Below are positions 1 to 39,892 of a stretch of DNA of 39,892 nt, one piece after another. The notes beneath the pieces were generated by a model. The model was not told the origin of the DNA and did no database searches. It was given only the letters and a program-made list of their open reading frames with translations. The position numbers were made by a program, and so were the translations under genes. Origin of the DNA: a virus. Each line of letters starts with the position of its first letter. The stretch's first letter is position 1. The stretch lies in the UHGV virus genome UHGV-0038300. The stretch is one strand, 5' to 3'.

Positions 1-68
1 GGCGGTCGCGATCTGATGAAAAGCGTGGGCAAAGCAGAAGAGAACAAATCGGACAGCTGGTTTAATTA
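1..68 (+). CDS. 3' end of a host chromosomal gene (partial; product not recognised), ending ...GRDLMKSVGKAEENKSDSWFN*
   Basis: In-frame reading of the window start ends at TAA 66-68; lies outside attL and is convergent with guaA. Confidence 0.4.
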
Positions 69-108
69 ATCGATGTAAGTAACTTCAAGCCTATAATTCT
101 TGAAGATA

Positions 109-140
109 AAAAACCCTCTGTAGTAACAGAGGGTTTTGTT
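109..140. terminator. Rho-independent terminator hairpin (native terminator of the guaA region, usable on both strands)
   Basis: Stem ccctctgt (114-121) / acagaggg (126-133) with an A-run before and a T-run after. Confidence 0.6.
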
Positions 141-161
141 CATTCATAGTGCAGGGATCAA

Positions 162-178
162 AATCATTCCCACTCAAT
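162..178. repeat. attL core: 17-bp direct repeat aatcattcccactcaat, identical to 39817-39833
   Basis: Exact 17-bp identity with the sequence overlapping the guaA stop codon at the other end; integrase lies beside the other copy. Confidence 0.75.
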
Positions 179-288
179 TATTTACGGCAACCATAACCAA
201 TTGACTGATAACAACTTTCCACAACCTGGTTTTCACCGTACCGTTTTATATACCGTCACCGGAAATCAGTACCATGAAAAATGCCATG

Positions 289-771
289 CTATCTGGTCAA
301 CGTGTCGTACTGTTTTTCGCAGACTCTTCCGGCTGCGGCTGCCCGGTCAGCATACTCTGCCAGTTGTCTGTTTCTCTCGAGAGATTTGCTGAGCACGTCG
401 GCAAGCAAAACTCCGGTGTCTGCGGCTGACGTCCCAGCGCCGACAATGGCGTTATACTGCCTGAGCTGCTCACGGATGGCAAAGAGTTGTTGCTGCAACC
501 TGCCAGCGCGAGCGGCAGCATCAAGAGCATCATTGCGCGCCTGGTCGATCCTCTGCTGAGCTTCACGTTCATTGGCCACTTTCTCCTGTTCGTAGTACTG
601 ACGAACTTTGTCTTCTTCGGCTTTGCGGTCTTCTTCCGCCTGCGCATACCCGGCATCGTACTGGCGACTGCCGTGTATATTCCAGGCAACCACTCCGACG
701 ATGAACAGAGCAGCAAGCATCAACACAATAAGCATCTGTTTCCAATATGCTTTTACGAATGCCCAGATCAT
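289..771 (-). CDS. Rz-like i-spanin (inner-membrane spanin)
   Basis: N-terminal TM helix followed by a charged coiled-coil region resembling lambda Rz; immediately downstream of the endolysin. Confidence 0.7.
297..572 (-). CDS. Rz1-like o-spanin lipoprotein embedded in the +1 frame of Rz
   Basis: Embedded ORF contains the lipoprotein signal [26 protein letters not shown] (lipobox LAGC); start codon uncertain (572 or 533). Confidence 0.55.
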   Translation of the reverse strand: MNVKLSRGSTRRAMMLLMLPLALAGCSNNSLPSVSSSGSITPLSALGRQPQTPEFCLPTCSANLSRETDNWQSMLTGQPQPEESAKNSTTR

Positions 772-1397
772 ATAGCCAGCACCTTACTGGCAGTGACGTA
801 CCGCGCGCGCCGGTCGTCGATGCCGTTCCTGCCACCATTGATAATCAGAGTTACACGTGCAATATCACCGGTATACTTCATGCATCCTTTGCTGGCAAAG
901 AACCACGCCGCGCTACGAGCCGCGTATTCGTCCTGCGCCAGCAGTTCAGGATTCTCCAGCAAGTCCACTTTCAAGCCGTTTCCGCAGTCACGATAGTTAT
1001 TCAAACCGGTAATCTGGATAAGTCCGCGACCTCGGTAATTCCAGCCATCGCCGGGGGCATTGTTCCCCATGCGTTTGCTGTACACCAGATTGGCAATCGC
1101 TCTCTGGCGCTCAGGTGGCAATGGTGGTTCACCAGCACGGCGCCCCAATGCGTTGGCCTGTCCCTGAGTGAGACGACCAGCCCGAACGAAGTTAGCCAGT
1201 CCGCTGACGCTGTAGTTGAAATTTTCCTGCAACCGGGTGAAGCCTCCAGACTCATGCCCGACCTGAGCAATAAACATTGCCTGATCTTCTGGTTTGCTGA
1301 TATCAAACTCTTTCATCGCAGAAGTTATATGCGAGAACCAGCGTGCGGCCAGCGCCTCGCTAATACCAGCAGCTCGCTGGAATTGTTTAATCTCCAT
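768..1397 (-). CDS. Endolysin, glycoside hydrolase family 19 (chitinase-like lysozyme)
   Basis: GH19-type motif AQVGHESGG and overall phage GH19 endolysin-like sequence; sits in the lysis cassette. Confidence 0.8.
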
Positions 1398-1695
1398 GTT
1401 TAGACCTCGTTATTTTGAAAATCTGAACGACGTTACCGCGAGTTTTAAGAACCGCAGCAAGCATGACAGCGTTGATAATGACCTCAGATAAATCCACAGC
1501 CATTGGCGTGCGTAACCAGATTGCATAGACGACACGAACAGGAATACTGGCCGCAGCAACAATAAGGAAATAAGCAAGCCACCCTCCCCATCTTCGGTGT
1601 TGTGAACCGTTACGCCGGAATGTGACAACACGAATTGCTATGCCAGTACAAATAAGTGCATTGGTGATAAGCAAAACAAGCTCATTAGTTACCAT
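1387..1695 (-). CDS. Small membrane protein, holin or antiholin candidate
   Basis: About 102 aa with predicted TM helices, directly upstream of and overlapping the endolysin start. Confidence 0.5.
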
Positions 1696-2095
1696 CGCCT
1701 TTTCTCCCCGGAATTAACTCGCGTGGATTATCGGAACGGTGATAGAGCCAGATGCCAATTCGAACTGCGACGATTGCTGACACGAATGCACCAGCAGAGA
1801 AAACAATCCCTTTCTCAAACGAGTCCTGCGTAATGGTAGGGATCAGGCTGGCTATGCCGATAAGAATTGATGCTGCTGGTTTGTAAAAGAGAAGGCCGCA
1901 AAGAAAGCTAAGCATCGACAGGAGCACCCGTCGGCGAATCGGATATTCGACAGCAGAGGTAACAAAAATTACCGCACCAGACAAAGAACCCAAAGCAACC
2001 TCCGGAGGAACACCTGCTATCACCGCAGCAAGAGACCCCATACTAAGCCACTGATTTAATGTTTCACTGGTTAGTTGAGCAGACATGTTTTTCAC
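1685..2095 (-). CDS. Membrane protein, holin candidate
   Basis: 136 aa with 3-4 hydrophobic helices; first gene of the lysis cassette, preceded by an AT-rich promoter-like region (2096-2414). Confidence 0.5.
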   Translation of the reverse strand: MKNMSAQLTSETLNQWLSMGSLAAVIAGVPPEVALGSLSGAVIFVTSAVEYPIRRRVLLSMLSFLCGLLFYKPAASILIGIASLIPTITQDSFEKGIVFSAGAFVSAIVAVRIGIWLYHRSDNPRELIPGRKGDGN

Positions 2096-2414
2096 CGTTT
2101 ATGTACATTAAAACCATAAGAAAAGAGAACAACACATTAAACCATAAATGGTTTTTTGTTACCTTGCAACAATTTGTGAAATAAATGAAACACAAAACAA
2201 TAATAAATAAACAGCAGGAGATATTTAAAAGATGGAATTTAACATATATTAAATATAAGCATGTGATAAGCAGAACACCTATTTATTCGCATGACAATAC
2301 ATTATATTGACAGATATTTAAATTAGATATTTATTGGTAAATACAGAGCATGTATTTTAAGTAAACCTGCGCTATAACAGCGCAGGTCAACAATTATAAA
2401 AAAAGAAATTTAAT

Positions 2415-4955
2415 TCATTTTTTTACATTGCCATTTTCAATGGCGAAAATTCTCTCTTCCATATTATCAATTCTCTCCCAGCATTGCTGAATTGATTTAA
2501 CAATAGGTGGGATGAATTCATCGTAACCAAGTGAGTAAACATCATCCCCACCATTTTTCAAGTGATGCTGTAGCCCACCGAACTCAACACCTAATTTTTC
2601 ACACAGTTTCAATACGTCCTGTGCAATAAACCAGTGATGGTATCGTTGACGTTTTTTACTGCCGTCAGGAGTTTTCTGCACTACTTCAAGATATTTTTCT
2701 TCGACATTCTCAATAGCTGATACAGTAATTCCATCAACATCTCGCTCTACTTTTTTTGGTACAATTCTTGTTTTTTCAATAACATCAACATAATCATCAC
2801 GCATATCCCAGCGACCATCGACAGGACGAAGCCCAAGGATAAATTCAATCCCCAGCAAGGTATCTCGGATATCTGTTTTATCACGCGCATCAGATCTGTT
2901 TTGCACAGTTCCATATACATATGTCGTTGTGGAAGAATTGCCAAGCTGCACCTGGTTACTTCCAGACACCCTTGCATCATTGCCAACAGTTGTTGTGTTG
3001 GTAAGTGATGATGTGCTTTCCCCTGATTGAGTTAATCTACCTGAATTATGTCCAATAGCCGTGTTTAATGCGCCGGTTGTATTTGTGACAAGAGAGCCAG
3101 ACCCAATTGCAACGTTACTGCTTCCCGATGTTGTTCCTTTTAATGCCTGCTGTCCAACCGCAACATTATTATCACCCGTTGCTGCTATAAGTGCCATGTG
3201 ACCAATAGAAACGGTAAATGAACCTAGCGTTTGAGTTTCACCGCATGCCCCATAACCAATTACAACAACATTATCTGTAATTGTTGACTCGGTTGCCGCT
3301 CCAGCACCAATAACAACGCTTTCATTCCCGGCAAGATTCTTGCGCATTGCGAACATTCCAATGCCAACATTATCATGCCCAGTCCCTGTACCTGCTGCCT
3401 CCGCAGCACCAAGACAGTTTCCCGCTCTGTAGCCAACCATGGTGTTATTTGAACCAATAGAGAAGTCTCCGGAAAAAGAGCCTACGTATACACTATTAGA
3501 CTGAGAGTAATCTCCAGGATTTCCATTCGCCCGATATCCTACTGCAACTGTATAAATAGTATCTGGAGCCTCAGCCATGGCCTCAAAGCCAACTCCAACG
3601 TTATATCTACCGCCCTTAACTTTTTCTCCTGCACCAAGTCCGAAGAATGAGTTATAGCTCCCGGTTGTTAGCCACTCGCCAGCAACAGAACCTACAGCAG
3701 TGTTTCCTGTTCCAGTACATCGATACAAAGTCAGGAAGCCAACTCCGGTATTATTATTTCCTGAAATATTACTCATCAATGATTTTGACCCAATGGCAGT
3801 ATTGTTAACACCATCGGTCAGATCCTGTAACGCTCGCGGGCCAAATGCTGTATTATCGTAACCCTTTGGCGCTGTTGTTGGATCTGGTAACTCAGGGGTT
3901 AGTTTTTCACCACCACCACCATTGGCACAAAGATTGTAAGATCGAATAAATTCAGCCACTGGCCCAAGTTTTAAATAACCATTGGCAATATTAATTCTGA
4001 CACTTACATTAACTGAGCTACCAGGAGCTTCTATTGTCCTGTCATCAACCCAGGTAAAACTCTGTGGTATCCCGTCATAAGTTAATGTCACATCTCCTTT
4101 ATCATTATAATTATAGAACAATGTATAACGCTCATTTATAGATTCAGAACCTGATGATCCTCCTCTCCTCCACCACTCTGCATTATCAAAAATAAGTAAT
4201 CCCGGACCATAATATTTAGCTTTCTGCCCCAAAATCATAGGGCTTGATAATCTCCATACCCCCTCAGGAACATATATATTGCTACTTATTCTTTCAGCAT
4301 TATTAAAAGCAGTATCACATAGCTCGTCACCACCTTCTTTAGCTCCAAAGTCCAGAACACTGACAGTATCCCGCATCTTATCCTGGAACGTTCGATATAC
4401 TGCTCCAGAACCATACTGAATAAACCAACCAAAACCACCAACAACCCCGGCGATTGCAGCATCGACATAATTACGCATTGAGCGATTATTTACAGCGTCC
4501 TGCTCAAGTGATGGATCTGCAAGGTTAGAAATTCTGTTTTGCTTTGCATCGTAATATTTTGCAAGCAAAGATGGTTTCATCAATGCACGTCTGAACCATC
4601 CAAAACATTGCTGGATCAGCATCGTCAGATAGTCAAAGGCATCTTCATGCACCTCGGGGAAAAATTTTCCCTGATTACGAAGATCAGTCTCCTGCACCAC
4701 ATCAAGCACACGATCTATCGTAATTCGCCATCCAGCAGCAAGCGGCGACGGAAGAACAACAGAACCGCCACTATAAGTGCCCGCCCCAGTTACCGTATAA
4801 CCGGTATCCAGAACCAATTCTGTTACGTTCCCGTTCAGGTCAGACACCTGAACAACCAGGTCGGATTTTTTGAAAATACGGAAGGTGTACGGGAATGATG
4901 TCGTAATGCCGTTACCGGTGTATTCGTTGTGGTCAACTTCGGTTGAGACCGTCAT
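2415..4955 (-). CDS. Tail fibre with glycine-rich fibre repeats and a C-terminal peptidase S74 intramolecular chaperone domain
   Basis: N-terminal TGNGITTSFPYTF fibre-anchor-like motif, long G/N/S-rich repeats, and the C-terminal autoproteolysis motif ...NRSDARDKTDI... followed by a chaperone-like domain. Confidence 0.85.
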   Translation of the reverse strand: MTVSTEVDHNEYTGNGITTSFPYTFRIFKKSDLVVQVSDLNGNVTELVLDTGYTVTGAGTYSGGSVVLPSPLAAGWRITIDRVLDVVQETDLRNQGKFFPEVHEDAFDYLTMLIQQCFGWFRRALMKPSLLAKYYDAKQNRISNLADPSLEQDAVNNRSMRNYVDAAIAGVVGGFGWFIQYGSGAVYRTFQDKMRDTVSVLDFGAKEGGDELCDTAFNNAERISSNIYVPEGVWRLSSPMILGQKAKYYGPGLLIFDNAEWWRRGGSSGSESINERYTLFYNYNDKGDVTLTYDGIPQSFTWVDDRTIEAPGSSVNVSVRINIANGYLKLGPVAEFIRSYNLCANGGGGEKLTPELPDPTTAPKGYDNTAFGPRALQDLTDGVNNTAIGSKSLMSNISGNNNTGVGFLTLYRCTGTGNTAVGSVAGEWLTTGSYNSFFGLGAGEKVKGGRYNVGVGFEAMAEAPDTIYTVAVGYRANGNPGDYSQSNSVYVGSFSGDFSIGSNNTMVGYRAGNCLGAAEAAGTGTGHDNVGIGMFAMRKNLAGNESVVIGAGAATESTITDNVVVIGYGACGETQTLGSFTVSIGHMALIAATGDNNVAVGQQALKGTTSGSSNVAIGSGSLVTNTTGALNTAIGHNSGRLTQSGESTSSLTNTTTVGNDARVSGSNQVQLGNSSTTTYVYGTVQNRSDARDKTDIRDTLLGIEFILGLRPVDGRWDMRDDYVDVIEKTRIVPKKVERDVDGITVSAIENVEEKYLEVVQKTPDGSKKRQRYHHWFIAQDVLKLCEKLGVEFGGLQHHLKNGGDDVYSLGYDEFIPPIVKSIQQCWERIDNMEERIFAIENGNVKK

Positions 4956-5058
4956 GTTAAATCTCCAGATAGTCGCAGCACCCGTTGCGCCGCATATCTG
5001 GTTATTCTATTACCTGAAAAACCACATATGGATAGAAAGACTATAAATACCAATAGAT

Positions 5059-5075
5059 ATTACCTTTCGGGTAAT
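5059..5075. promoter_or_regulatory. 17-bp palindromic operator-like site ATTACC-TTTCG-GGTAAT
   Basis: Perfect 6-5-6 inverted repeat belonging to the dispersed site family; upstream of the LexA box and the tail-fibre gene. Confidence 0.6.
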
Positions 5076-5113
5076 TTGCAAAACGTGCTGGATAGCAAAC
5101 AAATTATTTGCTA

Positions 5114-5129
5114 CTGTATAAATATACAG
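5114..5129. promoter_or_regulatory. LexA (SOS) box CTGT-ATAAATAT-ACAG
   Basis: Perfect CTGT-N8-ACAG with an AT-rich spacer (tactgtataaatatacagtt), 22 bp upstream of the ATG at 5151. Confidence 0.8.
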
Positions 5130-5150
5130 TTATTGCATGGAGAAGATAAG

Positions 5151-5408
5151 ATGCAGCAGTATCACTATCCACTGGAAGACGGATTTACCGAAAGGATTCA
5201 CACGCCGGGAGGCGTCAGATCACTGGTGGAGGGATCGCACTTGATGAAATTACTCCGGGATCTCGATAAGGATGGATTTAATGTCGATGGCCCACTTGCC
5301 GAACTGACTGCACTGATTAACTACGTCACCAGCTCACAGATGTCTATGCGGGATCTGCAAACACATCTCGACTATTGTGCCGAACAATTACGAAAACAAA
5401 CCCGGTAA
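5151..5408 (+). CDS. Small (85 aa) antirepressor-like protein, homologous to the C-terminal domain of the Bro-N antirepressor; candidate SOS-inducible antirepressor
   Basis: RBS ggagaag then ATG 5151. Aligns with the C-terminus of the 6555-7247 product (PL..G....IH.P.GV..L.E.S.LM.LL..L..DG..V.G..AELT......V......RD.QTH..Y). The upstream part of the listed ORF is occupied by regulatory sites. Confidence 0.7.
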   Translation: MQQYHYPLEDGFTERIHTPGGVRSLVEGSHLMKLLRDLDKDGFNVDGPLAELTALINYVTSSQMSMRDLQTHLDYCAEQLRKQTR

Positions 5409-5430
5409 ATTTAAAGGCCGCAAGAGCGGC

Positions 5431-6159
5431 CTATCGTTTCGCTTTGTGCTCATCCCAGCACGTTTTGCACCATGCCATTAAGCCGTCCGCATTTTGATTA
5501 TTAGGGTAAAAGCTGGTTCGTTTTCTGCGGACATTACAAATTGGGCACCACTTCATATGGCGTGTATTCTTTGGGCCATCGAGACACCTTGCACACCACT
5601 TAGTCAATCCATCTGGATTTTTTGACGATTTCCTGAATTTTTCATATGGAAGGTTTATTCTGCATCGCAAGCACTGCTTGCTACCACTTGAAACTCTGTT
5701 AGCTGATTCTTCTTTTGGCGGCGATACAGAAGGTATTCTTGCTGGCTCTGATACTGCCTGAGGTGCTTTTTTAGATGACTGAGACGATATGTCACCACCA
5801 GGGAATCTTCCATGATATGCCGGACGCGTTGACACTCCAGGTGGAAGCTCAGCTGTAAACGGCTTTGGCTGAATCAGTTGCCTCTCTTTTGCTAACTCCT
5901 GCTGTTTATAATATGTCTGGATTACCGCACTATCATAAGCAGGAGGTGCGGAAATATTAGGCGCATTACCTCCAGTTTTTTGAAACTGAGTAGAGGTGTG
6001 TTCTATCACCTGTGTACGATTAATCGTTATCTCCCCATCTTCGGTCTTTATCGTTTTGTTATGATTAACGACCGTACGATCAGAGATCTTAGTCTTGTTC
6101 TGGTTGATAACGTAAATAATCACCGCAACCACACCAACAACTATCCAGAAAACTTCCAT
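5431..6159 (-). CDS. Membrane-anchored protein with a C-terminal duplicated Cys-rich (zinc-ribbon-like) module; function unknown
   Basis: N-terminal TM helix (MEVFWIVVGVVAVIIYVI), Pro/Ser-rich linker, then CLRC...WCARC and CPIC...WCKTC repeats; RBS gaggaaaag before the ATG; operator-like site just upstream. Confidence 0.6.
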   Translation of the reverse strand: MEVFWIVVGVVAVIIYVINQNKTKISDRTVVNHNKTIKTEDGEITINRTQVIEHTSTQFQKTGGNAPNISAPPAYDSAVIQTYYKQQELAKERQLIQPKPFTAELPPGVSTRPAYHGRFPGGDISSQSSKKAPQAVSEPARIPSVSPPKEESANRVSSGSKQCLRCRINLPYEKFRKSSKNPDGLTKWCARCLDGPKNTRHMKWCPICNVRRKRTSFYPNNQNADGLMAWCKTCWDEHKAKR

Positions 6160-6178
6160 TTCTTTTCCTCACAATAAC

Positions 6179-6195
6179 ATTACCTTAAAGGTAAT
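6179..6195. promoter_or_regulatory. 17-bp palindromic operator-like site ATTACC-TTAAA-GGTAAT
   Basis: Perfect inverted repeat about 20 bp upstream of the 5431-6159 gene start (minus strand). Confidence 0.6.
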
Positions 6196-6271
6196 ATCTT
6201 GCTTTCAGGTGATCAAGCGTTAAACCAAATCAACCAAATACGGTTGATTTTAATATTTCTTCACGTTTATC

Positions 6272-6288
6272 ATTACCTTTGAGGTAAA
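6272..6288. promoter_or_regulatory. 17-bp operator-like site ATTACC-TTTGA-GGTAAA overlapping a putative rightward promoter
   Basis: Overlaps a -10-like TATCAT (6268-6273) set 18 bp after a -35-like TTGATT (6244-6249). Confidence 0.5.
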
Positions 6289-6554
6289 TTTACATCGCAC
6301 TCCTCTTGTGCCATAGTAATCGGGCACTGGCAAAATCCAGTGCCGGGATTGGTCTCCCGGATTACTACAGAGGCACATATGCCGCATAAGCGGTTTTTTT
6401 ATGTGTAAAGCGCACCTATTCTATGGTGGGCTGTGTGGGGGCACCGAAAGGTGCGCCGGGTTCCTTTGTAGCCGGTAAGACCAACTCTGCACAGTTCACC
6501 ACCATCTGATTGGTCTCAGCGGTGGTGATTAACCTAACTACAAAGGTGATCGCC

Positions 6555-7247
6555 ATGAATACCAAACCTTCCATCTTTTCCTTTGAGTCATCCTGCCAGA
6601 TCCGTATGTTCATGATTGACGGAGAACCTTGGTTTGTCACCAAAGATGTGTGCAATGCTTTGAATATTGATGTTACACAAGCGAGAAAACTTGATAAAAA
6701 AGGCTGGAACAAAAAGGGGCTGTATTCAATACAGACCCCTGGTGGAATACAAGAACTATCCATCGTTTCAGAATCAGGTCTCTACATCCTTATTCTGCGT
6801 TGCAAAGAGGCAATGACAGGGGGAACGAGAGCATTCAGATTTCTTGAATGGGTTACAGGTGAGGTTCTTCCTCAGATCCGCCGCACAGGAAGTTACATTA
6901 AAAACTCGCTCCCGCAGGAAGAACGCATAAAGATGGTTGCCGACCAGGTAGCCAACGCCACGGCGTCAGCAGTAATGCAGGCGATGAAGATAGAGAACAA
7001 AACCTACAGTGCCCCGCTGAAGCCCGGCTACCGCAGCCTGATTCATTCGCCGTCTGGTGTTCTCGGCCTGACGGAGAACTCACTGCTGATGAATTTGCTG
7101 AACCAGTTACAGGAAGACGGGCATGATGTATCGGGCGCGGCAGCGGAGCTGACCACCATGTTCTGCTACATCGTCGGTGTGAGCAAATGCCTGCGTGACA
7201 TCCAGACTCACGCGGAGTACATCAACGACAAAGCAGGGTTCTTCTGA
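6555..7247 (+). CDS. Antirepressor with an N-terminal Bro-N domain
   Basis: N-terminus ...FSFESSCQIRMFMIDGEPWFVTKDVCNALNI... is typical of Bro-N/Ant proteins; RBS aaggtga before ATG 6555 (the listed ORF begins at an upstream TTG). Confidence 0.8.
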   Translation: MNTKPSIFSFESSCQIRMFMIDGEPWFVTKDVCNALNIDVTQARKLDKKGWNKKGLYSIQTPGGIQELSIVSESGLYILILRCKEAMTGGTRAFRFLEWVTGEVLPQIRRTGSYIKNSLPQEERIKMVADQVANATASAVMQAMKIENKTYSAPLKPGYRSLIHSPSGVLGLTENSLLMNLLNQLQEDGHDVSGAAAELTTMFCYIVGVSKCLRDIQTHAEYINDKAGFF

Positions 7248-7311
7248 CGGCGGCGGCACAGGGATGTGCCTTTAAAATAATCATTGGCGATGTGATGTAG
7301 ATTCGCGTAAT

Positions 7312-7328
7312 ATTACCTTAAAGGTAAA
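7312..7328. promoter_or_regulatory. 17-bp operator-like site ATTACC-TTAAA-GGTAAA
   Basis: Inverted repeat about 25 bp upstream of the 7354 start codon. Confidence 0.55.
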
Positions 7329-7353
7329 CCATGTGTTTACATGAGGAGGAGAT

Positions 7354-7563
7354 ATGGGATTTTGGTTCGCTCGTACAAAAACGAGGGATAATGCACCCAG
7401 CCCTCAGGCAAAAAATGCAGAAGTTCCGGCGTCAGCGCAGGTTAACAAGCGTGGTGGAGTATATATCTCATCACAGCAAATTTCTGAGCTTCCTGAGGTT
7501 AAGGAGATGCGTCGTCTCGCTGCTGCAATTGTTAAACAGGATCTTGCCACTGTAAGGAAGTAG
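7354..7563 (+). CDS. Small hypothetical protein (69 aa), first gene of a two-gene accessory module
   Basis: Strong RBS gaggaggag 6 nt before the ATG; its stop TAG overlaps the GTG start of the next ORF by one nucleotide. Confidence 0.55.
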   Translation: MGFWFARTKTRDNAPSPQAKNAEVPASAQVNKRGGVYISSQQISELPEVKEMRRLAAAIVKQDLATVRK

Positions 7564-8429
7564 TGTTGCTAGCTCTTCTAATTATCCCAATCCTGGTTAG
7601 CGGTTATATTATGATAACCGCTAACCAGTATCATTATTTCCGTTTATACCGACACGAAGGCCAGCTTCTTTATATGAAAGTAGCGGCACTAGGTACATAT
7701 TGCCTTGTTGCATCAGTAATAATTGCAGCCGCTATAAAATATAAATGGCCTGATTTTCACCTAGTTCACGATATGGTGGAAACTTTTAATGTAACATCAA
7801 AACCAGAAACAGATAGAATTTACATGTGGCTGCTTCTTCTCTCAGCCACATCCATTTGCTTCTCTTTGTGTTATGTGTCTGTTGTGTGGGTGAAAGATTT
7901 TCTTCTTGGTTGTTTTTATAAACGTGATATTTACGAGCAAAAAACAGAGGCAATGAAGGCCAGAGTACTGCGAAAAACTTACTCGCAAGGTTCTTTAGAC
8001 TTACTATTGCTTGATGCTATTGAATCGGATCCTAAACGACCAATGCTGATTACTTTATCATCAAACAAAGTGTATGTTGGAATAATAAATGGTTCTGGTG
8101 AACCAACGGAAAATCAGGGTCCGCATCAGCACATATCTTTTGTTCCTTTAATGTCAGGATACAGGAACAAAGAAAACTTATCTGTCACATTCACTAATGC
8201 TTATCCAGGAGAAATACAGGTCAAGCGGACTGCAGCAATAAGAGGAATTAGCAGAAAGAAAGTGCCAGGACTTGAGATCATGGTGTCTATTGACGAAATA
8301 AGTTATATATCATGGTTTGATTTTGAAGTATATAAAGCAACAAATAACAAAGTAGAATCCAGGGGGCACGTTATTCGTGTTACCAAAAATGGAAGAAATA
8401 TATATCAAAGAAATAGCAAAAAAGAATAG
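7563..8429 (+). CDS. Hypothetical membrane protein (3 N-terminal TM helices plus a ~170-aa soluble C-terminal domain); candidate exclusion/abortive-infection-type accessory protein
   Basis: Long ORF with hydrophobic helices at about aa 2-18, 35-58 and 85-110; markedly AT-rich compared with flanking phage genes; exact start (GTG 7563 or a nearby codon) uncertain. Confidence 0.6.
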   Translation: MLLALLIIPILVSGYIMITANQYHYFRLYRHEGQLLYMKVAALGTYCLVASVIIAAAIKYKWPDFHLVHDMVETFNVTSKPETDRIYMWLLLLSATSICFSLCYVSVVWVKDFLLGCFYKRDIYEQKTEAMKARVLRKTYSQGSLDLLLLDAIESDPKRPMLITLSSNKVYVGIINGSGEPTENQGPHQHISFVPLMSGYRNKENLSVTFTNAYPGEIQVKRTAAIRGISRKKVPGLEIMVSIDEISYISWFDFEVYKATNNKVESRGHVIRVTKNGRNIYQRNSKKE

Positions 8430-8521
8430 CCCGCGCTGCGGGCTTTTTTGTGGACGAAACAAAAGTCAGTGCTACACTCATTGACGCCACATTGAGGTGG
8501 CTTATAGATGGAAATTTCACA

Positions 8522-8683
8522 ATGAAAAAAGCATTTGCTGCACTGTTCGTTTTGTTGTCTCTGGTAGCTTCAACTCAGGCCTTTGCCGGTCGTTGTCAGC
8601 ACGACAGCGATACTGCTGCAGACGGCTCCCGCTGCGGTGGGCGTTCTGCGGATTCCCGCCCGGGCGGCGGTGGCATTCGTTAA
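8522..8683 (+). CDS. Small secreted peptide candidate (53 aa; signal peptide then a Gly/Arg/Cys-rich tail)
   Basis: MKKAFAALFVLLSLVASTQAFA|GRC... has a classic Sec signal peptide; sigma70-like -35 TTGACG (8481-8486) and -10 TATAGA (8503-8508) upstream; the RBS is weak. Confidence 0.4.
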   Translation: MKKAFAALFVLLSLVASTQAFAGRCQHDSDTAADGSRCGGRSADSRPGGGGIR

Positions 8684-8705
8684 AAACAAGGCCGCGAAAG
8701 CGGCC
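8682..8705 (-). terminator. Rho-independent terminator closing the late structural operon
   Basis: GC stem ggccgc-gaaa-gcggcc (8690-8705) followed, on the minus strand, by a T-run (complement of aaaaa 8682-8686). Confidence 0.6.
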
Positions 8706-8719
8706 TGTGACATGTCACG
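8706..8719. repeat. Palindrome tGTGACATGTCACg, copy 1 of 3
   Basis: Perfect 12-bp palindrome GTGACATGTCAC immediately abutting the terminator stem; same core at 25588-25601 and 27853-27866. Confidence 0.7.
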
Positions 8720-8725
8720 CTCACG

Positions 8726-8866
8726 TTATGACAAGCCTATGTACCCTGCTACACCAGATAATATCAAAATAACTGCAACAGCAAATTCACCATCATCAAT
8801 GATACATTTACGGTTCATAACGCCAAGTGCAACAAGCGCAAACACAACAAGAATAAAAGCAATCAT
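8726..8866 (-). CDS. Small hydrophobic protein (46 aa, two predicted TM segments), not in the supplied ORF track
   Basis: Manual translation MIAFILVVFALVALGVMNRKCIIDDGEFAVAVILILSGVAGYIGLS*; RBS aaggatga before the ATG; lies between the last ejection-protein gene and the terminator. Confidence 0.4.
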   Translation of the reverse strand: MIAFILVVFALVALGVMNRKCIIDDGEFAVAVILILSGVAGYIGLS

Positions 8867-8875
8867 TTCTCATCC

Positions 8876-11350
8876 TTATTGCGGAGTGACATCCTGAGGT
8901 CGCCACCAGTATGTCTGGTTAAACTCTTTCTTCGAACGTTGCTCCATTTTACGCAAATAACCTGGTGAAAAATACTCCTGCATCTGGTTAAAGATCATGT
9001 GATCGAGAGCCGCCTTTAAGTACCAGAGATTCGCACCTGGCATCAGACCTTTCCCCAGCTTGACCAGATCACCACCAGTCTGCTCATTCTTCCCTTCCAC
9101 AGCATTTAACGGTATGCCCTGAGCAATCTTCACTACGTCATCAACCAGACCAGCTACCGGGCCAAGCATCGACGCCAGCGCGCCGCTTCCGTACCTAGTG
9201 TGATCTGACAATAAAAAGTCACCGTAAAGGCCAAGACCACCACCTTTCAGTAGAGCACCAAGCCAAAATTTAGCAGCATCTTCTCCTGTCATCTCACGAG
9301 GATTACGACCAGACGCAAGGTCGTTAAGTTGCTGCGACAAAGCGCCAAGAATGGTCGTACTGGCAATAAACGTCGCAATATATGCCGCACGCCCACCAGC
9401 AGACGGCATACCCATAGCGCGTGACCAGTGACGCATAACCACCGAGATAGGGAACGATTTAAACAGGAAAACACTTCTCGTTAATTCACCTTTCCATGTT
9501 CCACGCTGAATACCAGAACCGGTTATCAGTTGCTCACGTGCTCCCGGTGTAATAACAGCCATATCAACTTCTTCAGTTACGGCACCGAGCAGTTTACGCA
9601 TTGCCTCAAATTTCACGCGTTCAGACTCACCAAGATGTTTAACTGCTGAATCAGGGATACGCATAATGCTTTCCGGTGTCAGCATCGTATTATTACCGTT
9701 CCCCCAGTCCTCCTGTTGCGCCAGCTTCCATACGCTCCAGTCTGTGTCAGTAATCCCTTTGCTTTTCAGGATACGAAAATCAGAGTCATCGAGGCTACGA
9801 AGGTCTGGTGTCCGTGACACTACTTCTCCCAGGCTTCCCATCATGGTTACGCCATAGGCGCGCTTGTGCGCATCTGACCATGCTGTAAGCCCACTGGCAC
9901 GCATTACCGCCGTTGCCGCCCAACGAGACACTGACGGCCCCATATTATCCATCGCCCAGCGGTTAACGCTGCCAAGTAGAGATTCCATCGCCAGACCAGC
10001 GCGGCGCGCCCGCGCAAGTTCTGTACGGTTCGTTGGGTCCATAGCTTCAAGCTGGTTGCGGAATAACTGGTTCATTGGAAGGTTGGTAACCTTCGCAGAC
10101 AGATACATGGTTCCAAGATCAGAGAACGATGACAGCAACGCGGATCCGAGTCTGCTGGCAACCAGCCAGTTGCGGATATTGTCAGACCATCGCGCGATGT
10201 GCGGATTCGCTACAGGCTGTGTCTTTCCGGAAATAAAGTTGTACAGATTCTCTGTGTTGTTCGCCAGCCGCTCGACTTTACCGGTTTTACTCGGGTTAGC
10301 TGTTGCCGTTTCTGCCTTAACCTGATCAAGAAGGGAGCGGAAAACATGATCGGGGTTTGGACCATATGTTTCCACCAGAGCAATATCTTTACTGATACCT
10401 TCCAGGTGACCGACCATGATTTCCCATAGAGAGCGATCACCATAAAGTTGTTGATATTGGAGATAGGAATCTGCATCTTTGAAATGTATCTGTCGTGATG
10501 CATTACCACGGTTAGCACGTGCGCCGGAAATTCGCATTCCGGTATCAGTAAGCTTATTCAGCCCACCAGTAGCGATCGTGTTATAAGCCTCTCCAAGAAA
10601 TGCAGACAACTCGGCATCGTTCATCAGTTGTCCATCGGCTCGGGTATAATATTTGCGATCCAGCTTACCTATAACATCGCCAACCCACTTATCCTTTGAT
10701 ACCGCCCCAACCTTTTCCATAGAATGATGTTGAGGGATCCCCCAGTTTTCGAGATAGCCAATGTCCCCACCAGCATCATTAAACCGGCGGCGCAGCAGCT
10801 CTGTAACTTCTCTCCACGCCTTAGCACCTTTTCTTGCTTTAGCATTGCCAGTATTTTGCCCTCGCATTTCATATACCAGGTCACGCACGCCAGCTTCATC
10901 TTCAAACAGGCCAAAAAAGCGAGGATCAACTGCTTCAAATGCCTCTTGCAATTGACTCAATGCATAATCACGAGTGGCTTTTGTTCTGGACTCAACAGAG
11001 AGGAAATTCGATTTACCGTCTGCATTAAAAGCAATAGTACGGTTAAGAGCGCCAAGTTTCCCATCAGCCCCTTGATAGCTATTGATAAATTTATCCAATC
11101 TCTGACGTGCGGCTATAGTGAGGGCCACACGACGTTTCTTTAATGCCGCTTCTCGCTGTAATTCTTCAGATGCCAATTGTGCTGCACGATATAGCCGCTC
11201 TGATTCGGAAAGTTGTCTCCACGACATCGGGTCATCACGAGCAATGGAGCGCATATTTCGATAAATGCGGTCTTCAATGTTCTGTATTTCTCGCGCCGTT
11301 AACGTGCGCTGCGCCGCCTGCTGGACCGCTTGTATACATTCCTGTCTCAT
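8876..11350 (-). CDS. Large internal virion / DNA-ejection protein (gp16-position in a T7-like order)
   Basis: 824-aa ORF at the end of the structural operon after two other large ejection-type proteins; no enzymatic motif recognised. Confidence 0.6.
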   Translation of the reverse strand: MRQECIQAVQQAAQRTLTAREIQNIEDRIYRNMRSIARDDPMSWRQLSESERLYRAAQLASEELQREAALKKRRVALTIAARQRLDKFINSYQGADGKLGALNRTIAFNADGKSNFLSVESRTKATRDYALSQLQEAFEAVDPRFFGLFEDEAGVRDLVYEMRGQNTGNAKARKGAKAWREVTELLRRRFNDAGGDIGYLENWGIPQHHSMEKVGAVSKDKWVGDVIGKLDRKYYTRADGQLMNDAELSAFLGEAYNTIATGGLNKLTDTGMRISGARANRGNASRQIHFKDADSYLQYQQLYGDRSLWEIMVGHLEGISKDIALVETYGPNPDHVFRSLLDQVKAETATANPSKTGKVERLANNTENLYNFISGKTQPVANPHIARWSDNIRNWLVASRLGSALLSSFSDLGTMYLSAKVTNLPMNQLFRNQLEAMDPTNRTELARARRAGLAMESLLGSVNRWAMDNMGPSVSRWAATAVMRASGLTAWSDAHKRAYGVTMMGSLGEVVSRTPDLRSLDDSDFRILKSKGITDTDWSVWKLAQQEDWGNGNNTMLTPESIMRIPDSAVKHLGESERVKFEAMRKLLGAVTEEVDMAVITPGAREQLITGSGIQRGTWKGELTRSVFLFKSFPISVVMRHWSRAMGMPSAGGRAAYIATFIASTTILGALSQQLNDLASGRNPREMTGEDAAKFWLGALLKGGGLGLYGDFLLSDHTRYGSGALASMLGPVAGLVDDVVKIAQGIPLNAVEGKNEQTGGDLVKLGKGLMPGANLWYLKAALDHMIFNQMQEYFSPGYLRKMEQRSKKEFNQTYWWRPQDVTPQ

Positions 11351-11355
11351 TTAAT

Positions 11356-13158
11356 TTAACCTCTCAAGAAACACGCCACAGCGACATCAAACAGGCTTGA
11401 ATCCTGTATTGCCTGCTCACTTTCCCTGTTCGCTTCATCCAGTACTTCACGCGCGCTGCGCGATTGTGGATTACCATCATCATCCAGCACGGTGATTATC
11501 ATGTCAGGTGATTCAAGCAGCGAGTCTTCAGCTATGCGCAGATCAATATCTCCCGCCTGATCCGCCATCATTTTTTGTTCTGCCTGTTGCAATATTTTAT
11601 CAGGCTCAAAAGGAGCTACTTCGTCTGGCGTCCTGACCTCTGCTGTTTTATAGAATGAAACAGCCTGAGCATTAAGTTCACTTTCTGCCTGCTGTCTCCG
11701 AGCCAGTTCTGCTCGAGCTTCAAAAAACTGACCGCCAGGCTCGTGCGGTGCCAACGCGTTACGGGAAAATTCTAGGCGTTCTTGTGCCTGCCGGATTCGT
11801 TGATCAATATCGCGAAGTCTGGCCTGTTTATCTGATCGAGCACGAGACAAAGCTTTACCGCTACCGGTTGGATCTTCTGCAAGAATTTGTGCACGCTGTT
11901 CAGTGAGATTTTCAATAATTCGTTGGCTATTAGCGATTTCAGACTGGTAAACCTGTCTATCTCCACGCGGCAAAAGCTGCGCGGCCTGTTCTTCAAGCAA
12001 CCGATTTTCTATAGCGCGCGCCGTTACTCCATCATCTACAGATGACAGAGCCTCATTAACTGCCTGAGACAGCAGACTCTTGCGCCCAGGAATTTCACTG
12101 AAAGATGCAGACTCAACAATGCTGGCAACGTCTACAGGTCTCCCTTGGCTAACATCAGACATAGCTTTTCGCAGAGCCTGAATGTGAGAATTGCGCGAAA
12201 GCACGTTGATAGGCACGCCTGGCGCAATATCAATTTCAGCATGATGAGCGGCATTCGCCGCCAGTGCAGCATCGATATCAACTGGTGAAAAATTTGGTGC
12301 GTTTATAGACTCGCCGCGAGAGTTAATAAATCTGCCGACACCACCAAACGCCACCCCAAGAACAGCATCAATAGCAATTGCCTGTCGATCCAACACATCA
12401 TACTGGTTAGCCATTTCGCTATAGCCACCATCACGAAGCGTTTTTGCAGTAAGCCCACGCTGTGCCATACCGAACGCAATATTTGTACCTGCGGCATAGG
12501 CAATATCTGGCGTTGCACGTACTGCTGTTGCTGCGGCGCGTCGCACTGAACTCTCACCCGTCCGCGCAAGCTGAGCCGCCACACCTTCCGCCAGCGCACC
12601 ACCAGCACGTAACCCGAGGCTCATAGGGATCAGTGTTCCGGCACCAGCAGTAATGCCCTGCACTAATCCCGCTTCCTGCGCCGTCCTGAAATCAACACCC
12701 TGTGCTGTCAGCCGTTCAAACTCAGAAAAACCCTGTAGCGAAGTTACCGCCGCTGCACCTCCGACAGGACCACCGAGCGTTGTACCGACAACAGCCTGCC
12801 CGCCCATATCGAACAACCCATAAAGAACCTGCCCGGCGGTTCCGGTTGTCGCGGCATCAGGCGTCAGCCGCTTAACCTGCTGCTCTGCTAGTTTTCCCTG
12901 CTCAGCAATGTATGAAACTGAAGTGTCATTGAGCGAGGTGTTTTCGTTAACAAACTGAGCAATCGGGGATACGATTTTATCCATCCCTGCCCATAGCAAC
13001 TGATCTGGCTTTGCCACCAGTCCGGAGTACAAACCAGACAATGCCGCTCCTACAGCATTGTCGAAAAAACCAACATCGCTGTTAAAGCCAGCTGGATTTG
13101 ATGCTGCTTCGTCAAGCTGCTGATTCTGGTTTACTGGATTAAGGCCAAAGTAACTCAT
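11356..13158 (-). CDS. Internal virion / ejection protein (600 aa)
   Basis: Long Ala/Gly-rich ORF in the structural operon, tightly packed between two other large virion protein genes. Confidence 0.55.
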   Translation of the reverse strand: MSYFGLNPVNQNQQLDEAASNPAGFNSDVGFFDNAVGAALSGLYSGLVAKPDQLLWAGMDKIVSPIAQFVNENTSLNDTSVSYIAEQGKLAEQQVKRLTPDAATTGTAGQVLYGLFDMGGQAVVGTTLGGPVGGAAAVTSLQGFSEFERLTAQGVDFRTAQEAGLVQGITAGAGTLIPMSLGLRAGGALAEGVAAQLARTGESSVRRAAATAVRATPDIAYAAGTNIAFGMAQRGLTAKTLRDGGYSEMANQYDVLDRQAIAIDAVLGVAFGGVGRFINSRGESINAPNFSPVDIDAALAANAAHHAEIDIAPGVPINVLSRNSHIQALRKAMSDVSQGRPVDVASIVESASFSEIPGRKSLLSQAVNEALSSVDDGVTARAIENRLLEEQAAQLLPRGDRQVYQSEIANSQRIIENLTEQRAQILAEDPTGSGKALSRARSDKQARLRDIDQRIRQAQERLEFSRNALAPHEPGGQFFEARAELARRQQAESELNAQAVSFYKTAEVRTPDEVAPFEPDKILQQAEQKMMADQAGDIDLRIAEDSLLESPDMIITVLDDDGNPQSRSAREVLDEANRESEQAIQDSSLFDVAVACFLRG

Positions 13159-15668
13159 TGCGGAATATCTCCGGAGAATCTCTGACGCTTCTGTGTCAGA
13201 TTAAGAACAACGGGAGAACCATCATCTTTCAGCAGATAACCAGTACCAAGTTTCACCAGGTACTGACTATCGCCGTAACTTTGCAAACCATACTGACCAG
13301 GCGGTGTTTTTATCCCGGAGCCGACAACTTGTTCATTCCAAGCCTGATTAACCTGCTTATCGAATTGCTCTGCAGACATTCCCCACGGCAAAAGGACATT
13401 CCCCATTCCGTTATAGTCATGCACGCCACCTGTAGCTACGTTAACAGCCTGTTTCCAGACATCATTGTCAATTTCGCCTGATACCACGCCTTTTTTCGCC
13501 ATCACACCAGCGTAATAATCCTTTGCGATCTCGTATGCCATTGATGCCCCCTGAGCGTCACCAGCAAATGCATCCTTCACCATGTCAGAAAACTCAAGGC
13601 GAAGATCAGCATCTTTAGGCATCGGAATACCTTTCGCATCATCAGTACCTTTACGAGCCGCCGCGCCAGCAAGAATTGTCTGCGCAGCGGTTTCAGGAGA
13701 CACGGAAACATCCGGATTAAACCAGTTTTTTTCTGCCAAAATACCACCAGGCTTATCCATCAGTATCCCGGCAACGGCAGCAGATGGAGCGTTGGCACTG
13801 ATCTGCTGTAGTGCTGACATATACACCTGCCCACCACCAGTGCTCTGCCTGATGGTATCGAGATATGCTGCCTGTTGGGAAACTGGAGCATCACGAAAGA
13901 AAACACCGATCTGATTGGCCTCGTCTTTGGAAAAGAACGTCAGTGGAGTGCCATATGACTTAGCAAGGTCACTGACCTGAGCGGCACGCAAGGCAACGCT
14001 CTGTCCAAAGTTATCCTTATTGCTTATGTCGATAGGCTTTGCCTGTCCGGAGGCAAGAGAGAACTGCACAGGATCCGACTGCCGCTGCTTTATCACCTGA
14101 TTTGCAGCCGAAACAACGTTGTCATAAAGAGCTGCGCGAGACGCATAACCCTCCCCTGTCTCACCAGTATCCGGGCGTAATTGCTCAACATATGCTGTAA
14201 TGCTGCTTGTCGGCATGTTGCGGAAAGAGCCTATATACTGTCCGGCGATCTGCGTATTCTTAAAATCGGTATATCGCAGGTTTCCTTCTCTGACTCCATA
14301 AGCTGCAATAAAATCAGCCTCACCAGGTGGGTTAGGAAATTCAACGCCACGCATATACGCAGCCGTCGCATCGCGAACCTGGCTGTCAATCATCGTTTTA
14401 TATTCAGCCTGCTGCCGCCGACGCAGTTGATCCGCCTGCCGCATAAAACTTGCCTGAGCCTCAGGAGATGCCGCATCGAATGCTGCATTACCGGTATAGC
14501 GTTTGGTGTTGGTTGGAATTGTTGATAAACCAAGTGCTGCACTGACACCAGCAGTTAACTGCTGATCACTGTATGGCTGGCTACCGTTCTCATGATGGAT
14601 AATGGCTGCACAAAGCGCCTTCAGGGTATCAGGATTTGATGCATCGAGAGGCTCATCAGCAGAAACGCCAAGTTGTTCGCACACTGCTTTGATATACGAC
14701 ATAGTGTCATTTTTATCAGTAGGCGGTGCCCAGCGATTAATTATCTCGCTGACGGTATCAATACCCTGCCGCTGATACGACATCAGGTTCCGCCCTAATG
14801 CACGAATCCCGTGTTCAGGTGTTTCGAATTTAGCAAATCTACCATCATCACCGGTCTGGCCTACCCACGGATTAGTTTTGCTGTATTCGAGATTTCCGGG
14901 GTTATTGTTGCGTATGCCACGGACACGCTCGGAAGAGCCACTATCTGTTACAGCACGGCGAGCTCCAGCAGCAGTATCACTTAACTCGCCATTACTTTGG
15001 ATGAATGCGGTCGCATTGTTTGCCGACCACTGGGACAATGCTGCATCAGCAACCTTCTCTTTAAACTCGATTTTCTTGGCCTGTATTTGCTCGTCGCTCC
15101 AGCCATGTGCAGCACCGTACTCCTCAATTTGCTGGAAAGTTTGCTTATTAGCCAATACGTATGCGGCATTGTCGCCATACAATGCTGCGGCATTTTTACC
15201 ATTGTTCAGCAGCGTCGCCTGAAACTGACCTTCTTCGTAGGCATTAATTTGCCCTATCTCGTGCCGCCCGGCCTGCGTAGTGAACTGAATGCGCTGCTGC
15301 TGCGCCTGCTGCATGAAAGCATTACGAGCCTGTTCATCCGGCAGCGACATAGCCAGTTGTTCGACCTGAGCATCAAACTGCTGCGTATACTCATGGCCTT
15401 TTCCAATAGCATTTTTCCCTTTCAGGTTAAGCAAACCTGTTTCAGGGTTATTCAGCAGATCACTGCTTATCTGACTGAGGTTAAGAGATGCCTCCTGAGC
15501 CAGAGCGATATTGGCACGCTGTTTTGCCTGCCCCAAAACATCAATTGCCTCTGTCCCTGCCCGAACAAAAGCATCACCAATACCTGGCTGAGAAAACGTC
15601 TGCAAGCCTGCTGACTGAACTCCACGGCTCTCAACCTGGCGTCCGGATACTGTTGGTACGACTGGCAT
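13155..15668 (-). CDS. Internal virion / ejection protein with a possible peptidoglycan-hydrolase-like segment (gp15-position)
   Basis: Likely start is the ATG at 15668 (RBS ggagg; stop/start overlap with the upstream gene); contains a ...GIRNNNPGNLEY...W... segment of the kind seen in virion-associated wall-degrading domains (tentative). Confidence 0.55.
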   Translation of the reverse strand: MPVVPTVSGRQVESRGVQSAGLQTFSQPGIGDAFVRAGTEAIDVLGQAKQRANIALAQEASLNLSQISSDLLNNPETGLLNLKGKNAIGKGHEYTQQFDAQVEQLAMSLPDEQARNAFMQQAQQQRIQFTTQAGRHEIGQINAYEEGQFQATLLNNGKNAAALYGDNAAYVLANKQTFQQIEEYGAAHGWSDEQIQAKKIEFKEKVADAALSQWSANNATAFIQSNGELSDTAAGARRAVTDSGSSERVRGIRNNNPGNLEYSKTNPWVGQTGDDGRFAKFETPEHGIRALGRNLMSYQRQGIDTVSEIINRWAPPTDKNDTMSYIKAVCEQLGVSADEPLDASNPDTLKALCAAIIHHENGSQPYSDQQLTAGVSAALGLSTIPTNTKRYTGNAAFDAASPEAQASFMRQADQLRRRQQAEYKTMIDSQVRDATAAYMRGVEFPNPPGEADFIAAYGVREGNLRYTDFKNTQIAGQYIGSFRNMPTSSITAYVEQLRPDTGETGEGYASRAALYDNVVSAANQVIKQRQSDPVQFSLASGQAKPIDISNKDNFGQSVALRAAQVSDLAKSYGTPLTFFSKDEANQIGVFFRDAPVSQQAAYLDTIRQSTGGGQVYMSALQQISANAPSAAVAGILMDKPGGILAEKNWFNPDVSVSPETAAQTILAGAAARKGTDDAKGIPMPKDADLRLEFSDMVKDAFAGDAQGASMAYEIAKDYYAGVMAKKGVVSGEIDNDVWKQAVNVATGGVHDYNGMGNVLLPWGMSAEQFDKQVNQAWNEQVVGSGIKTPPGQYGLQSYGDSQYLVKLGTGYLLKDDGSPVVLNLTQKRQRFSGDIPQ

Positions 15669-16213
15669 TATAATCCTCCGGGTAATCTGGTTCCTGCTGC
15701 TGCCCCGATTGGCGCAGGGGTGCTTTGAGTAAACGGACTCCACGTCCCACCAAACATCTGGTACGCACCGTATGCCTTCAGAGGCTCAGTGAGCAATGTT
15801 GTTGCTGCTCCCACATTCCCCTGTTTACGGGCTGAACTGGCTTCTGCTTTATAGTTGGCAGCCTGAACCTGATAACCGTAAGCCTCGCGTTGCGCGTTAT
15901 TCACCGTCGTCAGCGAATCAAGAGCGCCAAACTGGGCAGTGTCGCCAAATATATCCAGCGCGTTACCTGTAGATAAATCAGCGCCGGTAGCCCCCATTGT
16001 CGCTGCCTGTGTACCAAGCCGCTGTCGGGTCTCTCTGCGCCGTTGCTCAGCTTCAGCGTTACCCCTGTTTATTGCATCATTTGCCTGAGCTGTGGCTATA
16101 TCTGCGTTCGCTTCTGCAACCTTCGAGGCATACTTTCCCTGTTGGTACTGGGTGTATGCCTGAATGCCACTCATGACGAGCATTGCGCCACCAGCAATAA
16201 CCGGATCGCACAT
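15668..16213 (-). CDS. Virion structural protein (gp14-position), hypothetical
   Basis: 181 aa with a hydrophobic N-terminus; position in the structural operon. Confidence 0.45.
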   Translation of the reverse strand: MCDPVIAGGAMLVMSGIQAYTQYQQGKYASKVAEANADIATAQANDAINRGNAEAEQRRRETRQRLGTQAATMGATGADLSTGNALDIFGDTAQFGALDSLTTVNNAQREAYGYQVQAANYKAEASSARKQGNVGAATTLLTEPLKAYGAYQMFGGTWSPFTQSTPAPIGAAAGTRLPGGL

Positions 16214-16677
16214 TATTTTCTCTCCATGTGAAATCTGTGGAAATTAAGACCAAGTGCACCATAAGGCGCGGCTTCTTCAAGCCTGAACCCAAGCCAGTGC
16301 AGCCATGCTTTGGCAACATGGTTTCGCTCGTCGACGTAGTTTTCCAGGCGCGGATAAACTGCCAGCATCTGCTGCAATACAGGGCGGCAGTGGCGAAGAA
16401 ATGTCTTCTGATATTTTTCAATACGGCTTGTCCCGACCAGCCAGGGCGTACCATTGCCACCGATCATTGACGCCGGAGATACACCAAACATGGTTACCAG
16501 TTCTCCGTTCGCGAACCCTGACCAGGCCATAGTCGCAGTGCGCAGACCAACGCGCAGCGCATCTTCGGTAGTCATCAGCGATACCGCATATAGTTCGTCA
16601 ATATCAGCCTGACGAACATCCGGCAAAATCATCTGAAGATGCTCTTCGGTAGCGGGAATAATTTGAATATCGATCAT
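16213..16677 (-). CDS. Virion structural protein (gp13-position), hypothetical
   Basis: 154 aa; overlapping stop/start with flanking structural genes. Confidence 0.45.
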   Translation of the reverse strand: MIDIQIIPATEEHLQMILPDVRQADIDELYAVSLMTTEDALRVGLRTATMAWSGFANGELVTMFGVSPASMIGGNGTPWLVGTSRIEKYQKTFLRHCRPVLQQMLAVYPRLENYVDERNHVAKAWLHWLGFRLEEAAPYGALGLNFHRFHMERK

Positions 16678-19148
16678 CAGAATCCCCCAACAGTAAGGCG
16701 AGGAATAACGGCAAGAACAGACAGCGGCAACGGGTCAAGCTGACGGATTCTTACACGTCCGTTTTTGCCCCAGTTACTGTCCAGTTTCACTTCTACTTTT
16801 CCGGTAGCGTCATCAACAGGATCATCGTAGAACTCGAATTCACGCTGTGGATATTCGTACCATTTACCGCCGGGCGTAGTCGCCCAGATGCCGCGACTGG
16901 CATTCACAACCAGAGTAACGGACGGGATCACCTGTTTTTTGTCCAGCAGCGTTTCCTGTCCGTTAATGTTGATATCCAGTGTTTCGAATTCAGCAGTTAT
17001 TGGCAGGCCGATGTGCACAACAGCCCCAGGTGATTCCAGCGTGACGGCACCTCCGGAAACCACTTTCTGTGGTTCCACGTTCGCATCAGAAAGAATGTTT
17101 ACGGTCTGGCCTTCAAGATGAGACAGGCCTCCAAATGTCCGGCGCGCCATCTGCCAGTTCGTGGTGGCCACATTCCTGAGGGATGGCGGGACGTTCCTGT
17201 TAGCACGAACCACTACAGCGGTATTGCTGGTTACAGAAATAATGTCGCAACGTAATTCTTTTGACACTTCATCGCCAGTATCAGGATCAGTTCCGGTATA
17301 AGGGAACTGTAGTTGCGCGCCGACATCACTACTGGTGAAGTACGCACCACCAGAAACACTGATTGTATATTCCGCACGGTAATCCCATTCACCAGAACCA
17401 CCAGTGATGGTCATCGTTCTGTCAGACGTATTTCTTCCATCATAGCTAAGGCCAGAATCAACAAAGAAAGCATCTTCATCGCTGGTAAATAAACGGCTGG
17501 ACAGCCGCTCGATGTATCTCACTGTTTGCCCGTTAACGGTTCGGTTAACGACGAAATACACCGCATCTTCATTGCCTTCGCTGATACTGCATGTGCTTTC
17601 ATATTTTCCGGTACTGGATTGTGGTGCCCATGCAAAAACCTGCTGATCACGCAAATAGGTCATCACCAGTAATTTACCGTCATCACGAATGCAGAAGGCG
17701 CTGGAGTAAGGGACAATAGAGAAGCACCAGTCAACAATGCTGTGCTTCTGAAAAAGATGATTGGCAAGGATGGTCAGGTCGTTCCCCTGATAGCCGTCAA
17801 CATCGAATGAGTAGGCCAGATCGCGGACAACACTGCCTTTCTCCTGGACGAACAGAGCAATATTCGCCACGGCAATTGGTGGGACATTGCTCGAGCCATT
17901 TGATCCCTGAGAGCTGAATGCAAATGATGATGGGGTTAATACTTTGTTCTGGTCGCCGGTGATGACGTACTCACCTCCGGAAGTCAGCGCCACCAGCGAA
18001 CCAACATCAATCAGGTGGCGGATCTCATTAACCTGACGCCCGGCATAGGTGTAGATAATTCTGTCGTCATCCTGCGTAGGATTGCTTTTGCCAAAATCCT
18101 TATAATCCCCAGTACGGCTGGCCCAGATAGTCTGAGGGAACGCAGTCGATGCGGCGAAGTAAAGACGTTGTTGATAATAAACAACAGTGCCAGGATAACC
18201 GTTAATACTGTTCCAGGCATATTTAGCCCATTTATAGCTGGCATTATCCTCGCCAACTACCTGCGAAGGGATATAGGAAATCACCTCGGCAGTTGCAGTA
18301 GTTCCATTTGCAGCAGTGATACGGGCAATGCCAAAACCACTGTGCAGATATTCCCACTCAATGCCAGTATCATCATCTCCGGATCCGCCCCAGCCATCCC
18401 ATGATGTGCCTTCTGTATGCGAAGGGCGCAAAGTGCCTGTTTTACCTGCCGTAACAGCGCGATAGTAGTTACTGTCTGCACGGCGAATATCGCCAATCGA
18501 CGTACTCTTACTGGTTTCCCATACCGGTACTGAATCCACTGCTGGCTGTTCCAGATAGAACAATTTGCCTACCTGTTCCGCGCCAAAAATAGAGGAGTTT
18601 GCCGTTAACGTAATTGTCCCGGTGCTGGCGCTGGCATAAACCGTCACTGACTCGTCAATATTGATATCTTCAAATGGCCCGTTCTTCGTTACCACATCAA
18701 CCAGTTGCCAGTTGTCATGCGCATAGCGGCGCAACTCTTTCGGCGGGTATGCCGGGTGAACCAGCGTAAGCACGTCGGCGCTTTGCGTAAATTTAATTCG
18801 GAACAGATCAGCTTCAGTATATGGCGTGGCAATTTCATAAATAACATTGCTGCTGTTCAGCACTAACGCACCATCTTTGATAACGCGCATGTACTGGTGT
18901 CCGAACTCCAGAGCATAGGTCTGAACCGTCGAGAACTGGAACGGGATCAGGCGGCATTTCCGATTTGGGTATTTGGCGGCACCAACAAAACGCGTACCAG
19001 GTCGATTCTCAACGCCGCCATACTGCCGCACGATAAAGTTATCGCACTTGCGCAATGCCACCTGGTACTTCGCCATGTCGATACGACCGTACAACGACGC
19101 TCCAATCTCACCACCGGCAAAGCTGGGCTGGATCCAACTGATAGCCAT
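16677..19148 (-). CDS. Tail hub / tail tubular protein B-like (gp12-position)
   Basis: 823-aa ORF directly after the adaptor-like gene, matching the size and position of podovirus tail tubular protein B; assignment is by synteny and size only. Confidence 0.5.
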   Translation of the reverse strand: MAISWIQPSFAGGEIGASLYGRIDMAKYQVALRKCDNFIVRQYGGVENRPGTRFVGAAKYPNRKCRLIPFQFSTVQTYALEFGHQYMRVIKDGALVLNSSNVIYEIATPYTEADLFRIKFTQSADVLTLVHPAYPPKELRRYAHDNWQLVDVVTKNGPFEDINIDESVTVYASASTGTITLTANSSIFGAEQVGKLFYLEQPAVDSVPVWETSKSTSIGDIRRADSNYYRAVTAGKTGTLRPSHTEGTSWDGWGGSGDDDTGIEWEYLHSGFGIARITAANGTTATAEVISYIPSQVVGEDNASYKWAKYAWNSINGYPGTVVYYQQRLYFAASTAFPQTIWASRTGDYKDFGKSNPTQDDDRIIYTYAGRQVNEIRHLIDVGSLVALTSGGEYVITGDQNKVLTPSSFAFSSQGSNGSSNVPPIAVANIALFVQEKGSVVRDLAYSFDVDGYQGNDLTILANHLFQKHSIVDWCFSIVPYSSAFCIRDDGKLLVMTYLRDQQVFAWAPQSSTGKYESTCSISEGNEDAVYFVVNRTVNGQTVRYIERLSSRLFTSDEDAFFVDSGLSYDGRNTSDRTMTITGGSGEWDYRAEYTISVSGGAYFTSSDVGAQLQFPYTGTDPDTGDEVSKELRCDIISVTSNTAVVVRANRNVPPSLRNVATTNWQMARRTFGGLSHLEGQTVNILSDANVEPQKVVSGGAVTLESPGAVVHIGLPITAEFETLDININGQETLLDKKQVIPSVTLVVNASRGIWATTPGGKWYEYPQREFEFYDDPVDDATGKVEVKLDSNWGKNGRVRIRQLDPLPLSVLAVIPRLTVGGF

Positions 19149-19753
19149 CAGGACAACCTCGCAATGGTAAACTCGTCAACCGGTGGCTGTGGTTCCTGTG
19201 ATTCATTCTGGCTATGCGAACCAGCACTAAGAATCACGCGATTGTACATATTGAGGGCAAACGTACCGAGGTCTGCATTCCCAGTCAGCGCCATGTTAAT
19301 AGCTGCCGCAAGACGCCAGGCCAGCGCCTCCATAAAAATGGCATCAAACATGTTCACATCTGTAACACGAGAGACATACTTGAGCCATGCCTGCGGCTGG
19401 TCTGTGTAGATCAACTTTCCTGTTCCGTTGGCGTCTGCACCAACTTCGTACTGAACACGCATTGCTGCTGTTGGATTGCGTACACCAGGAAGCATAATTT
19501 CAGTAATGCGCAGACAATCGGACGGGTACTGGTATGCGTATTCCCAGTCTGGCGGCGGATTGTTCGTATCTGCAAGCGCCACGCGTTTGGTAGCAAAGTT
19601 CCAGTCAAAATCAGAAAGCACAGCATCACGGCAGGCCTCAAAGTGCAGCGAACATTCCCCCGCTTCCTTACTGGCTTCCGTCAGGCTGTTAATGCTGCGG
19701 CTGTTGCCAATATTGGACAGCGCACGATTACAGATCTCTACTACAGAGGCCAT
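19148..19753 (-). CDS. Head-tail adaptor / tail tubular protein A-like (gp11-position)
   Basis: 201 aa; N-terminal pattern ...N.ALS.IG.....SL.E... resembles the T7 gp11 N-terminus; gene order. Confidence 0.45.
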   Translation of the reverse strand: MASVVEICNRALSNIGNSRSINSLTEASKEAGECSLHFEACRDAVLSDFDWNFATKRVALADTNNPPPDWEYAYQYPSDCLRITEIMLPGVRNPTAAMRVQYEVGADANGTGKLIYTDQPQAWLKYVSRVTDVNMFDAIFMEALAWRLAAAINMALTGNADLGTFALNMYNRVILSAGSHSQNESQEPQPPVDEFTIARLS

Positions 19754-20082
19754 TACTCACCCCCATTGCCGTACAGAGTTTCAGCCGCTGATTTTTCTAC
19801 ATCCCCGGAAACAGGAGCGATCGCCATATCAGTGATCTGCAGATCGACGCTGCGATTAACACCATCGTCAGTTTCTCTGGCAGACAGGCCTCGAATAACA
19901 GCCTTTGCAGTTATCATCACTTCTGTTCCGACGCCCTGAGGTTGCGCCTTCAGCTTATTCAATGTGTCGTTATTAAGAGTGATGCACAGCCCCCACGGGT
20001 ATTCATCGCGAGTTCTGGTTTCTCCGCTCTCATCCTGGTAGCTGTCAGTGCCGGTTTTGAGGTTTACGAGTTCCATATACAC
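19753..20082 (-). CDS. Hypothetical head/neck protein
   Basis: 109-aa ORF within the structural operon with tight packing. Confidence 0.4.
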   Translation of the reverse strand: MYMELVNLKTGTDSYQDESGETRTRDEYPWGLCITLNNDTLNKLKAQPQGVGTEVMITAKAVIRGLSARETDDGVNRSVDLQITDMAIAPVSGDVEKSAAETLYGNGGE

Positions 20083-20126
20083 TCCTGCAATAAAGGGGCC
20101 GAAGCCCCTTGTCTGATTCGCGAGGC

Positions 20127-20471
20127 TTACACGCCCAGTTCTTTACGCTTATCTGCGATCTTCTCGCGGAGCGTTTCGGCTTTGGCGTTATGGTGTGGCT
20201 TCTCGTTAAAGAGCAATTCGTACTCTTCACGGAGCTTATCCAGTTCACCATCATCTGACACATCGTTGATGATTTTGGTGCTGGTTGCTGCCATAGACAC
20301 CTTTCCTGCTACCTTTGCTTTTGCCTGTCTGGCTGCATCGTTAACAGGTTCCAGTGCGCTACCAGGCTCACCTTCGTATTCGATTTCTGCCCCCTCCGGC
20401 CACAGTGTGTTATGGATATGAGAGAGGCGCAGAACGCGGTATCTTGGTTTCTCACCTGACATCGAAATCAC
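20127..20471 (-). CDS. Hypothetical structural protein
   Basis: 114-aa ORF within the structural operon. Confidence 0.4.
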   Translation of the reverse strand: MISMSGEKPRYRVLRLSHIHNTLWPEGAEIEYEGEPGSALEPVNDAARQAKAKVAGKVSMAATSTKIINDVSDDGELDKLREEYELLFNEKPHHNAKAETLREKIADKRKELGV

Positions 20472-20472
20472 C

Positions 20473-20910
20473 TTAACCAGTTACTTTTGAGCGGATCGGG
20501 TACGGCGTATTGGCATCAACATCAAGATTGATACCCGCAGTGAATTTGCCAGCCGTTAGTGGGCCAGTTGCGACGGAGTAGTTAACACGCAGATATCGCT
20601 GAACACCGGCAGGCACCTTTGCAGAAACAACTCGTTTACCTGCTGTCAGGGTAGCCTTTGCCAGTGCGCCACTATCATAAATAGTGGACCATGAGCTGTT
20701 ATTCTCACTCGTCTGCAACTGGATGTTTACAGTTGCCTCACCACTTGCCGTGGCGGCTTCGTTAACCAGCGCCCAAAACTCAAGCGGGTAACCCACGCCG
20801 ATATCGCGACGATTTCCATCAATTGGACCTAGATCGATTACGTCAGTAGAAGCCGCGGTATCAGTTACCGCCTGTGCTTCGGAGAACATCAACAGTTTGT
20901 CGGTGATCAT
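20473..20910 (-). CDS. Possible capsid decoration / minor capsid protein
   Basis: 145-aa ORF immediately downstream of the major capsid gene. Confidence 0.4.
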   Translation of the reverse strand: MITDKLLMFSEAQAVTDTAASTDVIDLGPIDGNRRDIGVGYPLEFWALVNEAATASGEATVNIQLQTSENNSSWSTIYDSGALAKATLTAGKRVVSAKVPAGVQRYLRVNYSVATGPLTAGKFTAGINLDVDANTPYPIRSKVTG

Positions 20911-20961
20911 CTTCTTTCTCCATTAGTGGGTCTGTTACGACCCACTGGTTAATAACAGGCG

Positions 20962-21954
20962 TTACACCACACGGGCTTCTGTTTCCAGAAGCGCATCAGT
21001 TTCACGGATTGGTACACCACGGAATGAAGTCCACCACTCGCCTTCTGTCTCTTTTACGCTGATCGCCAGAGATGTTTTCTCCAGAGATTGCAGATCAAGA
21101 GCCTGGCCTACAGTGCGGTTCATGTAGAACACCGGGCGACCCATTCCACGGTTTGGAATGCGATGCAGTGCTTTAACCATCAACTTCGCAATATTTGCGG
21201 CAGAGGAAGGTTCTGAAAGATTGCTGACATCGATGTTTGCAATGCGAACAACATAACGCCAGTCACGCAGAGCAAGTCCGTTGTCCCATTTGTAATGGGT
21301 GCGATAGCCTTCGTACTTGCCGCCATTAGCATCTTCCAGTGTCACCTGGCCTTTATCTTCCATCTGGATGCCAGCCTTCTGCCCTTTCGGGAAGATGCCA
21401 TGCACGGTGTTTTCGCCCCACACCACTAACCAGATTGAGGTGTTATCTGTACCCGTGCCACCAGCATCAATGATGTTCTGAGCATTACCCGCAGACAGGC
21501 TGGAATAGCGGGAGGACAGTCCCATAAACTGCTGAGGGTTAACGCTGGAATCACCATAAAACAGCGTCTGCGCCATCTGCTGATTCATCGCTTCAATAAA
21601 TGCGCGGTCTTCAGACAGGCGGAATTCAGCGGTATTGCCGTTCAGATCAGCCAGTGACTTATCGACTTCAGCATAGGTTTCCAGCATGCCAACGGAATCG
21701 GTTACCTGCACTGTGGTTGATTTGCTTGGCTGTACGCCATAGTTCAGCAAACGCCAGGTAGCTGAAGGTAAACCAGAACGAATGGTGGTTCGGTGTCCGG
21801 TAGGAAGGTTCCCTTCGACAAAAGGCATATCCTGAAGGATCGGGTTAGTTTGACCGAGAAGCTCGATAATCTTATCGACTTTCCCGTTTGGATCGACGCG
21901 CTTACCCCAGTCAGCCAGCGTTAGCGCAGTTAAGCCTTTAACAGCCATTGTCAT
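20962..21954 (-). CDS. Major capsid protein
   Basis: 330-aa ORF following the scaffold gene; size, position and composition typical of HK97-fold major capsid proteins of podoviruses. Confidence 0.75.
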   Translation of the reverse strand: MTMAVKGLTALTLADWGKRVDPNGKVDKIIELLGQTNPILQDMPFVEGNLPTGHRTTIRSGLPSATWRLLNYGVQPSKSTTVQVTDSVGMLETYAEVDKSLADLNGNTAEFRLSEDRAFIEAMNQQMAQTLFYGDSSVNPQQFMGLSSRYSSLSAGNAQNIIDAGGTGTDNTSIWLVVWGENTVHGIFPKGQKAGIQMEDKGQVTLEDANGGKYEGYRTHYKWDNGLALRDWRYVVRIANIDVSNLSEPSSAANIAKLMVKALHRIPNRGMGRPVFYMNRTVGQALDLQSLEKTSLAISVKETEGEWWTSFRGVPIRETDALLETEARVV

Positions 21955-21962
21955 TTCCTCTC

Positions 21963-22664
21963 TTATTTGCCATAGAGCACTTCGGCCGCACTACGCTGGC
22001 CTTCATTACCACCGGTGACCATGCCATCTTCAGACATCGCCTTTCCGATTTTCACGAACATTTTGACCAGATCAGGGTGATTACCCAGCCCGGTGGTGTT
22101 CAGATATTCTTTGAGTTCAGGTGTCCCGAACTGGTCAAGCGCACGCTGTGCGGCGCTAAGGTTAGAAATCAACTTGTCGCCACCGATTTCTTTGTCAGCT
22201 TTTACATCCGCAGCCCACTGCTCGGTTGTTTTCTGCCAGGCTTCTGCCTGGCGCTGCTGAACACCTGCCAGAATCTTCGGATAAGCATCAACCAGCTTTT
22301 GCGCTTGCTCGTTGGTCAGGTTAAGTTCTCGCGCCACCGGCTCGAATTCCTTCAACGCTTCTGTATCCAGCTCTACGCCTTCGGCAGCCTGAAACTCGTA
22401 CTTCTCAGGCGCACCCTCTGGTTTATCGCCGTCCTTTTTTTCATCCTGCTTATCGTTTTCAGGCTTTTTGTCATCAGCAGGTTTATCGCCATCAGCAACA
22501 GGTTGTGGCTTATCACCTTCCTGTTGTGATGGATCACCAACTGGAGCAGGGTTATCACCTGCAGGCGCTGACGGTTCTGACGCAGCCGGAGCTGCTCCAC
22601 CATCGACTGGTTGCTCATTGCAAAGACGGCGATACAGCAAACGCTCAAATAAATTCATGATCAC
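21963..22664 (-). CDS. Scaffolding protein
   Basis: Acidic, Pro/Ala/Asp/Lys-rich low-complexity N-terminal half and helical C-terminal half, between the portal and capsid genes. Confidence 0.65.
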   Translation of the reverse strand: MIMNLFERLLYRRLCNEQPVDGGAAPAASEPSAPAGDNPAPVGDPSQQEGDKPQPVADGDKPADDKKPENDKQDEKKDGDKPEGAPEKYEFQAAEGVELDTEALKEFEPVARELNLTNEQAQKLVDAYPKILAGVQQRQAEAWQKTTEQWAADVKADKEIGGDKLISNLSAAQRALDQFGTPELKEYLNTTGLGNHPDLVKMFVKIGKAMSEDGMVTGGNEGQRSAAEVLYGK

Positions 22665-22957
22665 TCCTGTTCACTGGCCTCTTTGGCCATCTTCAAATAC
22701 TGTTCAGGGCAATGCGCCATAACGCGCTGAAACAGTTCCAGCGCCAGATTGCGTTGCCCCTCATTAAATGCCATTGCCATAGCGTCCATCGGTGAGATAG
22801 CGGAAAACACACGGCCTTTCTCCAGCACAGACCAGACAACGCGACGCCCCTGTTCACTGCTCATGACAAAGCGAATGTCATCAATTTCACGCTGTGCCAT
22901 GTCACGTTGCGTACGGGCGTTTTCTTCTTTCAGTTGATCGTCTTCGTAATCTGTCAT
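22661..22957 (-). CDS. Small hypothetical head protein
   Basis: 98-aa ORF overlapping the portal stop and scaffold start. Confidence 0.45.
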   Translation of the reverse strand: MTDYEDDQLKEENARTQRDMAQREIDDIRFVMSSEQGRRVVWSVLEKGRVFSAISPMDAMAMAFNEGQRNLALELFQRVMAHCPEQYLKMAKEASEQE

Positions 22958-24633
22958 TGTGATTGCCCACCCTGACCACTAACTGCATTCGCCATAGCTG
23001 ACAACACACTCGGATCCGAAGTTTTAGCTTCGCTTAGCGTCTTGGCCCCCTGTGCCGCCGCCATCCCCATCGCCATCATTTGTTGCTGCTGTTGTTGCTG
23101 TGCCCGTTGCTGGCGAGCCTGCTCAACCTGTTCCTGCGGAACAATGACGGTTGGAGACACTCCGGACATATCAGCGAATGCATCGATCGCCTGATCAACG
23201 TTGAGTTTGTCGAGAGCTTCTGGTTTCGCTTGCGCAAGTTGACCAATGAAGTTGACCGTAGACGCCAGACTGGACAAGCCGATAGACTTCTGCGCCTGAG
23301 CCATGACGGAAATGTATTCGACCTTCAGGGGCATACCTTCCATCACGTCTGGCGGTGGCGGCAGCATGTTTTTACGCACCATCATCGAGAAAGAGCGATC
23401 AATGAGAGGATTAAGACATTCGTCGTTCAGGCGCTCCAGAACCGGCCCCAACATCAGAAGTTTTTCTTCTTTCATTTCGATCACCGCTTCCACAGGCATC
23501 GAGCGGGTATTGATGTTCTGCAACATCATGAACAGATCGACAAAGTAGGCGCTGTTAATGATTTGACGAGTGTCCTGAATGTCTGCCACCAAATCTGCTG
23601 TACTGGGGTTAACCAGATAAGCAGGCCTGAAACCATCCTGACCAGTAATCTGATCGATATACGTGATGTCGCCAGGAAGAAGGGAGGCACGCTGATTCTT
23701 GAGGGAAGTCGGAGCAACCATCGGCGGATTGGTGGCTTTATCAATCAACTGCGACTTGCGCTTCTGGAGAAGCTGCAATGCCTTAACAGGTCCAAGCGCC
23801 AGCATACCCGGGCATGATGATCCATAAACATCTTCGCCGTTAACTTCCCAGCGCGGAGCCATAATTGGAAACTCATCGAATCCTGACTCACGCAACAACT
23901 TGTCGTTATCGCCACCAACCTCGTAATAAACCGATTTGAATGGCTTGTTCTTGCTATCCAGCTTCGATGTATCGCGGTCAATGTTCGGGTAAACCGAATG
24001 CATCACTTCAATCCACTTCTCGTAGGTGCCGCTTTCCCACATGCTTTTTACGGATTCGCTGACGTTATTTAGCCCGAACTCCTGAACAAGCTGACGAACA
24101 GTCATAGAGAACTTACGAAAACATGTGTCCACACTGCCACGAGGTGAGTTAGCCAGGTAGTAACTACCTATCGGGAATGGCATTGTGCGAATTATGTCCT
24201 CGTCATCCTCCAGCACCGCCATTGCACCAGTGCTGTATGTGCCGAGGCTTCCGTATAACTGCGGAAGAGACTGGTAGAGATTCGACTTATTGAACATATC
24301 GTTCATGCGGTTCTGAACTGCCTCAAGCCACAACTTAACAGGGCCATAATCCATCATTTCAGGATCTGGCGTAGCCAGGCGAAACCACGGACGCACGGGG
24401 CTTGTGATGCCTGACATCATGCCGCTGGCGAGAGTGCGCGCCGCCATAGTCCCGGTCGAATCAATAATGCGTGTATTGCGCCGATCGTTACGGTTGGCCT
24501 CAGAAGTCAGAAAGCGGGAACCACGCGGGTTGATGTAATCACTCAACTCGCGCCAGTGCGGCTCGAACGACTGACGCTCGCTTTCAAGTTGTGCGAACTG
24601 TTTGTTCAATCGCTCTTTAGTTGTTTCCGCCAT
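22954..24633 (-). CDS. Portal protein
   Basis: 559-aa ORF upstream of scaffold and capsid with a Gln-rich C-terminal tail; size and position as for podovirus portal proteins. Confidence 0.75.
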   Translation of the reverse strand: MAETTKERLNKQFAQLESERQSFEPHWRELSDYINPRGSRFLTSEANRNDRRNTRIIDSTGTMAARTLASGMMSGITSPVRPWFRLATPDPEMMDYGPVKLWLEAVQNRMNDMFNKSNLYQSLPQLYGSLGTYSTGAMAVLEDDEDIIRTMPFPIGSYYLANSPRGSVDTCFRKFSMTVRQLVQEFGLNNVSESVKSMWESGTYEKWIEVMHSVYPNIDRDTSKLDSKNKPFKSVYYEVGGDNDKLLRESGFDEFPIMAPRWEVNGEDVYGSSCPGMLALGPVKALQLLQKRKSQLIDKATNPPMVAPTSLKNQRASLLPGDITYIDQITGQDGFRPAYLVNPSTADLVADIQDTRQIINSAYFVDLFMMLQNINTRSMPVEAVIEMKEEKLLMLGPVLERLNDECLNPLIDRSFSMMVRKNMLPPPPDVMEGMPLKVEYISVMAQAQKSIGLSSLASTVNFIGQLAQAKPEALDKLNVDQAIDAFADMSGVSPTVIVPQEQVEQARQQRAQQQQQQQMMAMGMAAAQGAKTLSEAKTSDPSVLSAMANAVSGQGGQSQ

Positions 24634-24647
24634 TTCAATGACTCCGG

Positions 24648-24854
24648 TTACTGACCAAGCAGCGTTTTACCGCTGGTATTAGCGGTTGATGTGTCGCCCT
24701 GAGAACCGGTAAGCAGCGTAGAACTACGACCAGCAGCAGCGCGACGGCGACGTGTTTCTTCGTCGCGGGCATCAACAACGGCGGCATCCTGCTCCTGTGG
24801 TGCTGCCTGAACTTCTGGTGTTGCAGGCACTGATGGTGAGCTACCCATGCACAT
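24648..24854 (-). CDS. Small hypothetical protein upstream of the portal gene
   Basis: 68-aa ORF with a GGAG RBS 8 nt upstream; low-complexity sequence, so weak. Confidence 0.3.
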   Translation of the reverse strand: MCMGSSPSVPATPEVQAAPQEQDAAVVDARDEETRRRRAAAGRSSTLLTGSQGDTSTANTSGKTLLGQ

Positions 24855-24943
24855 ATCAATGACTCCGTACGCAATTAAATTATTACCAATTTAACCACAT
24901 ATGATTTATTTATCGTAGACAGTTGACATTTAACGCACGAATT

Positions 24944-24960
24944 ATTACCTTTCAGGTAAG
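24944..24960. promoter_or_regulatory. 17-bp operator-like site ATTACC-TTTCA-GGTAAG
   Basis: Member of the dispersed site family; 16 bp downstream of a TTGACA hexamer (24923-24928) in the non-coding region upstream of the tRNA. Confidence 0.5.
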
Positions 24961-25281
24961 CAAAGAGTTCATTCCGGTTATTAACCTGACTGGCTTGTCG
25001 TTAAATTGAACAGGTGGGGTGAGCTTTTATTTTGAGCAGTACGGTGTATGGCACATGCGCCGATAGCGGTCTGGATACGTTTAAGGGGCACCCTCCCTTG
25101 CTCGGGCAAACGAACCAGGTAGCCGGAATGTGCAAGTCGAGCGGTTTTATTCCGCGCACGGGGATTCACCATCCCGGCGATTCGGTGTGACACCTCGGAA
25201 GAGACGAGGGTACAACGATGAGAGCATTTATGGAGCCGCGACAAAGTGTGGCGCCTTAACAGGCTAAGTGCTCTCAGCGTT

Positions 25282-25358
25282 GTGGCATTAGCTCAGTCGG
25301 ACAGAGCAACCGCCTTCTAAGCGGTTGGTCGCAGGTTCGAATCCTGCATGCCACGCCA
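25282..25358 (+). tRNA. tRNA-Arg (anticodon UCU, reads AGA), 77 nt with encoded CCA
   Basis: Hand-folded cloverleaf: acceptor gtggcat/atgccac, D-stem gctc/gagc, anticodon stem accgc/gcggt with loop cTTCTAa (U33, A37), T-arm gcagg-TTCGAAT-cctgc, discriminator G, CCA. Confidence 0.85.
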
Positions 25359-25587
25359 GAATCACGCCTAAGGACCGTGATGCCAGAAGTTCCAGGTGCT
25401 TGGCGGTGATGGTTTCCCTTGAGGGACTATCACCGCCCTTTTTACAGCAGGACGCCATTGCGATGACTTCATGCTGTAAACCCGTACAGCCACGGAAGGC
25501 AAAACTCATTGCTTCCAGTTCGCCCGGTTCGCCGGGCATTTTTTTAAGGTGTGAATCATGAAATACGAATTCGATGGATTTTGATGT

Positions 25588-25601
25588 CGTGACATGTCAC
25601 A
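25588..25601. repeat. Palindrome cGTGACATGTCACa, copy 2 of 3
   Basis: Same 12-bp core as at 8706-8719 and 27853-27866; directly next to a terminator hairpin. Confidence 0.7.
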
Positions 25602-25604
25602 AAC

Positions 25605-25631
25605 AGCCAGCCGATGAGCTGGCTTTGTTTT
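25605..25631. terminator. Bidirectional rho-independent terminator between tRNA-Arg and the large terminase gene
   Basis: Stem agccagc (25605-25611) / gctggct (25618-25624) followed by ttgtttt; T-rich on the opposite strand as well. Confidence 0.6.
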
Positions 25632-25674
25632 ATCCTCATCAGAGGATATCAACGACATTATCCCCTCAAGCGGA

Positions 25675-27150
25675 TTAAGCATAGGGATCGTAATCTGTGA
25701 TGGCCTTGCCTTGCTGGTTCTGCTGCCCGGGAATTCGCAGACGCTTCGACACAGGGAACGCAAACGTCAGCAGTAGCGCATCGCCTTTACCCGGCGAACG
25801 CCCAAGCCGCTCCTTGATATCCTCCTTCGGTTCGATAACGATTTTACCGTCCACGCGAACTTTGTACTCTGCCGCCGACAGGTCGTCTGCAGTTTCCTGG
25901 TCATCCAGCATTCCGCCCAGCCTCAGCCATGTCTTACATGAGTTGAACATCTCCCCACGCTTGTTAAGCATCTGCGGGTCAGTGGACGCACCGCCGAACG
26001 GAACAAGTTGCCATGTACGCCCCCAGCCATCACCGATTGACTTCAAACCGGTTCCGTAACCGAAGTCGATGAACACCGCGTCAGCCTGATACTGGTCTTC
26101 AAAGTCAGCGATACGCTTCGCCATAATCAGATCGTCGGTAGTCTTGTTGCCAGTCCACAGCACCTTACTGTGTAGCCCCTGCCGCAGGTATATCACCGCG
26201 TCATCAACGCCTGAATATGCCGGGTCAACACCGATTATCACCGGAGCATGCGCCACCTGCGCAGCGGTTACCACCCGTTTCATTGCCTCATCAGTAAGAC
26301 CGGTAGGGATAAACTGCAATTCAGATGCATCAGGGAATATGCCGCGCACACGGATTTTAACGAAGTCGCTGTCTTCCCCGTAGTCATCAACCCATTTCTG
26401 CAACTGCTGTTTGTTAGTGCCTTCCACCGTCCGGCTGTCAATCTGCGCACACTTCCAGCGGTGTTTATATTTGCGGAAACATTCGCGGAAACGCCCGGTG
26501 TTACGTGTAGGGTTTCCGAACGCCACCCAGATAATCTCAGTGTCTTCGTCCGTAAGCGCACCCTCAGAAACTTCCCATACCAGATCCGCAATGTTCGACG
26601 CTTCATCGAATACCACGATGATGCGTTTGCGCTCGTTGTGTAGTCCGGCGAATGCCTCAGTGTTGTGCTCAGACCAGGGGATTGCGTCAGCTCGCCACCG
26701 CTTGTCGTGCCCAGGATCATTGCTGTACATCGCGGTAGCGGTACAGGTAAACCAGTCTTTCGTGATAGCAAGGTTCGACCACTTGATAATTTCCGGCCAG
26801 GTCTTCGTTCGTAGCTGGTTGTCGGTGTTGGCGGTCACCACGACCTTACAATCCTCGCAAGTGGACATGCCCCAGTTGATCAGCATTGAGATGAATGCGG
26901 ATTTACCAATACCGTGACCAGAAGCGCGTGCCAGCATAAGCGGCTGATAGCGCGTCTCTGGATTCTGCAGGTGATCACGTATCTCTCGGAACGCATCAGC
27001 CTGCCACTGACGTGGGCCGGTAGCATGTGCCAGTTCAGTCCCCTCTTCCCCCCACGGGAACGCATAGAGGGCATAGCCAAGCGGATCGTGAGTGAACCCT
27101 GCAATATCCTCGATCAACTGCTCTTCAGGAGATAACGCTGTATCTGTCAC
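25675..27150 (-). CDS. Terminase large subunit
   Basis: 491 aa with a Walker-A-like GHGIGKS ATPase motif in the N-terminal part, immediately downstream of the small-terminase gene; the nuclease domain was not individually identified. Confidence 0.85.
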   Translation of the reverse strand: MTDTALSPEEQLIEDIAGFTHDPLGYALYAFPWGEEGTELAHATGPRQWQADAFREIRDHLQNPETRYQPLMLARASGHGIGKSAFISMLINWGMSTCEDCKVVVTANTDNQLRTKTWPEIIKWSNLAITKDWFTCTATAMYSNDPGHDKRWRADAIPWSEHNTEAFAGLHNERKRIIVVFDEASNIADLVWEVSEGALTDEDTEIIWVAFGNPTRNTGRFRECFRKYKHRWKCAQIDSRTVEGTNKQQLQKWVDDYGEDSDFVKIRVRGIFPDASELQFIPTGLTDEAMKRVVTAAQVAHAPVIIGVDPAYSGVDDAVIYLRQGLHSKVLWTGNKTTDDLIMAKRIADFEDQYQADAVFIDFGYGTGLKSIGDGWGRTWQLVPFGGASTDPQMLNKRGEMFNSCKTWLRLGGMLDDQETADDLSAAEYKVRVDGKIVIEPKEDIKERLGRSPGKGDALLLTFAFPVSKRLRIPGQQNQQGKAITDYDPYA

Positions 27151-27746
27151 TGATTACCATCCTGACGTTCTTTGAGTCGCTTCCTGGCTGCTGCTATGCG
27201 ATCAGCAATTGTCACATTCACATTAACATCCAGACGTTCTTTGAACGCGTTGACATCAACATGCTTACCAATCAGCTCAAGGTTCTTCACCTTGTCAGGC
27301 CATTTAATTTTTTTGAGGATTGTCTCTATCGAATCCTCGTTCATGTTCATGATGGTCGATGACAGATCAAAGCCACTAAGCGTAGTGCGCCAGATTTTCG
27401 GCCACTCACGGATTGGTTTAAGGCTCCCATCGTCGTTGAGGATGTCGATCACGTCCATCTGGTCGATCTCCACCAGGCGCATGAGAACGTAATCAGCACT
27501 GACGCGCATTCGTTTGTTGCGCTCCTCCATCAACTCGGCAATCCGTTTTTGAATGCGTTCATCGCGCATCATGACACTGGCTTTAACTGCCGCTGTATTT
27601 GGGGAGAATCCTGCGTTAATCGCTGCCTGAGTCTGGTTTTCAGGCGTTTTGATGTATGACTGGCAATAAGCCTCCTGCATTGCTGTTAGTGGCTTAAATT
27701 GCGTTGATTTGCGTTTATAGGTTTTAGGTTCAGCAGGCATCATAAC
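27147..27746 (-). CDS. Terminase small subunit
   Basis: HTH-containing N-terminus (...LTAMQEAYCQSYIKTPENQTQAAINAGFS...) typical of small terminases; the listed ORF extends to a TTG at 27821, but an ATG near 27746 with an upstream RBS is more likely. Confidence 0.7.
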   Translation of the reverse strand, partial: VMMPAEPKTYKRKSTQFKPLTAMQEAYCQSYIKTPENQTQAAINAGFSPNTAAVKASVMMRDERIQKRIAELMEERNKRMRVSADYVLMRLVEIDQMDVIDILNDDGSLKPIREWPKIWRTTLSGFDLSSTIMNMNEDSIETILKKIKWPDKVKNLELIGKHVDVNAFKERLDVNVNVTIADRIAAARKRLKERQDGNQ

Positions 27747-27786
27747 CACCGTGGTAATAGTTACCGTTGTGGTAATAGTACCATGC

Positions 27787-27812
27787 AAAATAAAGCCGCC
27801 ATAGTTGGCGGC
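27787..27812 (-). terminator. Terminator-like hairpin in the leader of the late operon, upstream of the small terminase
   Basis: On the minus strand: gccgcc-aactat-ggcggc followed by tttatttt. Confidence 0.45.
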
Positions 27813-27852
27813 AGTATTCAAAACCCATCAAATTCATCATGCATAATCTACT

Positions 27853-27866
27853 CGTGACATGTCACA
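27853..27866. repeat. Palindrome cGTGACATGTCACa, copy 3 of 3
   Basis: Same core as the other two copies; overlaps the stop codon of the 27862-28203 gene, about 40 bp upstream of the late-leader hairpin. Confidence 0.7.
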
Positions 27867-28203
27867 CTATTAATTTCGTTTCATGCCAGCCTTTAGTCAC
27901 CCAGCATTGCGAGTCACCATTACACGGGCATGAATTAACTGGAACTCTCTCGCCGCACTTACCGCAACATTTTCTGCTGATCGATTTTATACGCCCGCGC
28001 ACGCGTGCATCATCCTGGCGGATCAGTAACGCTATATACTCACCAAATTCGTAAGGCGCACGCCCGGGGCGACGCGTGGCACAGTTACGCTCCAGCATTT
28101 CAATTTCCTGAGCATCAAGCACAATTTCCAGCTTACGCACACCAGATGCAGCTTGTCTGGCTCTCTGAGCGGCTTTGCGCTCTGCTGCTGATTTAGCCAT
28201 CAA
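27862..28203 (-). CDS. Small basic protein with a C-terminal Cys cluster; candidate late-gene regulator
   Basis: 113 aa with CCGKCGERVPVNSCPCNGDSQC (zinc-binding-like); last gene before the late promoter region. The function is inferred from position only. Confidence 0.4.
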   Translation of the reverse strand: MMAKSAAERKAAQRARQAASGVRKLEIVLDAQEIEMLERNCATRRPGRAPYEFGEYIALLIRQDDARVRGRIKSISRKCCGKCGERVPVNSCPCNGDSQCWVTKGWHETKLIV

Positions 28204-28474
28204 TATTCACCTTTATCGCGTACACCTTTACCGGTTTATCGCCGAAGTGCGGATGTGTGATTGTCTTGATTTCATACCCTTCATACGGAACATCAATTCT
28301 GCGGCTGGAATCGTCGCGCTTCGGATATCCCTTTGTGATAATCAGGCGGTCATACTCGCGGAACATAATTCGCTTATTCCAGTAGTCATTAAACAGGCGA
28401 TACTCTTCCGTTTTCTCTCCGCGAATCATGGCATCGAAGTATTCACCTTTAACGGCAAGTTGCAGGTTAGCCAC
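28193..28474 (-). CDS. ASCH-domain-like protein
   Basis: About 93 aa with a GxKxxExR-type motif (MIRGEKTEEYR) near the N-terminus. Confidence 0.5.
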   Translation of the reverse strand: MANLQLAVKGEYFDAMIRGEKTEEYRLFNDYWNKRIMFREYDRLIITKGYPKRDDSSRRIDVPYEGYEIKTITHPHFGDKPVKVYAIKVNIDG

Positions 28475-28751
28475 GACCTTCCTCCTTTGGCTTGTGAATT
28501 TGTATCGTCATGCCGCTTTGAGTGGTGACTACAATGACAGAACCAGGCTGAAGGCTGTTAAGATTGAATGCTTCGTAAAACGAATCCAATGCCAGTGCTT
28601 TTTTATTCTTTCTGTTCCACCAACGCCATCCCTTGCTACAGGCTACACTGACAATCCACTGTCCACTCCTGTAAGCCATATAAAACCAGATGAGCAAAAC
28701 CTGAAGGAAGGCAATCCAGTCAATAATCGTATATTTCGCGAAGGAGTCCAT
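28467..28751 (-). CDS. Small hypothetical membrane protein
   Basis: 94-aa ORF with a hydrophobic N-terminal segment; overlapping stop/start with neighbours. Confidence 0.4.
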   Translation of the reverse strand: MDSFAKYTIIDWIAFLQVLLIWFYMAYRSGQWIVSVACSKGWRWWNRKNKKALALDSFYEAFNLNSLQPGSVIVVTTQSGMTIQIHKPKEEGRG

Positions 28752-29326
28752 TACTTCATCTCCTGCGGCGGTTCTGGTAGAGGCATCCAGTGAGTTACGT
28801 CATCCAAGATATTTCCTGATAAATACGTGAAAGCTCTATATTTTTTGTAATCAATTGGATTTACAACCCAGTTCCAATATGCGGCCACGATTTCACCTTG
28901 ACTAAATGCCAGTAACATTTTGGTGTCTTCCGGCATTCGCTCACTACAGCTTATCCAACCATCCGGAGTTACCGGAGAGTTGCCTGATAGCTCGTTCAAC
29001 TTGTAAGTTTGGCTTACAGGTTCGGCTTCCAGTTCCGCTATGCGCTTTTTTGCTGTTTCCAGTTCGTTCAGCAGTGTTAGCACGGTAGCCGGATTGGCTG
29101 CGGCGATGAATTCAGCATTGGCCTGCTGTTCCATTTGGAAATCTTCATCGAAACCGCTTTCAGGATGCGCTCCTTCAATTCTGCAAATGGGAATATATCC
29201 AGCAGCCTCGCGATGAATTAGTGCATCATCACCATCAAATCGGCCCTCTCCATATTCGAGCGACCATACACCACACGTTGCTTTTTCTGCCTTGGCACGC
29301 AGTGCCTGATAGTCAATCTTGCTCAC
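28751..29326 (-). CDS. Ead/Ea22-like protein with a C-terminal DUF551-like domain
   Basis: N-terminal MSKIDYQALRAKAEKAT... and coiled coil, with a C-terminal ...DGWISCSERMPED...THWMPLPEPP motif. Confidence 0.55.
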   Translation of the reverse strand: MSKIDYQALRAKAEKATCGVWSLEYGEGRFDGDDALIHREAAGYIPICRIEGAHPESGFDEDFQMEQQANAEFIAAANPATVLTLLNELETAKKRIAELEAEPVSQTYKLNELSGNSPVTPDGWISCSERMPEDTKMLLAFSQGEIVAAYWNWVVNPIDYKKYRAFTYLSGNILDDVTHWMPLPEPPQEMK

Positions 29327-29970
29327 TGGATGACTCCTTTACGAAGCTGTTCCGCCCATTCTTCAAGGGATTTCTCCGCATATTCACCAGACAGGCCATC
29401 AATCGGATGCGGTTCATTAGCCAACTCTTCTTTCGCTGACAAAATCATGCGTGTAACGTCGAAAACTTCACGCAAAGACTTATTGATAAATCCGTGATTG
29501 AACGCAGCAGCAAGACGGCTTGCGGTGTAGTTAATCCCCTCGTTGCGTGCCTCCGCACGTATTTCAGCCAAGAAAGCATCGGTGGCTGACATATTTCCTG
29601 TTGCCTTCATGGCCTTCAAAATAACCAGAACGTCATCTTGCCCAACCAACTCGGAGATAATCTCAGTGTTGTCGCCAACAACCTCACAGAATGCCTGAAC
29701 AGCTTTACGAGCAAGTGCATTCTCCGCCGCCAGCGCCGAAAACTTCTCGTGCGCCAACTTAACAGCCGAATCAGCCTGCTTAATTGACTCAATCGCTTTC
29801 TGCTGGTCTTCGGCCAGCGCATTAGCACGCACCAGTTGCACTTCCAGTTGCGTTGCCAAATCGCTGATCAGCTTTGCCACACTGCGCATATCAACGGCAC
29901 CACATTCTGCTTTCAGTTCCGAAGCCATCTCATGCCCGGCGGCAACTAACCCTTTGATATTACTTTCCAT
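29323..29970 (-). CDS. Hypothetical phage protein (coiled-coil rich)
   Basis: 215-aa ORF in the nin-like region between replication and late genes. Confidence 0.5.
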   Translation of the reverse strand: MESNIKGLVAAGHEMASELKAECGAVDMRSVAKLISDLATQLEVQLVRANALAEDQQKAIESIKQADSAVKLAHEKFSALAAENALARKAVQAFCEVVGDNTEIISELVGQDDVLVILKAMKATGNMSATDAFLAEIRAEARNEGINYTASRLAAAFNHGFINKSLREVFDVTRMILSAKEELANEPHPIDGLSGEYAEKSLEEWAEQLRKGVIQ

Positions 29971-30031
29971 CTTTACCCTCGCTTATCCACATAACTTATT
30001 GATTACATTGATAACTAAAAAGATCGTCGAT

Positions 30032-30379
30032 TCAGAACTCTTCGATGTTCCAGCCGCCACCTGCTTTCTTTGGTTTAACCGTTACCCCGATGATTCGGAA
30101 CGGATACTGATCTGCGGCTACTTTGGTTTTCACCCTGGCGTCGTCGGTCCAGAATCCCCCTTTCACTTCGTGCAGTTCCATCTCTCCGGTGGCGAGCATC
30201 ACAGCGAAATCGGGCGTATAGAACGTGTTGTCAGCTAACCGCAGCTTGATACCCTCGAATCGATACCAGGCGATTTCCCCTGCACGTTTACGCTGCTCAA
30301 GGTGCTGGCAATACGCAGATTCTGTTTTGTTCATCTGGCCTGTTTTGAGTCGACCAAGAGCCTGTATCTGTTTTCTCAT
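30032..30379 (-). CDS. PD-(D/E)xK nuclease-fold protein (DUF1064-like)
   Basis: ...YTPDFAVM...ELHEVKGG... matches a D...E.K nuclease signature; 115 aa. Confidence 0.45.
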   Translation of the reverse strand: MRKQIQALGRLKTGQMNKTESAYCQHLEQRKRAGEIAWYRFEGIKLRLADNTFYTPDFAVMLATGEMELHEVKGGFWTDDARVKTKVAADQYPFRIIGVTVKPKKAGGGWNIEEF

Positions 30380-30382
30380 GAT

Positions 30383-30399
30383 TTACCTCTAAGGTAATT
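30383..30399. promoter_or_regulatory. 17-bp operator-like site TTTACC-TCTAA-GGTAAT
   Basis: In the intergenic region just upstream of the 30379 start codon. Confidence 0.55.
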
Positions 30400-30443
30400 A
30401 AAAACCACATAAGACACGAAATCAATAGAGTTTAGAATATTTT

Positions 30444-30460
30444 GTTACCTTATAGGTAAT
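30444..30460. promoter_or_regulatory. 17-bp operator-like site GTTACC-TTATA-GGTAAT
   Basis: Second site in the same intergenic region, 61 bp from the first. Confidence 0.55.
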
Positions 30461-30496
30461 TGTTGAGGCGTAAAAAAATGCGCTATCGCGCTGGTA

Positions 30497-31297
30497 TTAC
30501 TTGATAAATCCTGCCGCCTTTCCCCGCCTGTATTCCTCCATCAGCCACTGCGCCGGTGTTATTCCCCCAAGGGTGGCGGCGTTAGGCATGCACCCGAAAC
30601 TTCGCCCTGGTGGATGGTAAACGTCTCTCCCTGTGTCTGGAGGTGTACTCATGGGCTCTGGCTTTGCCTGTATGCTGATCACCGGATCGGGTATCTGCTG
30701 TCCGGAAGCCACCTTTTTCGCCCAATCATCGAGCAGCCTGCGCGCGTGTTTCTCAACCTCAATCTCGCTAAGCTGGCGCTGATACATTGCACGGCGGGTA
30801 TCACATACGACCCAGTACATAACCGGATGCCGCCACGGGAATCTTTCGGGACCACCAGGATATAAACTTTTTTCCTTGCTGTACCGGTGAAACTCCGCCA
30901 TCACATCGTCAATGGTGACGCCAAGAACCATCTTGCTGTCTTTGCACCACTTGATGAATTGCCCTGGCGACGGCCAGAACGGAGATTCACTGGCGCGGGC
31001 GTGGCGCATACCAGCAGAAACCTGTTCACGGGTTCGGATCCCACCTTCGGCAAACGCAGCAATCCACTGCTGTTTTGCAGCGACTTCCTGCTCTGGCGTC
31101 TTCAGGTTGGTTACCACTGCCGCCGGAAACAGTTGTTTCAGCTGTTTGAAAAGGGCATCAACAAGCCTCTCTGCTGACATGTTCACCACGTTGTCATTGT
31201 TGGTGTACTGATGCTCATAACCTGACATGCGAGAAAGGGCTTCTCCGTCACGGTTTTGTATCGCGGTAAAAACGTTGTTCACAAGAAATCCTCCCAT
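30497..31297 (-). CDS. Replication protein, lambda P-like (helicase loader)
   Basis: Clear similarity to lambda P (e.g. ...GIRTREQVSAGMRHA...FWPSPGQFIKWC... versus lambda ...GITTMEQVNAGMRVA...FLPSPGQFVAWC...). Confidence 0.8.
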   Translation of the reverse strand: MGGFLVNNVFTAIQNRDGEALSRMSGYEHQYTNNDNVVNMSAERLVDALFKQLKQLFPAAVVTNLKTPEQEVAAKQQWIAAFAEGGIRTREQVSAGMRHARASESPFWPSPGQFIKWCKDSKMVLGVTIDDVMAEFHRYSKEKSLYPGGPERFPWRHPVMYWVVCDTRRAMYQRQLSEIEVEKHARRLLDDWAKKVASGQQIPDPVISIQAKPEPMSTPPDTGRDVYHPPGRSFGCMPNAATLGGITPAQWLMEEYRRGKAAGFIK

Positions 31298-32094
31298 GCT
31301 TCAGGGCTGTTCCAGTGCGGAACGTTGTTATCAGGTAATGTTGATTGCTTCTGTCTGCTAATCTGCAGCCGCCTTGCCAGCTTCTGCTCCCACTGTGCCT
31401 GATGGTATGCCTTACCCTCAGCCATCCAGTAAATTCTGAACTCTGCAAGTTCCTGTGCCGTTGGCAGACTGTCTAGGTAGATCCCCTGCAATGAGCTTTT
31501 CCGAAGAAAGTCATCTGATGGGTGCCATTGTTCATGCATGACAAATTTGCCTAATTGCCCTGGCCCACCAGGAGGAACAAAGTTATTCATCACGGCGTTG
31601 TTTGCGCCGGGGTCATGAGGCACAGAATCCCCGGTTTTTGTCCTGCTCTCCCTCTCTTGGTTAAATGACTGGTTATATGACTGGTTCTGGATCCCGTTTT
31701 TGGGATCATTCAACATCCCGTTTTTGGGATCATTCAACATCCCGTTTTTGGGTATATTCCCGTTTTCGGTAACATTACCGTTTTCGGGTTCATTACCCCC
31801 TTCCCGGTTGCCTTTAATGTTCCCGTTTTTGGTTATATTAAGAGAGAAAACCCGCACTCTTTTCGTCGCTCCCTTTCTCTCTCCGGTATCTGAAATAAGC
31901 CCCATTTTCATGAGCGATATAAGTCCGGCCTGCACGGTTTTTTTATTCAGGCAAGTGTCTTTAACGAGGCGTTCTATGCTGGGGTAGCAGAGGTTATATT
32001 CATCGGCTCTGTCAGCCATCGAGAGCAGTATGAGCTTTAATGACGAGCTACCTGGATCTGTCTCCCAGGCCCAATCTGTTGCATGTCTGCTCAT
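31279..32094 (-). CDS. Replication initiator (lambda O analog) with an N-terminal winged-HTH and iterons inside the gene
   Basis: N-terminal HTH-like region, a central repetitive NGN-rich linker encoded by DNA iterons, and a C-terminal DnaT-like region; located directly upstream of the P-like gene. Confidence 0.7.
   Translation of the reverse strand: MSRHATDWAWETDPGSSSLKLILLSMADRADEYNLCYPSIERLVKDTCLNKKTVQAGLISLMKMGLISDTGERKGATKRVRVFSLNITKNGNIKGNREGGNEPENGNVTENGNIPKNGMLNDPKNGMLNDPKNGIQNQSYNQSFNQERESRTKTGDSVPHDPGANNAVMNNFVPPGGPGQLGKFVMHEQWHPSDDFLRKSSLQGIYLDSLPTAQELAEFRIYWMAEGKAYHQAQWEQKLARRLQISRQKQSTLPDNNVPHWNSPEAWEDFL
31691..31840. repeat. Origin-type iterons: 5-6 tandem repeats with core (t)cccgttttt/cgg, first two copies 24 bp each
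   Basis: atcccgtttttgggatcattcaac is repeated exactly at 31691-31714 and 31715-31738, followed by degenerate copies; embedded in the initiator gene as for the lambda origin. Confidence 0.7.
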
Positions 32095-32109
32095 GATTAA
32101 TCTCCGCTA

Positions 32110-32310
32110 TCAGCTTGAATGTTGTGGGGAGGAATTAATCATGATCTGCTTAATCTCTGCCCTGATACGACGGTTTGATTCCATGGTGCACTCAACACAG
32201 TGTCCGTTGTAAACCCAGCGTTCACTGTCATGTCCGTGCTTACATGTTTTTCCGGTGTAGTAGCGTTTAAGTCCGCGCTTTGCGGCATCAATACGTGTAA
32301 TGATTTCCAT
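32110..32310 (-). CDS. Small zinc-ribbon protein (possible cII-position regulator)
   Basis: MEIITRIDAAKRGLKRYYTGKTCKHGHDSERWVYNGHCVECT... has a C..H...C..C pattern; start codon uncertain (the ORF extends to a TTG at 32373). Confidence 0.4.
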   Translation of the reverse strand: MEIITRIDAAKRGLKRYYTGKTCKHGHDSERWVYNGHCVECTMESNRRIRAEIKQIMINSSPQHSS

Positions 32311-32389
32311 GGTAAGCCCTGTTATTAGTATTGGGATTACGGTCATTTTGTGCTGACACAAAAAAAAGATCAACCAGATTTGGTTTTTT

Positions 32390-32406
32390 ATTACCTTTGA
32401 GGTACG
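32390..32406. promoter_or_regulatory. 17-bp operator-like site ATTACC-TTTGA-GGTACG
   Basis: Between the Cro-like gene and the zinc-ribbon gene; one mismatch in the right half. Confidence 0.45.
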
Positions 32407-32460
32407 AATAGATATGAAAAGACCGCCGGGTGGCGGTCTACAGAGGGTTGTAGCTGGATA

Positions 32461-32691
32461 TCATGAGTAGAAGAAGTATGCCAGTTCTGCTTTTGAGCGC
32501 AGCCATTGCCTTGTTTTACAGGCTTTAAAAAGCCCATTCATCAATACTTTACCTGGCATTTTGCGCTTACCTGTTAAGTGAGTCTGGATATAGTGACTCG
32601 TCGTTCCGGCTTCCTGTGCGAAGGCTTCACGCTCATCCGGAGTAAGTGCAAGCCAGTGCTTTTTGAAATCGAAATGTCCGTTATCGCTCAT
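32461..32691 (-). CDS. Cro/YdaS-like small HTH regulator
   Basis: 76 aa, divergent from the repressor gene; ...AQEAGTTSHYIQTHLTGKRKMPGKV... resembles YdaS/Cro-type HTH proteins. Confidence 0.6.
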   Translation of the reverse strand: MSDNGHFDFKKHWLALTPDEREAFAQEAGTTSHYIQTHLTGKRKMPGKVLMNGLFKACKTRQWLRSKAELAYFFYS

Positions 32692-32726
32692 AGCTATTGC
32701 CTGATATTTATTTCAGATAATAAATA

Positions 32727-32791
32727 TTCACCCATAAGGTAACAAAAATCAAGGATAGTTACCTATGAGGTGCATTTACCTGTTGGGTAAT
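32727..32791. promoter_or_regulatory. Right operator region: three 17-bp sites at 32727-32743, 32758-32774 and 32775-32791 between the divergent cro-like and repressor genes
   Basis: TTcACC-CATAA-GGTAAC, GTTACC-TATGA-GGTgcA and TTTACC-TGTTG-GGTAAT; tripartite arrangement as in lambdoid OR. Confidence 0.65.
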
Positions 32792-32845
32792 ATTGCTTTA
32801 AATTGAATCATCTACTGATTCATATATGAGGCGATTTTCCAGAAA

Positions 32846-33430
32846 ATGAAAAGTATCCAGGACGTCCGCAGGCAAAATCTCAACGACTTGATCGACCGTG
32901 AATTCAATGGTGTTCAGACGCGGATGGCAGAAAAACTTGGAACTCAGGCAAATCTGGTAAACCGCTGGGCTCTTGGCAAGAAGGTTATCGGCGACCAGGT
33001 TGCGCGAAAAATTGAAGCTGCCGCCAATAAACCACGTAACTGGCTTGATATCGATCGCTCGCTTTCTCAGGAAGGTTTTCAGCCTGTCGGCCCAAGCGAC
33101 ATTGGTCAGCTGGCGGCTCACAACCTGGAACGCTGGATGAGCGAAAGCCGCGACCTTTCAACACAGGGAAAACTTCACCGCGCATCCGGCGTCGCCCAGG
33201 TGACAATCAGCCGCCTGTTAAACAATGAGGTCAGCGTTTCCATTTCCACCCTGGAGAATGTTGCATCCGCATTCGGGCGTCACGGCTATGAATTACTGAT
33301 TCACCCGCACGACCCTGCGACCATCAACTATGACCGCTCGCGCTACGCATTGTTACCCGAAACCGAGAAAGCAAAGATCGAAAGTTACATTGAATTTGTC
33401 ATCAACCAGAACGAAAAAAACAAACAATAA
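32846..33430 (+). CDS. CI-like prophage repressor with an N-terminal XRE-type HTH, a second HTH-like segment and no LexA/S24 peptidase domain
   Basis: HTH ...VQTRMAEKLGTQANLVNRWALGKK...; no Ser-Lys peptidase signature seen; divergent from the cro-like gene and followed by a strong terminator. Confidence 0.65.
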   Translation: MKSIQDVRRQNLNDLIDREFNGVQTRMAEKLGTQANLVNRWALGKKVIGDQVARKIEAAANKPRNWLDIDRSLSQEGFQPVGPSDIGQLAAHNLERWMSESRDLSTQGKLHRASGVAQVTISRLLNNEVSVSISTLENVASAFGRHGYELLIHPHDPATINYDRSRYALLPETEKAKIESYIEFVINQNEKNKQ

Positions 33431-33451
33431 AATCATACTTTTCAGTAAGTA

Positions 33452-33476
33452 AGCCGCCTTCTGGCGGCTTTTTTAT
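33452..33476 (+). terminator. Rho-independent terminator after the repressor gene
   Basis: agccgcc-ttct-ggcggct followed by tttttt. Confidence 0.75.
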
Positions 33477-33486
33477 TGCCTATACC

Positions 33487-33503
33487 ATTACCTAATGGGT
33501 AAT
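33487..33503. promoter_or_regulatory. Left operator site 1, ATTACC-TAATG-GGTAAT
   Basis: Perfect inverted repeat just after the repressor terminator. Confidence 0.65.
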
Positions 33504-33548
33504 TTTTTTAACTCATATCTATTGACATCAAACCAAATACGCATAATT

Positions 33549-33565
33549 ATTACCTCAACGGTAAC
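33549..33565. promoter_or_regulatory. Left operator site 2, ATTACC-TCAAC-GGTAAC, at the early-left promoter
   Basis: Lies downstream of a consensus -35 TTGACA (33523-33528) and just upstream of the first early-left ORF; an extra GGTAAC half-site at 33573-33578. Confidence 0.6.
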
Positions 33566-33583
33566 AGACCGAGGTAACAAGTT

Positions 33584-33736
33584 ATGCAGTGGAAAATCAT
33601 CAACGGTTGGTACTGCGTTACTGCATGCGGATTCATGAGCTGGAAGTTCCGCACCTTACAGGAAGGCATTAAGTGGGCTTTCGTCAGCAAAGAAGCTCGC
33701 GATGTGGCCAACGATAACGAGATATGGGAGGGCTGA
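33584..33736 (+). CDS. Small hypothetical protein (50 aa), not in the supplied ORF track
   Basis: Manual translation MQWKIINGWYCVTACGFMSWKFRTLQEGIKWAFVSKEARDVANDNEIWEG*; RBS gaggtaac before the ATG. Confidence 0.4.
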   Translation: MQWKIINGWYCVTACGFMSWKFRTLQEGIKWAFVSKEARDVANDNEIWEG

Positions 33737-33738
33737 TA

Positions 33739-39892: not shown

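Follow-up and report, generated by a model that had tools for sequence, protein, structure and literature searches.

The interval between the stop codon of the gene for the internal virion protein IVP-D and the next intrinsic terminator is, as the comparison of related genomes shows, an exchangeable slot, with at least three mutually unrelated types of occupants that assort independently of the gp17 sequence. In the window, which is the whole stretch of 39,892 nucleotides analyzed here (UHGV virus genome UHGV-0038300), this slot contains a short open reading frame (ORF) of 46 codons, which is almost certainly a real gene and encodes a membrane hairpin. The product of this ORF may, as a tentative reading, be an accessory inner-membrane factor that blocks the DNA entry of other phages. 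As a case of phage mosaicism, the slot pattern is tidy but unsurprising to specialists, and it also offers a clean and cheap experimental handle on the late small membrane proteins of short-tailed temperate phages.

Identity of the ORF

The window belongs to a phiV10/epsilon15-like temperate podovirus of the genus Uetakevirus. Around the ORF, a 1-kb stretch shared 98 to 99% identity with phiV10, phiv142-3, HEMP4, and PAS61; for the Salmonella phages SPN1S, SPC32H/N, and PAT1, the value was 83%. The ORF is PhiV10p21 (YP_512275.1), a member of PHROG 7892 and RefSeq entry WP_000559990.1, and the gene is not new. PHROG 7892, a family of unknown function, was the only PHROG matched by the 46-aa protein, and it was matched over the full length (E = 5.5e-33, residues 1 to 46 on profile positions 1 to 46 of 46). 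The copy in PAS61 was 100% and that in phiV10 97.8% identical to the 46-aa protein. PhiV10p21 likewise lies between the gp17 homologue and the terminator, and there is no substantive difference between the ORF and PhiV10p21 or its orthologues in SPN1S, SPC32H/N, 65FD/66FD, and PAS61.

The record of PhiV10p21 reads [quoted passage not shown] The gene is likewise annotated in SPN1S, SPN9TCW, SPC32H/N, and 65FD/66FD, and the NCBI pipeline PGAP calls it in Escherichia coli chromosomes as WP_000559990.1. The original prediction had described the ORF as unannotated, which is correct for the window's own track but not for phiV10, SPN1S, SPC32H/N, 65FD/66FD, and the E. coli chromosomes processed by PGAP. 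Four of 16 examined annotated records with the ORF or a slot analogue left it unannotated, namely, VB_ST_SPNIS2, phiv142-3, BUCT711, and Shamal. Small hydrophobic ORFs are often missed by gene callers, so that a confirmation of coding is useful for annotation; the gene itself is of little import, having been annotated since the phiV10 genome record. A literature search on epsilon15 gp18, PhiV10p21, and the virion proteomics of this phage group yielded nothing on the 46-aa gene in the papers found.

Start signals and end of the operon

The ORF is on the minus strand, with its ATG at 8866 and its TAA stop at 8728 to 8726, as seen in the sequence and the ORF list. It existed as predicted, and the 46 codons plus stop (8726..8866) were assigned to the PhiV10p21 family by sequence, profile, and allele evidence. 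The translation is MIAFILVVFALVALGVMNRKCIIDDGEFAVAVILILSGVAGYIGLS. According to the ORF list, the upstream gene, also on the minus strand, extends over 8876..11350, including its TAA at 8878 to 8876, and encodes an internal virion or ejection protein (IVP-D) of 824 aa. This protein is a homologue of PhiV10p20 and epsilon15 gp17 and of the T7 gp16 type, and it is referred to here as gp17. It matched PHROG 684, “virion structural protein” (E = 0), and was 99% identical to proteins of the phiV10 group and 27.6% identical to epsilon15 gp17. Hardies and co-workers assigned epsilon15 gp17 and T7 gp16 to one class, internal virion protein D (PMC4819975).

A Shine-Dalgarno sequence, AAGGA (8873..8877, minus strand, reading from 8877 to 8873), shares bases with the TAA stop of gp17 and is positioned 6 nt 5′ of the ATG of the ORF, so that the good ribosome-binding site (RBS) claimed initially was indeed present. 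It also forms the left edge of the slot, as indicated by the sequence and by the break of identity to phiv142-3. The minus-strand junction from the end of gp17 to the start of the ORF reads CAA TAA GGATGAGAA ATG. The ORF follows directly downstream of the ejection protein gene as had been stated, with a gap from the gp17 stop to the ORF start of 9 nt instead of 8 nt.

The right edge of the slot is an intrinsic terminator on the same strand (8682..8706), identified by a terminator scan, by folding, and by the phiV10 annotation. It begins 19 nt 3′ of the ORF stop and is composed of a 7-bp GC-rich stem (8706 to 8689) followed by TGTTTTT, with the RNA sequence AGGCCGC-UUUC-GCGGCCU and then UGUUUUU. 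The hairpin was found in the predicted minimum free energy (MFE) and centroid structures alike, and the depositors of the phiV10 record marked the same element as a terminator. Since this terminator is located downstream on the same strand, the ORF is the last cistron, and it closes the late virion/ejection protein operon, as the original prediction had it.

Hexamer consensus scanning of the 530 nt upstream of the ORF revealed no sigma-70-like site with at least 9 of 12 matches, and relaxed scans of the window and five relatives gave only sites with 8 of 12 matches, which were not conserved between the relatives. Of the predicted small, late-expressed membrane protein, the small membrane protein gene could be confirmed, and late expression, coupled to gp17, is probable because a separate promoter for the ORF was not found.

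Two other gene products were considered and rejected. A fusion with gp17 by readthrough or frameshift would be in frame in the E. coli type, but TAA and TGA intervene; the Salmonella type has a 10-nt gap and a different frame, and in L164, another ORF and 54 nt are in between. A longer form of 55 aa (MLLRNKDVKM...), as called by some gene callers, is possible only in the Salmonella/Citrobacter type, where it has no RBS. In the E. coli type, it is barred by an in-frame TGA, and the conserved start is that of the 46-aa form.

Evidence for coding

The GRAVY value of the 46-aa protein, 1.78, was the highest among the 249 six-frame ORFs of 35 to 80 aa in the window, followed by 1.25 for the runner-up. 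Conservation of the frame in related phages had been named beforehand as a check, and the frame proved to be intact in 52 of the 54 sequences examined, the 52 including four alleles with a frameshifted C-terminal tail. The sequences came from 52 related loci in addition to phiV10 and the window. The ORF occurred as 30 distinct nucleotide alleles with a pooled pN/pS of 0.255 and with 29, 16, and 41 variable sites at the three codon positions, respectively. In four of the five other frames, pN/pS was above 1, and it was 0.288 in the fifth, the antisense frame that has its third positions in common with the ORF.

This near-equal value of the antisense frame, together with the very short length of the ORF, would fit a chance ORF or a remnant without function. 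An antisense ORF of 104 aa on the plus strand (8583..8897) was, however, interrupted by stops in 33 of 39 distinct relatives, so that the antisense frame is not the conserved feature; it also runs across the terminator and the convergent gene. A chance origin is, moreover, difficult to reconcile with the extreme hydrophobicity of the product, with the RBS, start codon ATG, and terminator of the ORF, or with a frame kept, over the 30 alleles, at 67 to 100% identity across the four genera Escherichia, Salmonella, Citrobacter, and Hafnia. The same layout persisted in members of the family that were only 45 to 50% identical. All this makes a chance ORF or remnant extremely improbable.

The frame was kept in about 100 related loci. 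The ORF was present in one Citrobacter genome, in 14 metagenome loci, and in 51 IMG/VR loci. Among 5.8 billion proteins searched, 42 clusters matched, all of them at least 74% identical and belonging to Escherichia, Salmonella, Citrobacter, and Hafnia. When 1.84 billion representative proteins were searched with a profile, just five clusters were retrieved, all of the same small family, which indicates that the PhiV10p21 family is narrow. The entire stretch from the end of gp17 through the ORF to the terminator was contained in 59 of 5,426 complete E. coli genomes. About 18% of the IMG/VR copies of the ORF (51 loci) were altered: the C-terminal part was frameshifted in four, the stop was lost in three, one was truncated, and one had a deletion at the N terminus. 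These changed copies are the remaining point in favor of a functionless remnant, and they indicate that the ORF is dispensable, at least in prophages.

Features of the encoded protein

The two hydrophobic helices stated in the original prediction were recovered. Hydrophobic stretches comprise residues 2 to 17 and 29 to 45, and AlphaFold2 with an alignment of 43 sequences predicted a helical hairpin with helices 2 to 19 and 25 to 45 and a mean pLDDT of 92. The 46-residue protein is accordingly modeled as two membrane-length hydrophobic helices connected by a conserved polar turn of 5 to 11 residues (NRKxIIxDGEF) in a predicted hairpin. On the minus strand, the first helix, IAFILVVFALVALGVM, is encoded by codons 2 to 17 (8816..8863; hydropathy scan and AlphaFold2 helix 2 to 19); the turn, NRKCIIDDGEF, by codons 18 to 28 (8783..8815; family alignment); and the second helix, AVAVILILSGVAGYIGL, by codons 29 to 45 (8732..8782; alignment and AlphaFold2).

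The best-conserved segment of the family was the turn with its flanks, M17-N-R-K-x-I-I-x-D-G-E-F28. Residues N18, R19, K20, I22, G26, and F28 were at least 90% conserved, and I23, D25, and E27 were invariant in the family alignment. A face of small residues on helix 2 was also conserved, L36-S-G-x-A-G-Y-x-G44. The R, the K, and I22 of the turn and the pattern L..VA.Y.G survived in members that were about 45 to 50% identical. The C terminus reads ...SGVAGYIGLS, and charged residues are absent beyond E27.

A search with the predicted hairpin against the PDB retrieved only generic helical hairpins, all with E > 2. In the Pfam scan at E ≤ 1, DUF5367 alone appeared, a match below the cutoff (E = 0.089), and the PADLOC defense models gave no match for the 46-aa protein. 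Trypsin is predicted to yield only two peptides of the protein, of 19 and 26 residues, and because both are very hydrophobic, standard virion proteomics would usually miss them, so that a failure to detect a peptide would say little against the gene.

An exchangeable slot downstream of gp17

The ORF began 9 to 10 nt past the gp17 stop in 50 of 52 IMG/VR loci and followed a gp17 homologue in all 14 metagenome loci. Its location directly 3′ of gp17 and the translational coupling in essentially every locus would agree with an accessory function in ejection, by which the protein would be carried in the virion or linked to its assembly, either packaged with gp15 to gp17 or as a chaperone of gp17, and would aid the insertion of the IVP-D conduit into the inner membrane of the next host. 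The coupling to gp17 is tight and could equally well be compatible with such a function tied to the ejection proteins themselves. In addition, close relatives and epsilon15 always have some small membrane protein after gp17, and such a protein is also found sporadically in more distant phages, for instance, in Shamal and Acinetobacter phage 4316.

The sequences that occupy this position do not agree well with an ejection function. In phiv142-3, the gp17 of which is 99.4% identical, the nucleotide identity to the window extended through gp17 and TAAGGA to position 8873 and resumed at 8719 at the terminator; in Tyrion, too, homology picked up again at the terminator. The replaced interval of phiv142-3 encodes, first, a two-helix protein of 57 aa, the GTG start codon of which is again 9 nt past the end of gp17, and, second, a multi-helix protein of 98 aa (PHROG 3075). 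A census of 78 usable IMG/VR loci, in which the C terminus of gp17 was at least 97% identical to that of the window, revealed a small hydrophobic ORF 8 to 10 nt after the gp17 stop in all 78 loci. These were 31 ORFs of the 46-aa type (type A), 39 of the 57-aa two-helix type (type B), and 8 of a 41-aa one-helix type (type C), which is followed by a gene for a 126-aa lipoprotein. The slot occupant of Tyrion is gp19, which has 103 aa, two helices, and a charged tail. That of epsilon15 is gp18 (NP_848226.1, PHROG 29212), a two-helix protein of 64 aa; its gene shares 4 nt with gp17 and precedes a terminator.

Epsilon15 gp18, type B, type C, and Tyrion gp19 are all in the same slot, from a 4-nt overlap to a 12-nt gap after IVP-D and before the terminator. 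All slot occupants begin with a hydrophobic helix that carries no charge; basic residues come next, and a second helix is present in most of these proteins. They differ from the 46-aa protein in matching other PHROGs or none and in having no detectable sequence relationship to it; homology of types A and B was rejected with an hhalign probability of 0.7%. By these comparisons, the slot occupants are apparently analogues in position and architecture, not homologues.

The gp17 sequence did not follow the slot type. Mean gp17 identity was 0.993 within a slot type versus 0.992 between types, polymorphisms of gp17 were common to phages of different slot types, fixed differences did not occur, and no co-variation of gp17 and slot type was found. 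The ejection-channel component considered in the original prediction is disfavored by these data, since unrelated proteins replace the ORF exactly beside a 99%-identical gp17 with no compensating gp17 changes, no gp17 substitutions tracking the slot type occur, and other groups of the epsilon15 type are without the gene. Among phages with the operon for IVP-A to IVP-D, the ORF was absent downstream of the homologous gp17 in six, YeP4, Piluca, BcepC6B, RpY1, Flu_PA14_3, and VP2. In a member of the family that was 49% identical, the synteny was the same with a gp17 that was 87% identical, which means that the 46-aa protein evolves about four times faster than gp17, as calculated from this one member, and this also does not point to a partner in ejection. 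Frameshifted and truncated alleles are in circulation. In the distant phage L164, a two-helix ORF of 92 aa and a gap of 54 nt separate the family member from the gp17-like gene, and the family member has its own RBS, indicating that the ORF is an autonomous unit and not an appendage of gp17. A specific virion partner of gp17 is disfavored by the sequence comparisons, and a virion-borne or assembly-linked accessory of ejection seems very unlikely.

The ORF had a GC content of 0.38 and a GC3 of 0.26, compared to 0.49 and 0.45 for gp17. Of the features of morons, the ORF has its own terminator, a foreign-like composition, and exact replacement as a cassette in phiv142-3, and it has no promoter of its own among the sites scanned. 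Since the slot is always filled by small membrane proteins, the sequences of which change independently of the virion genes, the ORF behaves as an accessory, conflict-related gene and not as a structural gene.

A possible role in lysis

Small late membrane proteins with two helices may also act in lysis, and the original prediction had listed a holin-like lysis timer. The S21 68 holin is small, has two transmembrane helices, is produced late, and carries a face of small residues on helix 2. The 46-aa protein resembles class II holins or pinholins such as S68 of phage 21 in its small size and its two transmembrane helices. It differs from them since class II holins have a charged cytoplasmic C-terminal tail and a position in the lysis cassette, and the 46-aa protein has neither. 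The lysis cassette of the window is at 292 to 2095, about 6.6 kb from the ORF and beyond the tailspike gene, and it encodes Phage_holin_8, Phage_holin_3_7, a GH19 endolysin, and an Rz spanin. No holin family model matched the 46-aa protein in the Pfam scan at E ≤ 1. The complete lysis cassette elsewhere and the absence of a charged tail make a role as a holin unlikely, and the lysis timer was not upheld.

Alternatively, the protein may modulate the timing of lysis by pairing of the hairpin in the membrane with one of the two holin family proteins of the phage, similar to an antiholin or co-holin. It would tune holin triggering, and swaps of the cassette would retune the lysis time for different hosts. 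Late expression, the purely membrane-embedded nature of the protein, and the conserved small-residue face of helix 2 are consistent with such a modulator. Tyrion gp19, and also the 92-aa ORF of L164, have the layout of class II holins, with two helices and a highly charged C-terminal tail, and the 98-aa partner of type B weakly matched Phage_holin_5_2 with a sub-threshold E value of 0.027. On the other hand, a full cassette with two holin family proteins, endolysin, and spanin is already present, the ORF adjoins no lysis gene, and the 46-aa protein is without a charged tail, a dual start, and a match to a holin family. A modulator of lysis timing is unlikely.

Possible interference with DNA entry

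The reading ranked first, that the protein interferes with the DNA-entry conduits of incoming phages, is based on P22 SieA and T4 Imm as the nearest precedents in function. The ORF would be translated late in the lytic cycle by coupling to gp17, and the 46-aa protein would form a tight hairpin in the inner membrane. According to the positive-inside rule, the R19-K20 turn should be cytoplasmic and both uncharged termini periplasmic. The protein would be a dispensable accessory factor that acts in the infected cell and not in the virion, and the hairpin may, in the manner of T4 Imm or P22 SieA, interfere with the conduit through which the DNA of secondarily adsorbing phages passes the inner membrane. 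Such exclusion may also guard a cell that has already accumulated holin from premature depolarization by secondary injections. In support of superinfection exclusion, the neighborhood codes for other envelope-targeted accessory proteins.

T4 Imm has about 83 aa and two predicted helices. It inhibits DNA injection (PMC11436027). The 46-aa protein is similar to it as a small, mostly membrane-embedded phage protein, with Imm blocking DNA injection at the inner membrane (PMC11436027), and differs from it in that Imm is the product of an early gene of a virulent myovirus. [quoted passage not shown] In contrast to the 46-aa protein, SieA has 162 to 164 aa and three predicted helices, and the SieA motif FxRYPxEAxxFNK (PMC10883804) was absent from the 46-aa sequence. 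The sieA gene is convergent to gene 16, has its own promoter, and is expressed in the prophage, whereas the ORF is co-oriented with gp17 and no promoter was detected. No sequence or profile similarity of the 46-aa protein to SieA (types A to C), Imm, or any PADLOC defense model was found with Pfam, PHROG, and PADLOC. A superinfection-immunity family model, such as Pfam's Imm family (PF14373), was not among the Pfam matches at E ≤ 1.

Since the ORF is co-oriented with the late operon and no promoter was detected, expression in the lysogen is unsupported, and it is in the lysogen that exclusion is most profitable. An exclusion that acts only late in infection has a weaker selective rationale. 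With the ORF co-oriented and promoterless, unlike sieA, and with late-only exclusion in need of an extra argument, interference with the DNA entry of other phages was given a probability of only about 0.3.

The protein may instead be another membrane-directed accessory that is linked to neither entry nor lysis, for instance, a small hydrophobic protein that inhibits a component of the host envelope, or else a mild membrane toxin or depolarizing peptide. In serotype-converting phages (D3 with Iap, epsilon15), small hydrophobic peptides inhibit the host O-antigen polymerase. Size and composition of the 46-aa protein are as in known membrane-acting phage peptides, the composition looks foreign, the region is rich in envelope-directed accessory genes, and the conserved polar turn could serve as a specific contact site. 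None of these features, however, points to any specific target, late-only expression is ill-suited to lysogenic conversion, and a light look revealed no antisense RNA or antitoxin partner in the style of a type I toxin. Such a role is rather unlikely.

A more general version of interference with DNA entry would be that the slot of Uetakevirus always holds a small, N-out membrane hairpin that is coupled to gp17 and swapped by recombination and that these hairpins form a new late class of “conduit immunity.” This generalization is doubtful. If true, the hairpins would block the ejection conduits of superinfecting phages or shield the inner membrane of the producing cell from its own membrane-active ejection proteins, and they would constitute a previously unrecognized, functionally convergent module of podovirus genomes.

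As a separate observation, the window also encodes a 288-aa membrane protein on the plus strand (7563 to 8429), which matches the orientation of sieA more closely than the ORF does.

Alternative occupants of the slot

The exchangeable position between the stop codon of gp17, the gene for the last ejection protein, and the operon terminator was occupied in some related loci by cassettes other than the 46-aa two-helix small ORF (type A). The type B cassette, located at positions 4535..5018 of the phiv142-3 locus (L002) and 3985..4467 of the BUCT711 locus (L005), started with a gene that used GTG or TTG as its start codon. This gene encoded a 57-aa protein with two helices and was unannotated in both records. 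It was followed by a gene for a 98-aa multi-helix protein assigned to PHROG 3075, which matched Phage_holin_5_2 only weakly and below the threshold (E = 0.027). In the type C cassette (L084, 2262..2853), the first gene began 8 nt past the gp17 stop codon and encoded a 41-aa single-helix protein; the second encoded a predicted 126-aa lipoprotein with the signal ...LLVGC that belonged to PHROG 3716, a family of unknown function. Lipoproteins that phages encode in accessory regions often act in exclusion by blocking receptors.

A distant phage (L164) with a gp17-like protein of 1,129 aa contained at positions 3668..4138 a 92-aa two-helix ORF followed by a 45-aa member of the small-ORF family. The 92-aa ORF and Tyrion gp19 (L004, 3988..4299) had in common the C-terminal motif LWLKRKKLE inside a charged tail, and this layout matched that of class II holins. 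Over their entire lengths, the similarity of both proteins was not significant in BLASTP (E = 1.7).

Altered alleles and low diversity at the 3' end of gp17

Several independent contigs (L053 to L056, L159, and L160; at about 3001..3147 in most of them) carried a frameshifted version of the small ORF, with RVHRFVIT in place of the last six residues. Stop-loss alleles occurred in L049 to L051, and one locus each carried a truncation at residue 20 (L065) or an N-terminal deletion (L058). It may be that the protein tolerates loss of the C-terminal end of helix 2; alternatively, some prophages may harbor a decaying copy of the gene.

Among 33 distinct relatives, the diversity at the third codon position was 0.06 to 0.13 in the last 120 nt of gp17 (window 8879..8998, minus strand), whereas the 480 nt before this stretch showed about 0.3. 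No promoter-like site was found in this stretch that could account for the low diversity. Possible explanations are recombination that homogenizes the slot junction, an embedded signal for translation coupling, or a codon composition rich in Met, Trp, and two-fold codons.

Genes convergent on the structural operon

A gene for a small secreted or signal-peptide protein (window 8450..8683, plus strand; MKKAFAALFVLLSLVASTQAFAGRCQHDSDTAADGSRCGGRSADSRPGGGGIR) converged on the small ORF, and both ended at one terminator region. The true start of this gene is likely the ATG at position 8522. Its product matched PHROG 14503, "membrane associated protein" of the moron category, and also PHROG 3117. The stretch at about 8600 to 8720, comprising the 3' part of this gene and the terminator, matched many E. 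coli genomes by itself, where the gp17 portion of the query did not match, and thus travels separately.

Between this gene and a 288-aa ORF (window 7563..8429, plus strand), a perfect 7-bp GC-rich hairpin at 8428..8444, flanked by T-runs on both strands, formed a bidirectional terminator-like site. The product of the 288-aa ORF possessed hydrophobic N-terminal helices and matched PHROG 3630 (unknown function) and no Pfam family, and the composition of the ORF was clearly foreign, with a GC content of 0.37 and a GC3 of 0.30. The ORF converged on the last ejection gene, and it preceded the Bro-N antirepressor and the tailspike gene. In this position and orientation, the 288-aa ORF was the closest counterpart in the window of sieA, the P22 superinfection exclusion gene, and is a candidate for an exclusion or abortive-infection gene.

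Follow-up and report, generated by a model that had tools for sequence, protein, structure and literature searches.

What function is served by a stretch of structured DNA, seemingly devoid of genes, that lies with a tRNA on the strand opposite to the late genes of a phage? The question is raised by a short interval of virus genome UHGV-0038300, whose analysed stretch of 39,892 nucleotides is here called the window. A preliminary description of this interval, made from the sequence alone, had placed the tRNA antisense to the late genes between the terminase and portal genes. This proved correct: the tRNA lies between terL and the gp3 homologue, with the portal gene next, and the neighbors are on the minus strand (Table 1). 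The same description regarded the location as atypical, a view that does not hold, because placement between terL and gp3 is standard in the phiV10-like Uetakeviruses and conserved across the genus.

The identity and anticodon of the plus-strand tRNA-Arg(UCU) were confirmed by two methods. ARAGORN identifies it as the single tRNA in the window (tRNA-Arg(tct), anticodon at position 35), and the Rfam tRNA model RF00005 scores 73.3 bits, where the gathering score is 29. The 3′ end of the gene reads ...CCACGCCA, with CCA encoded in the DNA, and the gene is a diverged relative, 84.5% identical, of a host tRNA-Arg gene. Its suggested role as an AGA decoder is plausible from codon usage in the window open reading frames (ORFs), where AGA reaches 8.1 per 1000 codons and 13% of Arg codons, but it does not extend to the surrounding head genes (20473-27821), which contain zero AGA codons. 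Any benefit of AGA supply would thus fall to the tail, tailspike, and early genes. We propose that the tRNA is cargo in its own right, adding to the capacity for AGA decoding.

The plus strand holds a small non-coding transcription unit at 24923-25445, in which a repressor-controlled promoter is followed by a leader of approximately 80 nt, a core RNA, the long hairpin P6, the tRNA, and a strong terminator. The promoter and operator-like site noticed earlier are both borne out. Essentially all of the Uetakevirus relatives examined keep the arrangement TTGACA-17-TACCYT, with equal spacing, ahead of the element, and transcription in the window would start near 24958. A generic promoter scan calls instead a weaker overlapping pair, TAGACA-18-AATTAT. 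With at most one mismatch allowed, the motif TTACC-N5-GGTAA is found 15 times in the window; the expectation is 0.75, and none of 100 shuffles reaches 15. It is a genuine scattered operator, and the epsilon15 record marks a repressor site at the position equivalent to 24945-24959. Within the leader, approximately 24996-25036 is a degenerate remnant of P0, a long hairpin that other Uetakeviruses keep intact, and 24970-24980 is complementary to the invariant 25120-25130 (inverted repeat I6). The terminator attributed to the tRNA is likewise present, as the first of three plus-strand terminator-like hairpins downstream of it. Other Uetakeviruses keep this first terminator at the equivalent position (25402-25445), and in phiV10 and epsilon15 the interval corresponding to 25522-25632 holds an extra plus-strand accessory gene that is absent from the window. 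The three tandem terminators separate the unit from the convergent terL, which suits a highly expressed, stand-alone RNA unit.

Table 1. Position, strand, and defining features of the elements of the locus and of the genes around it
Feature	Position	Strand	Remarks
Portal	24633..22954	-	
gp3 homologue, 68 aa	24854..24648	-	
Sigma-70-type promoter	24923..24951	+	-35 TTGACA 24923-24928, 17-nt spacer, -10-like TACCTT 24946-24951
Repressor operator	24945..24959	strandless	palindrome TTACCTTTCAGGTAA; overlaps the -10 and the putative start site
Leader	24960..25040	+	alignment with relatives
Core structured RNA	25041..25209	+	covariance model, pair counts, G·U/A·C ratio
P1	25042-25050 / 25054-25062	+	helix of core
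P2′	25067-25069 / 25123-25125	+	helix of core
P2	25070-25074 / 25115-25119	+	encloses variable branch
Invariant single strand	25125-25136	+	GGAAUGUGCAAG
P3	25141-25144 / 25152-25155	+	variable
P4	25161-25164 / 25172-25175	+	loop UUCACCA
Pseudoknot, loop to 3′	25167-25170 / 25184-25187	+	CACC / GGUG
P5	25193-25197 / 25205-25209	+	loop GAAGAGA
P6 long hairpin	25212..25283	+	19-nt arms 25212-25230 / 25265-25283, 34-nt apical insert; inverted repeat I1, MFE fold
tRNA-Arg, anticodon UCU, CCA encoded	25282..25358	+	ARAGORN; Rfam RF00005, 73.3 bits
Strong intrinsic terminator	25402..25445	+	15-bp stem 25402-25437, about -24 kcal/mol, then CTTTTT
Two more terminator-like hairpins	25522..25632	+	stems 25522-25537 and 25605-25624, T tract after each
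terL	27150..25675	-	

The core is one copy of a previously uncatalogued family of pseudoknotted RNAs of approximately 165 to 170 nt. A covariance model built on 52 non-redundant homologues finds its sole match in the window at 25037-25221 (145.6 bits, E = 4e-42). Across these 52 sequences 93.5% of the pair cells are paired, versus 31-49% when the partners are slid, and both sides have changed in 126 cells versus 40.8 in shuffles, none of 500 shuffles reaching 126. Compensatory changes are found in all five helices and in the pseudoknot, where CACC/GGUG has switched to AACC/GGUU in three lineages. The excess of G·U over A·C pairs (171 versus 22) shows that the RNA is of the plus strand. Some 60 nucleotides in junctions and loops do not vary from one phage type to another; the apical UCCUU of P2, the P1 loop GCACAU, and GGAAUGUGCAAG never vary, and candidate tertiary pairings of either of the first two with GGAAUGUGCAAG hence show no covariation. 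A helix GYC/GAC closing P3-P4 was not assigned, its middle pair being mostly C·A.

These data bear on both accounts that the preliminary description had offered for this segment, which it saw as structured, non-coding, and without a convincing ORF. The non-coding character agrees with the covariance match and with the absence of a conserved reading frame on either strand across the homologues. The idea of a co-transcribed non-coding RNA also holds, as a conserved, covarying core lies inside the unit. The other account, a remnant of the acquisition event, fails because a conserved, covarying RNA is found in unrelated phage types and has no tRNA within 800 nt in 86 of 132 loci.

The family does not coincide with a known one. 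Rfam 15 gives no match within 24960-25281 at the gathering threshold or at E up to 10, and none of its riboswitch, ribozyme, sRNA, 6S, SRP, RNase P, and tmRNA models matches the element. A full-text search of the papers covered retrieved no occurrence of the invariant 19-mer or 15-mer in DNA or RNA form, and no description of the element was found in the literature on put and antitermination, ban and trnI of P1 (the P1 genome paper excepted), epsilon15/phiV10, GOLLD/ROOL, and structured or anti-defence RNAs. A CsrA sponge was considered and is not proposed, as there are just two conserved GGA motifs, without the usual A-N-GGA context.

The element is present in 1843 of 5426 complete Escherichia coli genomes, about a third, and in 88 phage records, none of which annotates it. 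Among the E. coli matches sampled, the only features listed under the element are the overlapping end of tRNA-Arg or a spurious ORF, and the element itself is never annotated as an RNA. The family is almost wholly limited to Enterobacterales and their phages, with model scores of 129-167 bits in phiV10, P1, mEp460, Stx2 phages, and phages of Klebsiella, Salmonella, and Enterobacter; a copy in a Stenotrophomonas phage scores 158 bits. Each phage carries one copy, and the window has no second. An adjacent tRNA occurs in 46 of the 132 loci, always on the strand of the element (46 of 46). The distribution points to a mobile non-coding cassette whose modules, the tRNA and the core RNA, can be separated.

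The genomic contexts place the element in several kinds of operon. In many lambdoid phages the order is cI terminator, promoter with operators, element, and leftward early genes, and the element lies directly 3′ of a cI-type repressor gene, on the same strand, in approximately 22 of 53 non-redundant representatives and in the Stenotrophomonas phage. In several lambdoids and in Klebsiella phage SopranoGao the promoter -10 ends 7-8 nt before the core, and in SopranoGao the terminator, promoter, and element make up a unit of their own. P1 and P7 carry the element in the ban operon; the P1 copy lies 2.3 kb into this operon, its core beginning 15 nt after trnI, and the operon is controlled by C1 and also holds a dicF-like RNA and tRNAs. 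A strong intrinsic terminator stands between the module and the same-strand genes in c15-type lambdoids, BUCT708, and Uetakeviruses. No terminator separates the element from the downstream genes in c24-type lambdoids, where it is therefore physically an mRNA leader unless cut out. The first downstream genes vary by context, with no protein gene consistently linked and no common function, and no N-like protein is found among them in the contexts examined. CRISPRi directed against trnI and ban of P1 leaves plating unaffected (PMC10695390). Given the absence of a plating defect in P1 and the variable downstream genes, we propose that the role of the element is accessory.

The flanks of the core carry signs of processing. 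The arms of P6 contain one mismatch (89% complementary by inverted-repeat search), and the last two bases of its 3′ arm are also the first two of the tRNA. The basal CAAC/GUUG closes in 65 of 78 distinct homologous variants, which have stems of 16-20 bp, many compensatory arm changes, and inserts of approximately 10-170 nt; the pairing was taken from per-sequence folds, as a one-base bulge in one subtype breaks the register of an ungapped alignment. T-arm-like hairpins lie inside 5 of 53 P6 inserts. A boxA in the 3′ arm (UGCUCUU...) was rejected, as its positions vary (UGCUCUC, UGCGCUC) with compensating changes in the 5′ arm, and this covariation shows that it is the duplex that is constrained, rather than a single-stranded boxA. 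P6, and P0 in relatives, flank the core with about two turns of near-perfect double-stranded RNA, as in RNase III stems, and intact P0 carries the depositors' annotation “RNaseIII” in the epsilon15 record. P6 is probably an RNase III-type processing stem, and the presence of long hairpins or tRNAs on the flanks suggests that the core may be excised by RNase III and RNase P.

Our leading interpretation, held tentatively and with somewhat less than even confidence, is that the core is excised from an immediate-early transcript and acts in trans on a conserved host factor. That it would be early and repressor controlled is read from the operator over the -10 in the window, the cI-proximal position in lambdoids, and the C1-controlled ban operon in P1. 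That it would be an excisable unit is read from the promoter-proximal cores, the spacing from trnI in P1, the P0 and P6 flanks, and the SopranoGao unit. Loss of the repressor, upon infection or induction, would allow host RNA polymerase to produce this transcript as one of the earliest of the phage. RNase III, acting on the flanking hairpins, and RNase P, acting at the 5′ end of the tRNA, would release the tRNA and a stable, compact core; in some relatives the 5′ end of the core might be set by the promoter itself or by a tRNA upstream. The invariant nucleotides of the junctions and loops could then let the core act in trans, binding, sequestering, or redirecting a conserved host macromolecule of RNA metabolism, transcription, or phage defence. 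This would be akin to other early RNAs of host takeover that are excised from early phage operons. Counting against action in trans, the lambdoid element occupies the nutL/putL position, in some cases with a strong terminator ahead of the first early gene, and a role in cis would fit this position no less well than a role in trans. A broader statement, that the core founds a new phage RNA class working without a dedicated phage protein, falls only a little short of an even chance. The core would then be either a large structured decoy that disables a host factor of defence or RNA metabolism as infection begins, or a second RNA-only modifier of RNA polymerase beside put, unrelated to put in structure.

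The element could instead be a cis-acting, protein-independent processive antiterminator like HK022 put or Bacillus EAR, the nascent core binding its own RNA polymerase, the main alternative, which we regard as unlikely though deserving of serious weight. It would account for the cI-proximal loci, the lack of an N-like protein among the first downstream genes, and the strong terminators that precede same-strand genes in c15-type lambdoids, BUCT708, and Uetakeviruses. The short distance between the -10 and the core in several phages also recalls put RNA, which is approximately 70 nt long with two stem-loops and whose putL copy lies at the start of the PL transcript (PMC9378689). However, there is no homology to put, the best score of the element model in the nun-cI-cro (PL/PR) region of HK022 being 3.7 bits, which is no match, and a core of approximately 165 nt with a pseudoknot contrasts with the two stems of put. 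The element is promoter proximal in lambdoids and Uetakeviruses but single copy, whereas HK022 has both putL and putR, and the P1 copy lies inside the operon. Read-through in the window would run antisense into terL and terS, yet three tandem terminators end the unit, and in c24-type lambdoids no terminator follows the element.

A leader acting in cis on processing or stability, whose structure would do no more than shield and process the tRNA or mRNA that follows, for instance by keeping Rho or RNase E off an untranslated transcript, is improbable. The constant orientation of nearby tRNAs, the abutment of P6 on the tRNA 5′ end, and the long RNase III-type hairpins on the flanks of the core are as this explanation would have them. 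The many tRNA-less loci and the varying downstream cargo argue against it, and so do a pseudoknot and some 60 invariant nucleotides, which go far above the need of a generic protective structure.

A catalytic or ligand-sensing RNA, either a new self-cleaving ribozyme or a riboswitch-like sensor, is very unlikely. Several small ribozyme classes are phage borne and lie next to tRNAs, as the element often does, and its compact pseudoknotted fold with many invariant unpaired nucleotides would suit such a function. No Rfam 15 ribozyme or riboswitch model matches it, however. A riboswitch would in addition have no adjoining expression platform, since the terminators, where present, are at least 150 nt away, beyond P6 and the tRNA, and would control downstream genes that share no function.

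Still less probable, and confined to the Uetakevirus setting, is an antisense regulator, in which the plus-strand RNA would pair with the intercistronic stretch of the late minus-strand mRNA between terL and gp3, and RNase III would cut the duplex. The unit is indeed embedded antisense between terL and gp3, and no minus-strand terminator was detected between them, so that the late mRNA probably contains the complement. The sequence and structure are unchanged in lambdoids, P1, and SopranoGao, where there is no antisense partner; antisense pairing therefore cannot explain the conservation and would at best be a side effect here. The chance of a small protein-coding gene or a DNA-level site (origin, att, or pac) is negligible: annotated ORFs overlie the element in some phages, such as mEp460 gp37, and the window has an 87-aa minus-strand ORF at 24981..25244, but the ORFs of different lineages read the invariant 19-mer in all three frames, the spacings between conserved anchors spread over all residues modulo 3 (counts of 22/15/12 and 20/16/13), and the compensatory pairs with their G·U over A·C bias indicate a single-stranded RNA of the plus strand.

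P1, Stx-converting, and phiV10-type phages have been heavily studied, yet a conserved pseudoknotted RNA has passed unannotated in them, and annotation pipelines place spurious ORFs over it instead. From the sequence alone, the preliminary description could not reveal that this RNA forms a widespread family. The position of the element, which would be first transcribed once repression lifts, points to RNA-based host takeover, counter-defence, or transcription control, and the element could readily be proposed as a new Rfam family and taken up for structural work. If the core does found a new RNA class, as a decoy or as a modifier of RNA polymerase, that class has escaped notice in phage P1 and in about one third of E. 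coli genomes.

Comparison with known systems places the element among several kinds of phage and bacterial RNA. With HK022 put it shares the start of a repressor-controlled lambdoid early transcript, the lack of an N-type gene among the first downstream genes examined, and the terminators downstream in some contexts. It has no sequence or structure likeness to put, being built of five helices and a pseudoknot, and unlike put it is single copy and also occurs in the ban operon of P1 and in a deliberately terminated unit in the window. EAR of Bacillales is a pseudoknotted RNA of approximately 120 nt that can lie inside an operon and promote read-through of distal terminators. It gives a precedent for a complex cis-acting antiterminator at an operon-internal position, as in P1; the element matches no Rfam model and occurs in other hosts, and antitermination is a candidate activity here.

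GOLLD and ROOL are multi-pseudoknotted RNAs of unknown function and without a known protein partner, borne by phages or prophages, often near tRNAs, which in GOLLD are sometimes embedded in the linker (PMC12286853). The element is likewise phage borne and often has a tRNA beside it on the same strand, but it matches no Rfam model, is three to five times smaller (approximately 170 versus 500-800+ nt), is nearly restricted to Enterobacterales, and is tied to repressor-controlled early promoters. Species 1 and 2 of T4 are stable structured RNAs in the tRNA cluster of a virulent phage, co-transcribed and co-processed with the tRNAs. By this description they resemble the element as structured phage RNAs alongside phage tRNAs, whereas the element is mostly without tRNAs and occurs in temperate phages. 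RNase III and RNase E free DicF, a 53-nt base-pairing sRNA, from the transcript of the dicB operon. The element is large and rigidly folded by comparison, lacks an obvious unstructured seed, and matches no Rfam sRNA family; like DicF, it is a non-coding RNA of an early, repressor-controlled phage operon, with RNase III-type flanking stems and a probable action on the host, and the ban operon of P1 holds a dicF-like region and the element together.

The segment upstream of tRNA-Arg(UCU) contains an element of about 170 nt that is predicted to form a pseudoknotted RNA. In an alignment of 52 sequences, non-redundant at 90% identity (A4), standard pairs make up 93.5% of the proposed helices (P1, P2', P2, P4, P5, the P4-loop pseudoknot and one provisional closing helix) versus 31-49% with the partners slid by 1-3 columns, two-sided changes occupy 126 cells versus 40.8 ± 4.6 in shuffles (0 of 500 reach the observed value), and the covariation score is 0.266 versus 0.130, the slid and shuffled figures being controls and not probabilities. 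Compensatory changes were found in each helix. In helix P1, G-C becomes A-U in 20 sequences, with C-G or U-A variants elsewhere, and in P2, C-G becomes U-A in 15. The P4 stem occurs as GGGA/UCCC, ACGC/GCGU and UUGA/UCAA, and P5 as CCUCG/CGAGG, CCUGG/CCAGG and GCCGG/CCGGC. The pseudoknot joins CACC of the P4 loop to GGUG 14 nt downstream; three separate lineages have AACC/GGUU instead, namely mEp460-type phages and one prophage each of Kosakonia and Buttiauxella. Support for P2' comes from two loci (L142 and L173) in which AGCGG became AGCAG jointly with a change of CCGG to CUGG. The excess of G·U over A·C pairs (171 versus 22) indicates that the RNA is the plus strand; pairing reaches 95.1% on that strand and 85.5% on the other.

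Between the helices lie near-invariant stretches (GGAAUGUGCAAG, UGGCG, the UUCACCA loop and the GAAGAGA loop), whose apparent invariance is inflated in that the covariance model was built here from sequences found by exact-motif scans. Together with two variable hairpins (P2 branch, 20-44 nt; P3, 13-24 nt), they form what is usually the signature of a folded functional RNA. The model scores 145.6 bits at 25037-25221 (E = 4e-42), its only match in the window. The pairing, this score and the lack of a conserved frame bear out the preliminary description of a structured non-coding segment. Its statement that no convincing ORF is present also holds: the invariant 19-mer is translated in three frames across lineages (LAHSGY, LHIPAT, CTFRLP), on which a coding gene was rejected, and the spacings of three anchors spread over all residues modulo 3 (22/15/12 and 20/16/13; 49 distinct length combinations). 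Minus-strand ORFs overlie the element in many loci, at 24981-25244 in the window, and their starts and stops vary. The ORF mEp460 gp37, drawn across the element (L004 2443-2811), is a likely annotation error.

The surrounding DNA matches phiV10-type Uetakeviruses (phiv142-3, HEMP4, phiV10) at 98% identity, and 24855-25631 is the entire terL-gp3 intergenic region.

Features of the terL-gp3 region and positions of the repeated palindrome
Feature	Position	Strand	Remarks
Promoter (predicted)	24923-24951	+	TTGACA (24923-24928), 17 nt, TACCTT
Repressor operator (predicted)	24945-24959		palindrome TTACCTTTCAGGTAA; spans -10 and inferred start site
TTACC-N5-GGTAA copies	5060, 6180, 6273, 7313, 24945, 27743, 27761, 30383, 30445, 32391, 32728, 32776, 33488, 33550, 39669		
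Leader	up to 25040	+	only a degenerate remnant of hairpin P0
Core	25041-25209	+	
P6	25212-25230 / 25265-25283	+	19-nt arms
tRNA-Arg(tct)	25282-25358	+	ARAGORN; sole tRNA of the window; 2-base overlap with P6
First terminator (predicted)	25402-25445	+	
terS/terL	27821..25675	-	
gp3 homologue, 68 aa	24854..24648	-	
Portal gene	24633..22954	-	

The tRNA proposed in the preliminary description is confirmed by ARAGORN and by the Rfam tRNA model (73.3 bits), encodes its CCA, and is indeed opposite in strand to all of its neighbors. It shares 84.5% identity over 71 nt with a tRNA-Arg gene of nearly all E. coli genomes, the K-12-like map position of which (~564.7 kb) suggests argU. AGA occurs 8.1 times per 1000 codons in the window ORFs, several-fold above E. 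coli host usage. It makes up 13% of Arg codons and is richest in an 846-aa tailspike-like ORF (2415-4955, 13 AGA), tail genes and early genes, so that codon supplementation is plausible. The head-morphogenesis genes surrounding the tRNA (20473-27821) lack AGA codons altogether, and codon usage is strongly mosaic across the genome. The supposed supply of AGA decoding thus stands as plausible, with beneficiaries other than the neighboring genes; it is unconnected with those neighbors and leaves the RNA element unexplained. Between the tRNA terminator and terL, phiV10 and epsilon15 carry an accessory plus-strand gene (Sf6 gp66/DUF2829-like; L002 3963-4334, L003 3723-4088) that is absent from 25440-25674 of the window. 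This slot is a cargo hot spot, since other Uetakeviruses have different genes there. Two further annotations are likely errors: the ORF phiV10p04 (83 aa; 25288-25539 of the window, minus strand) runs antisense to tRNA and terminator, and MN187550 assigns the tRNA to the wrong strand and gives it a shortened span (L001 3689-3757).

Promoters and terminators are consensus predictions. The TTGACA hexamer noted earlier is present, and its spacing to TACCTT is kept upstream of the element in essentially all Uetakevirus representatives. The adjoining operator-like site proved well founded: the window holds 15 copies of TTACC-N5-GGTAA versus 0.75 expected, a count reached by 0 of 100 shuffles, and a repressor site is marked at the equivalent position in the epsilon15 record. 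The palindrome is, on this evidence, a predicted copy of the phage repressor's scattered operator. The scattered operators resemble the P1-C1 network, with one pair immediately upstream of terS. Copies at 6180, 6273 and 7313 lie near isrK (74.7 bits) and the C4 antisense RNA (78.6 bits) directly following it (6324-6506, plus strand), a P1/P7-type immI antirepressor-control module within a Uetakevirus. The tRNA's own terminator was also described correctly, as three plus-strand terminator-like hairpins follow it, the first with a 15-bp stem (~-24 kcal/mol).

A sensitive BLAST search with 24955-25285 revealed unannotated DNA of ~80% identity in unrelated phages. Carriers include lambdoids (mEp460, cdtI, twelve Stx2c phages, Stx2a phages), P1, P7 and further P1-like phage-plasmids, Klebsiella, Salmonella and Enterobacter phages, and one Stenotrophomonas phage. 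In the 88 matching phage records, the feature beneath the match is "none" or a spurious hypothetical ORF. Of 5426 complete E. coli genomes, 1843 carry the element, at 1923 chromosomal sites and 554 plasmid sites, and two IMG/VR motif scans each gave at least 120 contigs. A strict pattern matched 25 contigs among 185,579 species (one genome each), a result that marks the element as sporadic and mobile rather than as a housekeeping RNA. All were Enterobacterales except two metagenome-assembled genomes, L185 (Stellaceae) and L203 (Bacillota, 1.7-kb contig), which are probably mis-binned or contaminating phage contigs. A tRNA-Arg(tct) lies just downstream of the element in 29 of 132 loci and a P1-type tRNA(cat) just upstream in 17, in every case on the same strand as the element. 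No tRNA lies within 800 nt in the remaining 86, and Salmonella phage PAT1 carries the element without the tRNA, which excludes the earlier suggestion of a remnant of tRNA acquisition. In epsilon15 the element is reduced to an 81-nt remnant (38.8 bits).

In about 22 of 53 representatives the element immediately follows a cI-type repressor gene that has its orientation, in the order cI terminator, operators and promoter, element, leftward early genes. Many different repressor alleles occur in this layout, and the first early genes are of at least three different sets; Stenotrophomonas phage BUCT708 shares it. About 20 have the Uetakevirus terL/gp3 position, and four are P1-like phages with the element between trnI and ban in the C1-controlled ban operon, which also carries a dicF-like region and two more tRNAs. 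The lambdoid, BUCT708, Uetakevirus and P1-like settings are early and repressor controlled. In Klebsiella phage SopranoGao, terminator, promoter and element make up a separate unit. The comparisons show a conserved, apparently folded plus-strand RNA, placed as if for first transcription after derepression. The first downstream genes are mutually unrelated across contexts, and none is an N-type antiterminator. In P1, a 14-codon ORF (MPIISDIQHAWVEC; L005 2729-2775, P1 71251-71297) with a good Shine-Dalgarno ends in TAATG over the ban start codon, so that translation of genes beyond the element may be coupled. In BUCT708-type leaders (L208, also L044 and L079), five direct repeats GGAAAGAC(C) flank the core and downstream terminator (L208 2378-2391, 2428-2440, 2818-2835, 2882-2912). 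Several fold as small P5-like hairpins, and they could be protein-binding sites or boxB-like hairpins.

Two-turn double-stranded stems or tRNAs flank the core, and elsewhere a promoter sets the 5' end directly. In several lambdoids and SopranoGao, the -10 of a good predicted sigma-70 promoter ends 7-8 nt before the core, and in phage P1 the core starts 15 nt past trnI. The upstream hairpin P0 is intact in other Uetakeviruses, where the epsilon15 depositors marked it "RNaseIII", and shares a sequence pattern with the downstream hairpin P6. P6 has a base closed by CAAC/GUUG and a 16-20-bp stem in 65 of 78 distinct variants. Its arms covary (GAUGAGAGC/GCUCUCAGC, GGUAAGAGC/GCUCUUUCC, CAAAAGAGC/GCUCUUUUG, GAGAGCGCA/UGCGCUC) around an apical insert of ~10 to 170 nt, and it is a conserved module in its own right. 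T-arm-like hairpins (5-bp stem, TTCRAWY loop) occur in 5 of 53 inserts (L007, L009, L015, L106, L158), that of L106 being called a degenerate tRNA by ARAGORN at a relaxed threshold; the stem may enclose a site that takes up tRNA-like modules. In this lineage only, leader CAUUCCGGUUA (24970-24980) is complementary to the core's invariant UAGCCGGAAUG (25120-25130); this may reflect an alternative pairing or be left over from a rearranged P0. The flanks show an element seemingly built to be cut out.

We tentatively favor a function as a released, stable RNA acting in trans. Upon derepression the element would be among the first RNAs made, would be cut out of its transcript, and would then engage a conserved host factor. 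Only this reading fits all contexts. It is favored because SopranoGao carries the element as a stand-alone unit, the P1 position is internal to the ban operon among other host-directed RNAs, processing stems flank the core, and three tandem terminators here stop the unit before antisense entry into terL. CRISPRi against P1 trnI and ban left plating on a laboratory host unaffected (PMC10695390), as an accessory function would predict. The main alternative, a cis antiterminator like the HK022 put RNAs, is conceivable but doubtful. The lambdoid position is strikingly like that of putL, which begins at the PL transcript start (PMC9378689), and a terminator precedes the first early gene in some contexts. 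In Uetakeviruses, c15-type lambdoids and BUCT708, a strong predicted intrinsic terminator stands between the module and whichever gene follows on that strand; c24-type lambdoids have none. Against this, the covariance model matches nothing in HK022, the architecture differs from put, each phage has a single copy, and a processive antiterminator would be counter-productive here. Of the lesser alternatives, a leader serving only processing or stability is unlikely, a ribozyme or riboswitch very unlikely, and a local antisense effect on late mRNA highly improbable; a coding gene or DNA-level site is effectively excluded.

Rfam 15 has no family that matches the element, either at the gathering threshold or with E relaxed to 10, and its invariant motif is in no paper of the limited literature collection searched; on this basis the RNA family appears undescribed. 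The element belongs to none of the DicF, GOLLD, ROOL and put families. In behavior, the closest systems are DicF, an RNA cut from phage early operons, and GOLLD and ROOL, tRNA-linked pseudoknotted phage RNAs of unknown function, in which tRNAs can occupy a linker (PMC12286853), much like the tRNA-like hairpins in P6. In position, put is closest. We rate the element as a phage-borne structured non-coding RNA linked to early operons and tRNAs, a kind that is not categorically new.

Follow-up and report, generated by a model that had tools for sequence, protein, structure and literature searches.

The DNA analyzed in this study, referred to as the window, is the 39,892-nucleotide virus genome UHGV-0038300, which on the basis of its sequence can be assigned to a temperate, phiV10/epsilon15-like podophage (genus Uetakevirus, epsilon15 group). 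Sequence identity over positions 29900-31400 amounts to 99.5% with Escherichia phage vB_EcoP_PAS61 and to about 98% with phiV10. Its early-right genes are carried by the minus strand, and the interval of interest, 30380-30496, lies between a lambda-P-like replication gene, whose open reading frame is closed by a TAA codon at 30499-30497 (minus strand), and a DUF1064 gene (Table 1). An extended N-terminus of the DUF1064 protein, starting from an ATG at 30409, was considered as well, but had to be rejected because this ATG is out of frame. The earlier note on this DNA had referred to the genes downstream of the interval as nin-like, a name that is appropriate with regard to their position and function, given the presence of a gene of the Holliday junction resolvase type, but not with regard to homology, as they are not related to the nin genes of lambda.

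Read on the minus strand, from the stop codon of the P-like gene to the start codon of the DUF1064 gene, the interval has the sequence TAA TACCA GCGC-GATA-GCGC A TTTTTTT ACGCCTCAACAA TTACCTATAAGGTAA CAAAATATTCTAAACT CTATTGATT TCGTGTCTTATGTGGTT TTTAAT-TACCTTAGAGGTAA ATC ATG. It thus contains, in this order, a hairpin with a T-run, a palindrome, a promoter-like element and a second palindrome, which overlaps the ribosome-binding site of the DUF1064 gene.

Table 1. Positions of the genes and putative control elements in and around the interval 30380-30496, together with the PL module used for comparison.
Feature	Position	Strand	Basis or remark
PHROG-536 'transcriptional regulator' gene	27862-28203	-	just ahead of the terminase genes
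Terminase genes			after the regulator gene (27862-28203) in early-right order
eae/ead-like genes		-	follow the DUF1064 gene
DUF1064 gene, first of the downstream unit	30032..30379	-	Pfam DUF1064; PHROG 190 'Holliday junction resolvase', E = 1.2e-43; ATG 30379
Putative proximal Rep operator TTACCTTAGAGGTAA (minus strand)	30383..30397	.	perfect TTACC-N5-GGTAA
-10-like hexamer TTTAAT, 17-nt spacer	30397..30402	-	in the register of AATTAT of PL; weak
-35-like hexamer TTGATT in the conserved block CTATTGA	30420..30425	-	TATTGA invariant in 10 phages
Putative distal Rep operator TTACCTATAAGGTAA (minus strand), half-sites TTACC/GGTAA	30445..30459	.	perfect; half-sites invariant, centre free
12-nt linker, T-run to distal operator	30460..30471	-	length fixed, sequence free; no indels in alignment
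Minimal intrinsic-terminator-like element	30472..30491	-	sequence, fold, conservation
Lambda-P-family replication gene, last of the upstream unit	30497..31297	-	Pfam Phage_lambda_P, E = 1.5e-56; ORF
DnaT/O-like gene	31279-32094	-	contains tandem repeats
Small gene		-	between the terminator 32439-32420 and the DnaT/O-like gene
Strong terminator	32439-32420	-	after the cro-like gene
cro-like gene	32461-32691	-	first in early-right order
Putative operators between the cro-like and Rep genes	32728-32742, 32759-32773, 32776-32790	.	same motif, three copies
Repressor (Rep) gene, two HTH-type domains	32846..33430	+	phmmer vs PDB 5D50, E = 4e-42, residues 1-190
PL module, comparator	33488..33564	+	distal operator 33488-33502; TTGACA-17-AATTAT 33522-33550; proximal operator 33550-33564

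A Terminator-Like Element Behind the Replication Gene

A hairpin with a T-run on the minus strand, which had been proposed to follow directly after the P-like gene at about 30471-30491, was indeed found at 30491-30472. Its stem is formed by G30491-C30488 pairing with G30483-C30480 around a GATA loop and is followed by A30479 and seven T residues at 30478-30472, so that a 4-pair, all-GC stem plus U7 is positioned 6 nt 3′ of the TAA of the P gene. The predicted folding energy of this hairpin amounts to -8.7 kcal/mol including the outer A-U pairs (z = -2.8), as compared to -15 and -17.5 kcal/mol for two clear terminators nearby. Since our terminator scan was restricted to stems of at least five pairs, the element is missing from its output, whereas the homologous hairpin of Klebsiella passes the same scan with six pairs. 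In the record of phiV10 (NC_007804.2), the homologous feature carries the label of a putative rho-independent terminator. Across 10 phages and 6 prophages, differences are seen in the loop but neither in the stem nor in the T-run; as the stem never changes in these 16 genomes, no covariation is found in it. Four pairs are the lower limit for intrinsic terminators, and partial read-through across such a minimal element is therefore likely. Consequently, the downstream block is likely to be transcribed from a promoter of its own plus some read-through, rather than from a promoter "instead of" read-through.

The Palindromes Belong to a Genome-Wide Set of Putative Rep Operators

Both of the operator-like sites that had been described for the interval are present; the coordinates 30444-30460 given for the distal site are exact, whereas those of the proximal one (30383-30399) are off by one base, the 17-mer actually occupying 30382-30398. 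The core of both sites, TTACC-N5-GGTAA, occurs in the window in 11 perfect copies, and 15 matches are obtained when up to one mismatch is allowed (0.75 expected), a number that was reached in none of 100 shuffles. When all spaced palindromes with two 5-bp arms were counted de novo, this motif ranked first with its 11 copies and the runner-up (8 copies) was the same motif extended by one base, with unrelated palindromes reaching at most three copies each. Although 92% of the genome is coding when maximal ORFs are considered, 12 out of 16 operator sites are strictly intergenic and the other four fall into 5′ over-extensions of ORFs or into a spurious antisense ORF, i.e., all 16 copies are non-coding.

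The half-sites seen at 30383 and 30445 are the same as those at 32728, 32759 and 32776 and at 33488 and 33550. As the motif fills the gap between the rep and cro-like genes with three copies and flanks PL with another two, it can be regarded as the immunity operator of this phage. Additional copies precede the start of the terminase small subunit gene, the gene next ahead of the portal gene and the integrase gene, and others follow the cro terminator, separate the tailspike gene from a small Ant-like gene, or surround a BRO-N antirepressor gene. The RefSeq record of epsilon15 (NC_004775.2) lists positions 35906..35922 as "protein_bind: repressor, lysogeny," and this feature aligns with the distal site 30444-30460, both sharing the 17-bp palindrome ATTACC-N5-GGTAAT. 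Repressor sites are also annotated in epsilon15 before terS, gp3 and the tail fibre gene and at PL, and the window likewise has copies at these places. Taken by motif, cognate repressor and positional homology, the sites 30383-30397 and 30445-30459 thus appear to be members of the epsilon15/SPC32H-type Rep operator set, and Rep is predicted to bind to both of them.

The corresponding repressor is probably the product of the gene at 32846-33430, in which a domain search found no peptidase domain. Its N-terminal HTH region is the most conserved part of the protein across eight relatives, while its overall identity to the versions from Salmonella and Klebsiella is only 42-44%. Repressors at this level of identity (from epsilon15, SPN1S, PAT1 and Klebsiella phages) nevertheless keep both the HTH region and the TTACC half-site, which is why covariation of repressor and operator could not be used as a test. 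Distant matches to the N-terminal domain from Paraburkholderia, Hydrogenovibrio, and Thiomicrospira come along with neither this motif nor any other enriched palindrome.

The gene set is reminiscent of Salmonella phage SPC32H, whose repressor has been crystallized and for which a Rep-Ant-LexA switch was reportedly described in 2013 and 2016 (PDB 5D50/5D4Z). The window likewise has a Rep homolog (E = 4e-42), which is however diverged as outlined above, as well as a small Ant-like gene behind a perfect LexA box, and this combination would fit the SOS-controlled small antirepressor of the SPC32H system. The repressor of the SPC32H type is characterized as a tetramer binding to palindromic sites in two publications (PMC9638917, PMC9986798). 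Concerning the antirepressor locus itself, the LexA box TACTGTATAAATATACAGTT is located at 5114-5129, just upstream of the small Ant-like gene (about 5150-5408), and a Rep operator (5060-5074) is found 40 bp further upstream of the box. A match to PHROG-450, which is shared with the C-termini of antirepressors, begins at residue 42 of the maximal ORF of the small gene.

A Promoter-Like Element With the Geometry of PL

Between the two palindromes, a -35-like hexamer is followed by a -10-like hexamer, the last base of which (TTTAAT) is at the same time the first base of the proximal operator. This operator covers the end of the -10 element, the predicted transcription start (about 30390) and the Shine-Dalgarno sequence GAGG (30389-30386), which lies within the palindrome 6 nt ahead of the DUF1064 ATG. 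An alternative -10 hexamer, TTAATT, is available at 30396-30401 with a spacer of 18 nt.

The same arrangement is found at PL, whose promoter TTGACA-17-AATTAT matches the consensus in 10 out of 12 positions according to the promoter scan. In both modules the distal operator is separated by 16 nt from the conserved block, which reads CTATTGACA at PL and CTATTGATT in the internal interval; the -35 is in both cases followed at a distance of 17 nt by the second hexamer (AATTAT vs. TTTAAT); and the proximal operator begins with the last base of that hexamer. The order distal operator, 16 nt, CTATTGA.., 17 nt, hexamer, and TACC of the proximal operator is hence shared, and the operators are spaced by 62 bp from centre to centre at PL as well as in the internal interval. 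These offsets are identical to the base in 10 phages of Escherichia, Salmonella, Klebsiella, and Enterobacter. In other words, the internal interval copies the control region of PL in layout, not in sequence.

The promoter scan asked for sigma-70 hexamers 16-18 nt apart with at least 9 of 12 consensus matches and a -10 with A at position 2 and T at position 6, and on the minus strand of 30380-30496 it called no promoter. While TTGATT-17-TTTAAT reaches 9/12, it has a T at position 2 of the -10, and TTGATT-18-TTAATT scores worse; the -10 candidates of the window accordingly depart from the sigma-70 consensus in lacking the conserved A at position 2. When applied to relatives, the scan does call a promoter at the homologous position of epsilon15 (TTGAAA-18-TAAATT) and of the Klebsiella phage ST512-KPC3phi13.3, with TAAATT at 18 nt being taken as the -10, but none in BUCT554. 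Across the relatives TATTGA is invariant and no indels occur between the -35 and the proximal operator, whereas the spacer sequence varies between genera. The promoter of the window may be a weak one or may depend on an additional factor. On the plus strand, a promoter-like element AAGACA-16-TAGAAT (30411-30438) would be directed antisense into the P gene; its -10 is unconserved outside the E. coli clade, and it was dismissed as probably due to chance.

Conservation and Variability of the Cassette

The interval was compared to the corresponding regions of 16 diverse relatives, namely the 10 phages and 6 prophages of other species mentioned above. The succession of terminator, operator, promoter-like element and operator recurs in all of them (16/16), and the spacing of the operators is 62 bp in 15 (from Escherichia, Salmonella, Klebsiella, Enterobacter, Citrobacter, Erwinia, and Superficieibacter) and 61 bp in the one from Scandinavium. 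Conserved are the hairpin stem, T7, the half-sites, TATTGA, an AT-rich -10 and the spacings, while the remaining sequence of the cassette is free to change. The genes on either side are exchanged, with a P or DnaT-like gene upstream and a DUF1064 or RuvC-type resolvase gene downstream; the latter occupies this place in epsilon15, Tyrion, and PAT1. The slot behind the cassette has thus undergone a non-orthologous replacement, as seen from the DUF1064 gene at 30032-30379 and the unrelated RuvC-type gene of the relative L002 (3039-3503). In E. coli, the cassette was found in 529 out of 5426 complete genomes.

A search of IMG/VR with the repressor yielded only repressors of 100% identity and therefore samples the diversity within a population. 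Among 50 distinct sequences of close relatives, all encoding an identical repressor, no diversity at all was present in the signals (half-sites, hairpin, T7, -35, and -10), whereas the centres of the operators and the linker were highly diverse, the latter with pi values of 0.33-0.54. Positions classified as hypervariable have three to four alleles each and pi values of 0.33-0.60, compared to 0.04-0.06 for third codon positions of the flanking genes. This roughly tenfold excess over synonymous diversity is more than relaxed constraint alone should give. For the 125-bp cassette, 41 haplotypes were counted in 55 sequences as opposed to 8-28 in coding windows inside the P gene, with windows overlapping the cassette or located in the DUF1064 gene reaching up to 39. 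The hypervariable positions are 30450-30453, 30388/30391, and 30462-30468 in the interval, and 33477-33487 and 33494-33497 at PL, where the distal operator exhibits the same pattern.

Proposed Mechanism and Alternative Explanations

The earlier note had suggested that the distal early-right genes are driven by a separate repressor-controlled promoter. This idea is supported by comparative evidence, that is, by the identity of the operators, the annotation of epsilon15, the PL geometry and the recurrence of the layout in 16/16 relatives, from which we infer the activity of the promoter. We therefore favor, with a probability of about two in three, the view that 30380-30496 is a control cassette separating two early transcription units by means of a Rep-controlled internal promoter and an attenuating hairpin. 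According to this model, the hairpin and U7 after the P-like gene would attenuate transcripts originating from the cro-side promoter (PR) and thereby reduce, but probably not abolish, read-through. A promoter module sharing the geometry of PL would begin twelve bases past the T-run, its -35 (TTGATT) being preceded by the distal operator. Lysogens would have both palindromes occupied by the SPC32H-type repressor, which would keep this promoter shut. Since 62 bp correspond to about six helical turns, both operators should be exposed on the same face of the DNA, and a single Rep tetramer may bridge them. The downstream block comprising the resolvase, the eae/ead-like genes and the PHROG-536 regulator would consequently be silenced directly and not only through PR. 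Upon removal of Rep by the LexA-controlled antirepressor, or during a new infection of a Rep-free cell, the promoter would fire together with PR and PL and yield an mRNA whose leader is just about 10 nt long.

The palindromes might, however, also act as Rep operators without any promoter between them, either as a roadblock or clamp at the weak terminator or as anchors for higher-order Rep-DNA complexes with the immunity operators, in which case expression of the genes behind the cassette would depend on PR transcripts that read through after the loss of Rep. In the roadblock variant, Rep bound 12 nt past the U-run would stall the polymerase at the weak terminator and in this way reinforce termination. 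Such a role would agree with the poor -10 of the window phage, where the scan calls no promoter, and with the fact that a terminator followed by an operator within 5-13 nt is also found after the rep and cro-like genes and before terS. Moreover, the Rep family is tetrameric and has been likened to loop-forming regulators (PMC9986798, PMC9638917). The operator pair at terS leaves no room for a promoter, which implies that operators in this phage need not always mark promoters and makes the roadblock or clamp a serious rival. Yet, this rival would explain neither why TATTGA and its 17-nt spacing from an AT-rich hexamer never change and correspond exactly in position to the -35 and -10 of PL, nor why relatives pass the promoter scan at precisely the same place, and overall we consider this possibility unlikely.

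Two further explanations dispense with repressor binding as the primary function. The palindromes could operate at the RNA level by forming hairpins or by pairing with each other in read-through transcripts, thus hiding the Shine-Dalgarno sequence of DUF1064 and controlling its translation. As the operators share their half-sites, the 5′ arm of the distal palindrome can indeed base-pair in read-through RNA with the 3′ arm of the proximal one, thereby burying the GAGG that is contained in the latter, the 121-nt intergenic RNA is predicted to fold with the palindromes inter-paired (-25.9 kcal/mol, z = -2.8), and the palindrome at 7313-7327 is arranged in the same way immediately ahead of the ATG at 7331. 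A single hairpin on its own has little stability, though (-4.2 kcal/mol, z = -1.0), and copies of the motif are also located in regions of divergent promoters and on the upstream side of -35 elements, where a function in RNA would make no sense. The half-sites are furthermore invariant in 16 genomes, with free centres and without G-U or compensatory changes, a pattern that fits recognition of DNA by a protein and not an RNA stem. A known RNA family was rejected as an explanation since there is no Rfam match: the search of 29800-33700 returned only two sub-threshold chance matches, with a snoRNA model hitting the interval at E = 0.79. RNA pairing could at most be a side effect on top of the DNA function, and as an explanation of its own it is very improbable. 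Finally, the presence of the same sequence of about 120 bp between differing replication genes upstream and differing resolvases downstream could mean that the cassette is merely a recombination joint of mosaic phages, with the motif copies being passengers that have no regulatory role at this place. A joint driven by homology should look different from what was observed, as conservation is confined to recognizable signals while the rest is the most variable DNA in the vicinity, and enrichment and non-coding placement of the motif both argue for a function; we thus give this explanation hardly any credence. A transcript started at the internal promoter, as assumed in the favored model, would by the way be devoid of the pairing between distal and proximal palindromes.

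Going beyond the internal promoter as such, it is conceivable, albeit only tentatively proposed here, that phages of this family split their early-right genes into insulated cassettes, each headed by the same module of a terminator, an operator, a promoter and an operator doubling as ribosome site, which reproduces the geometry of PL and is clamped by one Rep tetramer across 62 bp, that no antitermination is used for early timing, that a single antirepressor event frees at least three early promoters, and that the operator centres and the linker, as mutational or recombinational hot spots, could tune the strength of repression between otherwise identical prophages.

Comparison With Known Systems

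Salmonella phage epsilon15 (NC_004775.2) and phiV10 (NC_007804.2) represent the same family as the window and have the cassette at the same position, the intergenic sequence of epsilon15 being 75% identical. In their records only the distal site is marked, whereas the proximal site over the ribosome-binding site, the rep/cro-like operators and any promoter are not, and the annotations appear to be sequence-based. The elements of the cassette are hence already partly annotated in these two records, and the cassette is a conserved and common feature of the family. For ZX5, four promoters have been predicted in the published text, which gives no details on operators or on this locus.

In comparison to lambda, the window displays similarities at two points: the terminator that sets the replication genes apart from a following block with a Holliday-junction resolvase-type gene recalls tR2 and nin, and a repressor with palindromic operators at divergent early promoters recalls OL/PL and OR/PR. 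In its mode of action, the cassette would thus correspond to an operator/promoter of the lambda type. However, lambda is not known to have an operator or a promoter at tR2, where transcripts are extended by N antitermination, while in the window a copy of the PL control region comes after the terminator. The presence of two operators and of PL-like geometry behind the terminator means that this cassette does not follow the tR2/nin design. Rep also differs from the lambda repressor in that it has two HTH domains, lacks an S24 peptidase domain and would be removed by an antirepressor.

With the C1 operators of P1 and the stoperators of mycobacteriophage L5, systems are known in which one immunity repressor uses many scattered non-coding sites to silence several units directly. 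The sites of both phages are asymmetric, and the stoperators of L5 are orientation-dependent, lie inside transcription units and block elongation. The 16 dispersed non-coding operators of the window resemble these systems and, viewed as a regulon, especially the dispersed operators of P1. In contrast to P1 and L5, the sites of the window are palindromic, the internal pair has promoter geometry and the repressors are not known to be homologous. Being perfect palindromes that bracket a promoter-like element, the internal sites are not considered stoperators of the L5 type.

The cassette would not represent a new kind of mechanism, as repressor-controlled secondary promoters and dispersed operators are already known. 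Still, should the internal promoter exist, a common prophage family would have the middle of its early-right operon silenced directly by the immunity repressor. The tight silencing of lysogens would thereby find an explanation that requires no antitermination cascade like that of lambda, and the silenced block would include the regulator gene before the packaging genes. Such a control might be of relevance for the engineering of phiV10-type reporter phages and for the interpretation of prophage induction data.

Additional Observations in the Window

The operators before terS form a pair at 27743-27775, 18 bp apart, one of them perfect and the other mismatched, and are placed between a terminator hairpin (about 27790-27815) and the homology-supported start of the terminase small subunit. 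This placement points to a further direct action of the repressor where the late genes begin, perhaps by forming a roadblock. The succession of a terminator and a Rep operator within about 5-13 nt is repeated at 33451-33502 (rep), 32391-32439 (cro-like), and 30445-30491 (P-like). As a polymerase paused on the U-run would abut the bound repressor at such sites, repressor-assisted termination is conceivable.

The genes listed for PAS61, the closest phage, include nothing that corresponds to an accessory block at 5431-8897, a result that refers to a comparison of annotations only. The block contains a second antirepressor gene, of the BRO-N/Ant type (6510-7247), a gene for a 242-aa zinc-finger/endonuclease VII-like protein (5431-6159) and genes of unknown function, and is flanked by three perfect Rep operators (6180-6194, 6273-6287, and 7313-7327). 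The last of these ends 3 nt ahead of the ATG at 7331 and is preceded by a TAATAT hexamer, which is again the layout of an operator serving as ribosome site, as seen for 30383-30397.

Within the DnaT/O-like gene, tandem repeats were detected at 31658-31797 (24 bp x 2.6 with 100% identity, 18 bp x 3.1, and 12 bp x 2.4). At the protein level, they correspond to NGMLNDPK repeats; they had been mis-scored as two terminator-like hairpins and probably represent the iterons of the replication origin.

Follow-up and report, generated by a model that had tools for sequence, protein, structure and literature searches.

Does a cluster of tandem repeats inside a phage replication initiator gene serve as an origin of replication, as a set of control sites, or only as the code for a repetitive stretch of protein? 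This question is raised by virus genome UHGV-0038300, analysed here over a stretch of 39,892 nt (hereafter, the window). The initiator gene of the window is 97–99% identical to that of Escherichia phage phiV10 and its relatives, which form the genus Uetakevirus of epsilon15-like temperate podoviruses, and among 5,426 complete genomes of E. coli, 424 carry it as a prophage gene. The gene and its neighbour are laid out as follows:

31279–32094, minus strand: initiator gene, 271 aa, encoding an N-terminal HTH_36 winged helix, a repeat-encoded linker and a C-terminal DnaT-like domain (ORF; Pfam; phrog_1032)
31834–32094, minus strand: codons of the N-terminal DNA-binding domain, aa 1–87, the presumed iteron reader (alignments)
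31339–31545, minus strand: codons of the DnaT-like C-terminal domain, aa 184–252 (Pfam; solved DnaT chains)
31282–31320, minus strand: codons of the C-terminal tail PHWNSPEAWEDFL, a candidate loader-binding peptide (comparison of initiators)
30497–31297, minus strand: lambda-P-family helicase loader gene (Pfam Phage_lambda_P PF06992, E 1.5e-56; phrog_109; phiV10 annotation)

The repeat search groups six copies into a single family, with start positions 31691, 31715, 31739, 31757, 31775 and 31820. Numbered in the coding direction, they are:

31820–31835, minus strand: iteron 1, degenerate, coding strand TAACCAAAAACGGGAA (repeat search)
31775–31790, minus strand: iteron 2, degenerate, coding strand AACCCGAAAACGGTAA (repeat search)
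31757–31772, minus strand: iteron 3, degenerate, coding strand TTACCGAAAACGGGAA (repeat search)
31739–31754, minus strand: iteron 4, coding strand TACCCAAAAACGGGAT (repeat search)
31715–31730, minus strand: iteron 5, full dyad ATCCCAAAAACGGGAT, within the exact 24-bp unit (Tandem Repeats Finder, repeat search)
31691–31706, minus strand: iteron 6, full dyad ATCCCAAAAACGGGAT, the copy adjoining the 12-mers described below (Tandem Repeats Finder, repeat search)

The core of the family, CC(A/G)AAAACGG, is present in six copies at 31691–31835 and nowhere else in the 39.9-kb window. For the plus-strand form of the 10-bp core, CCGTTTTNGG, 0.33 occurrences were expected in 39,892 bp against the six observed, a number reached in none of 100 shuffles. 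Each full copy is a dyad built around an A-tract, ATCCC-GTTTTT-GGGAT (ATCCC-AAAAAC-GGGAT on the coding strand). All six copies fall within nt 260–404 of the gene, between the codons for HTH_36 (aa 18–67) and those for the DnaT domain (aa 184–252). A reading made earlier from the letters of the window had described two exact 24-bp copies with degenerate copies beside them inside the initiator ORF, encoding a repetitive NGN/PKNG linker. This description holds: the output of Tandem Repeats Finder contains a 24-bp unit repeated 2.6 times at 100% identity (31691–31752) and an 18-bp unit repeated 3.1 times (31742–31797), the first two members of the family by position are exact 24-mers, and the translation within ORF 31279..32094 runs NITKNGN...NEPENGNVTENGNIPKNGMLNDPKNGMLNDPKNG. 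The span of 31691–31840 given in the same reading starts correctly and ends slightly early, as the sixth copy extends to about 31835–31843.

Other features of the repeat region were recorded as well. Three GATC (Dam) sites, at 31690, 31704 and 31728, lie within iterons 5 and 6 or immediately adjoin them. On the plus strand, antisense to the initiator gene, terminator-like hairpins are seen at 31701–31720 and 31725–31744; their stems are weak and consist of the arms of adjacent iteron dyads followed by T5, and they are probably by-products rather than functional terminators. A seventh site in the 45 bp that separate iterons 1 and 2 was considered and rejected: this gap has just a likeness to the right-hand half-site (AACCGGGAA), and the peptide encoded there, NIKGNREGG, is variable among near-identical relatives.

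All six copies in the window share one reading frame, so that the window by itself is compatible with a DNA signal and with a peptide repeat, and the argument from frame rests entirely on relatives. The copies might be a protein feature only, that is, a flexible linker rich in N, G, P and K that expands and contracts by slippage and has no function as DNA. Such an account fits the single frame of the window, and it fits the way in which copy number shifts: among relatives with nearly identical N-termini, the number of cores ranges from 4 to 9 and the gene from 792 to 888 bp, in units of 12, 18 and 24 bp that leave the ORF intact. We liken this variation to the difference in iteron number between lambda, with four, and Stx phages, with six (PMC7466680).

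To collect relatives, matches to the N-terminal domain were sampled at one genome per species, giving 80 loci at 40–87% identity that include Vibrio, Pseudoalteromonas, Acinetobacter, Providencia, Marinomonas, Edwardsiella and Sphingomonadales. Nearly all of these loci carry, directly after the domain, a cluster of 4–11 copies of NNNCC(A/G)AAAACGGNNN. The strict core occurs 122 times on the coding strand of 25 kb of linker and eight times on both strands of the 454 kb elsewhere, a density about 250- to 275-fold higher in the linker. With a relaxed core, 188 copies are found in the linker and 15 elsewhere, and the orientation is nearly uniform (188 matches on the coding strand, three on the opposite strand).

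Unlike the copies in the window, the copies in the relatives are not confined to one frame. Relaxed cores are distributed 113/43/32 over the three reading frames, 34 of the 80 loci use at least two of them, and spacings of 17 and 22 bp are found beside 24 bp. One DNA motif is thereby translated into unrelated peptides, PKNG, QKR(D/N) (QKRD among them) and VPKTE, and an A stands six bases upstream of the core in 96% of the copies, whichever frame is used. Reading of the same motif in all three frames argues for selection on the DNA and not on the peptide. A wider sample of 120 full-length cluster representatives, drawn from a library of 1.84 billion proteins, shows the same behaviour: at least two iteron peptide signatures follow the domain in 82 representatives, and signatures of two frames are present in 41.

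The outer arms of the motif vary by lineage while remaining complementary, being ATCCC..GGGAT in the window, GTTCC..GGAAC in Acinetobacter and GTACC..GGTAC in another lineage, and one relative (L102) carries the perfect 16-bp palindrome GTCCCAAATTTGGGAC. Arm complementarity at the outer positions was 0.57, 0.66 and 0.43, compared to 0.36, 0.56 and 0.32 in shuffles, with none of 1000 shuffles reaching the observed value at any of the three positions. In a set of 70 distinct alleles taken from near-identical prophages, 5 of 60 core sites are polymorphic, compared to 22 of 90 in the rest of the iteron block (p=0.016); at third codon positions, polymorphism is 11% in the cores and 25–36% elsewhere in the gene. 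Taken together, the change of frame, the single orientation, the covarying dyad, the conserved upstream A and the quiet third positions largely exclude, at the level of sequence comparison, a function of the repeats as linker peptide only, an explanation we regard as scarcely credible. The earlier proposal that the repeats are initiator-binding iterons inside the initiator gene is supported by the same homologues, in which a dyad-symmetric motif is kept at the same place across 80 species and in three frames.

If the repeats are a DNA signal, the question becomes which protein reads them. The N-terminal domain matches 3,732 clusters at 50% identity (E<=1e-3) and always stands at the N-terminus of the protein. 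In 58 diverse proteins examined, HTH_36 is present in all, followed by a C-terminus that is DnaT (6), Phg_2220_C (3), DnaA_N (2), lambda-O-type or of no known kind. Edwardsiella phage GF-2 combines the same N-terminus (50% identity) and three copies of ATCCCAAAATTGGGAT at 24-bp spacing with a C-terminus of lambda O type. The converse is found in Enterobacter phage Tyrion and Salmonella phage SPN1S, which keep the DnaT-like C-terminus and differ in both N-terminus and in-gene repeats. Judged by these combinations, the repeats belong to the N-terminal domain, whatever C-terminus is attached to it. An N-terminus that reads the origin and a C-terminus that recruits the loader is the classical division of labour of O-type initiators.

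The differing repeats of the last two phages can be described briefly. In SPN1S, direct and inverted copies of GTCCGC at gene nt 330–420 are followed by an (AGAGA)n run; in Tyrion, GGATCAG is repeated three times at gene nt 380–400. In-gene origins seem to be general among Uetakevirus phages, each with its own specificity. Vibrio phage H2 (positions 2001–2700 of the locus) has a homologous gene with four exact 24-bp iterons and a stop codon soon after; the annotated protein is 166 aa long and lacks the C-terminal domain, and the gene may be a split or frameshifted initiator.

The sites could also be read by another factor, such as a host protein or a phage repressor, or serve recombination or packaging. 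Nothing specific speaks for such a role, apart from the three GATC sites in or beside the iterons. We consider it very unlikely, given that the motif changes together with the initiator N-terminal domain from Vibrio to Acinetobacter to Sphingomonadales and is swapped for other repeats where that domain is swapped; in addition, we found no DnaA boxes near the repeats and no relevant Rfam family at the repeat region. The repeats are very probably binding sites of the phage's own initiator.

Directly past the last iteron, towards the C-terminal codons, comes a second repeated element. The corresponding features are:

31658–31686, minus strand: 2.5 tandem 12-mers, coding strand AACCAGTCATAT AACCAGTCATTT AACCA, a candidate DNA-unwinding/helicase-loading element (Tandem Repeats Finder)
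31627–31640, minus strand: iteron-like half-site past the 12-mers, plus strand ATCCCCGGTTTTTG, uncertain (read from the sequence)

Tandem Repeats Finder gives the unit as TGGTTAAATGAC, repeated 2.4 times at 31658–31686; placed after the last iteron of the window, the tandem 12-mer reads AACCAGTCATNT, and phiV10 has one unit more. At the place of the half-site, phiV10 and BP9 carry ATCCCCGTTTTTTG. Across the family, two to three tandem 11–13-mers of RAAYC type directly follow the last iteron at 41 of 54 loci, compared to 0.6% of control segments. Their spacings are 12 (35 cases), 13 (27), 11 (5) and 10 (2) nt; in 32 of the 41 loci, one or more spacings are not divisible by three, and one 11-mer is read, for example, as either QNQS or EPVI. 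In the 70 alleles, the 12-mer segment varies at 2 of 40 sites and the C-terminal part of the gene at 65 of 276 (p=0.006). Klebsiella phage ST13-OXA48phi12.5 keeps three copies of GAACCAGTCA (gene nt about 365–410) next to iterons that are different. The family as a whole conserves this order, in which iterons are followed by tandem 11–13-mers and then by an A-rich run.

With respect to base composition, the sequence-only reading had pointed to a more AT-rich stretch after the repeats, which we can confirm weakly: 31646–31700, the segment adjoining iteron 6 further along the coding direction, is 57–62% AT compared to 52% for the genome, equivalent to the 72nd–87th percentile of 40-nt windows. 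What stands out there is the 12-mer repeat and not the composition, and the most AT-rich 40-mer of the gene (70% AT, 31813–31852) overlaps the first iteron instead. Over the family as a whole, mean AT content rises to 67–69% between +20 and +50 nt past the last iteron, compared to 55–58% elsewhere. Because of their position, we infer that the 12-mers are the unwinding/helicase-loading part of the origin, in a role that would be comparable with that of the AT-rich tract of lambda and of the short repeats found where oriC and iteron plasmids unwind.

Purely regulatory iteron clusters occur in plasmids and in P1, and this established precedent allows for a reading in which the repeats bind the initiator mainly as control sites (autoregulation, titration/handcuffing, incompatibility) while synthesis starts elsewhere. 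The modest AT-richness of the adjoining segment is compatible with such sites. We nevertheless hold this reading to be unlikely, since a second motif cluster is absent from the whole window and the conserved succession of iterons, 11–13-mers and A-rich run is the layout of the proven lambda and phi80 origins.

The protein itself is assigned as an initiator by its match to phrog_1032, 'replication initiation protein' (E 3.8e-108). Pfam identifies HTH_36 with E 1.8e-10 and the DnaT DNA-binding domain PF17948 with E 4.8e-15, and residues 180–265 match the solved E. coli DnaT chains 9zbt, 6aep and 4ou6 (E about 1e-20 to 3e-20). The best 120 matches of a protein homologue search are all near-identical E. 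coli proteins, among which related database proteins measure 279 to 311 aa compared to 271 aa here. Related proteins are named 'primosomal protein' or 'DnaT-like' in databases because their C-terminal 70–85 residues match DnaT; on the present comparisons, proteins with these names would be O-type origin-binding initiators. A single-sequence AlphaFold model of the initiator was unusable, with a mean pLDDT of 35.8.

The C-terminal tail PHWNSPEAWEDFL is common to initiators with unrelated N-termini, namely those of Tyrion, phiES15 (annotated as 'O') and Klebsiella ST13-OXA48phi12.5, and each of these tail-bearing initiators precedes a P-family loader gene related to that of the window. The tail may be a loader-binding peptide. 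In 9 of 80 near-identical prophage loci, it is replaced by DEVWDEINSRTS.

The surroundings of the gene are those of a replication module. The loader gene is directly downstream, and its start overlaps the initiator stop codon; the likely start codon is the GTG at 31282. Upstream of the initiator are a small gene, a terminator-like hairpin (32420–32439), a cro-like gene, a promoter-like site (32717–32745) and a divergent repressor-like gene, so that the locus is organized like the early right operon of a lambdoid phage. The initiator start codon and its ribosome-binding site are flanked by an 11-nt inverted repeat without mismatches (TCATGATTAAT / ATTAATCATGA, 32091–32101 and 32134–32144), which may act as a translation-controlling RNA hairpin or as an operator. 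The cumulative GC skew has its minimum at about 31–33 kb, the same place as the switch between the divergent operons; being confounded with the switch in transcription direction, this minimum adds nothing to the case for an origin.

Extrachromosomal records with related modules were also found. NZ_CP148379.1 is a circular E. coli plasmid record of 8,461 bp containing an initiator with 49% N-terminal identity, iterons and P. Its genes are a dicA-like repressor, a cro-like gene, ydaT, the DnaT-like initiator, P, hokD, rem and cargo, with no other replication gene annotated in the record. By analogy with lambda-dv, this record may represent a natural replicon of that kind, in which case it would be a weak hint of origin activity, or else an assembly artefact. 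Two E. coli 'plasmids' of 41,027 bp, NZ_CP079771.1 and NZ_CP079768.1, similar in length to this phage genome, encode an N-terminal domain 100% identical to that of the window and may be phiV10-like phages assembled as episomes.

Overall, we consider it likely that the six repeats are initiator iterons which, together with the 12-mers, form the replication origin of the phage, where the initiator would open the DNA and the P-type loader and DnaB would be recruited. More specifically, early transcription from the cro side would cross the gene and lead to the production of the initiator, whose N-terminal winged-helix dimers would bind the iterons as dyads of about 16–20 bp. As the initiator fills the iterons, of which the best sites (4–6) adjoin the 12-mers, the complex of protein and DNA, which includes the A5 tracts, would strain and open the 12-mer segment at about 31650–31690. 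The DnaT-like C-terminal domain and the tail would then recruit the P-type loader and, with it, host DnaB. Each step of this scheme is a prediction from sequence, from the binding of the initiator and the opening of the 12-mers to the arrival of the loader and the firing of the origin.

For lambdoid phages, an origin that lies within the initiator gene is textbook knowledge (PMC7466680), and the case of the window is an unannotated but ordinary instance of this arrangement. In the searchable literature we found no origin or iterons described for phiV10, epsilon15 or DnaT-like phage initiators, and no origin is annotated under the initiator gene in the public records inspected or among the near matches listed. 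The analysis thus provides a concrete origin candidate for phages of the phiV10/Uetakevirus type, which serve as O157 reporters and engineering chassis. It also provides a clean example of coding sequence dictated by a DNA signal, as the motif is read in three frames. The picture of the lambdoid replication module working remains unchanged, and the interest lies mostly in the annotation and in the conserved 11–13-mer element.

More tentatively, and with less confidence than doubt, we hypothesize that the HTH_36 domain, the iterons and a triplet of GAAYC 11–13-mers constitute a portable cassette of 'origin plus reader', the triplet being an undescribed sequence-specific unwinding/helicase-loading element. 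If true, the cassette would be widespread among prophages of the Gamma-, Beta- and Alphaproteobacteria, where the C-terminal domains joined to it and recruiting the helicase would be of at least five unrelated kinds.

How does this putative origin compare with known systems? In iteron plasmids (RK2, pPS10, F, R6K), initiator-binding iterons adjoin short tandem repeats in the unwinding element, to be compared also with the 13-mers of oriC; in the window, iterons adjoin the 12-mers of the putative unwinding element. According to PMC4081077, the initiator can bind short repeats of unwinding elements in single-stranded form. The iterons of plasmids are normally found outside the rep gene, whereas those of the window lie inside the initiator gene and the role of its 12-mers is presumed. 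E. coli DnaT (primosomal protein I) has its C-terminal DNA-binding domain in common with the window protein, which differs in its unrelated N-terminal domain (HTH_36), in its place in a phage early operon rather than a chromosomal PriA/PriB/DnaT context and in its O/P-type module, and shows no match to the DnaT N-terminus. From these features, we take the window protein to be an initiator and not a restart factor.

The closest parallels are with lambda and phi80. In the ori of lambda and of Stx phages, as in the window, the middle of the initiator gene, where the linker is encoded, contains dyad direct repeats with a central A-tract; in lambda, an unwinding region on the downstream side is followed by the P-type loader gene, and in the window the 12-mers, as the candidate unwinding element, are followed by such a gene as well. 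The lambda iterons (ATCCCTCAAAACGAGGGA) share the plan of those in the window and are two to three bases longer, with four iterons of 18–19 bp compared to six of about 16 bp spaced 18–45 bp apart. The flank is a strongly AT-rich tract in lambda and a 12-mer repeat of 57–62% AT in the window. With repeats between the codons of two domains, a phrog_1032 initiator and a P-family loader next to it, the proposal of a lambda-type origin within the initiator gene is well supported as far as the arrangement of the locus can tell.

The initiator had at the same time been assigned to a non-lambda family. This assignment is right in terms of Pfam, as the window protein yields HTH_36 and DnaT only and no match above the gathering score to Phage_rep_O (PF04492), the family of lambda O and phi80 gp15; in BLAST, the protein likewise gave no significant match to lambda O and no alignment to phi80 gp15. 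As a statement about evolution, it is too strong. Lambda O and the window N-terminus both match PHROG 678 and 345, over overlapping profile regions, and hhalign with larger profiles aligns the window N-terminus with O over 35 helix-turn-helix columns at 70% probability (E 4e-5), compared to 12% probability for a 5-sequence profile against lambda O alone.

In phi80, whose gp15 is 39% identical to lambda O, record JX871397 marks four binding sites for gp15 within gene 15, and three of these sites have the sequence TTCCCGAAAACGGGAA or close variants of it. The core of these sites, CCGAAAACGG, is identical to that of window iterons 2 and 3, while iterons 3, 5 and 6 differ very little from the 16-bp dyad TTCCCGAAAACGGGAA. 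As in the window, the phi80 sites (four, at 21-bp spacing) lie within the gene and a P-like gene, gene 14, comes next; its product is 35% identical to the P-type loader of the window. An iteron core shared with the gp15 sites suggests that the family is a distant relative of O, and we read the window initiator as a probable distant branch of the O-like winged-helix initiators in which the type of binding site has been conserved.
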